Shown here: piece after piece, positions 1 through 64,000 of the stretch | Numbering within the stretch: position 1 is the first letter of the stretch | Layout of the letters: every line of letters starts with the position of its first letter | DNA from: Candidatus Poribacteria bacterium | GTDB taxonomy: Bacteria; Poribacteria; WGA-4E; WGA-3G | NCBI GenBank assembly: GCA_965214095.1 | Contig: OZ243938.1 | Coordinates: 160,001-224,000, forward strand | DNA length: 64,000 nucleotides | Reading direction: 5' to 3' | The notes under the pieces: generated by a model | Told to the model about the DNA's origin: nothing | Seen by the model: the letters and a program-made list of their open reading frames with translations, nothing else | The model's database searches: none | Translations under genes and position numbers: made by a program

Positions 1-3000
1 GTTATCACATCCGTTAGGCTACCATCTGATACAGTCAAGGTTACCTGATAACTGCTCTTATCTTCATAATCCAGCGCGGCTTTCGTCTGCAATCGTCTTG
101 TGTTGCTATTGAAACTAAACGCCGCTGCATCCGTACCACCAAACGTATACGTCAATGTTGTATTCGCATCTGGGTCAGTTACCGAAAAAGCAGCTCCAAA
201 CGCTGTCCCTGCTGAAGTGTTTTCAGCAACACTACGTATGGTACTATCACCTTCAGAAAACACCGGGGCTTCATTGACATTCGTCACATTGATCGTGACG
301 CTGATAGTATCTGTCAGGCTACCATCCGAAACAGTTACGGTAACTTCATACGCGTCGTCGTCTTCATAGTTTAAGGATGCACTTGTCTTGATTTGTCCTG
401 TTTTGTCATCAATTGCAAAGGATGATGCGTCCGTGCCACCCAGTTGATATGCAAGCGTTTCGCTATCCTCATCTGAAGCAGATACCGGATCACCGATGTT
501 TGCATCCGATGTTGTATTCTCTGCCACACTCCGAGTCGTCTCTGTACCATCAGAGAATTCCGGCGCAATGTTAGACGGTGTCTCATCTAAATCCCTAATA
601 GAAATACTCACAGCAATCGAATCGGTTAGACTATTATCCGAAACTTTAACCGTGACCGAATAGGACGATTTGGTCTCATAATCAAGGTATGCTTTCGTTT
701 TCAATTGACCCGTTGTTGATTCAATGTCAAACGATGCTTTATCATCTCCATCCAATGTGTATGTAAGCGTATCATTTTCAGGATCAGTCGCCGCGACTGC
801 ACTCCCAATGTTTACCCCCGTTGCAGTATTTTCTGTTATGGAGCGAGTCGTGCTTGTACCTGCTGTGAACGTGGGTGCTTCATTAACATCCACCACGTTG
901 ATGGTAACATTTATACTCGCACTGCCACCGTTGCTATCTGAAACAGAAACCGTGACTGCATAAGACGCTTTGGTTTCATAGTTCAACGCAGCACTGGTTT
1001 TCAATTGTCCAGTTGTGTCATCAATACTAAATGACGATGCATCTGTGCCACCGAGACTGTAGGTTAACGTGTCATTATCCTCATCTGTTGCCTCCACAGC
1101 AGTTCCAATACTCACATCAGTAGCAGTATTCTCATCAATAGAACGCGTGGCACTACTCCCTTCGCTGAACTCTGGAGCACTATTCGTTGTTTCATCTACA
1201 TCAGTGATTTTGATGGTTACAGTAATGGTATCTGTACCTTTATTACCATCAGAGACAGAGATTATAACCGTATAGGAACGTTTCGTTTCATAATCTAATG
1301 CTGCACTGGTCCGCAACTGTCCAGAGGAACTATCTATGCCAAAAGAGGAGGCATCCGTCCCACTAAGACTATAAGTCAGTGTGTCATCTTCATCCGCATC
1401 TGTAGCACCCACAGCAGTGCCGATATTCACTCCCGAAGCTGTGTTTTCTGCTACAGAACGCGTGGTCGTGTTTCCTTCAGTAAATGTCGGTGCTCTGTTG
1501 GGTACGTCAGTGTCCTTCGTTTCTGTTTCATCTTGAGTATCTTGGGGTTCAGTAGTCTCTTCATCTATATCAACCACATTGATCGTTACATTAATGCTGT
1601 CCGATAAAACTCCATCGGAGACAGTGATTGTCACCACATAAAAAGTTGTTGCTTCATAATCAAGTGCAGATTTCGTTTTGAGTTGTCCTGTGCTGGAATC
1701 TATATCAAACGCGCTGGCATCTGTGCCACCGAGGCTATAAGTGAGCGTATTGTTTTCTGCATCTGATGCCGTAATAGCAGTGCCAATATTTGTACCTGCT
1801 TCAGTGTTCTCATCCACTTCACGTGTGGTCGCAGTGCCATCAGCAAATACAGGAGCCGTATTTATAGTTTCAAAAATCTCTATCGGTAGGTCGTTAGATT
1901 TGGCAAACGCATATCCTGTATGTCCAATGGGTAGGATCGGGAGGCTACCAATATCAACGGTGACTGCAGCAAACGTGTTAGAAGCGCGCAATACCGTTAG
2001 CGGTAGACTTTCAATACTCCCAGCAGGAATCGTTATGGTAGTCACATTATCGGCAAGGTTACCACTCGTGACGGTGATCGGTAAGACTATATCTGATGGT
2101 GCACCACTCGGTAGGCTGGCTTTGAACATGTTTGTGCCAACTTTCTGTAATGAAATGGTGAACGGAAGTGGGTCAACGGTGTTACCACTCAAATCCAATG
2201 TTGTTAAAGAAGTCAAACCTACAAATATACCATCAGGCAGACTATCCAATTGGTTATTGCTCAAGTTAAGAGATGTAAGAGACAGCAATCCTGTGAAATC
2301 ATCTGAATTGAGAGTTGAAACTGACATACCGCTCATGTCCAGCGATGTAATTGTCGCAAGGTGAACATCCGATACGTTACGGCAATCATCAATACCTTGC
2401 AGGGCCTCTACAATCGCATCACTCACCTGGATCGTCCGGTTGCAAACAGTAGATTTCGCGAGAATATAACCGAAATGGTTAGCAGGTAACGTTGGCAATA
2501 CACCGATATTTACATCTGAGGTAGTAGCAGTAAATACAGCACTTTCAAGACTTCCTTTTGGTATGGTTGTCGATGTTATACTTGCACCATTGATCGATAA
2601 CTCAACATCAAAGGGTGCACCAGCAAATATGACCGCCTTGAACTGATTTACATCAACTTGTTGCAGTGAAACATTTAGCGGGAATGGGTCAATCTGGTTC
2701 CCACCTAAACGCAGATTTGTGAGAGATGTCAAACCATCAAAGATACCCACTGGTAGGCTGTTCAACATATTACCGTATAGGTTTAGATTTGTGAGACCTG
2801 TCAACCCAGAAAAGTCACCTGTTTTCAGTTCGGTAATCCCTGCGGAACGAAAGTCAAGTGAGGTGATTTCGGCAAGGTGTGTGTCGGTAATGTCTTCGGC
2901 ATCGTTCACACTCGAAACCGCTGCAACGATAGCGTCACGAACTTGTGCAGTGCGATCACTGACAGGTAGCACTGTAGAGACCAAGACAGTTTCGACCACG

Positions 3001-4019
3001 TCAATGACACCAATGATGACAGTAATTGTATCTGTCAGACTATCATCGGATACAGAAATAGTTACCGTGTAGACGCGTTTTGTTTCATAATCTAATGGTG
3101 CTTTTGTCTTCAACTGTCCAGTCGTAGAATCTATATCAAACGATGCGGCATCAATCCCACTTAGACTGTAGGTTAAATTATCCTCATCAGCATCTGTGGC
3201 AGAGACAGCACTGCCAATATTAGAATCTGCAGCTGTATTCTCTGCTATATAACGGATCGTGGTAGTACCATCAGAAAATTCAGGTGCACTGTTTTCTGGC
3301 GTTTCTAAAGTATCAGTCGTATCAGTCGTTTCTGTTATATCGGTAGTATCGGTTTCTGTTACAGCACTGATAACTTCAATCGGTAATGTATCAGGTTTTG
3401 TAAGGGTATAGCCGTAATGGTCTGTTGGTAAACTGGGTAAGGTCCCAATATTAACGGTTACAGCGGCGGTTGTGTCAGCGGTACGTGTGAGGGTCAACAA
3501 CGCACTACTATCTATACTACCTTTGGAAATCGTGAGTGTCGTTTCATCGTCTGAAACAGTGGCGTTAGCAGCACTGATCGGCACAACAATATCAAACGGT
3601 GCACCTGTCGGTACTACGACTTTGAATTGATCCTCACCGACCTTTTCAACTGTGACTGAAATCGGTAACGGATCCACAGCATTGCTACCCAAACGTAAAC
3701 TCGTCAGTGAGGTTAAACCTTCGAATATTCCATTGGGTAGACTACTAAGTTCATTATTATACAAGTTAAGACTTGTCAATCCTGTCAAACCAGAAAAGTC
3801 ACCGAATTTCAATTCCGTAATTGCTTTGTTGCGAAGGTTTAAACTCGTTATTTCCGCTAAATGTGTCGCGGTAACCTCCGTAGCGGAATCTACCCCAGTT
3901 GTTGCAACAATAGCATCACGCACTTCAGATGTCCGATCTGCTACTGGCAAAATCTCTGTCTCCCCTCTCACTCCGATACAAACAAGCAATAAACAAATGA
4001 CTGAAATTAGGTATCTCAA
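1..4019 (-). CDS. Large secreted LRR + cadherin-repeat surface protein (3' end runs off the window)
   Basis: Missing from the ORF track, apparently because its stop lies outside the window. Read by hand: RBS GAGGGGAG, then TTG at 4019, signal-like MRYLISVICLLLVCIGVRG. Three LRR modules (e.g. HLAEITSLNLRNKAITELKFGDFSGLTGLTSLNLYNNELSSLPNGIFEGLTSLTSLRL) and at least 7 cadherin-like repeats (NxAPxFxEG...LDYE...VTVSDG). The frame at position 5 matches the start frame. Confidence 0.85.
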   Translation of the reverse strand, partial: MRYLISVICLLLVCIGVRGETEILPVADRTSEVRDAIVATTGVDSATEVTATHLAEITSLNLRNKAITELKFGDFSGLTGLTSLNLYNNELSSLPNGIFEGLTSLTSLRLGSNAVDPLPISVTVEKVGEDQFKVVVPTGAPFDIVVPISAANATVSDDETTLTISKGSIDSSALLTLTRTADTTAAVTVNIGTLPSLPTDHYGYTLTKPDTLPIEVISAVTETDTTDITETTDTTDTLETPENSAPEFSDGTTTIRYIAENTAADSNIGSAVSATDADEDNLTYSLSGIDAASFDIDSTTGQLKTKAPLDYETKRVYTVTISVSDDSLTDTITVIIGVIDVVETVLVSTVLPVSDRTAQVRDAIVAAVSSVNDAEDITDTHLAEITSLDFRSAGITELKTGDFSGLTGLTNLNLYGNMLNSLPVGIFDGLTSLTNLRLGGNQIDPFPLNVSLQQVDVNQFKAVIFAGAPFDVELSINGASITSTTIPKGSLESAVFTATTSDVNIGVLPTLPANHFGYILAKSTVCNRTIQVSDAIVEALQGIDDCRNVSDVHLATITSLDMSGMSVSTLNSDDFTGLLSLTSLNLSNNQLDSLPDGIFVGLTSLTTLDLSGNTVDPLPFTISLQKVGTNMFKASLPSGAPSDIVLPITVTSGNLADNVTTITIPAGSIESLPLTVLRASNTFAAVTVDIGSLPILPIGHTGYAFAKSNDLPIEIFETINTAPVFADGTATTREVDENTEAGTNIGTAITASDAENNTLTYSLGGTDASAFDIDSSTGQLKTKSALDYEATTFYVVTITVSDGVLSDSINVTINVVDIDEETTEPQDTQDETETKDTDVPNRAPTFTEGNTTTRSVAENTASGVNIGTAVGATDADEDDTLTYSLSGTDASSFGIDSSSGQLRTSAALDYETKRSYTVIISVSDGNKGTDTITVTIKITDVDETTNSAPEFSEGSSATRSIDENTATDVSIGTAVEATDEDNDTLTYSLGGTDASSFSIDDTTGQLKTSAALNYETKASYAVTVSVSDSNGGSASINVTINVVDVNEAPTFTAGTSTTRSITENTATGVNIGSAVAATDPENDTLTYTLDGDDKASFDIESTTGQLKTKAYLDYETKSSYSVTVKVSDNSLTDSIAVSISIRDLDETPSNIAPEFSDGTETTRSVAENTTSDANIGDPVSASDEDSETLAYQLGGTDASSFAIDDKTGQIKTSASLNYEDDDAYEVTVTVSDGSLTDTISVTINVTNVNEAPVFSEGDSTIRSVAENTSAGTAFGAAFSVTDPDANTTLTYTFGGTDAAAFSFNSNTRRLQTKAALDYEDKSSYQVTLTVSDGSLTDVI

Positions 4020-4262
4020 AAGCTTCTCCCCTCAATTTTGACATTTACTGCAAACAGATAAATAAATGTCAATTAGCAAATAAAAATGTTTATCTAATCA
4101 ATATATCCTCGCTATAAATACATATTAAGTATTTTATTTTGTAATTTATTATTCTCTTATTATAATATGTCTTAACATGTAAATTATATACGTTTTTAAT
4201 TTAAATGCAAATAATATTTTGTAAATACGTAAAGTTTATGAAATGAAAAAGATGGGAACTCT

Positions 4263-4374
4263 TGTAGGAAGGGGTTGCTAACCCGCCTGTCAAAATATTC
4301 GTAGTTGCGCAATTCATTACGCCTCTGACATTATCCTGAAAATCTAATAATCCTGAAAATCCTGGTTCAGACAA
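4263..4374. repeat. Composite cluster of REP-like repeats
   Basis: TGTAGGAAGGGGTTGCTAACCCGCCT (4263-4288), CGTAGTTGCGCAATTCATTACGCCTCT (4300-4326), and ATCCTGAAAATC twice followed by CTGGTTCAGACAA (4333-4374). Related copies occur elsewhere in the window. Confidence 0.7.
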
Positions 4375-4475
4375 AAAGAATGTCCCTAAATTGCCACTAT
4401 ACAGATTCCTTGCAAAAAATCCTATTTTGTGATAGTATGGAGATTAAAATAATACATGCATTGAGACATTCCAAA

Positions 4476-7400
4476 ATGAATTCAACAAAAGATATTATCA
4501 GCCGTTGCCATCAACGACACAATGACCCGCTACGACAACGCAAAACAGTCGTTACACCTGCCATCTACAAAGGCATATTAAATCACTACACAGTCTATTG
4601 TGCACACAGCCTACCCATCAGGCTTCACGATTTAGAACGGGCAAATATATCCTTCATGCCCGTAGGCGGGGCACCAACTTATGACCGAATGCCACAATCT
4701 TACGGCGGTGACCGTTTCTTGAAACGACAAGGAATAGAAAGTTGGGATATCAGAAACTGGCATACTTCCTGGGGTATTCAAGTATATACCGGCATGCCTT
4801 CAGAACTAAACGGTAGCACATGGCACGACTTGGAATTTACATATCAGGCTATCTGCAATGCACCAGAAACGGTGCTTGAATGTGTTGATACTTTGGTCAA
4901 TTTCGTTGCTAACCCATTATTAACAATCACAAAATCCGGTGGACTACGTTTTACATGCAGAATTGAGAATTATCTGCATCAAAATACACATACAGATCGC
5001 TTTTACGTATATCAGGATAAAGTAACTCCTGAAAATCAACATCAACGTGAAGTATACCTTGAAATACTTGGAAAGGAAGGACATAGTGCATGGGATGCGC
5101 GTTACGAGATACTGTTCGGAAACCTTCTGGACCCACCTGTGATCGAAAAAGAGGTATTCTTGGCAGCAATTAATACCCTTCGACAGGCTCTCCACCAACC
5201 CTCATCCAGAGAAAAAACTGATGAAAACCTTGAGTTATTGCCGACAAATATCGTTTCACCGTTTTCACTAAGTTCACAAAAATTGGATCTCGCCAAGGAA
5301 ACACTTTTAGCTCGAGGATTCGTATATCTCCGTAAAGAAGAAAATATCCACCATTGGACGAAACACAATACAGAAAGTTCCGACACAGATGTATTGTTAT
5401 GGGAACATGGCAGTAACGTATGGATACGCGCAGCGAACCCAAATAGCGGCGTACCGACTGAAGATACGCAAATTACTGATATATGGGACGATACCGGAAT
5501 CTTACCACAGATACCCGAAAACGGGTTGCCAGTGTCTACACAGATCCAGGAAATTCGTGATCGTAGACTCACGCCATTAGTCATTAAACGTCCCAATCAA
5601 GTGCTGGAGAAGTCGGAGAAAGAAGAGAAACAAACCATAACAGCCGCTGATGCTATCTCACAAATACAACACGCTTTTGAAAACGATATTAGTATAGCTG
5701 GAATTAACGCCGCGGATACTGCAAAAAGAAACAATTACGCGGTTGAAACGCTTTTGCTTCAACATTCTCCAATCATATTGAGTTCACAAACACGTATATT
5801 AAATGGAGCAACCGAACATTTTCAGAACCAAAACATACCTTCAGTCATAAGGTGGAGACGATACCGATATTTATGGAATGAGGTAAAAGATATACCCGTT
5901 GCTACACGCATGAAAGCACCTTTCAAAAACGGAAATGTATGTGAAGACGCTGAACGATGCGGCACTTTGAAAAACAAAGGTGTGAACCCCACTCAGACAA
6001 TCTGCCTACAGTGTCCTGTATATACAACATGTCAGCAACACGGATACCTATCACAATACAAAATACTACAAAACGCAAACATTCAGCTTATTGCCAGTCC
6101 AGAACACTTTTTAGATCCAGCACGCTACGGATTTGTTGAGGATATCATAAGACACAGCAACGACTCAGAACGAATCTGCATCATTGACGATATGAGTACA
6201 GATGATCTCTTCATAAATTGTTATGTCGGTTTATCTACATTAAAGAAATGGAATAATGATTGGGAAGGAGAGCCTTTAGGTAACTTCACACGCGCTTTGC
6301 TCAATACGCTACAAATGAAAGGTGGACCCGACGATCTACTTGTTCAAAGAATACGCACACTGATGCACGCATTTCTACCTTATCAGGAACAGATTACTCA
6401 GCAGATGCGTCAAGTCAATTTGAACTGCAGAATACTTAAAGAAAGAACAATCGATGAAAAAGACAAAACAGTTCTTGCACAATATAAAATCGTGTTTGAA
6501 AACGATGTCACTGCACATATCCCGATAAACGATGCCGCCGCTGATAGACTCAGAGCATTGGAACGTACTGTGCTTCCTATAGATATAGAACACTATACAC
6601 CCAACAAGGACATCAAAGTCCAAATCCCAATAGAACAAGCAATACGATTAGGTATATTAGATATATCAACACCAGAGAAGATATACGATATACCCACAAC
6701 CTATCAGAATCCGGAATGGACATTGTGGCATCAACTCAAACGATTCTTTGCACACTACGCTCGGAATACAGACGCTCCAATGATGTGGTACAACAATTGC
6801 CTAAATTTCTGGGTTCCGCCAATTCTTCACCCAAACATAAAAAAACTTCTTGTCATATCACCAACGGTCTCTGAACATGATTTACAGAGAGTATTCCAGA
6901 ATGAAAAAATAAAGGTGGAAAAAATAAAACCTACACCTTGGGCAGAAGGAACACAAGTTTTTCAAATTCGCACTGGAATTCATTGGATCAAAACGATGTT
7001 AGACCATGATACCACTTGGGATGTTCTCGGACTCACAAACATTGGTAAACGGTTTATGCAAGGTATCTGTGCTGAAATCCAAAGAAGCAAGAACACTAAA
7101 CATGCAATTATCTCATACCAGCCGATCATAGACCAATTAAATGACCTTACATCAGAAGATAACATGTGTGTAGCAATGACTTTCGAAAACGCAGCTCGTT
7201 TAGAAACCTTCGACACAGATATACAAGTCCTATGGCTTGTCGGAACGCCATCTTGGCAACCAAATTTAACATGGAGACACGCACAAATACTTTACGGAAA
7301 TGATGAAAAACCACTATCCTATGACACTGATATACATTTCCAACAACACAAAGACCCGCGTCTTCAGCACGTGTATTTACAAAGAATTACTCACTCCATC

Positions 7401-7883
7401 ACAGATATTCTCGGAAAGATAGGATTGAGCCACCTGCCGAACAAAAAGGTTGTCCTGATTAATAGTATTCAAATACCAAACATCACCGATAGACCCGAAA
7501 CTTTACTTTTCGATTGGGAAGATTTCGAGATTGCAGGTAATCTTGACAAACTCGCAGAAACAATCGCTATACGACAAAAGTTTGAAACTGAACGAGCCAA
7601 CCTAACTGCAGACTGCAGCAGAGAAAAAGTCGAACGGATTGTAGGTTGTTCCTCCAGACAAGCGAACCGTATATTACAGCAACTTCGTGGTGGGAATATA
7701 CCGCACATAACCTATCGTGAGCAAATACTATCACTGCTTACAGAGGGTGAGAAAAAGGCATCTGATATAACAGAGGCAATTGAAGGTAATCCAACATCAA
7801 TAAATAATGAACTCGCACGACTACTCAAGATTGGTGAGATTATTAAGGTCCGTTGGGGTGTATACACTCTTCCCAATGAATAA
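4476..7883 (+). CDS. Large hypothetical protein; degenerate Prim-Pol + SF2-helicase-like + C-terminal HTH/wHTH
   Basis: ORF 4380..7883; ATG 4476 preferred because a TTGCAA/GATAGT promoter-like element lies just upstream. Motifs: WGIQVYTG...WHDLEF...TKSGGLRF; Cys cluster CEDAERC...CLQCPVYTTC; RICIIDD; terminal wHTH ending ...INNELARLLKIGEIIKVRWGVY. Confidence 0.6.
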   Translation: MNSTKDIISRCHQRHNDPLRQRKTVVTPAIYKGILNHYTVYCAHSLPIRLHDLERANISFMPVGGAPTYDRMPQSYGGDRFLKRQGIESWDIRNWHTSWGIQVYTGMPSELNGSTWHDLEFTYQAICNAPETVLECVDTLVNFVANPLLTITKSGGLRFTCRIENYLHQNTHTDRFYVYQDKVTPENQHQREVYLEILGKEGHSAWDARYEILFGNLLDPPVIEKEVFLAAINTLRQALHQPSSREKTDENLELLPTNIVSPFSLSSQKLDLAKETLLARGFVYLRKEENIHHWTKHNTESSDTDVLLWEHGSNVWIRAANPNSGVPTEDTQITDIWDDTGILPQIPENGLPVSTQIQEIRDRRLTPLVIKRPNQVLEKSEKEEKQTITAADAISQIQHAFENDISIAGINAADTAKRNNYAVETLLLQHSPIILSSQTRILNGATEHFQNQNIPSVIRWRRYRYLWNEVKDIPVATRMKAPFKNGNVCEDAERCGTLKNKGVNPTQTICLQCPVYTTCQQHGYLSQYKILQNANIQLIASPEHFLDPARYGFVEDIIRHSNDSERICIIDDMSTDDLFINCYVGLSTLKKWNNDWEGEPLGNFTRALLNTLQMKGGPDDLLVQRIRTLMHAFLPYQEQITQQMRQVNLNCRILKERTIDEKDKTVLAQYKIVFENDVTAHIPINDAAADRLRALERTVLPIDIEHYTPNKDIKVQIPIEQAIRLGILDISTPEKIYDIPTTYQNPEWTLWHQLKRFFAHYARNTDAPMMWYNNCLNFWVPPILHPNIKKLLVISPTVSEHDLQRVFQNEKIKVEKIKPTPWAEGTQVFQIRTGIHWIKTMLDHDTTWDVLGLTNIGKRFMQGICAEIQRSKNTKHAIISYQPIIDQLNDLTSEDNMCVAMTFENAARLETFDTDIQVLWLVGTPSWQPNLTWRHAQILYGNDEKPLSYDTDIHFQQHKDPRLQHVYLQRITHSITDILGKIGLSHLPNKKVVLINSIQIPNITDRPETLLFDWEDFEIAGNLDKLAETIAIRQKFETERANLTADCSREKVERIVGCSSRQANRILQQLRGGNIPHITYREQILSLLTEGEKKASDITEAIEGNPTSINNELARLLKIGEIIKVRWGVYTLPNE

Positions 7884-8181
7884 GATCAATAAATGTACTG
7901 TCATCGGAAATTTAGACCACTACCTATAAACCCATACATATACTGCGTTTATAGACAATTTACCTGTCTTACAGTATGTGAGAGATTTCTTACAGTTTCG
8001 TAACTTTTCAAGAAGGAGACAAACCATGGAAGGACAAGATAAACACAATGAATTTGCTGCAGATGTTACACAAAATACATGAAAACCTACGATGTCATCG
8101 CAACCAAAACCAACAAAATAACAAGAACATACTACAGCGTATCTCATAACTATTATTACACACCCCAAATCTCTCCTTCAT

Positions 8182-8210
8182 TTGACATGCCATCAACAAT
8201 ATCGTATAAT
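8182..8210 (+). promoter_or_regulatory. Sigma70 consensus promoter
   Basis: TTGACA-17 nt-TATAAT, followed by the palindrome CTTAATTAATTAAG; lies upstream of the 8243 gene. Confidence 0.85.
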
Positions 8211-8242
8211 ACTTAATTAATTAAGGAACATTGGAGACACCA

Positions 8243-9409
8243 ATGACAAACTATCGCGTAGCAATACTCGGCTGTCGAAGTCGTGGCACATCCGCGGCAA
8301 AGGCATATCATGCACATCCCCGCACAGAGATTGTAGCACTTTGTGATCTCGTTCAGGACAGGTTAGATGCACTCGGAAAAATTGTCAATGTATCTACTCA
8401 TTTCACAGATTTGGATGAGATGATTACACAGACAAAGCCGGACATCGTTGCTATTCCCACAGCAACTGAAATGCACTATCCGCTCTGTATGCGTGTACTT
8501 GAACATGGCGTAAACATTGAAGTCGAAAAACCCTTATGTGCAGACTTAGTTCAAGCAGATGCAGTTATCGCAAAAGCGAAGCAGAAAAATGCACGTGTTG
8601 TTGTCCATCATCAAAGACGTGTAAGTCCTACAATACAAGCTGTTGCCAATTCCCTTGACGAAGGTAAAATTGGTGAATTGCGTTATATGTACGCATGTGG
8701 AAAAGGATATTATGCTGGCTACGGATTGATGAATATCGGCACACATGTAGTCAACAATATGCTCCGATTTGGTGGTCATTGCAAAAGTGTTGTTACCCAA
8801 GCGACAGCAGGCGGACGCGAACTTATACCTGAAGATGTCCTACAATCACCCGCAGGTATGGGGACAGTCACTGCAGAATACACTACCTCAACACTACAAT
8901 TTGATGGTAATGTAACTGGTACTCTCATTCAACAAAGGTTTCCTATCGTCAGTAGTGATGCGTACGTTTTAGAACTCTATGGAAGCGAAGGAAGATTGTT
9001 CTGGTCTGAATTGAAAGGAGCATGGTGGTTACCGACCCCTCACTTTGTTCCTGATGGCACACACGACAAATGGGAGAGACTCACGCCGATCTATCCTGAT
9101 CATTTTGATAGTGACAAAGGGGCAGATGCTGACGATTATTGCATGGTAGATGAATATGTTAATGCTTTGGACGAAAAGCGAGAACATGAATGCAGTGGCG
9201 AAGAAGGTCGTCATGTTATGGAGATTTTAATGGCAGTTTTTGAGTCTGCAGTTTATGGAACGCGTGTAAAATTACCGCAGCAGAATCGCGAACACCCCTT
9301 AATCCGATGGCGCGAAGAAAACGGTCTCGGTCCACTTAAAGAAATGCCACGTGATTACGGTTCATGGTTATCAATGGAAGACGAACGTTTATATGGACAA
9401 AATAAGTAG
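8243..9409 (+). CDS. Gfo/Idh/MocA family oxidoreductase
   Basis: Rossmann start YRVAILGCRSRG, VEKPL motif, LMNIGTH; GGAG RBS before ATG 8243. Confidence 0.9.
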   Translation: MTNYRVAILGCRSRGTSAAKAYHAHPRTEIVALCDLVQDRLDALGKIVNVSTHFTDLDEMITQTKPDIVAIPTATEMHYPLCMRVLEHGVNIEVEKPLCADLVQADAVIAKAKQKNARVVVHHQRRVSPTIQAVANSLDEGKIGELRYMYACGKGYYAGYGLMNIGTHVVNNMLRFGGHCKSVVTQATAGGRELIPEDVLQSPAGMGTVTAEYTTSTLQFDGNVTGTLIQQRFPIVSSDAYVLELYGSEGRLFWSELKGAWWLPTPHFVPDGTHDKWERLTPIYPDHFDSDKGADADDYCMVDEYVNALDEKREHECSGEEGRHVMEILMAVFESAVYGTRVKLPQQNREHPLIRWREENGLGPLKEMPRDYGSWLSMEDERLYGQNK

Positions 9410-9428
9410 TACATATTAACCCAGACTT

Positions 9429-9453
9429 TGTAGCCGCGCTTTTTAAGCACGCT
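9429..9453 (+). repeat. GTAG-type REP-like palindrome (family B)
   Basis: TGTAGCCGCGCTTTTTAAGCACGCT; close copy at 48599-48623, weaker copy at 27847-27871. Confidence 0.6.
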
Positions 9454-9497
9454 AAACACTCACATATTATAGTTTAATTCTATAGCGAGAATATCTT

Positions 9498-10304
9498 ATG
9501 CCAAATCCAACGACAAATGCTGACAATTTACCACCTGTACCACTAACGGAAGACCAGCGATTTCTGTTTGATACACGAGGTTGGTTACTATTTCCCGGTG
9601 TGCTAAATGAAACGGAAACTAAAGAGATGCGTGAATTCTGTTATCAACTTAAACAGGATCCAGAATCTATACCAGCACACCATCGTTCATCTATCGGAGG
9701 ACCACTGGAAAAGTTGACTGATCATCCAGTCGTTCTCGGTTTTATGAATGAATTTCTAACATCTGGTTATGCCAATGATAATTGTTACGGTTTCCGCTTT
9801 GAAGGCACTTTCTTGACAATACGGGGGAATGGACACGATAACTTCCGACCTCACGGTGGACGAGGAATGCTAAACTTTCCCGGAAATTCACACACTTATC
9901 ATCTACACCATGATAAAGCACATAGTGGGTTGACCCGCGTTGTATGGGAACTCAACCCTGTAAAGGAAGGTGGTGGTGGAACGATGTTTCTAACGGGTAG
10001 CCATAAAGGGGCGTTTCCAGCTCCACAATCCACGGCAGACCGAAATTCACCGCTATGGGAGGATTATAGTTGTCCTGCAGGATCAGTTCTGATTTTCACT
10101 GAAGCAATTACACACACTGGGGCAAAATGGACTGATGAGGAATTAGACCGTGTGGCTATTTTCAACTGCTATAATACAGTTGGCAACAAATGGCACAGTT
10201 GGGAACCACATCCAATGCACCTTGAAGAGATGTCTTTCAAACGGAAAACACTATTCCGTCCGGTATATTGTCAAAACAATACCCCAACGTTAGATGCTGT
10301 CTAA
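9498..10304 (+). CDS. Phytanoyl-CoA dioxygenase (PhyH) family protein
   Basis: FLFDTRGWLL start, GGTMFLTGSHK, CPAGSVLIFTEAITH; the HxD position reads HGG. Confidence 0.8.
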   Translation: MPNPTTNADNLPPVPLTEDQRFLFDTRGWLLFPGVLNETETKEMREFCYQLKQDPESIPAHHRSSIGGPLEKLTDHPVVLGFMNEFLTSGYANDNCYGFRFEGTFLTIRGNGHDNFRPHGGRGMLNFPGNSHTYHLHHDKAHSGLTRVVWELNPVKEGGGGTMFLTGSHKGAFPAPQSTADRNSPLWEDYSCPAGSVLIFTEAITHTGAKWTDEELDRVAIFNCYNTVGNKWHSWEPHPMHLEEMSFKRKTLFRPVYCQNNTPTLDAV

Positions 10305-10345
10305 AACAGTAATGTACCATAACTCATCAACATAGAGAGTTTCTT

Positions 10346-11479
10346 ATGAAAATAACCAAAGTAAAAACATTTGTTTCCGCATCTGGACATTTTTTCGTCA
10401 AAGTGGAAACTGATGCCGGAATATACGGTGTCGGTGAAGGTGGTATTAGACGACGGGCAATCGCATTAGCTGAAGTAGTCCGTTCTTTTGATCCTATTCT
10501 CATCGGAACAGATCCGTTTCAGATTGAACACCTATGGCAAGTTATGTTCAGGGGTGGATTTTTCCCTGGTGGTGTTGTTCAATCCGCAGCAGTCAGTGCT
10601 GTTGACATCGCACTGTGGGACATCAAAGGAAAAGCACTAAATGTACCTGTCTATGAACTCTTAGGGGGACGAACAAGAGACAAAGTCGTCTGTTATCCAC
10701 ATAATGGTGGTGGAAATTTAGATGCACTTGTTGAAAGTTGTAAACAGACCTATGAAGCAGGATGGAAATTCGTCCGATGGGGTTTAGCTGATAGAACAGG
10801 TTCAGGCACTTATGAACCACGACGTGCTGTACAATTTGGATTGGAAGAGGTGCAAGCAGTTCGTGAAGCATTGGGAGAGGAAGTAAACATCCTCGTAGAT
10901 GTACATACACGTCTGGACCCTGCAGATAGCCTTGATTTTTGTTCCAAAGTTGAACAATACAATCCATTCTTTATTGAAGATCCTCTACGAAGTGAAAACA
11001 CTGCAAGTCTCAGAAGGTTGCGCCAACAAACATCTGTACCCATTGCGGTTGGTGAACAATATGACAGTAAATGGAAATTCAGGGAAGTTATTGAAGAAGA
11101 CCTATTGGATTATTGTCGTGTTGACCTATGTATTGCTGGTGGATTGACAGAAGCACGTAAGATCGCAGGATGGTGTGAAACGCATTACATTCATTTAGCA
11201 CCACATAATCCACTCGGACCCGTTTCTACCGCAGCCTGTCTACAACTTTGTTTAGCATCATCACTTGTAGGTGTGCAGGAACTTCCTCGCGCCCCCATGT
11301 CTTCTCTTACCGATGTCTTTCCCGTTCAAGTGCCTTTTGAATCTGGTTACCTATTACCTCCAGAATCCCCTGGACTCGGCATTGAATTCAACGAGGACGC
11401 ACTTACTAATGTATCAACATTAGATTTCAGTCCTCCACACGGCTATCAAAGAGAGGATGGTTCTTATACAAATTGGTAA
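10346..11479 (+). CDS. Mandelate racemase/enolase superfamily sugar-acid dehydratase (DgoD-like)
   Basis: AVDIALWDIKGKALNVPVYELLGG, DVHTR, FIEDP, VGEQ, APHNPLGP. Confidence 0.88.
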   Translation: MKITKVKTFVSASGHFFVKVETDAGIYGVGEGGIRRRAIALAEVVRSFDPILIGTDPFQIEHLWQVMFRGGFFPGGVVQSAAVSAVDIALWDIKGKALNVPVYELLGGRTRDKVVCYPHNGGGNLDALVESCKQTYEAGWKFVRWGLADRTGSGTYEPRRAVQFGLEEVQAVREALGEEVNILVDVHTRLDPADSLDFCSKVEQYNPFFIEDPLRSENTASLRRLRQQTSVPIAVGEQYDSKWKFREVIEEDLLDYCRVDLCIAGGLTEARKIAGWCETHYIHLAPHNPLGPVSTAACLQLCLASSLVGVQELPRAPMSSLTDVFPVQVPFESGYLLPPESPGLGIEFNEDALTNVSTLDFSPPHGYQREDGSYTNW

Positions 11480-11548
11480 AAAATTTAGGTCAACATTGAA
11501 CTTTTTGTAAACGACTATTCGTACAACATATTTTAATGGAGAAAATAA

Positions 11549-12739
11549 ATGACAACAACAGATATTAAAGAAATGGCAACGGAATATATTATTAACACTT
11601 ATGGAGACAGAAGTCTTGCCTTCGTCAAAGGTGAAGGTCCCTATCTATGGGATGCAGAAGGTAAGAAATATCTCGATTTCTTAGGTGGCTTAGCAGTTAA
11701 CGGATTAGGGCATGCACATCCAAAGGTTGTTGCAGCAATACGCGAGCAAGCAGGAAATATCCTCCACACCTCCAACCTATATTACATACAACCACAAGCA
11801 GAATTAGCAAAACTACTCATTGATAATTCTGATATGGATCAATGTTTCTTCTGTAATAGTGGTGCTGAGGCGAATGAAGCGGCGATCAAATTGGCACGGA
11901 AATATACGAAAGACAAGGGTAGAACAGATGCCTACGAAATCATTACAATGGACAATTCGTTTCACGGACGAACAATGGCTACCATTACTGCCACTGCACA
12001 GACAAAATATCACGTTGGATTTGAACCGATGCTTGAAGGTTTCACCTACGTTCCTTTTGATGATTTAGAAGCAACGGAATCTGCAATTAACGACAAAATC
12101 TGCGCTATCTTAGTAGAACCGATCCAGTCAGAGGGTGGGGTTAATATCCCAAGTGATGGATATCTACACGGATTACGTGAACTCTGTGATAAAAATAACC
12201 TGCTGCTGATATTTGACGAAGTCCAAACAGCGATGGGAAGATTAGGGACATTTTTCGGTTACCAGAGTTACGGTGTAGTACCTGACGTAATTACCATGGC
12301 AAAAGCACTCGGAAGTGGAGTTCCTATCGGGGTAATGTTAGCCAAACGCGATGTTGCAGAGAGTTTCGTTCCTGGCACACACGCAGCTACTTTTGGTGGA
12401 AATTTCTTATCCTCTGCCGCAGCAGTTGCGACAGTAAGAACTATATTAGATGAGAACCTTGCAGTAAATGCCGTGAAAATGGGGAACTATCTCGCAGGTG
12501 GTCTCATGGAACTCAAAGATAAGTATCCGATAAAAGAGGTGCGTGGGAAAGGATTGCTACGTGGTCTTGTAATGGAAGAGGACGCAAAACCACTCGCAGC
12601 GAAATGCATTGAAAATGGCTTAGTAACAATATGTACCAACGATTATGTCCTCCGTTTTCTACCGCCTCTTAATATCAACAATTCACATGTTGAGGAAGCA
12701 GTGAATCTCGTTGAAAAATCCATGTCTGAGGTCTACTAA
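11549..12739 (+). CDS. argD: Acetylornithine aminotransferase
   Basis: FFCNSGAEANEAAIKLAR, SFHGRT, LIFDEVQT, TMAKALG (PLP lysine), HAATFGGN. Confidence 0.9.
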   Translation: MTTTDIKEMATEYIINTYGDRSLAFVKGEGPYLWDAEGKKYLDFLGGLAVNGLGHAHPKVVAAIREQAGNILHTSNLYYIQPQAELAKLLIDNSDMDQCFFCNSGAEANEAAIKLARKYTKDKGRTDAYEIITMDNSFHGRTMATITATAQTKYHVGFEPMLEGFTYVPFDDLEATESAINDKICAILVEPIQSEGGVNIPSDGYLHGLRELCDKNNLLLIFDEVQTAMGRLGTFFGYQSYGVVPDVITMAKALGSGVPIGVMLAKRDVAESFVPGTHAATFGGNFLSSAAAVATVRTILDENLAVNAVKMGNYLAGGLMELKDKYPIKEVRGKGLLRGLVMEEDAKPLAAKCIENGLVTICTNDYVLRFLPPLNINNSHVEEAVNLVEKSMSEVY

Positions 12740-12930
12740 GTCAATAACCCCGTGCTAAAGCATCGGGGCTTGTGCGAAGCGCATGCCAAGCGTTCACTCC
12801 ACAAGTTAAACTATTTTCTACAGTCATATATCGGGTGTTCTGAACGTGGCAGTCCAATGTATGTTTCGGATGCTCCCCAAGTCCGATTCCTCTACGAATA
12901 CCCGATCTGGATGGGGCAATATATACTCTT
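12740..12930 (+). ncRNA. omegaRNA (OMEGA/HEARO-like) scaffold
   Basis: Stems CTTGTG/CACAAG, ATCGGGTGTTC(12830-40)/GAATACCCGAT(12896-906) and TCGGA/TCCGA. The loop CCCCA is complementary to TGGGG(12912-16), giving a pseudoknot. Located between the element end and isrB. The 3' boundary is approximate. Confidence 0.8.
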
Positions 12931-12943
12931 CGGAGGTTTACAC

Positions 12944-13951
12944 ATCTTAGTTCCAGTAGTAGACAAAAATCAACACCCTCTCATGCCTACAAAACCCTCA
13001 CGGGCGAGGCGTTGGATACAAACAGGGAAAGCGACACCCTTTTGGAATAATGGTATATTTTGCGTCCGACTCAATGTTGATCCATCAGACACTGAACTCC
13101 AAGACATAGTGGTTGGTGTGGATCCTGGTAGTAAGAAAGAAGGCTTTAGTGTGAAATCAGAGAAAAGGACTTATCTGAATGTGCAAGCGGACGCACATAA
13201 CAAGGTTGGTAAAAAGGTTGAAAAAAGACGTGAACTTCGTAGATGTAGGCGTTCACGGAAGTGTCCTAATCGGAAAAATAGGACAAACAAACTTGCTAAC
13301 AGAGAACGTCTACCTGCTGGCACGCGTGCGAGATGGGATTGGAAGTTAAGGGTACTTAATTGGTTATCTAAACTCTATCCTATTAGTCATGTATGTGTAG
13401 AAGACATCAAAGCACGGACTATCAAACGCGCTAAAAAGTGGAATCAATCTTTTAGTCCATTGGAAGTTGGTAAGCAGTGGTTCTATACTGAAATCAAGAA
13501 GCGATGGCACCTGCTAACACTCCAAGGATACGAAACAAAGGAAATCCGTGATAGGCTTGGGTTGAAAAAGTCTAAACAGAAGTTAGCAGAAACCTTTGAC
13601 ACACATTGTGTGGATAGTTGGTGTCTTGCTTATCATACTGTCGGCGGTGATAGCATACCAGATACGACAGATATATTCTGTATATCACCCATACCGATAG
13701 CCAGACGCAATCTACACAGAGAACAACCGAAAAAAGGGGGTATCCGTTCACGATATGGTGGCACTTTGCTAAAAGAAGGATTGGTCAAGAACACACTTGT
13801 CAAGCATATCAAATATGGATTGACAAGATTAGCAGGTGTCAACGCAAAAGGATTGTTTTCAATCTATAGCATTGATGGGGAACGATTGACAACGGGTGCA
13901 AAACAAAGAGATTTCAAGGTGTTAACTAAACTAAACTTTCAATATAGATAG
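12944..13951 (+). CDS. isrB: IsrB RNA-guided nickase (PLMP/RRXRR + split RuvC, no HNH)
   Basis: VPVVDKNQHPLMPT (PLMP), GVDPGSK (RuvC-I), RRELRRCRRSRK (bridge helix), CVEDI (RuvC-II), THCVDS (RuvC-III); no HNH between RuvC-II and III; about 335 aa from the ATC placed after GGAGG. Confidence 0.88.
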   Translation: MLVPVVDKNQHPLMPTKPSRARRWIQTGKATPFWNNGIFCVRLNVDPSDTELQDIVVGVDPGSKKEGFSVKSEKRTYLNVQADAHNKVGKKVEKRRELRRCRRSRKCPNRKNRTNKLANRERLPAGTRARWDWKLRVLNWLSKLYPISHVCVEDIKARTIKRAKKWNQSFSPLEVGKQWFYTEIKKRWHLLTLQGYETKEIRDRLGLKKSKQKLAETFDTHCVDSWCLAYHTVGGDSIPDTTDIFCISPIPIARRNLHREQPKKGGIRSRYGGTLLKEGLVKNTLVKHIKYGLTRLAGVNAKGLFSIYSIDGERLTTGAKQRDFKVLTKLNFQYR

Positions 13952-14005
13952 GAACGGGCATTTCTCCCCGTGCTAAAGCAGCGGGGTCTCCTGCCCGATG
14001 ATTAG

Positions 14006-14866
14006 ATGAGAAACCATCAGAATAATGGAATTCTAATTTTGTTAGGTATTTCGTTCTTATGTATATGTACATTCAATCTTGGTTGCAGTATAAAGAATAC
14101 AAACGTCAGATGGTCCCCTATGGAAATGTCCGACTTTGAACCACATTTAGCAACACTACAAGCACGATATGACCTAACTGAAACGTTAAAATCCACTAAG
14201 ATGATGGTAACTATTCAGGAAGCTGACAATAGTCCTGAAGAACTCCGCGAACTGTTATGGTATAAAAAGACTTCAGATGGTGGGGAACTACTCAGAATCA
14301 ATGTATTAGGAGCATTCAACGATACCAAGGGATTAGCAATCGCAAATAAAGAAAAATTCCTTTTAACGCTCCTTGATGAACAAAAAACATACATCGGTGA
14401 ATTAAACGATGGAATATTAAGAGAGATCTTTGGTGTAGACCTACGTGTTTCAGACGTTCTTAGTGCTATCTTTGCCAATCCTTTTCTTGATGGACGAAAT
14501 GCATCATTAGAGTTAGAGAAATACGGAAAAATAATCCGTGTCACTAGACCGGGGGTTGGAACCGATTACAAAGAGACCATTTTGCTCAAAGTTCAAGAAG
14601 ATGAACCACACGTAACAGAATGGAAAATTGAGAACGAAAACGGGGTACTACAACAAGTTACATTTGCTGATTATAGAGATGTTGATGGTATCTTACGGGC
14701 TAACAAGGTTGAAATAATCCGGCCACCAGAACAGACACGTGTCGTTGTCAGAATAGAACAAGTTCAGCATCACATAGATATAAAAGACAGCAAATTTAAC
14801 TTAGACCCATTCTTATCCGACGATTTTGAGATTATAACCATTTCAAATGAAGACGAACCAGAATGA
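14006..14866 (+). CDS. Lipoprotein, LolA/LolB-like fold (DUF4292-like)
   Basis: Hydrophobic N-terminus with lipobox-like LGC; VTFADYRDVDG motif; sits in the lolB position upstream of ispE. Confidence 0.55.
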   Translation: MRNHQNNGILILLGISFLCICTFNLGCSIKNTNVRWSPMEMSDFEPHLATLQARYDLTETLKSTKMMVTIQEADNSPEELRELLWYKKTSDGGELLRINVLGAFNDTKGLAIANKEKFLLTLLDEQKTYIGELNDGILREIFGVDLRVSDVLSAIFANPFLDGRNASLELEKYGKIIRVTRPGVGTDYKETILLKVQEDEPHVTEWKIENENGVLQQVTFADYRDVDGILRANKVEIIRPPEQTRVVVRIEQVQHHIDIKDSKFNLDPFLSDDFEIITISNEDEPE

Positions 14867-15744
14867 ATAAACTGAAGGAACTTAGACTTCGTGCCTATGC
14901 AAAAATCAACCTATATCTGGATGTACTAAGTAAGCGCGAGGACGGATACCACAACATTGAAACGGTTTTTCATTCAATTGGTTTGCACGACGAGGTAATT
15001 CTACGCGAACGATCAAAAACAGGTATTACCATCTCATGCAATCACCCTGATGTCCCTAACGATTCAACAAACATTGCATTTCGTGCAGCAGAATTTATAC
15101 GCGATGTAGTTGGTGGGATAGGAGGATTAGAGATACAGATAAACAAGCGAATACCTGTTGCCGCAGGGCTTGCAGGGGGAAGTGCAGATGCTGCCGCTGT
15201 CCTATACGGAGTAAATGAATTATTCCAATTGGGATTATCTTATCAAAAGTTGTTAGAAATAGGTGCAAAATTAGGGGCTGATGTTCCTTTCTGTCTAAAC
15301 GGTGGCGCAGCTTTTGGAACAGGCATTGGAGATATTCTAACACCCTTATCACCGCTCGTTGATCTGCCTCTTCTTCTCATTAACCCTGGTATAACTATCT
15401 CAACTGCAGACATATTCAATAATTTGCATATTCCCTTGACAAAACGAGAAAATGGAAGTATAATTATCAGGAAATATGTTGAAAAGGCTGATATGTTTGG
15501 TGTTGCGAACTACTTGTATAATGTTTTGGAACCACAAGTGTTTCACATACACCCTGAATTAGCGAATTTGAAAACCCAGTTATCTACGCAGACTGGTTGC
15601 TGTGGTGCATTGATGTCAGGTAGTGGTGCTACAATATTTGCAATCATGCGTGACATTGAAACTGCACAACGATGCAGGTCACACTTCAAAAACATTGTCA
15701 GTTTTTGCACGATTACTACTACCAATCCAATTGGGGTTGAGTAA
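14863..15744 (+). CDS. ispE: 4-diphosphocytidyl-2-C-methyl-D-erythritol kinase
   Basis: AKINLYL, DGYHNIET, KRIPVAAGLAGGSADAA, LGADVPF, LMSGSG. Confidence 0.95.
   Translation: MNKLKELRLRAYAKINLYLDVLSKREDGYHNIETVFHSIGLHDEVILRERSKTGITISCNHPDVPNDSTNIAFRAAEFIRDVVGGIGGLEIQINKRIPVAAGLAGGSADAAAVLYGVNELFQLGLSYQKLLEIGAKLGADVPFCLNGGAAFGTGIGDILTPLSPLVDLPLLLINPGITISTADIFNNLHIPLTKRENGSIIIRKYVEKADMFGVANYLYNVLEPQVFHIHPELANLKTQLSTQTGCCGALMSGSGATIFAIMRDIETAQRCRSHFKNIVSFCTITTTNPIGVE
15436..15464 (+). promoter_or_regulatory. Consensus sigma70 promoter inside ispE
   Basis: TTGACA-17 nt-TATAAT within the coding sequence. Confidence 0.7.
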
Positions 15745-15769
15745 CAGTATCTAAATATCTATATATTTC

Positions 15770-15798
15770 TTGATAACTTTGTTGATATATGTTACAAT
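15770..15798 (+). promoter_or_regulatory. Sigma70 promoter with extended -10, upstream of the structured leader and tRNA-Gln
   Basis: TTGATA-17 nt-TACAAT with TGn extension. Confidence 0.7.
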
Positions 15799-15806
15799 AA
15801 TGAGAC

Positions 15807-16002
15807 ATTGTTTGCGGTATTTTTAGGCGATAACCAAGCCTATTTTATCAAAAACCACGATAAAACAGGATATTCGCAAACAATTAAGCGCATTTCTGAT
15901 AATTCAGAAGTGCTTTGGGAGATAGCCCTTGGTTGCTTTTTAAGCAATCTGCAAACCGTCTAAGAAGTGAAATGCATAGCATGGCGCGGAAATGGACGGG
16001 TT
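15807..16002 (+). ncRNA. Candidate structured RNA / leader of unknown class
   Basis: A 10-bp stem encloses two hairpins with 9-nt AACCA loops, followed by three further stems; see findings. Confidence 0.4.
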
Positions 16003-16030
16003 AATACTATCAGTTCGTATTGATAATTGA

Positions 16031-16102
16031 AGGGCGGTGGCCAAGCGGTAAGGCACAGGTCTTTGGAATCTGCATGCGTAGGTTCGAATCCTACCCGCCC
16101 TG
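16031..16102 (+). tRNA. tRNA-Gln(TTG)
   Basis: Acceptor AGGGCGG/CCGCCCT, D-arm GCCAAGCGGTAAGGC, anticodon arm CAGGT-CTTTGGA-ATCTG, T-arm GTAGG-TTCGAAT-CCTAC, G discriminator; CCA not encoded. Confidence 0.95.
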
Positions 16103-16135
16103 TTTATATTTCACAAAAAGGTTTAAAAGAACAAA

Positions 16136-16867
16136 ATGCAACAAGCAAATTTAGAAGTTCAACAAAGAGACACTTTTGGAAAACAGAGCGCGCGAGCAAT
16201 ACGACGTGCTGGTGATATACCCGCAGTTGTTTATGGTCGTAAACAGGAAACAATCCCGTTAAAAATTAATGAACGCGCATTGAAAAAGTTCCTACGCGCC
16301 TATGGTGAGAACGTCATCATTAACATTGAAGTAACTGAAGGCAATTCAGAGCCAGTTGTCATTAAAGAAATACAACGTGATCCTGTTGAGAAACAGATGC
16401 TACTTCATGCCGATTTTATACGCATTTCTTTAGATGAACCTGTTACCTCTTCTGTTCCAATAATATTAGTCGGCACACCTATTGGTCTGCAAGAGGGTGG
16501 TGTTATTGAATTCCCACTCCGTGTACTCACTCTTAATTGTTTACCTGCTATAATGCCTAACGAAATCACTGTTGATGTTACTAATATGGATATTGGTGAT
16601 ATAATCTATGTTCAAGATATTGAACTTGATGAGGAAATTGAGCTATTAGATGAACTTCAACGTATGATCGTGTCTGTAAGCCAACCACGCGTAATTGTGG
16701 AAGAAGTTGTTGAGGTAGAAGAAGGTGAGGAAGGCGAAGAAGGTGAGGAAGGTGAAGAAGGTGAAGAACGCGCAGAAGGTGAAGATACTAAATCTGATGA
16801 TGCCGAAGAAGAACGGACTGAACCTGAGCTAATTTCACGCAGGCGACGTAAAGACGACGATGAATAG
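16136..16867 (+). CDS. rplY: 50S ribosomal protein L25/general stress protein Ctc (long form)
   Basis: GKQSARAIRRAGDIPAVVYG, IQRDPV..LLHADF, acidic EEG tail. Confidence 0.95.
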   Translation: MQQANLEVQQRDTFGKQSARAIRRAGDIPAVVYGRKQETIPLKINERALKKFLRAYGENVIINIEVTEGNSEPVVIKEIQRDPVEKQMLLHADFIRISLDEPVTSSVPIILVGTPIGLQEGGVIEFPLRVLTLNCLPAIMPNEITVDVTNMDIGDIIYVQDIELDEEIELLDELQRMIVSVSQPRVIVEEVVEVEEGEEGEEGEEGEEGEERAEGEDTKSDDAEEERTEPELISRRRRKDDDE

Positions 16868-16875
16868 TTTAAAAT

Positions 16876-18039
16876 ATGTGGGTACGCTTATTTAATTCAT
16901 CAACACTCCTTCTATTCATTTCTATAGCATTCGTAACGCACGGTTTTGCACAAGCATCAACCGTGCGTTTTGTTAATGCACAGGGGGAAACAATTGCAGA
17001 AGAGGAATCCGTTCAACATAATGAAATAACTTACCTACCTGTTGATATACTCAAATCAGTTATAGATCCAAATTTACAATCAGAATATCATCGTCCTCGC
17101 AAACAACTTACTTTAAAAACTAAAGATAAATTAATTCAAATTGGCATAGGCAAGACCTCTATTACAATTGACCCCGGTAAACAAACACATACAATGTCTG
17201 TACCTCCTCGTGTTCTTCAAGGTCAACCGATGTTGCCAATCGCTTTTTTTACTGAAATACTCCCCAAAATAGATGATGTAGAGGTGCAATTCAACACCAA
17301 CCTTCAACGTATAAGAATTATACCTAAGACTGTTTGGGAACCACAGCTAACCGATGAAAAACGTGAACTGACAATCATTATCGATCCTGGTCATGGTGGT
17401 GAAGAAGACCTTGGATGTCAAAGTCAGAACGGTCTATTTGAAAAAGATATTGTTCTCACGCTTGCAAAACAGATTAAACAGCAAGTAAAACAAGATGGGT
17501 TTTCAATTATTCTAACTCGTAGCGAAGATACAGTAACAAAACGTATTCGCCGAGTTCAAATATCAAACCAGAATCAAGGACAACTTTTTCTGAGTTTGCA
17601 CTGCAATGCGTCTTATTCCCCATCGAACCAAGGAATTCGGATTTATTTGAACAATCCAAACGGATTGATTCGGTTCAGACAGAGACCAATTCCGTTGTTA
17701 GGAAAAGAAAGTCTTAATATTCTAACACAGGACAATTACTTCAAACAGAGTAAAGATTTTGCTGAAGTCTTGCAGAAAGAATTGAACTTTCATTCAGAAG
17801 AACCCGTTAAAATATTAGAGTTACCCCTCATTTCTCTTTCAGATGTATATATGCCAGCAGTTCAAATAGAACTTGGTTACCTCTCAAATCTTGATGATGT
17901 GACCCGTCTTTCCAACCCCGAACATATTATACAACTCTCTAATGCAATAATCCGAGCAATACAGATATATTCTGTATCTATATATACATCTTCAGTTCCA
18001 AATGATACACCAGCAGAAGACCCGACAGATTCAAATTGA
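16876..18039 (+). CDS. N-acetylmuramoyl-L-alanine amidase (Amidase_3) with N-terminal accessory domain
   Basis: Signal peptide; IIIDPGHGG, EKD, SLHCNA, IELGYLSN. Confidence 0.88.
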   Translation: MWVRLFNSSTLLLFISIAFVTHGFAQASTVRFVNAQGETIAEEESVQHNEITYLPVDILKSVIDPNLQSEYHRPRKQLTLKTKDKLIQIGIGKTSITIDPGKQTHTMSVPPRVLQGQPMLPIAFFTEILPKIDDVEVQFNTNLQRIRIIPKTVWEPQLTDEKRELTIIIDPGHGGEEDLGCQSQNGLFEKDIVLTLAKQIKQQVKQDGFSIILTRSEDTVTKRIRRVQISNQNQGQLFLSLHCNASYSPSNQGIRIYLNNPNGLIRFRQRPIPLLGKESLNILTQDNYFKQSKDFAEVLQKELNFHSEEPVKILELPLISLSDVYMPAVQIELGYLSNLDDVTRLSNPEHIIQLSNAIIRAIQIYSVSIYTSSVPNDTPAEDPTDSN

Positions 18040-18102
18040 TTTGTCATGTCTGAAATACAAGAATCATTCATTAAAAATTCAATAGAATTAATATAGAGTT
18101 GT

Positions 18103-18702
18103 GTGAGCAAGGTCATGAATATTTTGAGAAAAATCCTACATTCAAGACTCTTTATTACATGGTGTATCACATTCGTTGTCATTTTAATATGTCTTTCCAT
18201 ATCGCTCTTGCTAATTTCGCATTCAAAACGAACAATAATTCAGGATGCACCACCGAAACTTCCAGATGTTGCGAACCCTACAGATACTTTGCCAGAATCA
18301 CAACAGATCAACCTATTTCTATTGGAAACTGATGGAACTGAACTAACCCCAAAAAAAGTCGAATTACGACTATTACTTGATACAGCAGAACGTCTAAAAC
18401 AGATAATCACGGCACTTATTAAGGAAACACCACCAAGTTACCGAAATCCTATTCCGCGTGGAACAATCCTAAACCAAGTATACATTGACAATCAGAAGAC
18501 TGCGTATATGGATTTTTCTCACCATCTTGCCTCTGGACAAATTGGAGGGACAACCGCTGAATTTTTGACTATATCTGCAATTCTAAAAACTGTTTTTGAT
18601 GCATTTCCGAAAAAAGTTCTACATATTCAGATTCTGATTGATGGAAAAGAACAAGAGACACTTTCAGGACATATTAACATATCTCAACCCTTACGGTTTT
18701 GA
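18103..18702 (+). CDS. GerMN domain membrane protein
   Basis: N-terminal TM segment; PIPRGT, AYMDFS, GGTTAE, IQILIDGKEQETLSGHI. Confidence 0.85.
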   Translation: MSKVMNILRKILHSRLFITWCITFVVILICLSISLLLISHSKRTIIQDAPPKLPDVANPTDTLPESQQINLFLLETDGTELTPKKVELRLLLDTAERLKQIITALIKETPPSYRNPIPRGTILNQVYIDNQKTAYMDFSHHLASGQIGGTTAEFLTISAILKTVFDAFPKKVLHIQILIDGKEQETLSGHINISQPLRF

Positions 18703-18737
18703 GTAAAACTAACATAAAGATAAGATAGGTTCATATC

Positions 18738-19355
18738 GTGAAACTTATTGTTGGACTCGGTAATCCAGGTCTTCGCTATCAGAATACGAAACACAATGTC
18801 GGATTCAGAGTCATAGATGGATTCTACGACAAGTTTCTCTCGACTCAATCTGGTGGCTTTACTCATACCAAACGTGCAACATCAATATGTAATTCACTGA
18901 TCATGCAAACGAATCTACAAGAGACACCTATTATTTTTGCTAAGCCAATGACCTATATGAACAATAGCGGTTCTGCAGTCTCTGCTCTGGTTCGTAGATT
19001 TGATATCCAACTTTCAGACCTTCTGATTGTTTATGATGATGTGCATTTGGATATAGGTATGATAAGAATAAGAAGGAACGGAAGTGACGGTGGTCAAAAA
19101 GGTATGCAGTCTATTATCCGGCACTTAGGTACTATAGATTTTCCACGTTTGCGGATCGGTATTGGAGAACCCACATGTGACATTGTAGATTATGTGCTGT
19201 CAGAATTTACTAAAGAAGAAGAAACTACGATTGAACAAACGATGGATCGCTCAGTAGAAGCGATTGTAATTTACCTAAATGAAGGAATCCAGACTGCAAT
19301 GAATAAGTATAATGGTCGCTTGATAACATCAATGGCTGACACTTCTGAGGAGTAA
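18738..19355 (+). CDS. pth: Peptidyl-tRNA hydrolase
   Basis: LIVGLGNPG, TKHNVGF, KPMTYMNNSG, RLRIGIG. Confidence 0.95.
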   Translation: MKLIVGLGNPGLRYQNTKHNVGFRVIDGFYDKFLSTQSGGFTHTKRATSICNSLIMQTNLQETPIIFAKPMTYMNNSGSAVSALVRRFDIQLSDLLIVYDDVHLDIGMIRIRRNGSDGGQKGMQSIIRHLGTIDFPRLRIGIGEPTCDIVDYVLSEFTKEEETTIEQTMDRSVEAIVIYLNEGIQTAMNKYNGRLITSMADTSEE

Positions 19356-19358
19356 GTA

Positions 19359-20465
19359 ATGGATAAAAAATACCATATACAGAATGTAAATGACATACCC
19401 AGTCCTGTTCTTGTGGTATATCGTGATTTAGTTCAAAAAAATATAGAACATGCAATTAATACGGTTAATGGTGATGTATCCAAACTAAGACCCCATGCAA
19501 AAACTCACAAGACTACCGAGATCATTGAAATGGAACGGGAAGCAGGTATCCTCAAACATAAATGTGCAACTTTACGAGAAGCAGAAATGCTTGCACAGAA
19601 CGGTATTGAGGATATAGTAATTGCATATCAGATGGTAGGTCCAAATATCAATAGATTTCTATCGATTCAACAACAATATCCAGATGTAGATTTCAAGGTA
19701 ATCGTTGATCATATAGACGCAGTTACACAACTATCTGAAGCGGCAAAGAATCTCGGTTTGAATGTAAAAGTCATGCTTGATCTTGATGTGGGAATGAAAC
19801 GAACAGGTGTGCCAGTCGGCGATGATGCTGTCAAGATTTACGAAGCTATTGATCAGTCCGATGGGTTGGAACCGTGGGGTTTGCATGTCTACGATGGACA
19901 TATCCATGATATAGAAGTAATTGCTCGTACGAATGCCTGCAAAAAAAGTCTTTATCAAGTTGAAAAGATGCAAGACATGTTGTCAAAGATGGGACTCCCT
20001 GTACCTCTTGTCGTTATGGGAGGCACACCAACTTTCCCAATCTATGCCAAGACACCAGGAGTAGAAGCATCACCCGGTACATTTGTCTTTCACGACTACG
20101 GTTATGCGACTCATTTTCCTGACCTCGGTTTCATTCCTGCTGCTTTGTTATTAAGTAGAGTCATTAGTATACCCTCTTCAACCCGCTTCACACTTGATTT
20201 GGGACACAAAGCTATCGCAGCCGATCCTGATGGTGTTCGTGGCACAATACTGAATATTGACGATACCGAGGTAGATATGCAACATGAGGAACATTGGGCG
20301 ATAAATGTTCCTGATACTTCTCAGATACAGATTGGACAAGAAGTATATGTCTGTCCAACACATATATGTCCATCCGTTGCGTTGCATCCATTTTACTATG
20401 TGATAGATTCAGATGGATATTACCGAGAGACATGGGAAGTTACTGCACGAAATAGAAGTAGTTAA
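19359..20465 (+). CDS. D-threonine aldolase/DSD1-like PLP enzyme (fold III)
   Basis: LRPHAKTHK, KCAT, GMKRTG, HVYDGH, HEEH, PTHICP. Confidence 0.85.
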   Translation: MDKKYHIQNVNDIPSPVLVVYRDLVQKNIEHAINTVNGDVSKLRPHAKTHKTTEIIEMEREAGILKHKCATLREAEMLAQNGIEDIVIAYQMVGPNINRFLSIQQQYPDVDFKVIVDHIDAVTQLSEAAKNLGLNVKVMLDLDVGMKRTGVPVGDDAVKIYEAIDQSDGLEPWGLHVYDGHIHDIEVIARTNACKKSLYQVEKMQDMLSKMGLPVPLVVMGGTPTFPIYAKTPGVEASPGTFVFHDYGYATHFPDLGFIPAALLLSRVISIPSSTRFTLDLGHKAIAADPDGVRGTILNIDDTEVDMQHEEHWAINVPDTSQIQIGQEVYVCPTHICPSVALHPFYYVIDSDGYYRETWEVTARNRSS

Positions 20466-20543
20466 TAAATATAGTAGATTTTAGAATTAATTTGACGATG
20501 TGAACATGCAATGTTAGGATTCCTCTCCTACCAGTGAATGTCC

Positions 20544-20572
20544 GAGGCGCAATGAATTGCGCGACTACGAAC
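20544..20572 (-). repeat. GTAG-type REP-like palindrome (family A)
   Basis: GAGGCGCAATGAATTGCGCGACTACGAAC; identical at 58638-58666, inverted near-copy at 52274, degenerate copy at 4300. Confidence 0.85.
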
Positions 20573-20669
20573 ACCACAATTCCGAAGCAGATGTTCACTT
20601 AATTCTATCATTCACTATAATCAATAAATCCATGCTTTGTTGGTCACAATATTAACTGCTATCTTTGTG

Positions 20670-20921
20670 TTATTGCAGTTTGCCATCAATCCACAGTTCA
20701 TATTGAAAATCGAAAGTCCGTGGTAATATTCGGACTATACAAACTTGGTTTTCAATCTTGAAACGATGTTCATCTCCAAGATCCACGAATTTCGGTTTTC
20801 TTTCGTAAATCAATTCGTCATCAATCGATATTCGTATTCTATTACCAAACCAAACAAAACCATGTTCAACCTTTATTGTTTGTGCTGTTGCAGTTTCCAC
20901 TAACCACTTCTTAGTAACCAT
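20670..20921 (-). CDS. Small beta-sandwich protein resembling the FAIM1 domain
   Basis: GGAGG RBS; pattern W.V...IKVEHG..G.RI.I.ID...F...G..HRF...I.......YELWIDGK. Confidence 0.6.
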   Translation of the reverse strand: MVTKKWLVETATAQTIKVEHGFVWFGNRIRISIDDELIYERKPKFVDLGDEHRFKIENQVCIVRILPRTFDFQYELWIDGKLQ

Positions 20922-20975
20922 TTATGGTATGCCTCCTAAAACTAACTGGAAAGATTACACGATAGTGACCATGTT

Positions 20976-21089
20976 ATACCATTTCTATAAATGTTTATCC
21001 CATTATCATCTGTTAAGAATGTCTTGAAGGACTGCACAAACTGGCAGTTTGTGGTACAAAAATGCGGCGTTTTCTATTAGAAATGGTAT
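20976..21089. mobile_element. MITE-like unit with 12-bp terminal inverted repeats
   Basis: ATACCATTTCTA(20976-87)...TAGAAATGGTAT(21078-89), with internal hairpin CACAAACTG-G-CAGTTTGTG. Confidence 0.5.
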
Positions 21090-21118
21090 TATTTCTGGCT
21101 TGATTTAGACATAAAACA

Positions 21119-22168
21119 CTACAAATTCGCAATTGCATCAACCAATTTATCTGGTCCATACTTTACGACATCAGTTGCTGGCAATCCTAATTCTTTTTCT
21201 ATATCCTTAATTGCTTTGACAGTTTCCTCTTCTGATAGATCAAAACAGTTGAGCGCTATTCCAATTACCCTTGCAGGTTTGATAGGGGCAGCTAACATCT
21301 CATACTGTGCAACCATTTCGGTCAGAGAAGGCAAAGGTACTGTGTAACGTGCAACGGTATCGCGTGAGGGTTGATGGCAAAAGATCATCGCATCAGGCAT
21401 GCTGCCGTGTAGCAAACTCAACGTCACACCTGAATAACCCGGATGTACTAACGCACCTTGTCCTTCAACAATAAGCAGTTCGTGTTTCCTTGCTCCTTCA
21501 AGAACAATTTCTTCCGCTGCTCCTGCAGTAAAATCAGAAACTACCGCATCAATTGCAATTCCCCATCCCCACACCATAATCCCGTTCTGTCCCGTTGGAC
21601 AAAATTCAGCATTAAGTCCACGTGTCCTTGCTGCTTTGGTAATCTCTATACCAGATAGCATTTTCCCAACCCTACAATCCGAACCGACTGTGAGTATAAC
21701 GGTTGCATCTACTTCTGCGGCTTTGCAAGTAGCAACAGGAAGGTTCTCAGGAGGCTTTCTTGCATCCCACAGAACCACATTGTTCTTCGCTGCTAAATCC
21801 ACAAATTCGTCGTTTTCACTCAAGAAATGATGGAGACCACTCATAATGTGCAATCCACGACTGATTGCTTCACGAATAATTCCCTCCCATTCAGTAGGTA
21901 ATTCACCGCCAGGAGGTGCAATTCCGATTGCCAACATCGTCGGTTGTAAATGCATCACGTCTGCCAGATTCTTGACGACAGGAATTCCTTCGCCAATTTT
22001 AATGACTTCGCTGACATCTTTACTGGTATTTGTGCTATCAATCACAGCGACAACGTTATCTGGAAGATACCGCACTAATACGGTTGCAGTCTTGGATTCA
22101 AGAACGCCAAACGAACCTTCGGCAAGTATTACAATTTTATGTGATTTGGGGTTTATTTGTTTCATCAT
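21119..22168 (-). CDS. DUF1611 family protein (DgcN-like D-glutamate N-acetyltransferase family)
   Basis: KTA, GIAPPGG, SGLH, TVGSDCRVGKM, TGQNG, IDAVVSDF, VEGQG...HP.YSGV.LSLLHGS.PD. Confidence 0.85.
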   Translation of the reverse strand: MMKQINPKSHKIVILAEGSFGVLESKTATVLVRYLPDNVVAVIDSTNTSKDVSEVIKIGEGIPVVKNLADVMHLQPTMLAIGIAPPGGELPTEWEGIIREAISRGLHIMSGLHHFLSENDEFVDLAAKNNVVLWDARKPPENLPVATCKAAEVDATVILTVGSDCRVGKMLSGIEITKAARTRGLNAEFCPTGQNGIMVWGWGIAIDAVVSDFTAGAAEEIVLEGARKHELLIVEGQGALVHPGYSGVTLSLLHGSMPDAMIFCHQPSRDTVARYTVPLPSLTEMVAQYEMLAAPIKPARVIGIALNCFDLSEEETVKAIKDIEKELGLPATDVVKYGPDKLVDAIANL

Positions 22169-22201
22169 TATTAATTAGATTAACATATATCATCTGGTAT
22201 T

Positions 22202-23089
22202 TCAAGAATTTGGCAGGAATTGACGAAGGTGTCTACATCCTATTGCAAAACCCTCTAATCCCGGTGCGCCTCTATCTTCGTTTTCAACGCATAGAACATA
22301 GTCGTATCCAGATTCCATCAATGCTCCGATAATTGTTCCCCAATTCAATTGTCCTCTACCAGGAACTCTGTATTGCCACCACCAATTCCCGATTATCCCC
22401 TGCCGAAACAACATCCGTGGACTTATCTCACAATCCTTTACATCCGCATAATACCACTTTCCTTGAAACATACGAATTGCATCTTCAGCAGGCATAATCC
22501 CCATCCATAGCCAGTGTGATGGGTCACAAGATAAACCGAGATAATCGGATGGAATTGTGTCAAGGATACGTTCCCACATCTCTGGATTACATGCGATGTT
22601 TCCCATCCGCACCGCACAATCTAAAGCAAGTTTCACGTTCTTTTCCTCAGCGAATTTGACGACAGGTGTCCACATCTCTTTGAATCGGTCAATGAGTTCC
22701 ATAGAACGATCCCCTGGATTACCGGGTTCGGAAGAGAATTGCCCGTAAAAATGCCAACTTACAGGACTACCAGCATACGTAACAACCACTGGAATATCAA
22801 GGATATGGGCAGCTTCAATTGCTTTTAGGAGAGAATCCCGTGCGTTTTCACGTGTTTCTAAATCATCAACTAACAAGTTTGAATGTGCTGTTAATGCAGC
22901 GACGAAAATGTCCGTCTGCGATAAATATCTCTTGACTTCTTCTCCATCTGTTTGTATAATCTGCTTCGGATCAAAGAGTCCGCTTGCATTTGGTCGGATT
23001 GCGTCAAAATCGTTGGATTTTGCCCATTCTGTGCATTCTTCAAGACTCCAGGCACCACTGCCAACGGTTGTGCTAAAACTGATCTTCAT
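22202..23089 (-). CDS. Sugar phosphate isomerase/epimerase (AP endonuclease 2 TIM barrel)
   Basis: DPSHWLW, VKD, RVPGRGQLNW, YDYVLCVENED. Confidence 0.8.
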   Translation of the reverse strand: MKISFSTTVGSGAWSLEECTEWAKSNDFDAIRPNASGLFDPKQIIQTDGEEVKRYLSQTDIFVAALTAHSNLLVDDLETRENARDSLLKAIEAAHILDIPVVVTYAGSPVSWHFYGQFSSEPGNPGDRSMELIDRFKEMWTPVVKFAEEKNVKLALDCAVRMGNIACNPEMWERILDTIPSDYLGLSCDPSHWLWMGIMPAEDAIRMFQGKWYYADVKDCEISPRMLFRQGIIGNWWWQYRVPGRGQLNWGTIIGALMESGYDYVLCVENEDRGAPGLEGFAIGCRHLRQFLPNS

Positions 23090-23134
23090 TTTTAACCTCA
23101 CTATGAATTCAGGAATACTACCAATTATACAGAT

Positions 23135-23812
23135 ATGCGAATTGTTTGTGTAGAAAATCTTGACAAAAGACTACTTGAGCTATATCAGCAACTTCAGGCT
23201 GAGCATGGTAACCTTAGATGGTGGCCTGCTGATACACCATTTGAAGTTGCACTGGGTGCTATCCTTACACAAGCAACTGCTTGGCGGAACGTTGAGAAAG
23301 CACTTGATAATCTCAAAGCTGCAGATGCATTTACACCAGAACAGATCCATGCAATCAGTCAAGACGAGTTGGAGAAATTAGTTCACCCATCCGGATATTT
23401 TCGTATGAAAGCCAAGAAGGTACGTGCTTTTGTTAACCATATCGTTGAACGTCCAATGGCAGTCATGTTTGAACAAGATGTTCCGGAGTTACGAAAAGAA
23501 TTACTTTCTATTTACGGCGTTGGTCCAGAAACTGCAGATTCAATCATACTCTATGCAGCGGAAAAACCGAGTTTTGTTGTTGATACCTATACCTACAGAC
23601 TCATCAGTCGGTTAGGTTGGGTTGAAGGCAACTTCCACTATGAAAGACTGCGTACTCTATTTATGGACAACCTCCCTCATGATGTCAACCTGTTCAACGA
23701 ATATCACGCGCTAATTGTTCGTCATGGAGCAAGAGTGTGTCAGAAAACACCGGATTGTGAAGCATGTTGTCTACAAAGTCAATGCGATTTTTTTCAGGAT
23801 AGTTCTGGTTAA
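23135..23812 (+). CDS. Endonuclease III-related HhH-GPD DNA glycosylase
   Basis: WWPADTPFEV..GAILTQ, LLSIYGVGPETADSI, VVDTY, C-terminal Fe-S CX5CX2CX5C. Confidence 0.9.
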   Translation: MRIVCVENLDKRLLELYQQLQAEHGNLRWWPADTPFEVALGAILTQATAWRNVEKALDNLKAADAFTPEQIHAISQDELEKLVHPSGYFRMKAKKVRAFVNHIVERPMAVMFEQDVPELRKELLSIYGVGPETADSIILYAAEKPSFVVDTYTYRLISRLGWVEGNFHYERLRTLFMDNLPHDVNLFNEYHALIVRHGARVCQKTPDCEACCLQSQCDFFQDSSG

Positions 23813-23981
23813 ATCCTCCTTTATCTATACATACACATTTTATTATCACATAGAGATGTGTTTGTGATATAATACCCTCAATATGAAATTATATTTCTAA
23901 CAACCAGATTCAGATTGTATCTGTCTGGTGTTATGTTTTGGACTGAAATCCGTTTATTGCATAATATTAGGAGTGAATTTA

Positions 23982-24950
23982 ATGGCTAATAATCTACGTT
24001 TCGGTGTTGTCGGTTTAGGTATGGGTATGAATCGTGCAGGTGTTATTCATGGTACAGACGGTGCTGAACTTGTCGCTGTCGCAGACCTAAAACCAGAGCG
24101 ACGTAAAGCTGCTGAAGAAAAGTTTGAATGTGAAAGTCACGAAGATGCCCTTGAAATGTTTGACCGTGATGATATTGATGTTGCAATGATTATGACCCCC
24201 AGTGGATTGCATGGACATTTCGGTGAAGAAGCTGCACGTCGGGGAAAGCATGTAATTACCACGAAACCGATGGATGTCAGCGTTGAGAACTGCAATTCTC
24301 TTATCAAGACATGTGAAGACAACAATGTAAAACTGCTGGTTGACTTCAGTGAAAGATATGGTACTCAGAACAGACGTATCAAAGCTGCTTTGGATCAAGG
24401 AGCATTAGGTAGACCGCTCTTGTGTGAACTTCGTATGAAATGGAAACGTCCCGATAGTTATTATGTCGGTTGGCACGGCACATGGGAATTAGATGGCGGC
24501 GGTTCTATTATGAACCAAGGTGTACACTCCATTGACTTGATGTTGTGGTTAATGGGACCCGTCAAACGCGTGATCGGTGCCCACTATGATGTCTACGATC
24601 ATGAGAATTGTGAAACTGAAGATATGACCTCCGCAATTTTGGAGTTTGAAAACGGTGCATTGGGACATGTGCTAACAACTACGACCTATCCCGGTGGTAA
24701 TGTAACAATGATTCACATTCACGGTCAAACAGGGATTGTCGGCGTTGGTCCAGAAATTTGGCAGTTCCCTGAAGGCGAAGAACCTGAGATTGAACTTCCG
24801 CCTTATCCCGGAAGTGTAATTCAAGATGCAATCCGTGTTGTTAACGAGGATGCTACCCCTGCTGTTGATGGTTATGAAGGTAGACGTTCTGTTGAGCTCA
24901 ACATGGCTATCTATGAATGTGCGCGGACTGGTAAGGAAGTTACTCTGTAG
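23982..24950 (+). CDS. Gfo/Idh/MocA family oxidoreductase
   Basis: RFGVVGLGMG, TTKPM, DGGGSIMNQGVHSIDL. Confidence 0.9.
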   Translation: MANNLRFGVVGLGMGMNRAGVIHGTDGAELVAVADLKPERRKAAEEKFECESHEDALEMFDRDDIDVAMIMTPSGLHGHFGEEAARRGKHVITTKPMDVSVENCNSLIKTCEDNNVKLLVDFSERYGTQNRRIKAALDQGALGRPLLCELRMKWKRPDSYYVGWHGTWELDGGGSIMNQGVHSIDLMLWLMGPVKRVIGAHYDVYDHENCETEDMTSAILEFENGALGHVLTTTTYPGGNVTMIHIHGQTGIVGVGPEIWQFPEGEEPEIELPPYPGSVIQDAIRVVNEDATPAVDGYEGRRSVELNMAIYECARTGKEVTL

Positions 24951-24963
24951 ATCGCAAACTGAT

Positions 24964-25017
24964 GTTCTGTAGGTGTGCGTTTCTTATCGGCACTGTTGAG
25001 TAATCCACCTACAGAAC
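24964..25017. repeat. Inverted GTAG REP pair (REPIN-like hairpin) between convergent genes; possible terminator
   Basis: GTTCTGTAGGTG(24964-75) and CACCTACAGAAC(25006-17) form a perfect 12-bp inverted repeat. Confidence 0.65.
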
Positions 25018-25037
25018 CACCTAAAAGTTCTGTCAAA

Positions 25038-27716
25038 TCATGACTCATCCACTTTTGACTTCAGATCATATAATAAATTCACTGCATCAAGAGGTGTTAG
25101 TTGAGTGAGATCCAAGTTTCGTAATTCTTCCACAAGTGGGTGTGTTTTTGGTGTGAATAGTGCCATCTGCAGAGAATCGCTTTGCAAGGTTTTTCGTGTA
25201 ATCTGCCGTTGGGATCGTGGCATTTTCTGTGCAGATTTCTGTGGTTTCTCAGTGGATTCACCTGCTTCAACGCTGAGATTATGTTGCTCAAGAACTTCAA
25301 GAATCTGTTGTGCACGAGTGATCACTGGTTGGGGTAGACCAGCCAGTCTTGCCACGTGAATCCCATAACTCTGATCAGCACCACCTGGTACAACTTTTCG
25401 GAGAAAGGTTACTTTCTGTCCATCTTCATGCACTGCGACATTATAGTTCTTGGCACGTTTGTATTTGCTTGCCATTTCAACAAGTTCATGATAGTGGGTT
25501 GCGAATAAGGTTTTTGCCCCAATTTTTTTCTCATCTAATAGATATTCTGATACTGCCCATGCAATGCTGAGTCCATCAAATGTACTCGTCCCCCGTCCTA
25601 CCTCATCCAGAATAACAAGACTTTTTCTTGTTGCATTGTTGAGGATATTCGCGGTTTCGTTCATCTCCACGAGGAATGTGCTTTGTCCCATCACGAGATT
25701 ATCTGATGCCCCTACACGGGTGAATATCCTATCTACCAGACCGATTTTTGCTGCAGATGCAGGTACAAAGCAACCGATTTGTGCCATCAGGACAATCAGT
25801 GCTGTCTGACGCAAATAAGTACTTTTCCCACTCATATTTGGTCCAGTGATGATATGTAGTTGTTCATCATCGCAGTTCAAATTTGTATCGTTTGGGACAA
25901 AACCTTCTTGGATGTTTAATTGCTCTACTACTGGATGTCGTCCATCACGTATAATTATCTCCTCACTGTCTACTACAGTAGGTTTGACATAATTGTATTT
26001 TGAGGCACAAAATGCAAAACATGCAACAACATCAATCATTGCAATGCCTGATGAGATTTTTTGTATCTCCTCTGTATGTTCCGCTACTTGGTCACGTATT
26101 TCACAAAAGAGATCATATTCAAGTGTCTGTACCCGATCTTCTGCGTTTAGGACTTTTGCCTCCTGTTCTTTGAGTTCTGGTGTTATGAAACGTTCGGAGT
26201 TTGTTAAAGTTTGTTTCCGGAGATAATGTTCAGGTACCATGTTAAGATTTGGTTTTGTCACCTCAATATAGTAACCAAATACTTGATTAAATCCGATTTT
26301 CAATGATGAAATACCACTTCGTTTTCTTTCCTCTTCCTGTAGAGCAGCCATCCAATCTCTGCCTTGTCCAACAATCTGCCGTAATTCATCAAGTTCATCG
26401 TTATATCCGTCATTAATCATACCCCCATCACGAATAGTTGCTGGTGGGTCCGGATGAATCCCGTTTTCAATCATTTCTACTAACGATGACATTGGATTTA
26501 ATTCTGCATTATGTGATGATAATAGAGAGGATTCACAACTTTCAAGTTGTGCTTTAACATCTGGTAGCAGTGAAAGTGAATCCTTGAGTGAATGTAAATC
26601 TCGTCCATTAACTGACCCCAGACTGATACGTGTGATGAGACGTTCTATATCAGACATCTTACCCAGTGCATCACGCAATTCTTCTTGTCTGTTTATCTCA
26701 GTTTTGAGCTCATCAACCGATTCTAAACGTTCCTGTATTTCATCTTCATTTAGCAACGGTTGTAATAGACACTGTCGCACCTTTCTACCACCCATAGAGG
26801 TTACAGTCTGATCCAGCACTTCAAGCAATGTGCCTTTTTTAGAACCATCTCGGATAGATGCTGTCAGTTCGAGATTACGTTGTGTATCTGCATCCAACAC
26901 CATAAAATCTGATAAAGTGTATGTGTGTAGTGAGATGATATGTTGAACTTCCTGTTTCTGTGTTTCATGCAGATAATAGATGAGTGCACCTGCTGCACAG
27001 ATAGCAATGGGGAGATGTTCACAACCGAATCCATCAAGAGAAACAGTTTGGAAATGTTCAAGCAGTTCTGTTCTGGCAGAATCGTGGTCAAACCGCCAAT
27101 CAGGAAGATAATTAATCACAGCCTTCAGTTCAATCTTCAGTTGTTCAATCAATTCTTCATCTTCATAGGATTCTGAAAATAGAAATTCTTTCGGTGAAAA
27201 TCGGTGAATCTCTGCCAGTAGTCGTGAACGATCAGCGAGTTGCGTTACTTTGAATTCACCTGTGGAGAGATCAACAACGGCAATTCCATAAGTCTCTTTT
27301 TGGTGATAAATAGAGACAAGAAAGTTGTTAGATTTGTGTTCAAGGACTTTAGGGTCAGTGACAGTGCCGGGGGTGACGATACGGACAACATCGCGTTTTA
27401 CAAGACGGTTCTCATCGCGTGCAACTTTCGCGTCCTCTGTTTGGTCTAATATAGCAACTTTATGTCCAGCAGAAACTAATTTGTAAAGGTAAGAATCAAG
27501 TGCGTGATGTGGTATTCCTGCCATTGGTGGTGGTGGAGTTTTCTGATTCTTGTGGCTACGTTTGGTTAGCGCAATCTCAAGGAGTTGTGAGATTACCTCC
27601 GCATCCTCATAAAATGCTTCATAAAAATCACCGACACGACAAAGAAGGATAGCATCTTCATGCTGTTTTTTCACTTGTTTGTAAAGTTCCATCATTGAGA
27701 GTTCAGTCTTTGCCAT
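25038..27716 (-). CDS. mutS: DNA mismatch repair protein MutS
   Basis: RVGDFYEAF, ITGPNMSGKSTYLRQ, STFLVEM, DEVGRGTS, FATHYHEL, SYGIHVA. Confidence 0.97.
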   Translation of the reverse strand: MAKTELSMMELYKQVKKQHEDAILLCRVGDFYEAFYEDAEVISQLLEIALTKRSHKNQKTPPPPMAGIPHHALDSYLYKLVSAGHKVAILDQTEDAKVARDENRLVKRDVVRIVTPGTVTDPKVLEHKSNNFLVSIYHQKETYGIAVVDLSTGEFKVTQLADRSRLLAEIHRFSPKEFLFSESYEDEELIEQLKIELKAVINYLPDWRFDHDSARTELLEHFQTVSLDGFGCEHLPIAICAAGALIYYLHETQKQEVQHIISLHTYTLSDFMVLDADTQRNLELTASIRDGSKKGTLLEVLDQTVTSMGGRKVRQCLLQPLLNEDEIQERLESVDELKTEINRQEELRDALGKMSDIERLITRISLGSVNGRDLHSLKDSLSLLPDVKAQLESCESSLLSSHNAELNPMSSLVEMIENGIHPDPPATIRDGGMINDGYNDELDELRQIVGQGRDWMAALQEEERKRSGISSLKIGFNQVFGYYIEVTKPNLNMVPEHYLRKQTLTNSERFITPELKEQEAKVLNAEDRVQTLEYDLFCEIRDQVAEHTEEIQKISSGIAMIDVVACFAFCASKYNYVKPTVVDSEEIIIRDGRHPVVEQLNIQEGFVPNDTNLNCDDEQLHIITGPNMSGKSTYLRQTALIVLMAQIGCFVPASAAKIGLVDRIFTRVGASDNLVMGQSTFLVEMNETANILNNATRKSLVILDEVGRGTSTFDGLSIAWAVSEYLLDEKKIGAKTLFATHYHELVEMASKYKRAKNYNVAVHEDGQKVTFLRKVVPGGADQSYGIHVARLAGLPQPVITRAQQILEVLEQHNLSVEAGESTEKPQKSAQKMPRSQRQITRKTLQSDSLQMALFTPKTHPLVEELRNLDLTQLTPLDAVNLLYDLKSKVDES

Positions 27717-27773
27717 GTGGATGTCCTTGTTTGTTGTCTGAGATAATTTTCTGTAATATTTAATTGTCTTTAT

Positions 27774-27816
27774 ATCTTATCATAGACATTTCAATATGTC
27801 AAATATTATGTCTATG
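27774..27816 (-). promoter_or_regulatory. mutS promoter overlapped by an inverted repeat
   Basis: Minus strand TTGACA(27802-797)-17 nt-TAAGAT with TGn; CATAGACAT/ATGTCTATG inverted repeat around the -35. Confidence 0.55.
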
Positions 27817-27990
27817 TAGAGACAACCAAATGCCACCAAGGTGCATTGTTAGCGTGATTTCTAAGCACGATATTCAAATCTCAGCAGTTCATTGGCACTG
27901 AAATTTTCAATAATCTGCAATGTGATATTTTGATATAATATGATAATAACTATCTTTATGAACTTACTGAAAATTTGAAAGGAGGATATT

Positions 27991-29025
27991 ATGAACAACT
28001 ATAGAACAGCCATCGTTGGGGGAAGACGTGGTGTGCATCACGCAAAGTGTTATGAAGGTATTGAAAACATGAAGGTCATCGCAATCTGTGAAATTGATCA
28101 GAATAGACTCAAGAATGCTGCGAATGAATTGAATGTTACGGGATATACAGATTACGAAGAGATGTTAAAGACTGAAAAACCTGACATTGTTCATGCGGTT
28201 ACAGTTCCAACAGTGCCGCGGCATATATGGGTTGAACCTGCGGCGGATGCAGGCGTTAAAGCTTTAGTCATAGAAAAACCGATTGCACTTAGACCTCGTG
28301 ATTCTGAACTACTTGCTGCAGCACATGAGAAAACAGGCATAAAAATCATTGTCAATCATCAACGTAGATATCTACCTTTTGCTGAAAAACTGCTGGAATT
28401 TTTTGAGGAAGATAGTCTTGGAGATATCCATTTTATCCGTGCTTGCTCAGAATGTATGATCACGGATATGGTGACGCATTTAATGGATCTTGTGCTATTT
28501 GCTCTAAAAGATATACCTATTACACATGTATGGGGAGCGGTTCAAGGTGGTGAAACATATCAAGATCCGATTCTTGATTGTCCTGATGATATGATTGCTC
28601 AATATACGTTTGAAAATGGGGCGCGAGTATTTTTTGAATCTGCCAGAAAAGCGTTTGGCACTTCTGACTTTCCCGGTAGCAATCCTCGTTGTAACATTGA
28701 TTTATGGGCAACGAAAGGTCGTATGTGGTGGCGTGAAAATGGGTCATGGGGGTATCATCTTGAAGGTATGTCGCATCCGTTTGAAGAAGCAACCAATTTT
28801 GGCATTGATGATCGATATGGACAGCGTGCATTTACACAAGCCGTTGCTACATGGTTAGATGATGAAAATCAACCCCATCTAAATCGGATTGAATATGCAT
28901 TATTAGGTTTTGATTTGATTATGGCTGCCTATCGTTCAGCACTCATAGGTGAAAGAATTGCATATCCACCGAAACTCTCTGATGAGGAATGGGTTGAGCT
29001 GAAGAAACGTTTGACAGGAAAATAA
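27991..29025 (+). CDS. Gfo/Idh/MocA family oxidoreductase
   Basis: YRTAIVGGRRG, IEKPIA, VNHQRRY. Confidence 0.88.
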   Translation: MNNYRTAIVGGRRGVHHAKCYEGIENMKVIAICEIDQNRLKNAANELNVTGYTDYEEMLKTEKPDIVHAVTVPTVPRHIWVEPAADAGVKALVIEKPIALRPRDSELLAAAHEKTGIKIIVNHQRRYLPFAEKLLEFFEEDSLGDIHFIRACSECMITDMVTHLMDLVLFALKDIPITHVWGAVQGGETYQDPILDCPDDMIAQYTFENGARVFFESARKAFGTSDFPGSNPRCNIDLWATKGRMWWRENGSWGYHLEGMSHPFEEATNFGIDDRYGQRAFTQAVATWLDDENQPHLNRIEYALLGFDLIMAAYRSALIGERIAYPPKLSDEEWVELKKRLTGK

Positions 29026-29030
29026 TGTAA

Positions 29031-29072
29031 TTGTCTGAACCAGAAAGAGGCGGCACGGAGACCCCGCCTACA
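29031..29072 (-). repeat. Composite REP-like repeat
   Basis: TTGTCTGAACCAG is the reverse complement of 4362-4374; AGGCGG...CCCGCCTACA is related to 4263-4288. Confidence 0.6.
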
Positions 29073-29123
29073 ATGATTAGTCGGATGTTAGTATATACTT
29101 TTACATACAATACTTTTTCTAAT

Positions 29124-29152
29124 TTGACAGAAAAAATCTTAATTGCTATAAT
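29124..29152 (+). promoter_or_regulatory. Sigma70 consensus promoter
   Basis: TTGACA-17 nt-TATAAT with TGn; upstream of the PhyH pair. Confidence 0.85.
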
Positions 29153-29182
29153 GCCGACAGATATTACCTTTAGGAGAGATAT

Positions 29183-29995
29183 ATGCTTACCCAAATACAG
29201 GTGGATACTTTTCTTGAAAAAGGCTTTCTTCTCGGGAACCGTGTCCTCTCTGATGAACAAGTTGAAGAATTGCGTGACGAGTTAGCGCGCGTTATTGATG
29301 ACTACGAAAAACCTGATGTCAAACAACCCGTACGTATTACGAACCTTGGTAGACAGGTAAAAAATCCTGTCATGCAAATTGTTAATATATGGGAGGCAAG
29401 TACAGCCTACCACAAACTGGTATATAATCCCACCATTGTGGAAGAAATCGGGCAGCTTACTTCAGCAACAGAACTACGTGTATGGCACGACCAGATTCAA
29501 TACAAACCGCCAGAGATCGGAGGCAAAAATGGGTGGCATCAGGATTCACCACTGTGGGGAATACTTATGCCGAAAACAAGCCAAGTAACAGCGTGGGTCG
29601 CATTAGACGATATTGATGAAGGCAATGGATGTATGCGGATGGTACCAGGGTCATATAAATGGGGACCGCAAATGAAGTTCTTGGGTTCTGTCGGAGACAT
29701 CCACAAAATGCACGACAAGTTTGAAGATAACGATCTGTCGGTCGAACTTTGCCCAGTGCCAAAAGGACATGTGCATTTCCACCATTCACTGACATGGCAC
29801 GGTTCGCATGACAACACGAGTGGCGGACCGAGACGCGCGATAGCAGTTCATTATATGACAAACGAAACCATATATCATGAGGAAGGAAATCATCTCATGA
29901 AACCTTTTGTTACAGTCAATGATGGAGATGTATTGTCTGGGGATCATTTCCCGATTGTGATGGAATCTGGCAAGCCGACAAATCCAACTGCGTAA
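29183..29995 (+). CDS. PhyH family Fe(II)/2OG dioxygenase
   Basis: WHQDS (HxD), TAWVALDD, NGCMRMVPGS, TWHGS. Confidence 0.9.
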   Translation: MLTQIQVDTFLEKGFLLGNRVLSDEQVEELRDELARVIDDYEKPDVKQPVRITNLGRQVKNPVMQIVNIWEASTAYHKLVYNPTIVEEIGQLTSATELRVWHDQIQYKPPEIGGKNGWHQDSPLWGILMPKTSQVTAWVALDDIDEGNGCMRMVPGSYKWGPQMKFLGSVGDIHKMHDKFEDNDLSVELCPVPKGHVHFHHSLTWHGSHDNTSGGPRRAIAVHYMTNETIYHEEGNHLMKPFVTVNDGDVLSGDHFPIVMESGKPTNPTA

Positions 29996-30050
29996 AATGC
30001 AGTCATATTCAAAGACATAACATAAGAATCAAAGCTTTTAGGAGACCAAC

Positions 30051-30857
30051 ATGCTAAACCAATCCCAAGTTGACTCTTTTCGTGAGAAGGGGTTTCTCCT
30101 TGGCAGTCATGTCATAAATGATGAAGAGGTTGAGGAATTGCGCTTAGAATTGGCGCGTGTGATTGATGACTACCAAAAAGAGGATATACCTCAACCTGTT
30201 CATATTGCAAACCTCGGTGGTAGGGAGGAAACTCCTGTCTGGCAAATAGTCAATATTTGGGAAGCAAGTCCAGCATACCAAAAACTCATACATAATCCCA
30301 TTGTCATAGAAGAAATTGGACAACTCACCGATGCTACAGAGGTGCGTGTCTGGCACGATCAAATACAATATAAACCAGCAGAAATTGGTGGTGTAAATAT
30401 GTGGCATCAGGACTCTCCTTACTGGCCAATTCTGACTCCAAAAACAAGTCAGGTAACTGCGTGGGTCGCGTTGGACGATGTAGATGAAGGCAATGGCTGT
30501 ATGCGGATGGTTCCAGGGTCATGTCATTGGGGTAACCAGATTCCGTTTTTACATGCTGTCAAAGATATTCATTCTATGCCTGACAAATTTGAGGAATACG
30601 AACTGGAAGTTGAACTTTGCCCCGTACCAAAGGGATATGTGCATTACCATCATTCGTTGACATGGCACGGTTCCCACGACAACAGCAGTGGACTACCAAG
30701 ACGTGCTATTGCCGTTCACTATATGACCAGTGAAACATTATACGATGAAAGTGGTAATCATGTTATGAAACGGTTTGTCACTGTCAATGATGGTGAAAAA
30801 CTATCAGGAGACCATTTTCCGCTTGTCATGGACGCAGGAAATCCAACCAACCCGTAG
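30051..30857 (+). CDS. PhyH family Fe(II)/2OG dioxygenase (tandem paralog)
   Basis: Same motifs; collinear with the previous gene. Confidence 0.9.
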   Translation: MLNQSQVDSFREKGFLLGSHVINDEEVEELRLELARVIDDYQKEDIPQPVHIANLGGREETPVWQIVNIWEASPAYQKLIHNPIVIEEIGQLTDATEVRVWHDQIQYKPAEIGGVNMWHQDSPYWPILTPKTSQVTAWVALDDVDEGNGCMRMVPGSCHWGNQIPFLHAVKDIHSMPDKFEEYELEVELCPVPKGYVHYHHSLTWHGSHDNSSGLPRRAIAVHYMTSETLYDESGNHVMKRFVTVNDGEKLSGDHFPLVMDAGNPTNP

Positions 30858-30882
30858 GGTACGGACACCTTAGGAGAAATAT

Positions 30883-32517
30883 ATGAAAGTTGTTGATGCG
30901 ATAGCCAAGGTCCTAAAGACTGAGGGTGTAGAATATCTATTCGCATATCCGGTTAACCATATTATTGAAGCAGCTGCCAAGCTTGATATCCGTCCTATAA
31001 TAGTTCGTCAGGAACGCATAGGATTACACATGGCAGATGCTTTGAGCCGCATGACATCTGGACAAAAGATAGGTGTATTCTGTATGCAGAGTGGTCCTGG
31101 TTCAGAAAATGCCTTCGGTGGTGTAGCACAAGCCTATGGAGATTCCGCGCCGATAGTTGTTCTACCGATGGGATATGCAAGGACATTATCACAGATTCAA
31201 CCTAACTTCAGTTCTGCATTGAACTATAAACATGTGACAAAGTCATGTGAACAACTTACGATTCCAGAAGCATTGCCAGAAGTGATGCGGCGTGCATTTA
31301 CGCAAGTGCGAAACGGTAGACCGAGACCCGCACTTGTAGAAATACCGGCTGATCTCATGATGCAAGATATTCCCGAACCTTTTGATCCGACACCTGTTCC
31401 AATAGTACGATACGGTCCAAGTAGTGCAGAAATTGATTCTGTTGCAGAAACGTTGTTGAATGCTGAGTGTCCAGTAATCTATGCCGGACAAGGTGTCCAC
31501 TATGCACAAGCATGGGAGAAACTAAGAGAACTCGCTGAACTTCTCGCTGCACCTGTGACAACCAGTTTGGGTGGAAAAAGTGCTTTTCCTGAAACCCATC
31601 CGTTAGCACTCGGTTCTGGTGGTCGTTCTATTCCAAAACCGGTTCACGATTTTCTTCAAAAGAGTGATCTGCTGTTCGGTATTGGTTGTAGTTTTAGTAG
31701 AACACATTTCGGCGTTTCAATCCCTGAAGGAAAACGTGTTATCCATGCAACATTAGATCCAGCTGACATCAATAAAGATGTGCCAGTTGAATCTGCCCTT
31801 GTCGGAGATGCAGGATTGATCTTAGATGGTTTAGTTGAGGCTGTTAGGGACCGTTCAAATGGTGCATCCGAAAGCAAAACAACAGAAGTTGCAAATGAAA
31901 TTAGCACTATTAAAGCAGAATGGCTTCAACAGTGGAAGCCAAAACTCACATCAGACGAAACACCAATGACACCTTATCGTGTAATTTGGGATCTGTTACA
32001 TACTGTTGATGTAAAAAATACGATAATTACACATGATGCGGGGAGTCCTCGTGATCAACTCTCCCCTTTCTGGCAATGTGAAACACCGTTATCATATATC
32101 GGATGGGGTAAAACAACTCAACTTGGATATGGCCTTGGACTGGCAATGGGTGCAAAACTTGCAAAACCGGATGCTCTCTGTGTGAATGTGTGGGGAGATG
32201 CAGCAATCGGATTCACAGGAATGGACTTTGAGACTGCAGTGCGGGAAAGAATACCGATACTCTCTGTCCTTTTCAACAATTTTTCAATGGCTATTGAGAT
32301 ACCAATTATGCAAGTGTCCACTGAGAAATACCGCAGCACTGATATATCTGGACATTACGCAGATATGGCAAAAGCATTCGGTGGATACGGTGAACGTGTT
32401 GAAACACCTGACCAAATTATTCCAGCAATTCAACGTGGAATTCAAAAAACGCAGGAAGGAGTTCCTGCATTGCTTGAGTTTATCACGGCAAAAGAGATTG
32501 AGATTTCAAAGTTCTAA
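30883..32517 (+). CDS. Thiamine diphosphate-dependent enzyme (acetolactate synthase-like)
   Basis: VRQERIGLHMADA, QSGPG, ThDP motif WGDAA...FNN. Confidence 0.88.
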   Translation: MKVVDAIAKVLKTEGVEYLFAYPVNHIIEAAAKLDIRPIIVRQERIGLHMADALSRMTSGQKIGVFCMQSGPGSENAFGGVAQAYGDSAPIVVLPMGYARTLSQIQPNFSSALNYKHVTKSCEQLTIPEALPEVMRRAFTQVRNGRPRPALVEIPADLMMQDIPEPFDPTPVPIVRYGPSSAEIDSVAETLLNAECPVIYAGQGVHYAQAWEKLRELAELLAAPVTTSLGGKSAFPETHPLALGSGGRSIPKPVHDFLQKSDLLFGIGCSFSRTHFGVSIPEGKRVIHATLDPADINKDVPVESALVGDAGLILDGLVEAVRDRSNGASESKTTEVANEISTIKAEWLQQWKPKLTSDETPMTPYRVIWDLLHTVDVKNTIITHDAGSPRDQLSPFWQCETPLSYIGWGKTTQLGYGLGLAMGAKLAKPDALCVNVWGDAAIGFTGMDFETAVRERIPILSVLFNNFSMAIEIPIMQVSTEKYRSTDISGHYADMAKAFGGYGERVETPDQIIPAIQRGIQKTQEGVPALLEFITAKEIEISKF

Positions 32518-32539
32518 GGCAACTATAAAGGAGTTAGAA

Positions 32540-33310
32540 ATGAAGAGTTCTATTGTTTTAATACTGATTGTCCTAATCATGAGTCCGTATGTTTGGGCAA
32601 TAAAGGATGATAAAGACTTGATGTTGTATCTTCCTTTTGATGAGGGAAATGGTAACACAGCGATGGATGCAAGTGGGAATGACCTTGAAGCAGTGTTACA
32701 TGGAGCAACTTGGTCTGAAGATGGAAAGATTGGTGGTTGTGTACATCTCACTGATACTGGGAAGTACGTAGAAATAGAATCCGTTCCTGAACTTGATATC
32801 ACAGATGAAATCACGATACAAGCATGGTTTCTCCCTGAACAGGATCAAGCAGATTCTAACCTAATGGGGCGCAGGCTGCCTGGCAATACTGGAGGCTATT
32901 GTCTCCAATGGAGTTCTGATCCTACCGGTTCACCGCAAATTGAAACGTGGATGAATGTCGGTGGTGGTTGGCAAGGTTCTCGTAATAAACAGACTATCAA
33001 ACCTGAGCTAATGGAATGGCATCACGTTTCTTCTACCTTTGATGGAGATATGATACGTCAATATATTGATGGTGAGTTAGACACTGAATGGAAACCACCC
33101 GGTAATGAACTTTTCAGTGTTGATATTGTCTTCAGAATAGGTAAATCCCAAACTCCACTCGGTGGTACGGTATGTCTTGTTGATGAGGTAGCGATTTACA
33201 GTCGTGCCCTTACAGAAGATGAAATAAAAAGTGATATGAACAACGGTGTATTCTTTGATGTGTCACCGAGAGAAAAATTGGCAACCACTTGGGCAAATTT
33301 AAAAAGATAA
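32540..33310 (+). CDS. Secreted LamG-like jellyroll protein
   Basis: AAGGAG RBS before ATG 32540; signal peptide; LYLPFDEGNG, EWHHV, YIDG, VDEVAIYSRAL; tail VSPREKLATTWANLKR. Confidence 0.85.
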   Translation: MKSSIVLILIVLIMSPYVWAIKDDKDLMLYLPFDEGNGNTAMDASGNDLEAVLHGATWSEDGKIGGCVHLTDTGKYVEIESVPELDITDEITIQAWFLPEQDQADSNLMGRRLPGNTGGYCLQWSSDPTGSPQIETWMNVGGGWQGSRNKQTIKPELMEWHHVSSTFDGDMIRQYIDGELDTEWKPPGNELFSVDIVFRIGKSQTPLGGTVCLVDEVAIYSRALTEDEIKSDMNNGVFFDVSPREKLATTWANLKR

Positions 33311-33395
33311 TTTAACTTAACGCTAAAACTAATGTGTATACAATCGTCTCTAAATGTCTTCAACGAATCAAGATTTATTTACAGGAGGAATTGTA

Positions 33396-34184
33396 ATGAA
33401 ATCTCAGAGATTTTTAATCCTAAGCACTATTCTCATCCTGTTTTTCTGTCAAGTTGTCTATGCAGCTGGTGGGAAAGGTAACGTTGACCAACTTGGTAAA
33501 AAGATATATGTTTGGCATTTTGACGAAGGTGCTGGAAATCAAACTAAAGATGCAACTGCGGGTTTAGTTGGAGAATTAAATGGTGATATTGAGTGGACTG
33601 ATGGAATCCTCGGTAAAGCTGTACAAATGGATGGCACAGCTGGAGATGCCGAATACATTGAGGTCGAACACTCTAATGAAATAGATATAGACAAGGCGAT
33701 TACAATGATGGCATGGGTTTATATTGATGAATTTCCAGTCGGTCCGCAAGAGAACAAGAATACCATATTTTATAAAAACACATATTATCTACAAATTGAA
33801 CCTGGTGCAGGTCAGCTTGCATATTATTTCTATGATACCGATAATGAAGGTTATCATATTTCTGACGGCAAATTAACGGTAAAAGAGTGGACCCATGTTG
33901 CAATTGCATGGGATGGAAATGAAGCACGATTTTATATAAATGGAGAACACGATGGTAAGGTCATTCCTCAAAAAGGCACTGGTAGAAGTTCACCAGATAA
34001 AGTATTACGGTTTGGTGGAGAAAACAACGCGTGTTGTCCGCGCTTTTTTGTTGGGATAATGGATGAGTTAATGTTAGCAAACTACGCACTTTCTGCTGCT
34101 GAAATCCAGAGAATTGTCAACGATACGCTTGATGTTTCTGCAGAAGGAAAAGTTACAACAACATGGGGAAATTTAAAGAAATAA
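33396..34184 (+). CDS. Secreted LamG-like jellyroll protein
   Basis: AGGAGG RBS; signal peptide; WHFDEGAG, EWTHVA, FYING, MDEL; tail VSAEGKVTTTWGNLKK. Confidence 0.85.
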   Translation: MKSQRFLILSTILILFFCQVVYAAGGKGNVDQLGKKIYVWHFDEGAGNQTKDATAGLVGELNGDIEWTDGILGKAVQMDGTAGDAEYIEVEHSNEIDIDKAITMMAWVYIDEFPVGPQENKNTIFYKNTYYLQIEPGAGQLAYYFYDTDNEGYHISDGKLTVKEWTHVAIAWDGNEARFYINGEHDGKVIPQKGTGRSSPDKVLRFGGENNACCPRFFVGIMDELMLANYALSAAEIQRIVNDTLDVSAEGKVTTTWGNLKK

Positions 34185-34216
34185 CCGAATAATTCATTTA
34201 CCGCATAAACAACCTT

Positions 34217-34248
34217 CTATGCCCGATTTAAACAATGATCGGGCATAG
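34217..34248 (+). terminator. Hairpin after the LamG pair
   Basis: CTATGCCCGAT/ATCGGGCATAG 11-bp stem; weak U tract. Confidence 0.5.
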
Positions 34249-34288
34249 TTAAGTCACTGCTATAATACAGAATGTAAGGATACATTTA

Positions 34289-35116
34289 ATGAAGTTCAAA
34301 CGTGAAACTATTTTAAACCAATTACGCACTAACATTGATGCAGGCAAACCAATCATCGGTGCGGGTGCAGGAACAGGTATCTCAGCAAAATGTGAAGAAG
34401 CGGGAGGTATAGACTTAATAATCATCTACAACTCAGGTAGATTTCGTATGGCAGGAAGAGGCTCACTTGCGGGTATGATGCCTTACGGAGATGCGAATCA
34501 GATCGTCGTTGAGATGGCAAGTGAAGTACTCCCTGTAGTCAAAAATACTCCCGTTCTTGCTGGTGTCTGTGGTACTGATCCGTTCCGATTGATGGATATT
34601 TTCTTAACCCAAATTGATGCAGTTGGTTTTAGTGGTGTGCAGAACTTCCCAACGGTAGGATTAATTGATGGGACGTTCCGTCAATTACTTGAGGAAACCG
34701 ATATGGGTTACGGTCCGGAAGTTGAGATGATACGCACTGCACACCAAATGAATCTACTGACTACACCGTATGCATTCAACGAGTCTGAAGCAGAACAGAT
34801 GGCGGATGCGGGTGCAGATATTCTTGTTGCACACATGGGTCTCACGACTAAAGGTTCAATCGGTGCGAAAACCGCATTTACTCTTGAAGATGCAGCAAAA
34901 CGTGTTCAAGCAATTCATGACGCAGCAAAAGGGGTGAATCCCGATATATTGGTGATATGCCATGGAGGTCCAATTGCTGAACCTGAAGACGCTACATACA
35001 TCTTGGAAAACACTAAGGGTGTTGTAGGATTCTATGGTGCGTCAAGTGCTGAACGGCTACCTACTGAGCGAGCAATTACAGCTCAGATTGAAGCATTCAA
35101 AAAAATACGATTATAG
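34289..35116 (+). CDS. Phosphoenolpyruvate hydrolase-like (TIM-barrel, Tm-1-like) protein
   Basis: [50 protein letters not shown]. Confidence 0.88.
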
Positions 35117-35149
35117 ATTATTAACTTTTTTCTGAACTGGAGTTAAACT

Positions 35150-35950
35150 ATGACTGATGAAGAAAAATTTAGGTTTGACCTAACTGGTTTTCTTGTGCGT
35201 CCTGCGATTATAAGCAAGGATGAAGTGAATGACATTGTTGACCAACTTGACAGAATTAGAAATGACAAGGAATCTCTTCCCCCAGAACACCGTGCCATTC
35301 CAGGTGGCCCCTCAAGTGTTCTGATTGATCACCCCAAAGTTATTGATGTACTGCACGAAATCATCGGTCCAGACATCCGTATGGAAAGTACATTTTCTGT
35401 ATGGCGCAAAAAAGGCCAGGAACATGGCGGTCTTCACGGTGGCGGACCACGGCAAGGAGATCCAATTTTTGGCTATCGTGTCAATAATGGTAGGATTCAT
35501 GCAGGTATGGTACGTGTCGTGTTTGAATTGACTGATATATCCAAAAATGATGGAGCGACGCATTTTATTGTCGGCAGTCATAAATCAAACTTCCCAATGC
35601 ACCCAGACCACATGTCATTAGAGCAGGACAAACGTAGTCCATATTTAATGACCTATGAGTGTCCTGCTGGTAGTGCCATATTCTTTACAGAGAACCTTTG
35701 TCATGCAGGACCAGTTTGGCAACGTGAAACCCCTCGTATAGCAATACTTAGTGCTTATGCACATCTTGCTACGCATTGGCATCGTCTACGTATTCCACCT
35801 GTCGTTCTGAATGGACTGCCAAAGGAAAAGCAAGCATATTTCCGTCAACCTTGGATCGCTGATTTTCGCACCAGTCCTGCTACACGTAATACAATTGAGC
35901 GGTATATTGAAAAAGATGAACCACCTATCAACACAGACCATAGTCCATAA
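35150..35950 (+). CDS. PhyH family protein
   Basis: FRFDLTGFL, LHGGG, GSHKSNF, CPAGSAIFFTENLCH; related to the 9498 gene. Confidence 0.8.
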   Translation: MTDEEKFRFDLTGFLVRPAIISKDEVNDIVDQLDRIRNDKESLPPEHRAIPGGPSSVLIDHPKVIDVLHEIIGPDIRMESTFSVWRKKGQEHGGLHGGGPRQGDPIFGYRVNNGRIHAGMVRVVFELTDISKNDGATHFIVGSHKSNFPMHPDHMSLEQDKRSPYLMTYECPAGSAIFFTENLCHAGPVWQRETPRIAILSAYAHLATHWHRLRIPPVVLNGLPKEKQAYFRQPWIADFRTSPATRNTIERYIEKDEPPINTDHSP

Positions 35951-35969
35951 ACACATCGGTTTAGAATAA

Positions 35970-37091
35970 ATGGCACAAATCAGATTAGAGAACATTGAAA
36001 AGCGATTCGGGGAAGTTGTCGCAGTTAAAGATTTTAACTTGCAGGTAGAAGACCAAGAGTTTGTCGTATTTTTAGGCCCATCGGGTTGCGGTAAGACGAC
36101 AACACTTAGACTAATTGCGGGTTTAGAGCATCCCAGTCAAGGTGATATTCTTATTGATGGCAATCGCGTTAATGATCTATCACCTTCGGACAGGGATATT
36201 GCTTTTGTTTTTCAGTTCTATGCATTATATCCACATCTGAGTGTATATGATAATATTGCATTTCCGCTAAAAGCAGTGAAGGTTGCAAAATCTGAGATAG
36301 ATACGCAGGTAGAAAAGGTTGCTGGAATTCTTCAGATTACTGACATATTGAATCGTAAACCGAGTGTGTTGAGTGGAGGTGAGATGCAACGGGTTGCCCT
36401 CGGACGGGCAATGGTACGTCAGCCAAAAGTTTATCTGCTTGATGAACCGATGGCGAACTTAGATGCCAAACTCCGTATTGACACACGTGCTGAAATCAAA
36501 CGATTGCAACACGAAATTGGTGCTACCACGATATTTGTCACACATGACCAAGTTGAAGCCATGTCTCTTGCTGACCGAATTGCAGTAATACATCAAGGAG
36601 TTCTCCAACAAATCGGAACACCGCATGAAGTCTACAATGAACCAAAAAGTCTTTTCGTTGCAGGATTCATGGGTATGCCGACTATGAATTTGCTTGATGC
36701 AGAAGTGACTTCTCAGGAGGGGACAACCACACTGCAATTGAGCCATACTGCTATATCTATTGCACTTTCATTAGAAAAACAGTCAATATTGAATGAGTCT
36801 GCAGAGGACAACAAATATGTATTTGGCGTGCGGCCAGAACATATAACTGCAAACAAAGAATCCTCGTCTGATGTTAGTATTTCTGCTGATGTGCATCTGA
36901 TTGAACCGCTGGGATCAGTAAATATCCTTGACATGCTTCTCGGTACAAATCAGGAGACGCAAGAACCTATCCTACTCAGAGTTAGAACACACCCTTCATT
37001 CCAAGTTGCTATCGGTGATACAATCTCGTTAGATTTTGATGATGAACACATCCATTTATTTGACCGGGACACAGAACAAGCAATTTGGTAA
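35970..37091 (+). CDS. Carbohydrate ABC transporter ATP-binding protein (MalK/UgpC family)
   Basis: GPSGCGKTT, LSGGEMQRVALGRA, LLDEP, VTHDQVEAM, GVRPEH. Confidence 0.93.
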   Translation: MAQIRLENIEKRFGEVVAVKDFNLQVEDQEFVVFLGPSGCGKTTTLRLIAGLEHPSQGDILIDGNRVNDLSPSDRDIAFVFQFYALYPHLSVYDNIAFPLKAVKVAKSEIDTQVEKVAGILQITDILNRKPSVLSGGEMQRVALGRAMVRQPKVYLLDEPMANLDAKLRIDTRAEIKRLQHEIGATTIFVTHDQVEAMSLADRIAVIHQGVLQQIGTPHEVYNEPKSLFVAGFMGMPTMNLLDAEVTSQEGTTTLQLSHTAISIALSLEKQSILNESAEDNKYVFGVRPEHITANKESSSDVSISADVHLIEPLGSVNILDMLLGTNQETQEPILLRVRTHPSFQVAIGDTISLDFDDEHIHLFDRDTEQAIW

Positions 37092-37115
37092 AAATACCCT
37101 TGAGAAAGAAAATAT

Positions 37116-37916
37116 ATGAAAATACCATGCCGTATGGCAGCATTTGACTTAGATGGCACTTTGTTAAATAGTCATCACCAACTCTCTGATGAAAATCGTA
37201 AAGCCTTAATAGCACTATCCGAAAATGAAATTCTTGTCGTTTTAGTATCTGGTAGAATGCATAGATCCATTTTGCCGATAAGTGATAAGATTGGGTTAAA
37301 AAATCCTATCATTTCATACAATGGTGGGATGGTGAAACATGCAACTACAAACGAGATATATCATCATACACCTGTATCAGCAACAGATGCAAATCAGATT
37401 GTAAATGACTGTATAGAACAGAATTTACATCTAAATTATTGCTGGAATGATGAACTTTATGTAGCAGAAAAGAATGAATGGAGTGATCTGTATGAATTCC
37501 GGACAGGTGTTCCTGCAACGCCTATAGACGACCTGAATTTGATGTCTGACAAATCTCCAACTAAACTTCTGATTATCCATCCTGCAGAACAACTTTTACC
37601 GCTGCTTGAGAGATTTAAATCTAAATATGGAGAGAAACTCTATGTAACACAAACACAACCAGAATACATAGAATTCATGAATCCAGAAGTGACAAAAGGA
37701 AGAGCACTTACAGCACTGGCAAAACAACACAATATACCGATGGAAACTGTTGTTGCTTTCGGTGATAGTTACAACGACGAGAGTCTGCTTAAGACTGCGG
37801 GATTTGGCATAGCAATGGAGAACGCAGTTGATGCGATTAAAGGCTGTTCAGACTATATGACTACATCAAACGATGAAAACGGAGTAGCTAAGGCTATATG
37901 GGAATTAATACTCTAA
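37116..37916 (+). CDS. Cof-type HAD-IIB hydrolase
   Basis: FDLDGTLL, SGR, KG.AL, AFGDSYND. Confidence 0.92.
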   Translation: MKIPCRMAAFDLDGTLLNSHHQLSDENRKALIALSENEILVVLVSGRMHRSILPISDKIGLKNPIISYNGGMVKHATTNEIYHHTPVSATDANQIVNDCIEQNLHLNYCWNDELYVAEKNEWSDLYEFRTGVPATPIDDLNLMSDKSPTKLLIIHPAEQLLPLLERFKSKYGEKLYVTQTQPEYIEFMNPEVTKGRALTALAKQHNIPMETVVAFGDSYNDESLLKTAGFGIAMENAVDAIKGCSDYMTTSNDENGVAKAIWELIL

Positions 37917-37963
37917 ATCTACAAGTACTGAAGATAAGTATTCAAAACGTTTCAACTGAAGAA

Positions 37964-38221
37964 TTATCGACGTTTTGCCGCCTCTTGATATGGAAAATCT
38001 GCCATTAGTATGTAGGAATCCCCTTCTCGTTTTATGGACATACTGACAGAGTTCATAGTAAATTCAAAGTATTTCGCCAACACTTCAGTTAATTCAAACT
38101 GTAATTTTTTCATTGAATCCTCGGTAACATCAAACCTATCTTGTGTGAGAATGAGTTTGAGTCGCTGCGTTGCAATATTGCTTGATTTTGATTTACGAGT
38201 AAATAAACTTTTAAAATCCAT
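37964..38221 (-). CDS. minE: Cell division topological specificity factor
   Basis: SSNIATQRLKLILTQDR, EVLAKY; downstream of minD. Confidence 0.9.
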   Translation of the reverse strand: MDFKSLFTRKSKSSNIATQRLKLILTQDRFDVTEDSMKKLQFELTEVLAKYFEFTMNSVSMSIKREGDSYILMADFPYQEAAKRR

Positions 38222-38234
38222 GATATCCTCTATT

Positions 38235-39026
38235 TTAATTTCTTGAGAACCAGTTCAATATATTGGAAAAAAAGTTTTCTTCTCTCATATCAGGAATTGG
38301 TATACGTTGACCAATCATGCGTCGGGCGATACGCATGTATGCATCAGCACCGGGAGAACCTTCATTATGAACAAGTGGCACTCCGCGATTTGTAGATGCG
38401 ATAACGCCGGCATCTTCAGGCACAACTCCGAGAAGATCAATGTTCAGAATATCAATAACTTCATTCTTACTAATCATATTACCTTTTTTCACAAGTGTTG
38501 GCGACAACCTATTTAGTATCAGACTAATTGGATCTATGTTTTGATTTTGTAGCAATCCAATTATGCGATCTGCATCACGGATTGCGGATACATCTGGTGT
38601 AGTGATTATGATTGCTTCTTCTGCACCAGCGGCAGCATTGTGAAAACCCTGTTCAATTCCTGCCGGTGAGTCTACAAGAACAAAATCATACTCCTCTTTT
38701 AATCTTTCACAGACGTCCTGCATCTGTTCAGGTTTAATATCATCTTTCCTATTTCGTTGTGACGCTGCGAGCAACATCAAATCATCAACTCTTCTATCTT
38801 TTACAAGGGCTTTTTCAAGATCACATCTCTTTTCTATAACATCCATTGATGTAAAGACAACACGACTTTCTAAACCCATAACAACATCAAGATTCCGTAA
38901 CCCGACATCAGCATCAATAATTACCACCGTTTTGCCGATCATTGCTAAAGCGGTTCCCAAATTTGCTGTTGAGGTAGTCTTACCTACTCCCCCTTTTCCA
39001 GAAGTAATCACGATTACTTTACCCAT
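38235..39026 (-). CDS. minD: Septum site-determining ATPase
   Basis: ITSGKGGVGKTT, DVGLRNLD, DSPAGIEQGF, C-terminal amphipathic helix. Confidence 0.95.
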   Translation of the reverse strand: MGKVIVITSGKGGVGKTTSTANLGTALAMIGKTVVIIDADVGLRNLDVVMGLESRVVFTSMDVIEKRCDLEKALVKDRRVDDLMLLAASQRNRKDDIKPEQMQDVCERLKEEYDFVLVDSPAGIEQGFHNAAAGAEEAIIITTPDVSAIRDADRIIGLLQNQNIDPISLILNRLSPTLVKKGNMISKNEVIDILNIDLLGVVPEDAGVIASTNRGVPLVHNEGSPGADAYMRIARRMIGQRIPIPDMREENFFSNILNWFSRN

Positions 39027-39043
39027 AATCTACCTTCCTTCAT

Positions 39044-39715
39044 TTAGAATTTAATGAATTCTTCTACAATGATAATATCTTCAGCACCTACACGTGCAAT
39101 TTCTGGATATCCTCTCGGTTTCTGTCCTAATGGTGGACGGTTCACATAAGAACCAATTTGTAGTTGCAAAGGAACTAATTCCATAGCAATAATTACAGAT
39201 GATAACCTCCCGTTTGCCCCAGCATGTGCATTGCCGCGTAACGCTCCAAGAACTACAATATCGCCAGATGCAACTACCTCACCACCAGGATTAACATCAC
39301 CATAAATGATAACACTCCCAGTTAAAGAAGAAGTCGTCTGACCTGAGCGAATCGTTTGCCGGACAATCTCTGCATGTGAAAAATCTTGTTGATTGTCAGC
39401 AGGAAGTCCTTGCGGAATATTATGCACTGCAGGTGCAGCCAGAATCGGAGATTCTTCGGTCTCATCAAGGATGTTAACACCACTAACTACCAGATCGTAG
39501 TGTTCTGTCAAATGTGTTTCTAAATCCTTTAGATCATCAGAGGTTAAGGGTGATGTAGACATGTCAATATGGACAGTTGTACCCGCCAAGGGTTGATTCA
39601 TCCCATTTATTAAGTCATGAATTGCTGTCTCTACATCTTTCAGAGAGACTTTCGGTTTGATAATAAGATGCAAACCATCTTTATAACCTCTGAGTTTAAC
39701 GATTGCATTTTCCAT
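39044..39715 (-). CDS. minC: Septum site-determining protein
   Basis: TIRSGQ, GDVNPGGEVVASGDIVVLGALRGNAHAG. Confidence 0.92.
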   Translation of the reverse strand: MENAIVKLRGYKDGLHLIIKPKVSLKDVETAIHDLINGMNQPLAGTTVHIDMSTSPLTSDDLKDLETHLTEHYDLVVSGVNILDETEESPILAAPAVHNIPQGLPADNQQDFSHAEIVRQTIRSGQTTSSLTGSVIIYGDVNPGGEVVASGDIVVLGALRGNAHAGANGRLSSVIIAMELVPLQLQIGSYVNRPPLGQKPRGYPEIARVGAEDIIIVEEFIKF

Positions 39716-39766
39716 TTGTCTCTCTCAAGGAACAATATTGTCTTTTGTCAATAAATTATTATTGAA

Positions 39767-41056
39767 TTACGTTTGATCGCTTTTATCCTCAATCTTAGCT
39801 AATACATAAGGACCTTCAGGTATTGCGGCAATCTGAACATCATTACCATACCGTTCTAATATGTCGTCAATTCCATCTTGTGGATTATCCAAAGGATGAA
39901 CAAATAGTTTTGACCGTTGATGATTCGGAATACCATCTGTATAAAAATAGATGTCAGCTTTGCGCGCTACTTTCGCCAACTCCTCCAATTGCCACTGGTC
40001 AATGACGAAATTAGCTGGATTATACAGACCTTCAACAAATGCTGTCAAATCATCAGTCTTGAAGAGCAAGTCAGTAAACGGTTTGCTACCTATTCCTTCA
40101 CTACATTCAGCCACAAGCAGAATACTTCCTCCTTGTTCAACAATTTCAACAGCAGTTAGTAGACCTTTAATCGCCTGATAGAAGGTAGTATCCAACGGGT
40201 ATCCAGCACTTGAAACAACAACCGCATCAACGGGAGCAGGAAGTGTAACTTTCGCCTGACTTTCAACAAACTGTGCCCCCTTAAGATGGGATTCAACCAA
40301 ATCGCCGGCGAAAACACCTGTTATCTGCCGTTTCTTGTCAATAGCAACATTCAGACAAAAGTCAACACCTGCCATTAAGGCTATTTCAGTCGCTTCCTCG
40401 TGAAAAGGATTTCCATCTAAAATACCTACAGCAGATTTTGGATGTTCCATCAACTCAGGACCATGCATAATCTTCATTGTTTCAACCGATGCAAGTCCAG
40501 GACAGACAGCTTTCCGTCCACCAGAATAACCAGCCATCAAATGCGGTTCAATCAAGCCAGTAACTATTTTCAAATCAGCTGCGAGATAAGTGCTATCAAT
40601 ATAGACTGGAGTATCGTTGTTTGTTTTCCCAAGATATGTATGTGTCTCCGATTCTTGTGAAAAATGGTTGACAATTCGGTAGGAATCCATGATGAAACGT
40701 CCAACCATCTCTTCAAGTTCCTTGCCTTCATTGGGACGATGAATACCAGTCGCGATAAGGATTGTGATTTTATCACGAGAAATACCTGATTCTTCAAGAG
40801 TCTTGAGAATAGGTGGGAGTATAATTTTGTTTGGGACAGGACGTGTGATATCTGAAATTACAATGCATGCAGAGTCGCGTCCTACAGCAAGGTTAGCTAA
40901 AGAAGGTGAGGCAATAGGATGTGAAATTGCATCTCGCACAGCACCATCAGTATCATCTAATGGAACCGAAGGTACAGTTTCCAAAATCCCAGCTAAATTA
41001 TTATCTGGAATCTCCACCGTAACAGTACCATGACCATATCTCATATCTACTTGCAT
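39767..41056 (-). CDS. larA: Nickel-pincer-dependent lactate racemase family protein
   Basis: SDITRP, ATGIHR, IEPHLMAGYSGGRK, GYPLD..FYQ..KG. Confidence 0.88.
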   Translation of the reverse strand: MQVDMRYGHGTVTVEIPDNNLAGILETVPSVPLDDTDGAVRDAISHPIASPSLANLAVGRDSACIVISDITRPVPNKIILPPILKTLEESGISRDKITILIATGIHRPNEGKELEEMVGRFIMDSYRIVNHFSQESETHTYLGKTNNDTPVYIDSTYLAADLKIVTGLIEPHLMAGYSGGRKAVCPGLASVETMKIMHGPELMEHPKSAVGILDGNPFHEEATEIALMAGVDFCLNVAIDKKRQITGVFAGDLVESHLKGAQFVESQAKVTLPAPVDAVVVSSAGYPLDTTFYQAIKGLLTAVEIVEQGGSILLVAECSEGIGSKPFTDLLFKTDDLTAFVEGLYNPANFVIDQWQLEELAKVARKADIYFYTDGIPNHQRSKLFVHPLDNPQDGIDDILERYGNDVQIAAIPEGPYVLAKIEDKSDQT

Positions 41057-41329
41057 TTATTTCAATCCTAAATCAATATAACAATATGTTCAAACAATTA
41101 ATTCACTAATGAATAGAGAAATGAAGGATTTGAAAATGGAATTGTGTGAACTAAAATAGAGTGTAACACACAACACAGTTAATGTCAACTTTTTCCTATA
41201 ACATATCTCTGTATCAAACGAAATTTGACTTGAATTTTAACCCACAAAATGTTAAACTTTACTTGTTATTCAATGAATTCACCAACATTTGAGAATAGAA
41301 TATTTCACTCATATACGGAGAATAGAAAC

Positions 41330-41716
41330 ATGCATCGCATTGAAGTCACAACAAAACCAAATGGAGCAGGTCGCAATTGGTTAGAGGTAGGATCTTTTGA
41401 AATAGACTCACTGGGTCGTAAACAGTGGGTTAAGAATAATGTGCCGTATCAAGACCACAAACTAACCGTTGATCGTCAGTATTCTGAACGTGGTGAAACG
41501 ATTGATTGGATCGTGCTTATACCTGAATCCTATCCAAATACTCTTGTGAAGATCACTTATGATAGATTAAACCCAAAAGATCTTGAAATCCTATGGGAAC
41601 CGGGTAATACATCAGATTCTAACGAAAGCCTTGAAAATAAAAAGAAACGAGTTTATGAACTGGCCGCCGAGAATGAAGAACTCTTATCACTACTTAAAGA
41701 ACTACTGCATGATTAA
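41330..41716 (+). CDS. Hypothetical protein with short C-terminal coiled coil
   Basis: GGAG RBS before ATG 41330; no recognisable family. Confidence 0.6.
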   Translation: MHRIEVTTKPNGAGRNWLEVGSFEIDSLGRKQWVKNNVPYQDHKLTVDRQYSERGETIDWIVLIPESYPNTLVKITYDRLNPKDLEILWEPGNTSDSNESLENKKKRVYELAAENEELLSLLKELLHD

Positions 41717-41746
41717 CAGTCGCTTTGCAGTGTAGTAATCTATTTC

Positions 41747-43117
41747 TCACCATCCATACATGTCTGGTCCCCAAGGTTTTGTAATCAGTTCCTGTTTTGC
41801 TAACACCATAGTTTTACTCGGAACATCATCGTATAGAATTACGCCAGGTCCAACGACACTATAGGAACCAATCCTCCTACCAGGCATTATCATTGCATTT
41901 ACACCTGTTCTGCAGTAATCACCAATGTAAGTAGCATTTGCCCCATAAGATGGAACTTCGTAACGACCTTCAACCTGTATTGCGGTGTCACGGTCATCAA
42001 ATCTTAGCGTTCCACATACAGTCGCAGCTCCTATATCCGTTGCATTTCCAAAAACACCAGACATTTCACAATAGTGATATAGATAGACTTTGTCGAACAT
42101 CACTCCTGACATTTCAGCACCATGTCCAACGATACACCGATTTCCAATAGTGCTGCTACCTATATCACAATAATCACTGATACGACACTGATTGCCTATC
42201 AGTATATTACCGTGTATGATTGCACCATTTGTGATGTTGTTATTTGATCCTGCAATGAGTGTTCCATTGACGACAACCCGCGGACCAATAACTGTGTTTT
42301 TCCCTAAAACAACTTTCCCGTTTATTTCCGCTCCATCAGATATTCTTGCCCCATCTGCAATTTGATCTGTATCAACTTGTTTAGAAAGGTGATCAACTAA
42401 CCTATGATTTGCTTCCAATACATGCCAAGGTTTGTCAACGTCAACAAAAAAGTCAGTTGTTTCCACGGCTAATACTTCTATACCGTCTTCAATCATGAGT
42501 TGTATAGATTGAGCAATTTCGGATTCGGGTGGTGGCATGCCACCGACAGGAACTTGTGTGACGATTCCAGGATTTCTTAACAGATAAGGTTTTGCAGTAG
42601 ATTTAAATGCATAGATTCCGCATAGACGATGTGAACCACCTCGCGGATGTCCTTCAATACCCCTTAGACATCCATCAGAAAACTTAGCGCAAAGCCAATT
42701 GCTTGCGTCCTCATCGTTTAGCGGATGAATTAATGCAGCAACTTCTGCATCCTGACGATAAAAAACCTCTGTAATGTTACGAAAATTATCAGATGTGGTT
42801 ACAATATCTCCATATACTACTAAAAAATTATCTTCATTAAAGTTATTTAGTGCTGTTAAAACAGCATCTGTAGTGCCATTTAGAGGATTTTGAGTGACAA
42901 ATTCAACATTTGAAATGTCCGCAACAGCACCACGAATCTGTTGAGCATAATGTCCAACTACTACGATAATTCTGTTGATACCCACTTCAAGAAGGTTTTC
43001 AACAATCTGTCGTATAATTGGTTTATTTGCAACAGGAATCGTGCATTTCTGCCTGAATTCTCCATAGGGCCAAACTTTTCGACCTAATCCAGCTGCTAAA
43101 ACTATAGCACTCTTCAT
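41747..43117 (-). CDS. Sugar-phosphate nucleotidyltransferase with left-handed beta-helix (GlmU-like)
   Basis: AIVLAAGLG, VVYGD, hexapeptide repeats in the C-terminal half. Confidence 0.82.
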   Translation of the reverse strand: MKSAIVLAAGLGRKVWPYGEFRQKCTIPVANKPIIRQIVENLLEVGINRIIVVVGHYAQQIRGAVADISNVEFVTQNPLNGTTDAVLTALNNFNEDNFLVVYGDIVTTSDNFRNITEVFYRQDAEVAALIHPLNDEDASNWLCAKFSDGCLRGIEGHPRGGSHRLCGIYAFKSTAKPYLLRNPGIVTQVPVGGMPPPESEIAQSIQLMIEDGIEVLAVETTDFFVDVDKPWHVLEANHRLVDHLSKQVDTDQIADGARISDGAEINGKVVLGKNTVIGPRVVVNGTLIAGSNNNITNGAIIHGNILIGNQCRISDYCDIGSSTIGNRCIVGHGAEMSGVMFDKVYLYHYCEMSGVFGNATDIGAATVCGTLRFDDRDTAIQVEGRYEVPSYGANATYIGDYCRTGVNAMIMPGRRIGSYSVVGPGVILYDDVPSKTMVLAKQELITKPWGPDMYGW

Positions 43118-43143
43118 AATTTATGATATCCCATCCGCTATAT

Positions 43144-43860
<717 letters not shown>

Positions 43861-44063
43861 CTATTTTGCATTATTATTCCAAAGATAGTAATTACATCTC
43901 CTTATTGAATCCATTGTTCTTTCATAATATTGCCTATCTGTTTTTATTTTACTATAAAAGACAAAGATTGGCAAGAATAAGAAATAGTCACATTTCTCAT
44001 TTAATTGTTGCAATTTGGATATAGTCGTGGTAACTTATATCAAAAAGTAAATGAGGAACATAT

Positions 44064-45065
44064 ATGGCAAAACAGAAATTAAGATTTGGTTTTATTGGAT
44101 GTGGTGGTAACTCACGCGGGCACGGACGGAGTGTCTCTGGTGTAGAGGATGTTGAAATTGTCGGTCTTGCAGATCCAAGTGAAAATGCACTTAAAGCGTT
44201 CAAAGAAACCGTCGGTTTAGACGATTCAGTTCCCACATTCTCTGACCATGTTGAAATGTTAACAGACTTAAAACCCGATGCAGTCGTCATTAGTTCACCC
44301 CATGGTCTACATTTTGAGCATATCATGTCTGCGCTTGATGCGGGTTGCCACGTACATACTGAAAAACCAATGGTATGCACCGTTGACCACGCTAAACAGG
44401 TGATGACTAAGGTTGAAGAAACCGGTCTACACCTGATGATCGGCTATCAACGACATTTGAGTCCTACATATCAATACTGTAGACAAGTAGTCCAGAGTGG
44501 TGAACTTGGCAAAGTGAACTTTGTCGCAGCACATCAATCGCAGAATTGGTATCGAAATCAACAGGGAAAATGGCGACAAGATCCATTCCTTGGCGGTGGT
44601 GGCCAACTCAACGATTCTGGAAGTCATCTGATTGATATCCTCCTTTGGGTATTAGAAGCAAGTCCTGAAAACGTCTTTGCTATGATAGACAACATAGACA
44701 TTGAAGTAGATGTACTCACCGCAATGTCCATCAAATTTGATACAGGGGCATTGTGTAATATCAGCATCGTAGGGCATGCACATGGGGGTGTGCAAGAAGA
44801 CTTTTCCATCTGGATGGAAGACGGCGGACTCTTTCTACGCGCAGGTAAGTTATTGCGTCAAGGATCGGGTGGAAAACCTGAACCTGTTGATGAATCTGAT
44901 TTACCAAAAGGTGGAAACAAAGATGTCGCTTTCATTGAACTCATACGTGGTGAACGCACAGAGAATCCAATTGGTGTTGAAAACGGCTTGCGTGTGATAC
45001 AGTTAACAGAGGCTGCATGGCAATCTGCTGAACTTGGTAGACCTGTCCAAGTAGACCTGAGTTAA
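44064..45065 (+). CDS. Gfo/Idh/MocA family oxidoreductase
   Basis: FGFIGCGG, TEKPM, GGGQLNDSGSH. Confidence 0.9.
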   Translation: MAKQKLRFGFIGCGGNSRGHGRSVSGVEDVEIVGLADPSENALKAFKETVGLDDSVPTFSDHVEMLTDLKPDAVVISSPHGLHFEHIMSALDAGCHVHTEKPMVCTVDHAKQVMTKVEETGLHLMIGYQRHLSPTYQYCRQVVQSGELGKVNFVAAHQSQNWYRNQQGKWRQDPFLGGGGQLNDSGSHLIDILLWVLEASPENVFAMIDNIDIEVDVLTAMSIKFDTGALCNISIVGHAHGGVQEDFSIWMEDGGLFLRAGKLLRQGSGGKPEPVDESDLPKGGNKDVAFIELIRGERTENPIGVENGLRVIQLTEAAWQSAELGRPVQVDLS

Positions 45066-45126
45066 TACTGTCAAAAATACAGGAATATATACTCAGCATG
45101 AAGAGTTACATCATTGGAGGATATAA

Positions 45127-45900
45127 TTGCTTGATGTCCAGGAACTTTGTAAATCCTTTAATAACAAACCGTTTCTCACTGATATTACATTCCAAGTTGC
45201 ATCGGGAGAATCCCTATTCTTACTTGGCAGAAACGGTGCGGGGAAAACGCTGCTACTCAAAATCTTAGCAACGTTAGTAAAACCAACATCAGGCACTGTC
45301 TCAATATCTGACATAGATGCATTTTCAAACCTAAAGCATGTGCGTCCGCGAATCGGTTATATCACAACTACTAATGAAACTTATCCTAAGTTATCTGTTC
45401 GAGACTATCTTAAATTCTTCGCATCAGCATATAAGATTCATAAAATGGAACAGAATGCAGCAATTGATGCAGTTCTTGAATTGATGGACATTCAACATCT
45501 GCTTGATCAGCAAATTGGGGGACTGTCTGCTGGTGAACGCCATCGCCTATTGTATGCTAAAACCTTTCTTCATGAACCACAATTGTGGTTGCTTGATGAA
45601 CCCTTAGCTCAACTTGAACCCCAAGGGCAAATTGAGATGATAGAATTGCTCCGTGAACTACAGACGATGGGAAAAACGCTCGTTATTGCCACCAATCGTT
45701 TGGAAGATGTGATTAGGCTTAGTGATATAAATGCAAGTAATACTTCAAACTCAGATAAACTTGGTATACTTGTAAATGGAAAGTTTGCCGTGTTTAACTC
45801 ACTAAATCTCATACAAAAGGATTTCAAAGATAAGAACAATTCTGAAGAACTGAAGCCGAATTGGCTTGCTGAACTCTATTTGGAGGTTACAAAATCGTAA
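45127..45900 (+). CDS. ABC transporter ATP-binding protein (orphan; H-loop reads ATN)
   Basis: GRNGAGKT, LSAGE, LLDEP. Confidence 0.82.
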   Translation: MLDVQELCKSFNNKPFLTDITFQVASGESLFLLGRNGAGKTLLLKILATLVKPTSGTVSISDIDAFSNLKHVRPRIGYITTTNETYPKLSVRDYLKFFASAYKIHKMEQNAAIDAVLELMDIQHLLDQQIGGLSAGERHRLLYAKTFLHEPQLWLLDEPLAQLEPQGQIEMIELLRELQTMGKTLVIATNRLEDVIRLSDINASNTSNSDKLGILVNGKFAVFNSLNLIQKDFKDKNNSEELKPNWLAELYLEVTKS

Positions 45901-46673
45901 TGTCAGACATTGGACAATTTTTTCACGAAAATGGTTACTATTTCGCAAAAGGAGTCTATTCACCACAAGAGATAAAGGAGATGGAAAATGACTTCGACCG
46001 CGTAGTAGACCAGTTAGTAAAAAGTGATGAGAATATCAATGCACGCTGGGGTGGTAGATTGATGGATGCACTTGATGGTGGCGAATCTATTATTATCCAC
46101 ACGCATAACATCCAAAGCTTCTCTGGTGTGTGGTTACAAGCATTCATGCATGACAAGTTTCTTGACATAACTGAGGAAATCCTTGGACCTGACATTATGC
46201 TGCATCATTCCAAACTTTTCTGCAAACCACCAGAGAAAGGTTCACCATTTCCGATGCATCAAGATTGGCAGTATTTTCCTTCTGAAAAAGATACGATGAT
46301 TGCTGCGATAGTCTATGTATCCGATGCAACAGATGAGATGGGTTGTGTCCGAGTTTATCCGGGTTCACACAAAGAATTGGGACGCACAGATGGAATGATG
46401 GGTGGCGGACAAAATGAAGAAATCACAGAACGGTACCCAATTGAGAAAGCAACTGTTTTAGAAGCTGAACCGGGGGATGTGCTTTTCTTTAGTTATTTCA
46501 CATTGCACGGTTCAATGCCAAACCGTTCAAATAAGACACGAAAGAGCGTTCTCGTACAGATGCATGCAGGTAACGATCAAATCATACCTGATAATAGGCA
46601 CACAAATGTGAAATTAGTCCTCCGAGGGTTGAATCATTTTGCTACCCGTTCTTCTGTTAGTCGTATAATCTAA
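45900..46673 (+). CDS. PhyH family Fe(II)/2OG dioxygenase
   Basis: PMHQD, GCVRVYPGSHK, TLHGS.PN. Confidence 0.9.
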   Translation: MSDIGQFFHENGYYFAKGVYSPQEIKEMENDFDRVVDQLVKSDENINARWGGRLMDALDGGESIIIHTHNIQSFSGVWLQAFMHDKFLDITEEILGPDIMLHHSKLFCKPPEKGSPFPMHQDWQYFPSEKDTMIAAIVYVSDATDEMGCVRVYPGSHKELGRTDGMMGGGQNEEITERYPIEKATVLEAEPGDVLFFSYFTLHGSMPNRSNKTRKSVLVQMHAGNDQIIPDNRHTNVKLVLRGLNHFATRSSVSRII

Positions 46674-46733
46674 CAGCAGAACTTATACATTGCTACTTAC
46701 AGTCCCATTGATAAAAGGATTTAGGGAGTTAAT

Positions 46734-47045
46734 ATGAAAAATCAAACGATTCTCAGCAAGGAATCAATTAAACAGAGTCTTGTTGACAATCGAAAAACCT
46801 TGCAAAAATACGGTGTCAAGCGAATCGGCTTGTTCGGATCTTATGTACGAGGGACAGCATCCACCGAGAGCGACATTGATATCATTGTTGAACTTGAAAG
46901 ACTGACCCTTCGCGACTACATGGGATTGGCTCTTTTTCTTGAAGACCTGTTTAAGAAGGACGTTGATCTAATGACTACTACCTCCATTAAACCGCGTCTA
47001 AAACCTTATATTGAAAAAGAGATAGAGTATGTCACGAATCTATAG
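46734..47045 (+). CDS. mntA: MNT (minimal nucleotidyltransferase) antitoxin
   Basis: LFGSYVRG...SDID fits the GSX10DXD motif. Confidence 0.88.
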   Translation: MKNQTILSKESIKQSLVDNRKTLQKYGVKRIGLFGSYVRGTASTESDIDIIVELERLTLRDYMGLALFLEDLFKKDVDLMTTTSIKPRLKPYIEKEIEYVTNL

Positions 47046-47373
47046 TTTATATCTCGAAGATGTAGTTGAGGATGCTGAACGTATTGCATCGTACGTTGAA
47101 AACGTTTCACAAAGTGAATTTGAAACGGATCAGATGCGGGTTGACGCGGTCATCAGAAACCTCCAAATCATCGGCGAAGCAGTTAAAAAATTCCCAGATT
47201 CGATCCGAAAGGATAATACAGACATAGCCTGGAACGAAATTGCAGGTCTAAGAAACAGAGTAACTCACGTATATTTTAATGTAGATACTAATATAATCTG
47301 GGACGTAGTGCAATTTGAACTTCCGATGTTAAAGACACAAATTCAACATATCCTTAATGAGATAAGTGAATGA
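47029..47373 (+). CDS. hepT: HEPN/DUF86 RNase toxin
   Basis: IIGEAVK; RNRVTHVY fits RX4HXY; overlaps the MNT gene. Confidence 0.88.
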   Translation: MSRIYSLYLEDVVEDAERIASYVENVSQSEFETDQMRVDAVIRNLQIIGEAVKKFPDSIRKDNTDIAWNEIAGLRNRVTHVYFNVDTNIIWDVVQFELPMLKTQIQHILNEISE

Positions 47374-47594
47374 GAACATTTCTCTTTGTACTTATGAACA
47401 ATTAAGAAATTTGTGTTCACTTTCCTTATCATTTCTGATATACCATCAGGAGAATTGGAAGAACCATCTGTCAAAAACTCAGAGCCCGGACACTAAGGGG
47501 AATATAGAATACCAGATAATACGTAATCGTCATGAGATCAATCTGAAAACAAAGCATGATGAAGAATAAACTTACTTTAAAATAGGAGTATTAA

Positions 47595-48590
47595 ATGATA
47601 AAAGTTGGAAAAATTAGTATGGCACATGTTCACGCAGGTGGATATGCACGACAAATTCACGAAAACCCTGAAACAGAACTCGTCGCAGTATGGGATGAGG
47701 AAGAATACGGAGGCAAAGATGCAGCAGAACAGTACGAAGTACCGTTCTATACAGACCTTGATGAGATGTTAAGCCGCGACGATATTGATGCCGTTGCTGT
47801 TGATGCTATCACATCAGACCATCCTCGTGTGATGATTGCTGCTGCCGAAGCCGGCAAACATATCTTCACAGAGAAAGCACTTGCAATCACAGTTGAAGAA
47901 TGCGATCCGATTATTGAAGCAGTTGAAAAAGCAGGTATAAAGTTCATGATTTCTCTGCCATCGCGTGCGAATGGCGAGATACTATTCGCAAAAAAAGTAA
48001 TTGATGATGGACTTCTCGGAGAAATTACTTTTGGCAGAGGTCGGATAGCACATTCCGCTGCCCTTGATAAATGGTTCGGTGGATCAAGTGCTTGGTTTGC
48101 AGACCCTGATCGCGCAGGTGGTGGTGCTCTCTTTGATTTAGGATGCCACCGTGTTGATGTCATACGATGGTTAATGGGTGAACCCAAAAGTGCTATTGCT
48201 AAGATAAACAACTTCACTGGTAACTTCCCCATTGATGATAATAGTGTTTCAGTCGTAGAGTTTGCAAACAAGGCACTCGGTGTGATTGATGTTGCATGGA
48301 CACACCGTTCCGGTCCGAATATGCTTGAGATATACGGTACTGAAGGTTCTTTTGCTGCAGGACACGGTGAGATGCATTTTCAGACGCGCAAACTGTCTGA
48401 TGAAGAGAAGGCAAAATACATATCGGATGCTCCTGCAGCACCACCATCTCCATTGCAGCAGTGGATCAATGCAATCCTTCGCGACGAACCGATGACAATC
48501 ACTATACAAGATGGACGAAACCTGACAGAACTGATGCAGGCGTTCTATATGTCCTCTGAACAGGGGAAAGCGATAGAATTTCCGCTTTAA
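47595..48590 (+). CDS. Gfo/Idh/MocA family oxidoreductase
   Basis: HVHA, FTEKAL, GGGALFDLGCH. Confidence 0.9.
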   Translation: MIKVGKISMAHVHAGGYARQIHENPETELVAVWDEEEYGGKDAAEQYEVPFYTDLDEMLSRDDIDAVAVDAITSDHPRVMIAAAEAGKHIFTEKALAITVEECDPIIEAVEKAGIKFMISLPSRANGEILFAKKVIDDGLLGEITFGRGRIAHSAALDKWFGGSSAWFADPDRAGGGALFDLGCHRVDVIRWLMGEPKSAIAKINNFTGNFPIDDNSVSVVEFANKALGVIDVAWTHRSGPNMLEIYGTEGSFAAGHGEMHFQTRKLSDEEKAKYISDAPAAPPSPLQQWINAILRDEPMTITIQDGRNLTELMQAFYMSSEQGKAIEFPL

Positions 48591-48598
48591 TACCTTCA

Positions 48599-48623
48599 CG
48601 TAGGCGCGCTTTGTAAGCACGCT
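48599..48623 (+). repeat. GTAG-type REP-like palindrome (family B)
   Basis: CGTAGGCGCGCTTTGTAAGCACGCT; matches 9429-9453. Confidence 0.6.
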
Positions 48624-48634
48624 TAAAATTTTCA

Positions 48635-51142
48635 ATGAGATATGCTATGCAAGACTATCAACCAATCTCTCTCACCGATCTGTGTAACGTCAACGGAGAA
48701 ATAATCGGCACAAACGCAAAACCAACATTAGGACTACAAACATTCCATGGACTCCCATTTCACATCTCTGAAGGTGAAAAGAGTTTTTTGGGTTTTGGTG
48801 ATGGTGTCAATGTAGACGCGATAAATATTCCTGTGAATGCAAAACCGAAGCGGATCATCATAGCACACCGGCTGCTTGAATCCCGTATCCATGAAGGCGA
48901 ACCGATTGGAAAATGCATCGCTAACTATGTATTCCATTATGCAAATGGCGAACAGGAAAGTGTGCCAATCCGTGAACGTTTTGAGATCGGCAGCGTACCA
49001 CAAGGATGGGGACAACAGACATTCATTGCTGTCCCTGATACAAAAGAAAGTTTGCATGCACGACATCAAGGACCGTGGGGTTCTGCAGGAAATCGACAAA
49101 CAGAAGCACTGCAATGTGTTCCTCGCAACTACTACCTATGGATTTGGAAAAACCCGCATCCTGATGTTGAGGTGACTTCAATAGAGATTCAACCACAAGA
49201 GCGCAAGTTTATCATTGCAGCAATCACACTTGGACATCTTGATGAAGACCCGATCCCACGTCATCCAAACCGTGAAGTTAAAATCACACTCCCACAACCA
49301 GAGGATGCAGATAAACCTTTTGACATGGAAGTCAATGTTGACCGCGGCACCGCAACCTATCCGTATCCTTTACCAGAGAACCCAGTTGATGCATTTCTCA
49401 ATGACGATTTCAAAGGTTGGGGAGAATACCAAAACAACAAAAGCAGTCCAGTCTACACTGAGATATCCGCCACACCTTCTGCAACCGTTGAAGTAAAGAA
49501 TCAAGGTGAATCCCTCGGTGAAGTCAACTGGGGTGAACTCCAAGATAAAGGTATTGTTCAACCGAATGATCGTGTCAAAGTGGAAGTGATTGATACCGGT
49601 AGAAACTGGGTACATACCACCGTGATTGACGAAGAGACGAACAAACCTGTCCCCTGTCGCGTCCACTTCCGTTCACCGCACGGTGTTCCGTACGCACCAC
49701 ATGGACACCACGCACATGTAAATTCAAACATGGGAACTTGGCACGTAGATATTGGCGGAGATGTGCGTTTAGGACAGATAAGTTATGCCTATATTGATGG
49801 CACTTGTCAGGGATGGTTACCTCGTGGCGATGTTATCGTCGATGTTGCCCGAGGATTTGAATATACGCCAATACGCACTACCATCAGCATCAAACCAGGA
49901 CAACGTGAGTTGACACTGCGAATAAAACGTTGGTGCAATATGAACACCGAACGCTACTTCAGCGGTGATACGCACGTCCACTTCCTATCTACACAAGGTG
50001 CACATACCGAAGCACAAGGTGAAGACCTTGGTGTTGTCAATCTGCTCCTATCTCAATGGGGACATCTCTTTACCAATACTGAGGAATTCATCGGAAGACC
50101 CACAACATCTGCTGATGGTCAAAGCATCGTCTATGCAACGCAGGAGAACAGACAGCATGTTCTTGGACATCTCACACTTCTCGGATTAAAAGAACAGGTT
50201 TCACCGTGGTGCTCAGATGGACCTGGTGAAGCAGAACTCGGTGGAAACTTAGAGGTCACGCTATCTCACTGGGCAGATGCATGTCATGCACAAGGTGGCA
50301 CCGTCGTTTTGCCTCACATTCCAAATCCAAACTGTGAACCTGCAACACTCATTGCAACGGAACGCGTAGACGCTGTTGAATACCTTACCAACGCTATGTA
50401 TGGACATATTGAATACTATCGCTACCTCAATTGTGGATATAAATTACCACTGGTCGGTGGGACAGATAAGATGACTGCTGATGTACCTGTAGGTGTCTAC
50501 AGAACATACACTCACATACCCGATGACGAAGAATTCAACTACGAGAACTGGTGCAAATATATGAGTGCAGGTAACACCTTCCTTAGCGGTGGACCGATAA
50601 TTCGTATGACTGTAAACGGTCAACCCATCGGAAGCACGATCAACCTACCGGGGAATGGTGGCACAGTTGAAGTAGAGGCATCAGCAGATTCTATCTTTCC
50701 TATTCATACCTTGCAAATTGTGCAAGCAGGAGGAGTTGTCGCTTCTACGGAGGAAAGCAACGGTTCTCATAATCTATCTATCAAAGCAAAACTGAAGGTT
50801 GATAAACATTCGTGGATTGCTGCCCGATGCGGTGGACCGAACTATGCACAAGCAATTCCACATCACGATGGATGGAGACGTGGAATCATCGCACATACAT
50901 CTCCAATTTATATCGCTGTCGGAGAGGAATGGTGGATGTTCGATCCAGAAACAGCAAACTATATGCTAACATTGATAGAAGGGGGACTGTCCTACATTCA
51001 ACAATCCGCCAGACATCATGAACCGGGAACAGTAACGCATCATCACGGTGAAGACAATCATTTGGAATATCTCTCACGCCCTTTCCAAGAAGCACGCGAA
51101 GCGATACACAAACGAATGCATCAGTTAGGAATTCCACATTAA
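48635..51142 (+). CDS. CehA/McbA family (PHP-like) metallohydrolase
   Basis: SGDTHVH, QENR, YYRYLNCG..LP..GGTD, GNTF.SGGP, AHTSPIY. Confidence 0.8.
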   Translation: MRYAMQDYQPISLTDLCNVNGEIIGTNAKPTLGLQTFHGLPFHISEGEKSFLGFGDGVNVDAINIPVNAKPKRIIIAHRLLESRIHEGEPIGKCIANYVFHYANGEQESVPIRERFEIGSVPQGWGQQTFIAVPDTKESLHARHQGPWGSAGNRQTEALQCVPRNYYLWIWKNPHPDVEVTSIEIQPQERKFIIAAITLGHLDEDPIPRHPNREVKITLPQPEDADKPFDMEVNVDRGTATYPYPLPENPVDAFLNDDFKGWGEYQNNKSSPVYTEISATPSATVEVKNQGESLGEVNWGELQDKGIVQPNDRVKVEVIDTGRNWVHTTVIDEETNKPVPCRVHFRSPHGVPYAPHGHHAHVNSNMGTWHVDIGGDVRLGQISYAYIDGTCQGWLPRGDVIVDVARGFEYTPIRTTISIKPGQRELTLRIKRWCNMNTERYFSGDTHVHFLSTQGAHTEAQGEDLGVVNLLLSQWGHLFTNTEEFIGRPTTSADGQSIVYATQENRQHVLGHLTLLGLKEQVSPWCSDGPGEAELGGNLEVTLSHWADACHAQGGTVVLPHIPNPNCEPATLIATERVDAVEYLTNAMYGHIEYYRYLNCGYKLPLVGGTDKMTADVPVGVYRTYTHIPDDEEFNYENWCKYMSAGNTFLSGGPIIRMTVNGQPIGSTINLPGNGGTVEVEASADSIFPIHTLQIVQAGGVVASTEESNGSHNLSIKAKLKVDKHSWIAARCGGPNYAQAIPHHDGWRRGIIAHTSPIYIAVGEEWWMFDPETANYMLTLIEGGLSYIQQSARHHEPGTVTHHHGEDNHLEYLSRPFQEAREAIHKRMHQLGIPH

Positions 51143-51160
51143 GAGACATAACATTCATTC

Positions 51161-51237
51161 ACGGCACACAGAGTATACTTATTACTTTTCATTCGTTGTA
51201 TTATGTTTACGGCACACGGAGTGTGCCTACTACTTTT
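51161..51237 (-). repeat. Two copies of a GTAG-type REP (family C), 48-bp period
   Basis: ACGGCACACGGAGTGTGCCTACTACTTTT (51209-37) and a degenerate copy at 51161-89. Confidence 0.65.
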
Positions 51238-51248
51238 AAGGAGAAAAT

Positions 51249-52220
51249 ATGCCAAAAGAATTAGTCGCAGTTGCCCCGCGGCAACCTGTGTTAAGAGACT
51301 ATGAAGATGGACCTGTTCCTGATAATAGCGTCCGTGTCCAAATTGAATTCGGGGCACCAAAACGCGGTACCGAGATGACCATGTATTATGGAAATAGAGG
51401 GGCAGGATTCCCTCACGGCCTCGGGAATATGTGTGTTGGAAAGATAATAGAAATCGGTGAAAATGTTGAAAACTGCGAAGTAGGAGAACTTGTTGCAGGA
51501 CACGGACACCTCAAAGAAACACATACATGGAATGCGAACGGTGTGCTAAAGATGACAGACAAGATGACATGGAAAGATGCTGTCTGTTATGACCCCGCAC
51601 ACTTTGCATTATCCGCTATCCGTGATGGACAGGTGCGAGTTGGTGACCGTGTCGCAGTCTTCGGTCTCGGTGCAATCGGATTGGTGACACAACAATATGC
51701 GAAAGAAGCAGGTGCTGATTTTATTGCTTGTGTTGACCCCATTGAGAGACGGCGCGCTGTCGCAGAAAAGACCGGTGCCGATCTCGTCTTAGATCCAACT
51801 GCATGTAATGTCGGTGAAGTACTGAAAGAAGCAACAGGGGGATTAGGTCTTGATGTTGCAATTGAAACAAGTGCGAATTATAATGCTCTTGACGATGCAA
51901 TTCGGAGTGTCGCATTTGAAGGCACAGTCGTCGTGGCAGGTTGGGCAAAAGAGTGCACTGGTGGATTAGACCTCGGTGCTGTTGCACATTTCAACATACC
52001 AAACCTAATCTTTGCACGTGCTAATAGCGATCCAAACCGTGACCATCCACGTTGGAACTTCGGACGTATCAGAGAAACTTGTTGGAAATGGCTCGCTGAA
52101 GGTCGGTTTGACTGTGAAGATATTATTGACCCTGTTGTACCTTTTGAAGACTCCGTTGAGGCATACATTGAAATGGACAATCATCCTGAACGTAGTGTCA
52201 AATTAGGTGTGTCATTCTAA
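51249..52220 (+). CDS. Medium-chain (zinc-type) alcohol dehydrogenase family protein
   Basis: GTE, VAVFGLGAIG, GLDVAIE. Confidence 0.85.
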   Translation: MPKELVAVAPRQPVLRDYEDGPVPDNSVRVQIEFGAPKRGTEMTMYYGNRGAGFPHGLGNMCVGKIIEIGENVENCEVGELVAGHGHLKETHTWNANGVLKMTDKMTWKDAVCYDPAHFALSAIRDGQVRVGDRVAVFGLGAIGLVTQQYAKEAGADFIACVDPIERRRAVAEKTGADLVLDPTACNVGEVLKEATGGLGLDVAIETSANYNALDDAIRSVAFEGTVVVAGWAKECTGGLDLGAVAHFNIPNLIFARANSDPNRDHPRWNFGRIRETCWKWLAEGRFDCEDIIDPVVPFEDSVEAYIEMDNHPERSVKLGVSF

Positions 52221-52273
52221 AAGAGACAAACTAATACCATTTCAAATTGACCATCTAACATTAAGAAGACCTC

Positions 52274-52303
52274 GTTTGTAGTCGCGCAATTCATTGCGCC
52301 TCT
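52274..52303 (+). repeat. GTAG-type REP-like palindrome (family A)
   Basis: GTTTGTAGTCGCGCAATTCATTGCGCCTCT, flanked by AGACCTC/GAGGTCT. Confidence 0.85.
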
Positions 52304-52355
52304 TATGAGGTCTCTGTGCCTCGCCATTGTATATCATAGATAATACCATGTAAAT

Positions 52356-52907
52356 TTATGCAGCAGTCAGTATTTCAACCGCCTTCTCCAAAGCCTTTTC
52401 CTCAACTTTCAATTTCGCATTTTCAACTTCACGCTTAACATACGTCACAGTATGTTCAAGGTTCATCGGTGTCGCAATATCCTCGATTATTTTATGGAGA
52501 CGTTTAACATCTGTTTTCTTTATTCCTGTCTGTTCTTCTACGCGAGCGTGTAATTCTGCAGGCGTTTCAAGTTCCTCTACTTTCTTATCCGATTTTTTTG
52601 TCGTAGGTTTCGCTGTTTTAGTGGATCTTGTCCGTTTACGCGGCGTAGATTTCTGTATTTTACCAACACCTAACGCTTTAACACCACATTCCTTACATAA
52701 TTTTGCCGTAACGTCCGCCAATGTCATAGTAACAATCACTTCACTAATAGCACCACACAATTCACACTCCGTAAGACCTTCAATTCCTGCAAGGATATCA
52801 GTATGAAGTGCTAACATCTTCTGTTTATCAGTCTTTGTCGGTTTCTCTTTCTGACATAATACAATCAGTTTCTGGGCAGATTTCTCAATATTGTCTAATT
52901 TTCCCAT
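52356..52907 (-). CDS. Hypothetical protein with CxxC...CxxC zinc ribbon and Lys/Arg-rich linker
   Basis: GGAGGTG RBS before ATG 52907; CELC...CKEC; KSTPRKRTRSTKTAKPTTKK. Confidence 0.7.
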   Translation of the reverse strand: MGKLDNIEKSAQKLIVLCQKEKPTKTDKQKMLALHTDILAGIEGLTECELCGAISEVIVTMTLADVTAKLCKECGVKALGVGKIQKSTPRKRTRSTKTAKPTTKKSDKKVEELETPAELHARVEEQTGIKKTDVKRLHKIIEDIATPMNLEHTVTYVKREVENAKLKVEEKALEKAVEILTAA

Positions 52908-52919
52908 GTCACACCTCCA

Positions 52920-52963
52920 ATATATGTTATAATTAGTATAACATATATGAAAATATCTGTCAA
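52920..52963 (-). promoter_or_regulatory. Sigma70 promoter overlapped by a perfect 12-bp operator-like palindrome
   Basis: Minus strand TTGACA-17 nt-TATACT with TGn; ATATATGTTATA-N5-TATAACATATAT at 52920-52948. Confidence 0.7.
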
Positions 52964-52989
52964 GGAAGTTTAGAGGAAATCCATCCAAT

Positions 52990-54561
52990 TCAACTGATTG
53001 AATGTTTATCTTTATGCAGCTTATATTCAAAACTATCAATCAGTGCTTCAAAACTTGCCGAGATGATATTCTCTGAAACACCGACCGTCCGCCAACTATT
53101 TTTGCCATCCCCCGCTTCAATCAGGACACGCACTTTTGAACCAGTACCTGCTTTGGTATCCAAAACTCGAACCTTGTAATCTATCAATCGCACTTTCTGC
53201 AATACGGGATAATATTGCTCCAATGCCTTTCTTAACGCAGTATCCAATGCATTGACCGGACCATCACCATCTGCTGCGGTATGCGTTGTGCTATCATCTG
53301 GCGTTGTTATTTTAACTGTAGCTTCTGAACGCATTGTTAGGTCTGAGAACTTTTCAATAATTACACGGAAACCGAGATGCTCAAAAAACGATTCATAATC
53401 ATTAAATACGCTATGCGTTAGTAACTCAAACGATGCTTCCGCGGCTTCATACTGATATCCTTCACTCTCTGCCTCTTTCAACCGATTAAAGAGTTCTAAC
53501 ACCTGTGGAGAGTTCTTATCATAATCGGGATATTCCTTCTCAATCTTCTTCATGATAGTTCCACGACCTGCTTGATCAGAGACGAGAATACGTTGTGTAT
53601 TCCCAACTTTTTCTGGTTCAATATGTTCGTAAGTCAGACGGTTTTTTCGGATTGCATCTGTGTGTAATCCACCTTTGTGCGCAAACGCAGAACGACCAAC
53701 ATACGGCTGTCGTTCATCATGTGGAAGGTTCGCTAACTCACTTACTAATCTGGATACTCTTGTAATTGACTGTAGTTGCGTTTCACTGATACATTCTATA
53801 CCCAGTTTCAATTGGATCGTAGGAATAATTGATGCAAGATTTGCGTTTCCACAACGTTCTCCATATCCGTTGAATGTTCCTTGAACATGATTAGCTCCTG
53901 CTTGAACTGCTAAAACGGAGTTTGCTGCCCCCATACCTGCGTCGTTATGTGCATGAATGCCGATTGGTAAAGAAAAAGAAGACATCGCAGTTTTCACACC
54001 TTCTTGTATTTCTATAGGCAACCTGCCACCATTTGTATCGCATAAAACTAAACATTTTGCCCCGCCAGAAGTAGCAGCCTGAAGTGTTTCAATAGCATAT
54101 TCTGGGTCATCAGCATACCCATCAAAAAAGTGTTCGGCGTCGTATATGACTTCGCGTCCATTCTCCACAAGATACCGAACAGAACTCTCAATTATATTTA
54201 AGTTCTCTTCCGCTGAAACACGTAGGACATCAGTCGCATGCAAACGCCATGTCTTACCAAAAATCGTAACTATTCTGGCACCAGTATCCAACAATGCTAA
54301 TAGATTGGGATCTTCATGAGGTTCAAAGGTGGGATAACGAGTACTACCGAATGGTACAATAGTTGCTGTTTCTAATCTCATACCTTTGGCACGTTTGAAG
54401 AACTCTATATCTTTGGGATTGGAACCGGGATATCCACCCTCAATGTAGCGGATACCTAATTTATCAAGTTTTTCTATTATAATAAGTTTATCTTCTACAG
54501 AAAAGGCAACTCCTTCTGCTTGGCTTCCATCGCGAAGTGTTGTATCGTAAAATTCAACCAT
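52990..54561 (-). CDS. cimA: Citramalate synthase
   Basis: YDTTLRDGSQAEG, EGGYPGSNPKD, DAEHFFDG, IHAHND, NGYGERCGN, AFAHKGG, DYKVRVL. Confidence 0.9.
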   Translation of the reverse strand: MVEFYDTTLRDGSQAEGVAFSVEDKLIIIEKLDKLGIRYIEGGYPGSNPKDIEFFKRAKGMRLETATIVPFGSTRYPTFEPHEDPNLLALLDTGARIVTIFGKTWRLHATDVLRVSAEENLNIIESSVRYLVENGREVIYDAEHFFDGYADDPEYAIETLQAATSGGAKCLVLCDTNGGRLPIEIQEGVKTAMSSFSLPIGIHAHNDAGMGAANSVLAVQAGANHVQGTFNGYGERCGNANLASIIPTIQLKLGIECISETQLQSITRVSRLVSELANLPHDERQPYVGRSAFAHKGGLHTDAIRKNRLTYEHIEPEKVGNTQRILVSDQAGRGTIMKKIEKEYPDYDKNSPQVLELFNRLKEAESEGYQYEAAEASFELLTHSVFNDYESFFEHLGFRVIIEKFSDLTMRSEATVKITTPDDSTTHTAADGDGPVNALDTALRKALEQYYPVLQKVRLIDYKVRVLDTKAGTGSKVRVLIEAGDGKNSWRTVGVSENIISASFEALIDSFEYKLHKDKHSIS

Positions 54562-54888
54562 GTTTTTTTAACAGTATGTTTTGCTTTAAGTTATTTTTGG
54601 ATAGAAAATAACAACTTTGAACGCAAAAATCCGTGTCTCCTTAATGTGGTGGTACCCTTTTTTCTAAACAAAATTTTATCATAAACCTCCTCAAAAGTCA
54701 AGAATATTGTGATTTGCAATACGAACCATCAAACGAACTAAGGAGTATTTGTTTGGAGTGATTCCAAGACCGAAAAGCCTGGTTAAGACAAATACCAAAG
54801 ACTTCAACACTACGCACACAATTCTAATTGGACAAACAAACAAATATATGGTAATCTGCATATCAAGATAATTTGGAAAAAGGAAAAT

Positions 54889-56325
54889 ATGATGGACCAT
54901 AAGGAACAACTCATTCAAGAACTTACTGACATACTCGGAAAAAGAAATGTTTTAACAGACCCAACTGCTCTGTCAGTTTATGAATGTGATGCCGCACCTT
55001 CATTCAAGGCACTACCGGATGTAGTCGTTTTTGGTGATACTACGCAACAGGTGTCGGATATAGTAAAAATAGCGAATAAATTCAACACACCCTTCATCGC
55101 ACGAGGCGGAGGAACGGGATTGAGTGGAGGTATGCTTTCTGTTCAAGGTGGTATTATTATTGCTCTCAACCGAATGGATCGCATCTTGGAAATTGATATT
55201 GAAAACGAAAGAGCAGTTGTAGAACCCGGTGTTGTCAATCTTCTCCTGTCTCAAGCTGTACAAAGTCAAGGTTACCATTATGCACCCGACCCGTCAAGCC
55301 AGAAGGCATGCACCATCGGTGGCAACATCGCTGAAAACTCAGGTGGTCCACATACTTTAAAATACGGTGTTACTTCTGACCATATTATCGGGATGGAAGT
55401 GGTGATGCCTGATGGTGAGATAATGGAGTTAGGTGGCGAAGTTGAAGAGGCACTTGGATATGACCTACGCGGCTTGTTCATCGCATCCGAAGGAACTTTT
55501 GGTATCGTGACCAAAGCTACAGTCCGACTTACGCGGAATCCACAAGCATATCAAACTGCACTTGCAGTATTTGACAGAATGGATGATGCATCTAACGCTG
55601 TTTCAACGATAATCGGTGCCGGTATAATTCCAGCAGCCCTTGAAATGATGGATACACTTGTTATCCAAGCATTGGAGGAGGCGTTCCAGTTCGGTTTTCC
55701 ACTTGATGCTGAGGCAATCCTTATCGTGGAACTTGACGGAATAGAAACCGGCATGCAGAATCAGACTGATAGGATTCTGGAAATATTCAATCAACATAAT
55801 GCGCGTGAGGTGAACTATGCTAAAGATGATGCTGAACGTCAAGAACTGTGGAAAGCACGCAAAAGCGCATTCGGTTCATTCGGTAGACTTGCTCCGAACT
55901 ACATTACTCAAGATGGTGTCGTGCCTCGCACAACGTTACCAAAGGTGTTAAGACGAATATCTGAGATCTCAGAGAAATATCAGATTGCAATAGCAAATGT
56001 ATTCCATGCTGGTGATGGTAATATACATCCGATTGTACTGTTTGATGAACGTGATGCCGACCAATGTGAACGTGTGGAACATGTGAACAAAGAAATACTA
56101 ACTGTCTGTGCGGAAGTCGGAGGAACTATCACTGGGGAACACGGAATAGGCGTTGAAAAGCTGGATTATATGCCACTTATCTTCAGTCCTGCAGATTTGC
56201 AGGTGATGTCAAATGTAAAAGACATCTTCAATCCAACAGGACTCTGTAATCCCGGTAAAATCTTTCCAACTCCTGAATCCTATCAAAAACTCGGTCTGTC
56301 AAAAGATAACCTTATTCAAAACTAA
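54889..56325 (+). CDS. glcD: FAD-linked glycolate/lactate oxidase subunit
   Basis: ARGGGTGLSGG, YAPDPSSQ.ACTIGGN.AENSGG, FHAGDGN.HP, GEHGIG. Confidence 0.82.
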   Translation: MMDHKEQLIQELTDILGKRNVLTDPTALSVYECDAAPSFKALPDVVVFGDTTQQVSDIVKIANKFNTPFIARGGGTGLSGGMLSVQGGIIIALNRMDRILEIDIENERAVVEPGVVNLLLSQAVQSQGYHYAPDPSSQKACTIGGNIAENSGGPHTLKYGVTSDHIIGMEVVMPDGEIMELGGEVEEALGYDLRGLFIASEGTFGIVTKATVRLTRNPQAYQTALAVFDRMDDASNAVSTIIGAGIIPAALEMMDTLVIQALEEAFQFGFPLDAEAILIVELDGIETGMQNQTDRILEIFNQHNAREVNYAKDDAERQELWKARKSAFGSFGRLAPNYITQDGVVPRTTLPKVLRRISEISEKYQIAIANVFHAGDGNIHPIVLFDERDADQCERVEHVNKEILTVCAEVGGTITGEHGIGVEKLDYMPLIFSPADLQVMSNVKDIFNPTGLCNPGKIFPTPESYQKLGLSKDNLIQN

Positions 56326-56351
56326 TTCCGAATTGGATAGGGTATACGATA

Positions 56352-56550
56352 ATGAAATACGACAAAACCAACCGAACTTATGACTGTGAACCGACACTCA
56401 CAGATATACAAGTGCTGCAGTATTACCATGATGGATTCCTATAACTAAGAAGCAGCAGATGAAGCTGCGAAAGCAGGTATGAGTTTATACGCACTTGTCG
56501 CAAAGAAATTGAATACAATAGTTCCAATTGTTAAAGAAGATACAAAATAA
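56352..56550 (+). pseudogene. Probable deletion scar: 5' stub of a PhyH-like gene joined to a 3' stub of an RHH/HicB-like gene
   Basis: MKYDKTNRTYDCEPTLTDIQVLQYYHDGFL* (56352-56444), then start-less EAADEAAKAGMSLYALVAKKL...* (56449-56550). Confidence 0.45.
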
Positions 56551-56594
56551 TGATATGTAATATCTAAACTCATGATTCTATATCGGAGTACAAA

Positions 56595-57611
56595 TTGAAA
56601 ATAGCAGTTCTTTCCTATAGCCACCACGGACGGAGTATGGCACAAACAGCACAATCACTCGGACACGAAATCGTTGGTGTAATGGATGCTGAACATTCAC
56701 CCCGCGAACAGTTAGCACATCACTTTCAATCACCAGCATTTGATACTGCTGACAACTGTCTTGATGCTACTAAACCTGACGCGGCACTTGTCGCAGGGAA
56801 GCATACCGAGATGCCATCTCACGTGCAGGCTTGTGTTGACAGACGTATTCCATATCTGCTTGATAAGCCGTTTGCTGATAGTGCAGAAAGTCTACGTCCT
56901 GTGGCAGAAGCATCCGAAGAGCATGGGGTAATCAGTGCGCTTGTGTTGCCGAATCGAGTTAGCAGAATTGTGAGTGTTGTCAAAGAATTGCTTGAGGATG
57001 GCAGCTTAGGTGAACTTGTACTATACAACAGCAGACTAAACAACGGTCCTCCTACACGTTATGATCCCACACCATCCTATTGGCACAACGATCCGAGCAT
57101 TTCTGGTGGCGGGTGTTGGGCAGTTGAAGCTGCACACGGTATTGATACATTCCTCCAGTTTGTTGGTGATCAGGAAATCACGGTTGTCGGTTCGGTGATG
57201 TCAAACGCAATGTATGGTCGCGTTGTAGAAGATAACGGAATTGGTGTATTAAGAACAGAAAACGGTATCACTGGTATCATAGAATCAGGTTATACATATC
57301 CATCAGGTAAACGTGGTGGTGATCACTTCTTCCGATTTATCGGTACAAAGGCATCAGTATTTGAACAGTATGGCAAAGACGGTGAACCGCTGATTGAAGT
57401 GCATACCACAGAAGGAGTACAGTTCAGCGAGGACATATCACACGGTGCGAGAATAAAAGGGATTATGGCAAATGCATTTGATGCTATTCGTGATGGCAAC
57501 TCCTTTGATCCATCTGTTGTTGATGCTGTGCGAATACTTGAAGTTCAGGATGCTGTTTATACGCATGCCCGACAAAGTGAGGCATCGAACGGTCCCTATC
57601 CTTTGGGATAA
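56595..57611 (+). CDS. Gfo/Idh/MocA family oxidoreductase
   Basis: LDKP, SGGGCWAVEAAHGID. Confidence 0.85.
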   Translation: MKIAVLSYSHHGRSMAQTAQSLGHEIVGVMDAEHSPREQLAHHFQSPAFDTADNCLDATKPDAALVAGKHTEMPSHVQACVDRRIPYLLDKPFADSAESLRPVAEASEEHGVISALVLPNRVSRIVSVVKELLEDGSLGELVLYNSRLNNGPPTRYDPTPSYWHNDPSISGGGCWAVEAAHGIDTFLQFVGDQEITVVGSVMSNAMYGRVVEDNGIGVLRTENGITGIIESGYTYPSGKRGGDHFFRFIGTKASVFEQYGKDGEPLIEVHTTEGVQFSEDISHGARIKGIMANAFDAIRDGNSFDPSVVDAVRILEVQDAVYTHARQSEASNGPYPLG

Positions 57612-57643
57612 TCTAATCCAAAAAAGTTATAAAGGATTCAAAA

Positions 57644-58597
57644 ATGGCAAAATCAAAAAATATAGAAATACTACCTCCAGAATCAGAATTAGAAGAGGTC
57701 TATGGTAATGCACATTTCACTGAAGGACCAACCGTTGCACCAGATGGGTCGGTCTTTTTCAGTGACATCACCTTCACACATCAAGCTGATATGCAAGCCG
57801 GACATATTATGAGATACGATCCTGCGACTAACGAGACAACTGTATTCCGTTCGCCGAGTGGCATGTCAAACGGGATGAAGTTTGATGCGCACGGACGATT
57901 GGTTGTTGCAGAAGGTGCAGATTTCGGTGGCAGACGGATTACCCGAACCGATATGAAAACGGGTAAAAGCGACATCATTGCTGGACTATACGAAGGCAGA
58001 CCATTCAACTCCCCAAATGACCTTACGATAGATGAACAGGGACGAATCTATTTCACTGATCCGCGTTACGTTGGCAATGAACCGGTTGAACAACCTGTTA
58101 TGGGTGTTTATAGAATTGACCTTGATGGTTCTGTGCACCTCCTTATTGCTGATTCTGGGAAACCTAACGGTATTGCGGTATCACCTGACCAGAAAACGCT
58201 TTATGTCGGTAGTAATGACAGCGGTTCGTTTCGTGAGTTGCCAGATGAAATGCCAACCTATACGGGTCGCATGGCTCTCCTTGCTTATGATTTGTCATCT
58301 GATGGTACTGCTACATACCGAGAAACACTCGTTGATTATCATCCAGAACACGGACCTGATGGATTTGAAGTTGATGTTGAAGGCAATCTTTATGTTGCTG
58401 TTCGTGATGCCACTCGGTTTGGTATCTGTGTCTATTCTCCAGACGGAACAGAATTGGCATATATTAAGACACCTGAATTGCCTACCAATGTTGCCTTTGG
58501 TCGTGGTGATGCAAGTAAGATACTTTATATCACCGCGGGTGGTAGCCTCCATAGAATTCGTGTTGCGAAAGATGGGTATCATCTTCCGCAGAAATAA
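57644..58597 (+). CDS. SMP-30/gluconolactonase/LRE family protein
   Basis: FTEGP, SNG, FNSPND, YFTDP, PNG, PDG. Confidence 0.92.
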   Translation: MAKSKNIEILPPESELEEVYGNAHFTEGPTVAPDGSVFFSDITFTHQADMQAGHIMRYDPATNETTVFRSPSGMSNGMKFDAHGRLVVAEGADFGGRRITRTDMKTGKSDIIAGLYEGRPFNSPNDLTIDEQGRIYFTDPRYVGNEPVEQPVMGVYRIDLDGSVHLLIADSGKPNGIAVSPDQKTLYVGSNDSGSFRELPDEMPTYTGRMALLAYDLSSDGTATYRETLVDYHPEHGPDGFEVDVEGNLYVAVRDATRFGICVYSPDGTELAYIKTPELPTNVAFGRGDASKILYITAGGSLHRIRVAKDGYHLPQK

Positions 58598-58636
58598 TAC
58601 CAATTCGATACGGATTCCCTAATGAAATGTAATTTA

Positions 58637-58666
58637 AGAGGCGCAATGAATTGCGCGACTACGAAC
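58637..58666 (-). repeat. GTAG-type REP-like palindrome (family A)
   Basis: AGAGGCGCAATGAATTGCGCGACTACGAAC between convergent genes. Confidence 0.85.
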
Positions 58667-58676
58667 CAGTTCTTTC

Positions 58677-60077
58677 TTATACATCTGGATGTAGCGTGTG
58701 CCATGTTGTTGCATTTTCATAAGCGTGACCGACTTGTAACAATAACGGTTCACTCAAATCCTTGCCAATAAACTGAATACTCAATGGCAATCCTTCACTG
58801 TTCATGCCACACGGAACAGATAACGTTGGGGTGCCGTTGTAGTTAAACGGGACAGTAAATCTTTGAAACTTTGCTGGTCTTGGTTCCATTGGTCCATACA
58901 ACATCTCCGGTGTAACTGGATGTGGTGGGGCAGACATTGACGGACATACCAACACATCTATATCTTGAAACACACGACTGAAATGTTTAGTGCATTCAGT
59001 TCGTAATTTATGTGCTTTTTCATATTCTGCTGGTGTAACATTTGCTCCCATGTCAAGCCATCCTTGGAACCAAGGACCGTAATGCTCACGATGTGAAGGA
59101 TAACACTTTACATGTGCTTTCACAGCCTCCCAAGAACAGATTGTTGGCCACGCCAAGACATATTCATCTATATCTGGCACTTCAACATCAATTATCTCAG
59201 CGCCCAATTCTTGTAATAGTTTCACACCATCTGATACCGCTAAAGCAAGTTCTGCATCCACATCCTTAGTAGCGTAGTTTTCGTCATAACCGATACGAAC
59301 ACCATTGATTCCCTGATCAATCTTTTCAAGCATATTCGGTACAGAAGCCCTTAGGGCCCACTTATCATTTCTGTCCCTACCAGAGATTGCTTCAAGTATG
59401 ATCCCTGAATCTGCCACACTACGTGTCATCGGACCGACATGATCCATAGATAACGCAAGCTCCAACACACCGTATCTACTCACTCTACCGTAAGTTGGTT
59501 TTAAACCTACGATGCCACAAGCTGCCGATGGAAAACGGATTGAACCACCCGTATCGCTTCCAATTGAACCTGAGCACAATCCCGCTGCGGTTGCTACACC
59601 TGATCCACTTGAAGATGAACCTGTCCATCTATCTGGATTCCAAGGGTTTATGGGAATATCAAATTCTGGATGGTATCCACCCATTGCACCTTCTGTTAGG
59701 TTCAATTTACCGAGTATAACCGCACCAGAATCCTTGAGTTTTTTGACAACTGTGCTGTCGTGTTTAGGGATGTGAGCTGCCATGACATAAGCCCCACCCA
59801 TCGTGCGAATGCCATTTGTAAACAATAGATCCTTTACCCCAATAGGCACACCGTGAAGTGGACCTCGGTAGTTACCGGCAGTAATTTCCTGCTCAGCTTG
59901 TTGAGCTACTGCCATTGCTTGTTCAGCAGTTACAGTAGCATAACTTTTTAGATGACCATCATGGTGTTCAATCCGATCAAGCATTACCTTTGTCAATTCA
60001 ACAGGTGATAACTTTTTGGAAGAGAGTAATTCTGCTATTTGTGATATAGTCTTGTAATAAAGCGGAGTTTCTGACAT
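58677..60077 (-). CDS. Amidase signature family enzyme
   Basis: GPLHGVPIGVKD, GSSSGS, GSDTGGSIRFP, GLKPTYGRVSR. Confidence 0.9.
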   Translation of the reverse strand: MSETPLYYKTISQIAELLSSKKLSPVELTKVMLDRIEHHDGHLKSYATVTAEQAMAVAQQAEQEITAGNYRGPLHGVPIGVKDLLFTNGIRTMGGAYVMAAHIPKHDSTVVKKLKDSGAVILGKLNLTEGAMGGYHPEFDIPINPWNPDRWTGSSSSGSGVATAAGLCSGSIGSDTGGSIRFPSAACGIVGLKPTYGRVSRYGVLELALSMDHVGPMTRSVADSGIILEAISGRDRNDKWALRASVPNMLEKIDQGINGVRIGYDENYATKDVDAELALAVSDGVKLLQELGAEIIDVEVPDIDEYVLAWPTICSWEAVKAHVKCYPSHREHYGPWFQGWLDMGANVTPAEYEKAHKLRTECTKHFSRVFQDIDVLVCPSMSAPPHPVTPEMLYGPMEPRPAKFQRFTVPFNYNGTPTLSVPCGMNSEGLPLSIQFIGKDLSEPLLLQVGHAYENATTWHTLHPDV

Positions 60078-60099
60078 GACATTTTCCCCTAATTCTCTA

Positions 60100-60957
60100 T
60101 TATTCATTTGGACGGCTGCGACCTAATAGATTTAATAGACGTTTATCTGCAGTTTGGAGAGTATCATCAGGTACGGGGACATCGTTACACAGACTGAACC
60201 GCCAATATGCCCAATATGCAGCATACTGAGATTGAATAATATAACGCGTTTTGTTTGATGTATTAGGTGCACCGCGATGCCAACATTGTGGGTCTTGTAG
60301 ATAGATATCTCCTGCTTTGCAATAGATTGAAACAGGTTTGTTTCCTTCAAATTCGGGATTTTCTTGACTGTTGGGTCCTCTTCCAGAATAATGACTCCCA
60401 CGCACATACTGCGTTGGTCCTTCCTCAAGCGTATTTATGTCATTTAGTGCCATCTGCACTGTGAACCACATCACAGGCATCCTCAGTCGTGGGTCGTGCC
60501 GTGGCATCTCTTCAGTAACGGGGAAGTGCACAGAACCGTCTACATGCCAGCTGCTTATGGAAAGACCGGGTAGATTTCTGAGTACATTCTGTCCACAAAA
60601 TTTGCAGTTTTGTCCAACGATTGCTTCAGCAAGACTTAGGATCGGTTCACGGAGAAGCATATCTCGGAAAATTGGATCAAGTTCAATCGTGTTTCGTAGA
60701 ATGAAGGGTAACTCTTCTCCTGTCTCCGCATGTCTACCCATTTGGATATATCGGACATCTGCAAGGTGTGGATTTGTTCTGTCGGCAAGTTGTGGATCGG
60801 CGAAAAACGAATCTGTTTTGTCTCGTAGTGCGATTACCTCTTCCTCAGTGAGGATTCCTGGAAGATGTACAAAACCATCTTGAAAGAATTGCTCTGCAAT
60901 CTGTTTTGTTTTCTCTTCACTGAAAGGTTCACCTTTTAGGATTGGACTGTTTGACAT
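60100..60957 (-). CDS. PhyH family Fe(II)/2OG dioxygenase
   Basis: FFQDGF, WHVD, GPTQYVRGSH, WHRGAPN. Confidence 0.88.
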   Translation of the reverse strand: MSNSPILKGEPFSEEKTKQIAEQFFQDGFVHLPGILTEEEVIALRDKTDSFFADPQLADRTNPHLADVRYIQMGRHAETGEELPFILRNTIELDPIFRDMLLREPILSLAEAIVGQNCKFCGQNVLRNLPGLSISSWHVDGSVHFPVTEEMPRHDPRLRMPVMWFTVQMALNDINTLEEGPTQYVRGSHYSGRGPNSQENPEFEGNKPVSIYCKAGDIYLQDPQCWHRGAPNTSNKTRYIIQSQYAAYWAYWRFSLCNDVPVPDDTLQTADKRLLNLLGRSRPNE

Positions 60958-61020
60958 ATCTATCTCCTATTATACCAGTAGTTCTTTAGGTTTTTGAGGT
61001 AAATCGGGCAAGCGAATTCC

Positions 61021-64000
61021 TTATAGATTCCCAAATTTCAAATCAGAAAAGGGTTTGCCATCTGAGTCAGTAATTCGCATAAAAAATGCCCATCCACCTT
61101 CTTCATTACACACCTTCGTGAGGATACTGTTTTTACCTTGTTTGAGTGTCACAGGGATAGTGTATGTATCAACAATTGCCATAAAGGCTTTCGTATGTGA
61201 AAATGCTTCTTTCCCATTTAACCACACTTTTCCTTGGTCGTCACTATCAAATCGGATTTCAACTTTCCTTTCATCAGGAGAATAAACGGTTGTGAATGCA
61301 TAAGAGACATGCCACTCAACATTATCCTCACCGAGATGAATATAACCATCAAATTCTTCATCAATGAACTGTTTCCAACTCACCTTTCCATTTCGTCCAT
61401 CATATTTTGCTGTCAGATCAATCTCCGTGATGTTTTCAGGAATGTATGCTGTATCGTAGCCGATTCCGTCTGTATTATCAAATGGACCGAGAACCTTCCA
61501 TACATCTTCTGTGAGAAGTCCAGTCTTCTGTATATGCTTTTCTGCTTTATCAGACAGACCAAATTGACGATAGTACTCTGCTAAAGCAAAGTTTGCATTT
61601 AATTCGCTTTGCAGACTGTCAGAGTAATTGTTTTCAAGAATGGATTCAAATTTCTGTATATAATTTTCTGCTTTTTCAAGTTGACCATATTCTCGATTGT
61701 ATTCTGCCAATCTAATGTAAATATGTTTAGAGAAATCTGAATTATCTGAGAGACTGTCTTCAATTCTGGATTCAGTCTTCCGAATATGCTCTTTTGCCTT
61801 CTCAAACATACCATTTGCTGCATAGAATTTTGCCAAAATCATGTATGAATTTAACTGGATGTTGATCCTATCAGGTGCTATATCAATCAATTGATTCAAC
61901 ATATTGATGTAACCATCTTTGTCCTTAACGTTTTTGCAAGATCTGGTAATCTGTGCAAACAACTTGCGTACTAAGATTGGTGAAGATATGAGCTTTAAGT
62001 CTCCTTCACGTGATGGAAAAGTTTCTGGTGTTGTAATATATAGGTTTCTGTTGTACCTTTGCAATGCCTCTTCGTACCATTCGTTTGCGAGATATACCTC
62101 TGCTAACGTCAAAGGATGATTAGAACTTTTCGCTATCGGTGATGATTTCTCAACAAATTGCAACACATTTTCTTTGGATTGTTCTTCCGTAGAAAGCTTC
62201 CTCTCAGACTCAGGTTCTTGCTTCTCTTTGCGTGCATTTGCGATAACTTTGTCCCAATTCCAAAATAGAATTGTACCCCCTCCAAAACTAATAAGCGTTT
62301 TGCCATCAGGTGAAAGTGCCAACGTTTCAATCCTGTATGTATGCTTATCAAGTGTTGCGAGTATGTCTCCTGTAGAAATATCCAGTAATTGAATTACACC
62401 ATCAAAATGACCACAAATAAGCACGGAATCATCTGGTGAAAACAATAATCCTTCGTAACTTATATTATCATCGGACACATCCCAATAGTATGTTTCTTTC
62501 GTTATTCCTATTAAACGGATCCGTTTCGTACTTCCCACAGCAAGTAGAGAACCGTCTGCCGAGAAAGCGAAATTTAAAATACGTTCTCGGTAGCTATTAC
62601 CATCCGTATGCTGCACTTCAAAGTAAGAACATAGCTCATCTCCAGTTTCCACATCCCACATCTGAACCTGTCCGCCCTCGTTTCCACTAACAATCTTTTT
62701 GCTATCTGGTGAGAATGCCAGAGTATAAATAAAAGATTTGTCATCATCGGAATCTTCATCATGATCTGAGGTAATTATTTTCTGCTTTTCACCGGTTTCC
62801 ATATTCAATATGTAGATTCTATTTCCTCGACTACCGGCAATAGTTTTCCCATCTGGTGAAAAAACATCTTCATTATCATGTGGAAAAGAATCCAACTCTC
62901 GTCCAGTGTTGACATCAGTGATCCGAAGTACATAATTGTCAGAGTCAGAATTCCTCGAATGTACCTCTAAACCCATAGTCCTGAGTTTTGTTCCATCAGC
63001 TGAAAATACAAGGGTCGCAGCTGTCCCCCAATGTCTTGGCATCTCAACCGTCTTTTTCGTTTTATTAGTAGTTTTTTGAAAAGTTTCCAGATCCCAAACA
63101 GTGACTATTCCATCCGATGAAACACTTGAAAGTTTGGAATTACTTTTCATGAAAGACGCGGATCTTATCCACTCGTGCCCAGTAATTCTGGTTTTTCGAG
63201 GTGCTTTCGTCCTAATATTCCAAAATCGGACAGTACCATCTGTACTTCCACTTGCGAGCGTGTTCCCATCTGGTGAAAAAGCTAATCTGTTTACATTACT
63301 GGTGTGCCCCGTAAAAGTGGCGATAAATTCACTTGTAGCAAGGTTCCACAGTTGAATAGAACTATCAATATTTCCAATAGCAAGAATATTCCCATCTGGT
63401 GAGAATTTTAATGCTGTTGGTCTACTGATATTTTCCTTATACCATGGTTCATGTGTGATTAATTTGTCATCCGGAGTATGAAACAAAATTCTCATTTTGT
63501 CCACTTTCCTATTTAGGATAATGAGTTCTTCCCCACTTGTAGTATCCCACATTTGCACCGTTCCATCCAGATTTCCACTTGCAAGTATTGACCCATCTGG
63601 TGAGAATTCTAACGCAACAGAATGGTTCTTTTCCGACGTCCCCAAACGAAAATTAACTGTCTTCTCTGTTTGTTCTCTGATCGTGATTAATTTCTTACCA
63701 GTTCTTATGTCCAATAACTCAAGCCTGCCATCTCTGCTGCCTATTGCCATTTTATCTTCTGTTAGCGCATAGTGTTCAAGATGAGCATAACCTGGTCTTT
63801 CTCCAATTTCTGTGGTAGTTGTCTGTCTGGTCTCAATATTTAGAATGGTTATTGTGTCTCTGTCTTTTCCCATGCTTACAAACGTATTATGGTCTTTCAA
63901 AAACCATGCTACACCAACATCGGGAAGGGACTCGTGTTGTGAAACTCTACGTCCTGTACCTATTTCCCATACACCTTCATCTTTTATAAGAAAACGACTA
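61021..64000 (-). CDS. WD40-repeat + TPR-like + C-terminal beta-sandwich protein (5' end beyond the window)
   Basis: Repeated FSPDG..LASG..DGTV..WD; helical LAEYY repeats; C-terminal W.VLGPF...SDD..KVWLNG...LKQGKN.IL.KV. The frame stays open from 63900 to the window edge. Confidence 0.85.
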   Translation of the reverse strand, partial: SRFLIKDEGVWEIGTGRRVSQHESLPDVGVAWFLKDHNTFVSMGKDRDTITILNIETRQTTTTEIGERPGYAHLEHYALTEDKMAIGSRDGRLELLDIRTGKKLITIREQTEKTVNFRLGTSEKNHSVALEFSPDGSILASGNLDGTVQMWDTTSGEELIILNRKVDKMRILFHTPDDKLITHEPWYKENISRPTALKFSPDGNILAIGNIDSSIQLWNLATSEFIATFTGHTSNVNRLAFSPDGNTLASGSTDGTVRFWNIRTKAPRKTRITGHEWIRSASFMKSNSKLSSVSSDGIVTVWDLETFQKTTNKTKKTVEMPRHWGTAATLVFSADGTKLRTMGLEVHSRNSDSDNYVLRITDVNTGRELDSFPHDNEDVFSPDGKTIAGSRGNRIYILNMETGEKQKIITSDHDEDSDDDKSFIYTLAFSPDSKKIVSGNEGGQVQMWDVETGDELCSYFEVQHTDGNSYRERILNFAFSADGSLLAVGSTKRIRLIGITKETYYWDVSDDNISYEGLLFSPDDSVLICGHFDGVIQLLDISTGDILATLDKHTYRIETLALSPDGKTLISFGGGTILFWNWDKVIANARKEKQEPESERKLSTEEQSKENVLQFVEKSSPIAKSSNHPLTLAEVYLANEWYEEALQRYNRNLYITTPETFPSREGDLKLISSPILVRKLFAQITRSCKNVKDKDGYINMLNQLIDIAPDRINIQLNSYMILAKFYAANGMFEKAKEHIRKTESRIEDSLSDNSDFSKHIYIRLAEYNREYGQLEKAENYIQKFESILENNYSDSLQSELNANFALAEYYRQFGLSDKAEKHIQKTGLLTEDVWKVLGPFDNTDGIGYDTAYIPENITEIDLTAKYDGRNGKVSWKQFIDEEFDGYIHLGEDNVEWHVSYAFTTVYSPDERKVEIRFDSDDQGKVWLNGKEAFSHTKAFMAIVDTYTIPVTLKQGKNSILTKVCNEEGGWAFFMRITDSDGKPFSDLKFGNL

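Follow-up and report, generated by a model that had tools for sequence, protein, structure and literature searches.

A Prim-Pol protein with an XPD-like, apparently motor-dead helicase body from a many-copy chromosomal family of Poribacteria

The locus and the layout of the protein

The window, a stretch of 64,000 nucleotides from the sponge-symbiont bacterium Candidatus Poribacteria, carries at 4476..7883 on the forward strand a chromosomal gene of 1,135 codons plus a stop, the product of which runs from a primase-polymerase (Prim-Pol) domain through a small alpha/beta domain and an XPD-like pseudo-helicase to a HTH and a winged HTH. The open frame around the gene spans 4380-7883, but the start originally proposed at 4476 is right, since all 120 homologs listed, themselves about 1,130-1,140 aa long, align from the Met at that point. 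The AF2 model of the whole protein has a pLDDT of 85.8 and a pTM of 0.75, and the G+C content of the gene (0.409) is that of the genome (0.411). The sequence strings quoted in the original prediction are all in place, at the N-terminus (ISFMPV at 59-64, WGIQVYTG at 99-106, WHDLEFT at 116-122, ITKSGGLRF at 151-159 and LEILG at 195-199), in the middle of the protein (AADTAKRN at 412-419, IIDD at 569-572 and ISPT at 794-797) and in the cysteine cluster (C489, C495, C510, C513 and C519, then GYLSQ).

Upstream the gene shares a divergent intergenic region of 28% G+C (4020..4475) with a gene for LRR and cadherin repeats (3..4019, reverse strand; Pfam Cadherin E 1.8e-80, LRR_8 E 5.4e-31), which runs off the window, stands head-to-head with the family gene and is the first of an array of giant LRR-cadherin genes spanning G000:C1:128.7-164.0 kb, G000 being the present genome. 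This intergenic region contains at 4301-4334 a REP-type repeat found genome-wide; it is not alignable with the upstream region of the ortholog, and promoter-like sites in it are not enriched (12 found against 13.4 expected from shuffles). No terminal repeats, integrase or transposase were seen at the locus, and the earlier statement that mobile genes do not flank it is true of the nearest 4.8 kb or so, against which stand the REP-type repeat and an RRXRR-domain ORF at 12752-13951.

Prim-Pol domain, helicase body and DNA-binding tail

The AEP primase-polymerase domain (aa 25-243, 4548..5204, forward strand as are all the features of the gene that follow) is recognised by VIA-align and Foldseek. 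Fold comparison, carried out domain by domain as had been suggested at the outset, places residues 38-243 on the AEP catalytic fold of the pRN1 ORF904 protein (1ro2_A; Z 11.8, rmsd 3.5 A over 174 aa by VIA-align), and so the bifunctional primase-polymerase pattern first read from the N-terminus is borne out. Other AEPs follow in the same search (3m1m Z 11.5, NrS-1 6a9w Z 8.1, LigD pol Z 5.6), the best-scoring unrelated row has Z 5.9, and Foldseek matches the N-domain to 1rni at E 6.7e-3 with a probability of 1.00. The dN/dS of this domain is 0.10-0.23.

Passages of PMC5862659 define AEP motif I as hhhDhD/E, motif II as sxH and motif III as hD/E, and passages of PMC2965215 give motif I of pRN1 as D111-F-E113 with H145 and D171 as its further motif residues. 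In the present protein motif I is D118-L-E120 in TWHDLEF (4827..4835, on the strand 114-121), and the "altered DxD" of the original prediction is not a defect but the canonical hhhDhD/E state, the same as in pRN1; D118 is kept in 124 of 124 homologs, and position 120 is Glu in 61, Asp in 44, His in 15 and some other residue in 4. Motif II, placed by homolog alignment, is G155-G156-L-R158 (SGGLR at 4938..4949, HGGIH in pRN1), and the earlier reading of an Arg in place of its His was correct: the sxH histidine is absent, G155 and R158 both being kept in 124/124 homologs, and Arg also stands there in 12 of 12 aligned distant relatives, some of which have intact helicase motifs. The same passages of PMC5862659 call the motif II His "family specific", with Arg or Lys in DR0530-like AEPs and Gln in PolpTN2- and RepB'-like ones. 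The motif III acid, of the hD/E type defined there, is E196 (5061..5063; YLEIL, against IIDLQ in pRN1, on the strand 190-198), with E in 117/124 homologs. [quoted passage not shown] All these motif equivalences were drawn from the residue pattern, the spacing and the place on the strands.

Read this way the Prim-Pol site of the 4476..7883 copy looks intact, with D118, E120, R158, E196 and R209 all present, and the domain may well be catalytically competent. The claim that the Prim-Pol is dead finds no support: the D-x-E is as in pRN1, Glu is allowed at motif III and Arg at motif II is a known DR0530-like variant in the definitions just cited from parts of PMC5862659, the motif II Arg is common to relatives with an intact helicase, and D118, R158 and R209 are nearly or fully invariant as against a Walker A lysine kept in 5/124 homologs. 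The full five-residue set occurs in 97/124 homologs and is partly missing in 27/124, and within this genome the second motif I acid is missing in four of nine long copies (c2673k, c3053k, c4780k and c4860k) and the motif III acid in a fifth (c2120k), so that Prim-Pol catalysis is not required family-wide.

A flexible linker (aa 246-266, 5211..5273; pLDDT under 50 at 246-258, dN/dS 0.25-0.72) leads into a small alpha/beta domain (aa 267-345, 5274..5510), which takes the position of the Cys/His zinc ribbon, of the form C..TKH..SHGA..(Y/F)CHNC, that follows the AEP in relatives; the ligands are gone in the present gene. Zinc-ribbon-type modules assist template binding in other primases. Fold matches of the small domain are weak (KA1 domains Z 5.0-5.9, 8dvf_H of the T4 primosome Z 5.2, Twinkle Z 4.4).

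The middle of the protein (aa 387-1029, 5634..7562) is an XPD/Rad3/DinG-like SF2 body of two RecA-like lobes with XPD-specific insertions, one holding the cysteine cluster and another lying between motifs II and III. It superposes on XPD 4a15_A with Z 15.3 and rmsd 5.3 A over 471 aa, across chain residues 5-611 (VIA-align), and on XPD (9p55) by Foldseek with E 2.7e-10, which turns the "SF2-like remnants" of the original prediction into a more specific assignment; the aligned length on XPD chains is 471-495 aa as against 254-283 aa on several generic SF2 cores (WRN, UvrB, BLM). Similarity to XPD in sequence is marginal, the relatives' profile putting the first Cys on an XPD cysteine at E of about 0.1. 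Four cysteines, C489, C510, C513 and C519 (with C495 in addition; 5940..6032), lie between motifs I/Ia and II as in XPD, are kept in 124/124 homologs and are the sole invariant columns in the 66/66 rows of one alignment (A1); they may hold a 4Fe-4S cluster or Zn.

Aligned with relatives that keep their motifs, the string first labelled Walker A falls exactly on TGxGK, the one labelled Walker B on DExxH and the one labelled motif III on MSAT. The eroded Walker A is AADTAKRNNY (412-421, 5709..5738; A(D/E)TGxGK(D/N/T)Y in relatives), without the Gly and Lys of GxGK(T/S), and GxGK[TSDN] is found in 4/124 close homologs. Walker B is IIDDMSTD (569-576, 6180..6203; (V/I)DE(A/V)xxH in relatives), with DD in place of the DE that 25/124 homologs have, and motif III survives as ISPT (794-797, 6855..6866). 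At motif VI, TDILGKIGLSH (976-986, 7401..7433) stands for the relatives' QAxGRARLNR, both arginines of QxxGRxxR being replaced (K981, H986), and here the copy departs from its own family, which is mostly GRAGLNR, with G-R in 90/124 and R986 in 116/124. All three motifs occur together in 4/124 homologs. In a 48-row FastTree no fewer than four changes of the P-loop label are needed, and P-loop-positive rows are scattered within the 1,135-aa clade, from which repeated loss of the P-loop follows. As far as sequence can tell, then, the helicase motor of this copy is dead, ATP being neither bound nor hydrolysed, as the original prediction had it. The helicase fold, the cysteine cluster and the DNA-binding helices are conserved despite this loss of motifs; dN/dS is 0.13-0.24 in HD2 and 0.11-0.50 in the ATP-site lobes.

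The C-terminus (7620..7868) holds the HTH (about 1049-1070) and then the winged HTH (about 1080-1131) that had been foreseen, now backed by the secondary structure of the AF2 model (helices at 1049-1070, then 1080-1119 and a hairpin at 1123-1131, a topology of H-H-H plus hairpin) and by weak profile matches, namely Pfam HTH_5 (17.4 bits, E 0.0041, under the cut-off of 22) and MarR/ArsR-type PDB chains (E 0.002-0.04).

Family, descent and possible function

The paralogs that the original prediction proposed to count come to about ten in this genome, and the protein family is distributed over one taxonomic family (two genera) among 121 sampled genomes of the phylum; as a many-copy family it appears to have gone undescribed so far. 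It is kept under purifying selection, one of the outcomes considered beforehand: dN/dS is 0.15-0.24 for 15 family pairs at 72-83% identity, and about 0.19 for the 4476..7883 copy against its positional ortholog in genome G018, at a dS of about 1.6.

Relatives sharing the middle and the C-terminus (441 by phmmer at E<=1e-3) carry TGxGK, DExxH, MSAT and QxxGRARLxR intact. The same N-domain is also found in relatives with TGxGK/DExxH/SAT/QxxGRxxR intact, is replaced by BT4734-like_N plus PriCT_2 in some others, and in P0261 is fused to DUF3987. Intact-motif relatives in genome contigs all come from Poribacteria MAGs, and in two of three long loci of these a ParA gene divergently adjoins the relative, one of the ParA-adjoining loci also having an IS (DDE transposase), a phage integrase and a gene for type I R-M. 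Such relatives and their ParA neighbours uphold the suggested descent from a replicon-type primase-polymerase/helicase/winged-helix protein. The family may go back to a replication initiator encoded on a plasmid or integrative element of Poribacteria, in which a Prim-Pol-type AEP was followed by a zinc ribbon, an XPD/DinG-like SF2 helicase with four cysteines and a HTH/winged HTH.

The reading that we hold with somewhat better than even confidence is that a plasmid or integrative-element initiator gave rise to a chromosomal, multi-copy, Poribacteria-restricted family with a dead helicase, a complete Prim-Pol site and a mode of action as a DNA-bound clamp. The HTH/wHTH tail would place the protein on specific DNA, the XPD-like body would serve without a motor as a passive clamp on a single strand or a fork, and the Prim-Pol domain would bind nucleotide and metal and probably still make short DNA or RNA. 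What the analysis establishes directly are the folds, the state of the motifs, the purifying selection, the distribution of the family and the intact-motif relatives next to ParA; a catalytically competent Prim-Pol, such a clamp and any cellular role for the family protein are things that we infer.

A possible though rather unlikely account treats both enzymatic modules as inert and the protein purely as a HTH/wHTH DNA-binding regulator of the divergent promoter region it shares, controlling itself and, in this genus, the adjacent array of giant LRR-cadherin surface proteins. The C-terminal HTH region is indeed the most constrained, with the lowest dN/dS of any domain (0.09-0.13), and the setting is suggestive, in that 4 of 3,393 ORF-genes in this genome have a divergent LRR-cadherin neighbour within 1.5 kb and all four belong to the family (c164k, c1753k, c2120k and the 2184k fragment). 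Opposite a fifth copy stands a Big_1/Invasin gene heading a cadherin array, and the distance from a sixth to an array head is 6.2 kb. Of the 19 family loci in three further genomes of the genus, 3 lie within about 1 kb of an array head and another is 2.7 kb away, and a divergent upstream neighbour is seen at 17/20 sampled loci elsewhere. However, a pure regulator would not need the AEP catalytic-type residues, and these are far better kept than the helicase ones. The pairing is also rare elsewhere: among 20 loci sampled in 15 further genomes, 17 of these loci being in the sister genus, just one has a cadherin-like ORF within 8 kb, and that ORF is not adjacent, and 20 upstream ORFs (the nearest one or two) from 18 of the loci are a Pfam mixture (LRR 2, LTD 1, Laminin_G_3 3, Peptidase_C25 1, the rest housekeeping or of no family). 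The upstream gene differs at the c1089k ortholog in genome G035 (83% identical), six upstream regions have no motif in common beyond AT-rich words, and the pairings could go back to a single inherited synteny or to a few, related genomes not being independent samples.

Turnover of the family invites another account, in which the genes are slowly decaying remnants of integrated selfish replicons without host function, persisting by duplication and loss. Genomes of the same two genera carry anything from 0 to at least 15 copies, tandem pairs occur, and there are in-frame stops in 18/150 family matches listed; among the ten loci of this genome one holds a frameshifted copy and another a fragment, and one locus of another genome brings together four family genes and TnpB. 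In the closest genome, G092, whose neighbouring gene is 97% identical, a 122-codon 3' remnant alone is left at this locus; over short spans of time the 4476..7883 copy is dispensable. This account is nonetheless improbable to a marked degree given the dN/dS values above, the 1,135 codons still open between copies at 41-60% identity, a base composition the same as that of the genome, a locus clean of terminal repeats, integrase and transposase, and plasmid and phage collections in which the family protein has no match.

That ATPase-dead Rep copies are defence or incompatibility factors, which would bind at the origins of incoming plasmids replicated by the intact relative and stop them from replicating, or would sense foreign DNA, is likewise a poor prospect: intact relatives in the phylum do adjoin defence genes (SIR2+NACHT, type I R-M) as well as ParA, the defence helicases CasDinG and DdmD are among the nearest solved folds, the lineage-specific expansion and the quick turnover are like those seen in defence families and an AbiEi-type wHTH (AbiEi_4, PF13338) is assigned in 11/120 homologs listed, but PADLOC-DB 2.0 gave no significant match (the two hits being CasR at E 0.037 and CARF3 at E 0.071, both on the wHTH) and PHROGs none, the nearest flanking ORFs scanned at the nine other loci of this genome held no defence gene except a Type ISP enzyme beside c4780k, and the DNA-binding tail, which an arms race should have made the most variable part, is instead the most conserved.

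Comparison with known systems

The closest counterpart of the N-terminal domain is pRN1 ORF904 (1rni/1ro2/3m1m), the best structural match of residues 38-243, which shares the D-x-E of motif I, the same order of GG-h-(H/R) and then h-h-(D/E)-h, and the union of Prim-Pol, NTPase-type module and C-terminal winged helix in one polypeptide. In contrast the pRN1 helicase is of superfamily 3 and that of the family is XPD-like SF2, pRN1 has His145 and Asp171 where the family protein has Arg158 and Glu196, and the small alpha/beta domain stands where pRN1 has the helix-bundle domain that, according to passages of PMC2965215, it requires after the Prim-Pol. An active plasmid replicase is also set here against a chromosomal, multi-copy, ATPase-dead gene.

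With the primase RepB' of RSF1010, whose nucleotide pocket is made up of three acids and of R145, 11 residues after the third acid D134, and which hardly primes any more as R145A (PMC8567376), the likeness is one of position only, E196 and R209 being 13 residues apart; RepB' is absent from the VIA-align and Foldseek matches listed for the Prim-Pol domain. DR0530-like AEPs, which parts of PMC5862659 single out as the sole AEP family outside the PrimPol-PV1 families to lack the motif II His and have Arg or Lys instead, resemble the protein through Arg158, a comparison of motif state alone.

The PrimPol-PV1 supergroup and its neighbours (Kazlauskas et al. 2018, PMC5862659), as far as the main text of that paper describes them, have a comparable order of primase, Zn-binding/PriCT, variable helicase and winged helix, a relaxed motif II His with a conserved Arg after motif III, to which R209 may correspond, and DUF3987 as a fusion partner, as the family N-domain has in P0261. 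The same main text has no occurrence of "XPD", "Rad3" or "DinG" that would name an XPD-like iron-sulfur helicase partner, and the present family differs in being chromosomal, expanded and motor-dead.

XPD/Rad3/DinG helicases (XPD 4a15/9p55, Thermoplasma; CasDinG; DdmD) share the whole-chain fold, with model residues 387-1029 on XPD 5-611, the four conserved cysteines between motifs I and II and the further insertion before motif III, and relatives of the family keep DExxH, SAT and QxxGRxxR. Unlike them, the 4476..7883 copy is without Walker A, the DE and both motif VI arginines, its cysteine spacing is compact (x20, x2, x5) and its body is fused to AEP and HTH domains. The gene joins a Prim-Pol with an XPD-like dead helicase in a many-copy family.

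Gene model and predicted folds

On the plus strand an open frame runs over window 4380-7883, and the Met at 4476 is the start for all 120 of the homologs listed, which cover 92-98% of the frame and are mostly 1,130-1,140 aa long, so the gene is 4476-7883 with 1,135 codons, as originally predicted; each peptide string quoted in that prediction was also found in the protein at the place claimed. Against Pfam, NCBIfam, PHROGs and PADLOC no match of the protein passed the threshold; the one match, to an ArsR-type HTH at its C-terminal end, lay below it. A phmmer search of PDB sequences found none, and profile searches of the PDB returned winged HTH chains, one marginal XPD match and no others. Similarly tblastn against plasmid and phage collections gave no match, and a relative (P0197) matches plasmids solely via its BT4734/PriCT part, so neither collection yielded the XPD-like module. 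Source databases name family members 'hypothetical protein, Candidatus Poribacteria' and nothing else, and literature searches found no paper describing the family.

A whole-protein AlphaFold2 model from a 66-row alignment (mean pLDDT 85.8, pTM 0.75) has a helicase-like body for which Foldseek against the PDB gives XPD, Rad3/TFIIH-XPD, DinG, CasDinG and DdmD (best 9p55, E 2.7e-10). With VIA-align, model residues 387-1029 lie on Thermoplasma XPD 5-611 (Z 15.3, rmsd 5.3 Å, 471 aligned) whereas several generic SF2 cores (WRN, UvrB, BLM) align over 254-283 residues only, and so the body is specifically XPD-like, insertions included. Residues 1-345 were also modelled separately (pLDDT 86.3), and the N-terminal domain resembles the primase-polymerase domain of pRN1 ORF904 (Z 11.8, rmsd 3.5 Å, 174 residues), with NrS-1 Prim-Pol at Z 8.1 and LigD polymerase domains at Z 4.7-5.6, the best unrelated row being Z 5.9; Foldseek gives 1rni (E 6.7e-3, probability 1.00). 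Residues 267-345 form a small alpha/beta domain with weak fold matches (Z 4.4-5.9), and it is here that the Cys/His zinc ribbon of relatives falls, its ligands missing in the studied protein. The C-terminal tail is modelled as a three-helix HTH and then a three-helix unit plus beta hairpin, with weak profile matches to MarR/ArsR-type regulators. Thus the AEP and RecA-like folds originally proposed were both found by AlphaFold and Foldseek, as a pRN1-type Prim-Pol and an XPD-like body, and at the level of prediction the folds may be taken as settled.

Primase-polymerase site and helicase motor

Distant relatives with intact helicase motifs (among 441 relatives at E<=1e-3 from a phmmer search over 1.84 billion cluster representatives) are 24-33% identical to the protein, align across its middle and C-terminus, and carry A(D/E)TGxGK(D/N/T), (V/I)DE(A/V)xxH, MSAT and QxxGRARLxR. 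On the same columns the studied gene has AADTAKRNNY, IIDDMSTD, ISPT and TDILGKIGLSH. Among 124 close homologs the P-loop GxGK[TSDN] is kept by 4, the DE at Walker B by 25 and the G-R of motif VI by 90, with all three jointly in 4. The erosion of Walker A, Walker B and motif VI agrees with the earlier view of a catalytically dead helicase, and from these motifs the predicted loss of the motor can be regarded as settled. The four cysteines C489, C510, C513 and C519 are present in 124 of 124 close homologs and are the sole invariant columns of the 66-row wide alignment. In a FastTree phylogeny of 48 rows, given a midpoint root purely for display, the 1,135-aa copies form a single clade (support 100), its neighbours being P-loop-positive relatives with the same N-domain; P-loop-positive members, namely the source-genome copy c3053k, locus L024 and two genes of locus L025, are scattered within it, and since the P-loop label requires at least four changes on the tree, the motor was lost repeatedly.

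The same fate had been proposed for the Prim-Pol, on the grounds of an altered DxD and an Arg in place of the motif II His, and here the sequences point the other way. The catalytic centre of pRN1 is D111, E113, H145 and D171, according to a figure legend in PMC2965215. At those residues pRN1 reads ILDFES, HGGIH and IIDLQ, and the studied protein has, in the same order, WHDLEF, SGGLR and YLEIL, on model strands 114-121, 157-164 and 190-198. Motif I is thus in the pRN1 state, D118/E120 corresponding to D111/E113, and not altered. The sections of a 2018 AEP survey that deal with motifs define them as hhhDhD/E, sxH and hD/E, describe the motif II His as family-specific (Arg or Lys in DR0530-like, Gln in PolpTN2- and RepB'-like enzymes), and place after motif III a conserved Arg, motif IV, that contacts nucleotide (PMC5862659). 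In RepB' such an Arg lies 11 residues past the third Asp and is required for priming (PMC8567376); in the studied protein R209 (in WDARYE), the candidate motif IV, lies 13 residues after E196.

Conservation of these positions is high: D118 and R158 occur in all 124 homologs, R209 in 123 (and in 40 of 40 rows of the N-domain alignment), E196 in 117 and an acidic residue at position 120 in 105, in contrast to the Walker A lysine in 5. R158 and E196 also occur in 12 of 12 distant relatives aligned, some with intact helicase motifs, and so do not mark a loss confined to the proteins with a dead helicase. The complete five-residue AEP set is carried by 97 of the 124 and by the studied copy; of the nine long copies in the source genome four are without the second motif I acid and one more is without the motif III acid. 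An hhalign comparison of the N-domain profile with the pRN1 sequence gave a probability of 0.1. Overall the predicted Prim-Pol site is probably not dead, and from its residues it likely retains metal and nucleotide binding.

Neighbourhood, copies and selection

The gene faces, across an intergenic region (4020-4475), an opposite-strand gene at window 3-4019 that opens an array of giant LRR and cadherin-repeat genes, at 128.7-164.0 kb of the main contig of the source genome. Further such arrays lie there at 1093-1108, 1757-1773, 2124-2154, 2174-2184 and 2998-3047 kb, and the genes of these arrays reach ~4,700 aa. With 28 LRR-cadherin-like genes flagged among 3,393 ORF-genes, only four genes of the genome have one as a divergent neighbour within 1.5 kb, and all are family members (the studied copy, c1753k, c2120k and a fragment at 2184 kb). 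Of two more copies, one faces a Big_1/Invasin gene heading another such array and the other is 6.2 kb from an array head. Of ~12 array heads, 4 to 6 have a family gene placed head-to-head. In three other genomes of the genus 3 of 19 family loci are within ~1 kb of an array head and one more is at 2.7 kb. The link weakens beyond the genus. Of 20 family loci taken in listing order, skipping two contig-edge rows and four inner tandem-pair members, 17 are from the sister genus; a cadherin-like ORF lay within 8 kb in one of the 20, not adjacent, and 20 ORFs lying first or second upstream at 18 of these loci belonged to mixed Pfam families. Cadherin-type matches number 115-231 per genome in this genus against 3-10 in the sister genus, and a family-wide cadherin rule was rejected, the link being largely limited to the genus rich in such genes. 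The pairing is a lead and not a result, because a few syntenies passed on by descent may account for the paired loci and genomes that are related do not count as independent cases.

One rival reading, less likely than the main one, makes the protein purely a regulator of the divergent promoter. Six family upstream regions had nothing in common beyond AT-rich words, that of the best counterpart (in genome G018) did not align with that of the studied gene, and promoter and terminator scans gave counts no higher than shuffles. A conserved upstream element or ncRNA was rejected, the common 34-nt element being a REP-type repeat (GTAG..GCGCAATTCATTGCGC.., window 4301-4334, plus strand) of which the main contig has 162 copies at <=7 mismatches. 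Another REP core, GGTTAGGAAACC (802 copies with <=1 mismatch), is found in the upstream regions of four other family copies; the two repeats are dispersed genome-wide and are not family-specific. Downstream, a sigma-70-like site (TTGACA, 17 nt spacer, TATAAT; 12/12 match) at 8182-8210 on the plus strand is 21 bases upstream of a GFO/IDH/MocA gene, so this gene is probably transcribed separately from the family gene, from a promoter of its own.

Orthologs of this downstream gene at 80-97% identity occur in 37 of 39 other genomes of the genus, and among the flanks of 29 fetched (four with <900 bases upstream) the family gene is found in G092 alone. In G092, the closest sampled genome, a 122-codon 3' remnant (L064 1261-1626, on contig C2), 94% identical and with the same downstream neighbour, is a recent truncation. 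The best full-length counterpart, in G018, is 58% identical over the whole protein, groups with the studied copy with support 100 and adjoins a giant ORF on the opposite strand. The studied copy has thus been passed down inside the genus, evolves fast and is easily lost. In comparisons with other genus members, homology ends at the GFO gene start and the genes upstream differ, and an empty-site test against them allowed no clean empty site or target duplication to be defined. At window 12752-13951 (plus strand) lies a 399-aa RRXRR-domain ORF (PF14239, E 1.5e-34); RRXRR-domain proteins are HNH/IscB-like and often tied to IS200/IS605-type elements.

The intact-motif version was found at eight loci in species representatives' genomes, seven from Poribacteria MAGs. 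In two of three loci with long flanks it is divergent beside a ParA-type ATPase, one of these also having a DDE transposase, a type I restriction subunit and a phage integrase, and this company of intact-motor relatives fits descent of the family from a poribacterial plasmid or integrative element, in a small sample. That the family descends from a replicon-type primase-helicase can be taken as settled. The third has, 3.4 kb from the relative, a SIR2_2 and NACHT/STAND NTPase pair (L028 1-3495, minus strand) that looks like a candidate defence pair. A role as a plasmid-exclusion or defence factor, an unlikely rival reading, would suit such surroundings; against it, the PADLOC scan of the studied protein found no match above threshold.

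The source genome has nine long copies (seven open, one frameshifted, one with a TGA) and one fragment, 41-50% identical to the studied copy, whose G+C (0.409) equals that of the genome (0.411). Across the phylum 64 of 121 genomes sampled match at E<=1e-10, every match within one family: 28 of 31 genomes in genus g1 and 35 of 45 in g2, against 0 of 5 in three other genera of that family and 0 of 39 in seven other families with this query. Copy number per genome runs from 0 to at least 15, and tandem pairs occur; on a Poribacteria chromosome (L025 2339-16682) four consecutive family genes encode 775, 788, 1,164 and 1,135 aa, two of them keeping the P-loop; an IS605-type TnpB separates the first two genes of the row. 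Three equal-scoring copies in genome G099 were set aside, 14.5-kb stretches being 100% identical at two contig ends, taken as an assembly artefact.

The family is under purifying selection. By the Nei-Gojobori method the 15 closest pairs among 20 full-length copies (72-83% identity, dS 0.36-1.1) have dN/dS of 0.15-0.24; by region the values are 0.09-0.13 for the HTH tail, 0.10-0.23 for the Prim-Pol domain, 0.13-0.24 for the second helicase lobe (HD2), 0.11-0.42 for the Cys-cluster region, 0.11-0.50 for the ATP-site lobes and 0.25-0.72 for linker 246-266. Between the studied copy and the G018 counterpart dN is 0.30 and dS 1.59, near saturation. A decaying selfish remnant, to which in-frame stops in 18 of the 150 matches listed might point, sits poorly with these ratios.

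One in-frame stop seems of another kind. The copy c2673k (2673454-2676834 of the main contig; locus L069, TGA at 8468-8470, minus strand) belongs to a branch in which all nine copies, from seven genomes (L069, L112-L115, L117-L120), have an in-frame TGA at the same codon, which is TGG (Trp) in 18 of 20 other family copies. These copies are 65-75% identical (dS about 0.9-1.9), have no further stop in ~1,127 codons, and give dN/dS of 0.12-0.23 upstream and 0.11-0.16 downstream of the TGA; the context CGC-TGA-AAA-CC and the following hairpin-forming 17 nt (TACCTG TGGGAG CAGGT) are identical in 9 of 9. Judged from these sequences the branch has the look of programmed recoding or readthrough, or of a gene split on purpose, more than of a pseudogene. 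Against this, RNAalifold found no covarying pair, Rfam gave no match, and an ATG four codons past the TGA is in 7 of 9 copies only. SelA is present in the source genome; selenocysteine at the TGA of c2673k was rejected since the codon replaced is Trp and not Cys.

Possible action and known systems

Most likely the protein would be guided to DNA by sequence through its HTH and winged HTH, the XPD-like body acting as a passive clamp without a motor, and the Prim-Pol domain may still prime or extend. A more specific proposal, which we consider a long shot, is a locus-tethered DNA-synthesis device acting on the LRR-cadherin adhesin arrays, with a sub-branch maybe expressed by UGA decoding. An HTH-guided active primase-polymerase, held by the motor-less clamp, might start local replication, drive gene conversion or reshuffle repeats in the arrays, changes that would vary the symbiont's host-contact surface, and the sub-branch may use programmed decoding of its conserved in-frame UGA. 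If the adhesin-array link were functional it would be a new route by which uncultured symbionts of sponges could regulate or diversify their surface proteins.

This is the first pairing of an AEP with an XPD-like (putative iron-sulfur) helicase that we have found, literature searches giving no description of one and 'XPD', 'Rad3' and 'DinG' being absent from the main text of the 2018 AEP survey (PMC5862659). The family may be seen as a natural dissection of a replication protein, chromosomal and multi-copy with paralogs now 41-50% identical, in which the motor was lost repeatedly while primase site, cysteine cluster and DNA-binding tail are retained. Many plasmids and viruses replicate by means of proteins that fuse primase-polymerase, helicase and winged helix, and the family raises the question of which parts of such a primase-helicase are of use without unwinding.

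Follow-up and report, generated by a model that had tools for sequence, protein, structure and literature searches.

What is the short element that lies between two co-oriented genes of this window (the whole stretch of 64,000 nucleotides analysed here), and can the RNA-guided nuclease gene that it carries still be translated? The locus was originally predicted to be a complete one, and an upstream RNA, an open reading frame (ORF) and both ends are indeed present, but in place of the expected ATG start there is an ATC in all five copies of the element, so the output of IsrB protein may be low or absent. In the reading that we prefer, and hold with considerable confidence, positions 12740-14005 are a non-autonomous element of the IS200/IS605 family (an OMEGA element) that encodes the RNA-guided nickase IsrB and its omegaRNA. 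The features of the locus are collected in Table 1.

Table 1. Coordinates of the features of the element and its borders (positions are those of the window).
Feature	Position	Strand	Details
Predicted guide segment	12720-12739	+	Outside the element; 3′-terminal 20 nt of the aminotransferase gene, TAA included; position inferred from DtIsrB
Probable non-autonomous IS200/IS605-type element	12740-14005	+	1266 bp; ends from the five-copy genomic alignment and empty sites
omegaRNA scaffold, HEARO-like	12740-12943	+	204 nt of nested stems directly 5′ of the isrB ORF
Left-end hairpin	12748-12768	+	CCCCGTGCTAAAGCATCGGGG; helix 2 of the covariation analysis, 3/8 pairs covary; also omegaRNA stem-loop 1 (guide-adaptor region)
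GCCA loop	12785-12788	+	5′ strand of a candidate pseudoknot of the adaptor, formed with UGGC 12847-12850
CCCCA loop	12875-12879	+	5′ half of a putative pseudoknot with TGGGG 12912-12916; helix 9
Upstream in-frame ATG, alternative start	12911-12913	+	11 codons before 12944; within the TGGGG pseudoknot strand; no Shine-Dalgarno
Terminal small hairpin CUC UUCG GAG	12927-12936	+	Holds the Shine-Dalgarno GGAGG 12932-12936; helix 10, 2/3 pairs covary
isrB ORF	12944-13951	+	335 codons and TAG stop (13949-13951); Pfam RRXRR; first codon ATC
RuvC catalytic codons	D60 13121-13123; E153 13400-13402; H221 13604-13606; D224 13613-13615	+	
Right-end nested hairpin	13955-13997	+	Outer stem CGGGCA 13955-13960 / TGCCCG 13992-13997; inner hairpin 13966-13986
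ATGA, predicted target-adjacent motif	14006-14009	+	Abuts the right end; also start of the 286-aa downstream ORF

The limits of the element follow from the alignment of the five genomic copies and from the empty sites of two genomes of the same genus (G001 and G005), which confirm the left end that was first proposed and move the right end from 13997 to 14005. In both genomes the flanks are abutted (...TAA|ATGAGAA..., with the junction ...TTTACTAA|ATGAGAACC), and filled and empty sites differ by exactly 1266 bp, that is, the insertion was precise and left no target-site duplication. The genes around the element form an operon-like row and share its orientation. On the 5′ side it abuts the TAA stop of a class-III aminotransferase gene (a match to Pfam Aminotran_3), and on the 3′ side it is followed by the ATG with which the downstream ORF starts, within the ATGA at 14006. 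Both ends carry imperfect subterminal hairpins, without terminal inverted repeats, and the inner right hairpin (CCCCGTGCTAAAGCAGCGGGG) agrees with the left one at 20 of 21 positions and in the same orientation, as expected from the claim that the two ends share a hairpin. The left-end hairpin is likely to be the one that TnpA recognises. Scans of positions 12300-14300 gave no signal for either promoter-like sites (4 found, 4.7 expected) or terminator-like sites (1 found, 1.8 expected).

Five sites of the genome carry a full-length copy (identities of 100, 100, 99, 99 and 93%); these copies account for all five RRXRR matches and all five HEARO matches found genome-wide, and a solo copy of the right end is present at C1:1994679. 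Four of the five copies, as well as the solo end, are followed by ATGA (copy D, by AGGA), and no two of the five share a 5′ flank, as would be expected if the guide comes from flanking DNA. The ATGA flank fits NTGA, the target-adjacent motif (TAM) published for DtIsrB (PMC9581776), and the AGGA of copy D does not. The locus of copy D is also syntenic and empty in G001 and G005, its intergenic DNA being too diverged to place the junction. Contigs from four runs (X1, X2, X5 and X6) break at the element ends, their loose ends matching the flanks of other copies, and none of them joins across the element in an empty-site form. At 12740, one loose end of X2 differs from all five assembled flanks, and this at most hints at an additional insertion site. 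Across the genus there are many diverged copies with ATGA, ATGG or ATAG flanks; around half of 23 related copies directly precede the ATG of a host gene and, in one relative, the element stands ahead of an S10-like ribosomal protein gene.

A position in an operon-like row, co-oriented with its genes, could also be that of an IsrB-like gene that has been domesticated for a host function (e.g., RNA-guided regulation) and is not a mobile element, and domestication is known for related TnpB nucleases (10.1101/2023.11.30.569447). Nevertheless, four copies that are 99-100% identical occupy unrelated loci, congeners lack the insertion at the orthologous site, and both the RuvC catalytic residues and the two transposon-end hairpins are intact, which makes such a role extremely improbable.

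The nature of the cargo was addressed through its protein. The reading frame is open from 12752, its IsrB-like part starting at 12944. Pfam RRXRR matches residues 3-157 (E = 9.7e-35) and was the sole family at E ≤ 1 in the profile search of the protein, with no HNH family at that level. Among PDB entries, phmmer found DtIsrB (8dmb) at E = 5.1e-38 over query residues 3-276, and IscBs matched the N-terminal ~115 aa only. Similarly, the AF2 model (pLDDT 86.5, pTM 0.84) has 8dmb as its top Foldseek match (E = 8.7e-26, TM 0.80/0.82), the TM of IscBs being 0.57-0.70. The motif PLMP occupies residues 12-15 (within HPLMPT, 11-16), in a region that aligns with the DtIsrB N-terminus and that is modelled, at residues 3-43, in a beta-beta-alpha-beta-beta pattern. 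The motifs GVD (58-60), VED (152-154) and HCVD (221-224) align to VDPG, TED and THANDA of DtIsrB and, among 32 homologues, E153 never varies, and conservation is at least 90% for each of D60, H221 and D224. In the model, an arginine-rich bridge helix at residues 87-103, which interrupts the split RuvC, carries RRELRRCRRSRK. The C-terminal residues 284-334 are beta-rich (pLDDT >90) and fall within the 346-column alignment to 8dmb; on this modelled fold, a C-terminal TAM-interacting domain is present. By computation, then, the modelled protein has the sequence and fold of an IsrB: PLMP, a split RuvC with bridge helix, a short linker in place of HNH and a C-terminal beta domain. The original prediction of an IsrB of ~335 aa, with PLMP, a bridge helix and the three RuvC motifs but no HNH, has held in each of these respects. 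Nicking of the non-target strand, RNA-guided and next to an NTGA-type TAM, is a trait that we take to belong to the IsrB family, and it is predicted for the protein of the window.

Partial resemblance to IscB has to be considered here, as the NCBIfam profile guided_IscB matches the N-terminal half of the protein (with a score of 94, below its cut-off of 175), and an IscB outside the IsrB clade from which HNH was recently deleted could give such a match. By contrast, the best match over the whole length, in sequence and in fold, is DtIsrB and no IscB, and the 67 residues between E153 and H221 align to DtIsrB without any gap or insertion for an HNH domain. Furthermore, thousands of homologues have the same length of 335-345 aa, one search returning 3416 matches and another 181 clusters at E ≤ 1e-30. 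A recent HNH deletion is, consequently, highly unlikely.

Between the left end and the ORF, 204 nt encode a structured RNA of the HEARO/omegaRNA type that is conserved and shows covariation. The Rfam HEARO model matches 12740-12926 over its full length (1-211) with E = 0.0019, but at 28.4 bits (20.2-29.5 bits in the five copies), far below its gathering score of 83, and we therefore call the RNA HEARO-like and not a member of the curated family. In an alignment of 16 copies, compensatory changes on both sides were found in 25 of 55 proposed pairs, and 97.1% of the cells were paired, against 27-45% when the partners were slid; none of 500 shuffles reached the observed pairing or covariation values. 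These statistics, together with the five full-length copies, indicate that the feature is not a product of chance. A purpose-built covariance model scored 230 bits at the scaffold and, when run over the genome, recovered the five copies alone (222-230 bits), with no standalone omegaRNA. The matches that came next, at ~24 bits, were rejected, being hairpin ends of other elements.

Within the scaffold, covariation supports P1, in which 12740-12744 pairs with 12770-12775. The nested stems that had been proposed upstream of the ORF are, in fact, borne out by this analysis, and the CCCCA and TGGGG strands are complementary in 16 of 16 copies (100% paired), but four of their pairs are invariant and the fifth has a one-sided wobble change, so that the pseudoknot is compatible with the data but gains no support from covariation. 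The GCCA loop and its UGGC partner are paired in 64 of 64 cells, with one compensatory change from G-C to A-U (in two near-identical copies), and by analogy they may correspond to the SL2-SL5 adaptor pseudoknot of DtIsrB. In DtIsrB, a 20-nt guide is found at the omegaRNA 5′ end and the Shine-Dalgarno likewise sits in the terminal hairpin (PMC9581776).

Codon 12944 is ATC in 5 of 5 copies and ATG in every fetched relative and listed homologue, homologues starting MLVPVVDKNQHPLMPT. It is conceivable, if unlikely, that the change from ATG to ATC killed IsrB expression and that the copies are decaying, translationally silent passengers, spread only by a TnpA that acts in trans and recognises their ends. 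As all five isrB genes carry ATC, and no other RRXRR gene exists in the genome, the omegaRNA would then lack a partner; additionally, the nuclease is dispensable for TnpA transposition, which has been established for tnpB and iscB (10.1101/2023.03.14.532601). However, none of the five ORFs is disrupted, a strong GGAGG precedes the ATC by 7 nt, and farther upstream there is an in-frame ATG. The contigs of X5 and X6, which come from two other studies and cover the site, have no variant at 12944-12946. Substitutions point in the same direction: dN/dS is ~0.18 for copy E against copies A-D (dN 0.031-0.037, dS 0.198-0.219), a value to be read with the caveat that the ATC may have been passed between copies by gene conversion after the divergence to which the value refers. 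Of the 15 coding sites that vary among copies A-D, 8 are non-synonymous, a count that might suggest decay but that is lower than the 78% expected (one-sided p = 0.03, the sites being non-independent). Altogether, the isrB ORF looks, from its substitutions, to be under selection despite the ATC.

A broader idea, which we put forward tentatively and consider doubtful, is that the IsrB elements of the genus are “start-codon parasites” and that the nickase of the window lineage switched to an AUC start under selection. Such elements would lodge, co-oriented, exactly between the ribosome-binding site and the ATG of a host gene, whose promoter and 5′ untranslated region would supply both omegaRNA transcription and guide, and that host gene would have to stay expressed. 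Insertion at that point would follow from a target motif of ATG(A/G); the presence of a Shine-Dalgarno in the left flanks of related copies was judged by eye. The AUC start may be a way to keep the dosage of the nickase low. Neither start-codon-adjacent insertion nor an AUC start was found described for IsrB in the literature searched, a scope that lies outside the original IscB/IsrB and HEARO papers.

The transposase would have to come from elsewhere, as no tnpA was found in the element or in the whole window. Mobilisation in trans, as first suggested, is plausible, since four intact Y1 tnpA genes and one partial Y1_Tnp are present elsewhere in the genome. The intact genes belong to tnpA-tnpB elements, which hold the only Y1 TnpA family of the assembly, but these elements have hairpins of the CCCAAGTC-TTTA-GACTTGGG type, unlike the IsrB ends, so the resident TnpA is a candidate mobiliser only. 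No hairpins were found near the partial Y1_Tnp at C1:2666075 and, in five relatives, none of the listed TnpA places is within 10 kb of a listed IsrB copy. The inner hairpin of the IsrB element is, instead, common to a family of elements of the same genome that encode a 391-aa TnpB (genome counts are 22 TnpB Zn-ribbon matches and 5 IsrB). According to a preprint, iscB and isrB rarely adjoin tnpA, in ~1.5% of cases (10.1101/2023.03.14.532601).

From published work on IsrB, IscB and TnpB, we infer how a mobile IsrB element of this kind might operate. Its transcript would begin in the upstream host gene, so that ~20 nt of flank would serve as guide and be followed by the scaffold. IsrB would bind this omegaRNA and nick the non-target strand where a match to the guide precedes (A)TGA. 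The nicked target would be the empty donor site that is left once the element has been cut out, in single-stranded form, by a Y1 TnpA acting in trans, and repair from the sister copy would restore the element (homing or retention). New sites would be reached by TnpA-mediated insertion 5′ of ATGA, on the same strand. Both end hairpins would be handles for TnpA, the left one doubling as omegaRNA stem-loop 1; the SL1 of DtIsrB is dispensable for nicking, and a role in mobility has been proposed for it (PMC9581776).

As regards significance, the element is a well-supported but ordinary addition to the known IsrB family. To our knowledge, no relative of the Cas9 lineage is smaller than IsrB, whose structure has been solved; for a family with a solved structure, one more ortholog leaves the picture unchanged. 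Among the papers listed (12 of 57 matches) in a literature search on IsrB, IscB, HEARO or RRXRR, none mentions Poribacteria. The points of biological note are the frequent placement directly before host start codons, the fixed ATC start, and the sharing of one end hairpin by IsrB and TnpB elements in a genome whose only transposase genes use another. Additionally, the copies of the genus, with their ATGA, ATGG and ATAG flanks, are a natural series for the co-evolution of target motif and RNA.

Among known systems, the closest is IsrB of Desulfovirgula thermocuniculi (DtIsrB, PDB 8DMB; Hirano et al. 2022, PMC9581776), which has the same order of domains (PLMP, RuvC-I, bridge helix, RuvC-II, short HNH-like linker, RuvC-III, C-terminal TAM-interacting beta domain) and the same arrangement of the RNA, with an omegaRNA 5′ of the ORF that contains a 5′ hairpin, a nexus-type long stem, pseudoknots and a Shine-Dalgarno in its last hairpin. 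The two proteins differ in sequence (~30% identity), in the scaffold (262 nt in DtIsrB, 204 nt here) and in the ATC that stands at the start-codon position of the window isrB. Unlike the thermophile from which DtIsrB comes, the source of the window is probably mesophilic and of symbiont type, as judged only by the source names of homologues; an uncultured lineage, which had also been thought probable, fits only through such names (close homologues come from Candidatus Poribacteria). The practical value of the shorter scaffold, of an ATGA that can be read from the flanks and of a probably mesophilic source is modest.

IscB (e.g., OgeuIscB, PDB 7XHT/7UTN) shares the N-terminal PLMP/RRXRR, the split RuvC with bridge helix, the upstream omegaRNA and the IS200/IS605 context. 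IscB is an HNH-bearing nuclease that cleaves both strands, whereas the protein of the window has no HNH, and its resemblance to IscB is confined to the ~115 residues and the lower fold scores given above. The match to the HEARO family (Rfam RF02033) spans the whole model and takes in the conserved first hairpin (CCCC..UAAAG..GGGG) and the GGAUGC..CCAGUCC one, but the scaffold lacks a 46-nt segment of the model and, in the alignment to Rfam, several pairs of P1 are non-canonical. Finally, the non-autonomous tnpB and iscB elements of the IS200/IS605 type, such as the ISGst family, also lack tnpA, have subterminal hairpins, produce no target duplication, adjoin a motif common to transposase and nuclease, and occur in many copies per genome (10.1101/2023.03.14.532601). 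The element of the window differs from them in that its cargo is IsrB, a nickase, and in that its inner hairpin is the one of the 391-aa TnpB family, whereas the resident tnpA elements use another.

The results support the reading of this unit as a canonical IsrB-omegaRNA OMEGA element with a predicted nickase role. The family is already known, and three small departures are worth a note: an ATC start codon, the question of the transposase, and the placement of the elements at host start codons. Across the four contigs (5.25 Mb) of the organism's assembly, a search found five full-length copies, that of the window included (A to E; identities of 100, 100, 99, 99 and 93%), as well as short stretches that match the final ~48 nt of the element. 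When aligned with their flanks, the five copies are alike from GTCAATAA (12740) through GATGATTAG (14005) and divergent beyond, and in two genomes of the same genus (G001 and G005) the window's two flanks are joined directly, the element being absent (in G001, ...GGTTTACTAA is followed by ATGAGAACCC). As the copies agree only inside these limits and the empty sites join the flanks, the element spans exactly 12740-14005 (1266 bp), and not to 13997, as the original prediction had it; the latter position is the end of an outer stem (13955-13960 paired with 13992-13997) that encloses the right hairpin. The same hairpin is indeed present at both ends, with 20 of 21 positions identical. No target duplication accompanied the insertion, which separates the TAA stop of a class-III aminotransferase gene from the start ATG of the following ORF.

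Terminal hairpins of the element, from the sequence of 12400-14400
Feature	Position	Strand
left-end hairpin CCCCGTGCTAAAGCATCGGGG	12748-12768	+
right-end hairpin CCCCGTGCTAAAGCAGCGGGG	13966-13986	+

Some related observations concern the distribution of the element. A solo right end (~59 nt, 93-96% identical, then ATGA) lies without an IsrB gene on the minus strand of contig C1, at 1994679; either a remnant or a miniature element could account for it. In one sequencing run (X2), a contig links the left end at 12740 to a flank unlike those of all five assembled copies; a sixth insertion site may be present in this sample. An IsrB element of 71-72% identity is present many times over in two genomes of the genus, G003 (15 matches) and G032 (14 matches), a few of these being flank or partial matches; the family has therefore expanded unevenly within the genus. 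Elsewhere in the window, an ORF at 16136-16867 ends in a long acidic tail of repeated EGE units (EGEEGEEGEEGEEGEE).

On the plus strand, a frame is open from 12752 to a TAG at 13949-13951, and similarity to known proteins starts at 12944 (ILVPVVDKNQHPLMPT...). RRXRR (E 9.7e-35) is the sole Pfam family at E<=1 and, therefore, there is no HNH, as had been predicted; the NCBIfam guided_IscB match is confined to residues 5-156 and scores under its cut-off. The IsrB of Desulfovirgula thermocuniculi (DtIsrB, PDB 8dmb) is the top match both by sequence (E 5.1e-38, residues 3-276) and, for an AlphaFold2 model (pLDDT 86.5, pTM 0.84), by Foldseek (E 8.7e-26, TM 0.80/0.82). IscBs match in sequence within the first ~115 residues only and, with RuvC resolvases, rank lower by fold (TM 0.57-0.70 for IscBs). 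The three RuvC acidic motifs of the prediction (GVD60, VE153D and H221CVD224) pair with those of DtIsrB and, among 32 homologues (30-85% identity), E153 is invariant and D60, H221 and D224 are conserved in at least 90%. The model also bears out the bridge helix, an arginine-rich helix at residues 87-103, and has a poorly ordered linker (~155-176) at the position of the HNH domain of IscB. The family is large, with 3416 matches among length-matched proteins and, in a 50%-identity representative library, 1488 clusters at E<=1e-3, of which 181 reach E<=1e-30; among the 120 matches listed, the four with a source name are each Candidatus Poribacteria.

Upstream of the gene, the single Rfam match in 12300-14300 is HEARO, at 12740-12926 (full model 1-211, E 0.0019), and genome-wide HEARO matches are confined to the five copies. 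Its score of 28.4 bits is far under the gathering score of 83 and, consequently, the structure was tested directly on an alignment of 16 distinct copies, drawn from this genome and from seven relatives. The RNAalifold consensus contains 53 pairs, and compensatory changes are seen in 25 of these. With the predicted CCCCA/TGGGG pseudoknot included, 97.1% of cells pair (85.8% in shuffles, 27-45% with slid partners), double changes occur in 25 of 55 pairs, and on none of the five measures does any of 500 shuffles attain the observed value. Seven covarying pairs come from the long central stem (12830-12840 with 12896-12906). The predicted nested stems are present; the pseudoknot can form in each of the 16 copies but, being nearly invariant, is compatible with the alignment rather than proven. 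A covariance model built from these 16 copies revealed no standalone omegaRNA copies in the genome.

The locus had been called complete, and the ORF, omegaRNA and ends are present, but ATC (12944-12946) replaces the expected ATG in all five copies. Every fetched relative has ATG, and the homologues listed start MLVPVVDKNQHPLMPT or similar. GGAGG (12932-12936) ends 7 nt before this codon; the closest ATGs in this frame lie at 12911 and 12857, and a start at 12857 gives a 364-aa form (P0001). No variant is seen at the start site in contigs of two other studies that span it. All five ORFs are intact, copy E differs from A-D with dN of 0.031-0.037 and dS of 0.198-0.219 (ratio ~0.18), and among copies A-D non-synonymous changes account for 8 of the 15 variable coding sites, with 78% expected (p 0.03, the sites not being independent). 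Gene conversion between copies could weaken this dN/dS argument and, for that reason, a silent, decaying element is retained as an alternative, although an improbable one. In our reading, translation of IsrB would continue, with AUC serving as a weak start behind the strong Shine-Dalgarno or with initiation at the AUG at 12911, which adds 11 residues.

As predicted, tnpA is absent from the element and from the 64-kb window. The genome contains four intact Y1_Tnp genes and one fragment, all four intact genes being in tnpA-tnpB elements (C1:81623, 2170036, 2385609 and 4230081). The absence of tnpA here and the presence of Y1_Tnp elsewhere make mobilisation in trans likely, and this is described as the norm for the element family (10.1101/2023.03.14.532601). 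However, the resident tnpA-tnpB ends, of the CCCAAGTC-TTTA-GACTTGGG type, share with the IsrB ends (other strand) the loop and general architecture and differ in stem sequence. No TnpA was found in G001 and, in five relatives, no listed TnpA place is within 10 kb of any listed IsrB copy. The IsrB inner hairpin is also present in a 391-aa TnpB element family and at some further ends: its 21 genomic matches comprise nine that lie within the IsrB copies, the solo end, two other end types (seven and three) and one that is probably due to chance. At C1:414618, 491812, 1009391, 1616956, 2317020, 3857627 and 4996848 it is enclosed by another outer stem and flanked by TGATAA, and further such sites are at 2318393, 2714324 and 2836283; of these non-IsrB elements, three belong to the 391-aa TnpB type, and near four others no nuclease gene was called.

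ATGA directly follows the right end of copies A, B, C and E, as well as the solo end; in diverged subfamilies of relatives the flank is ATGG or ATAG. Copy D (C1:1931295-1932560) is followed by AGGA, with AGGAG on either side, and its ancestral junction was not placed in G001 or G005. Insertion sites were compared in 23 copies, five from this genome (window 14006-14009; C1:2601064, 4221017, 1931294 and ~4128131) and 18 from relatives (L020-L038), two of the 20 fetched there being without a right end in the retrieved DNA. For 12 of these 23, the frame from the flanking ATG(A/G) is open to the end of the retrieved flank (61-74 codons), compared with 20.5% of all 100,676 ATGR sites of C1 (binomial p 7e-4). 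Inspection by eye shows words resembling GGAG, AGGA or AAGG, at a distance of 5-10 nt from the junction, in several left flanks, and the empty site of G001 has GGAGG 8 nt before the ATG. Judging from these open frames and Shine-Dalgarno-like flanks, IsrB elements tend to be placed, in the orientation of the host gene, exactly between its ribosome-binding site and the start codon. Such placement would let host transcription supply guide and omegaRNA; it may come from a choice of target, from the survival of insertions that do no harm, or from the two together. In one relative (L025), an S10-like start, MKNQKIRIRLKAFD, follows the insertion site.

The ATGA flank fits the motif published for IsrB, NTGA, 3′ of a 20-nt target (PMC9581776). 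Precise excision would bring the left flank, the presumed guide match, against ATGA, the geometry expected, by analogy, for the attack on the empty donor site that is reported for the TnpB and IscB ribonucleoproteins (10.1101/2023.03.14.532601). Within the RNA, a second candidate pseudoknot (GCCA 12785-12788 with UGGC 12847-12850), in which every copy pairs and G-C is exchanged once for A-U, may correspond by position to the “adaptor pseudoknot” described for DtIsrB (PMC9581776). The first stem-loop is the left-end hairpin; in DtIsrB, according to the same report, nicking proceeds without this stem-loop, for which a role in transposition was proposed. Finally, in both systems the Shine-Dalgarno is within the last small hairpin, whereas the scaffold is 204 nt long here and 262 nt in DtIsrB (PMC9581776).
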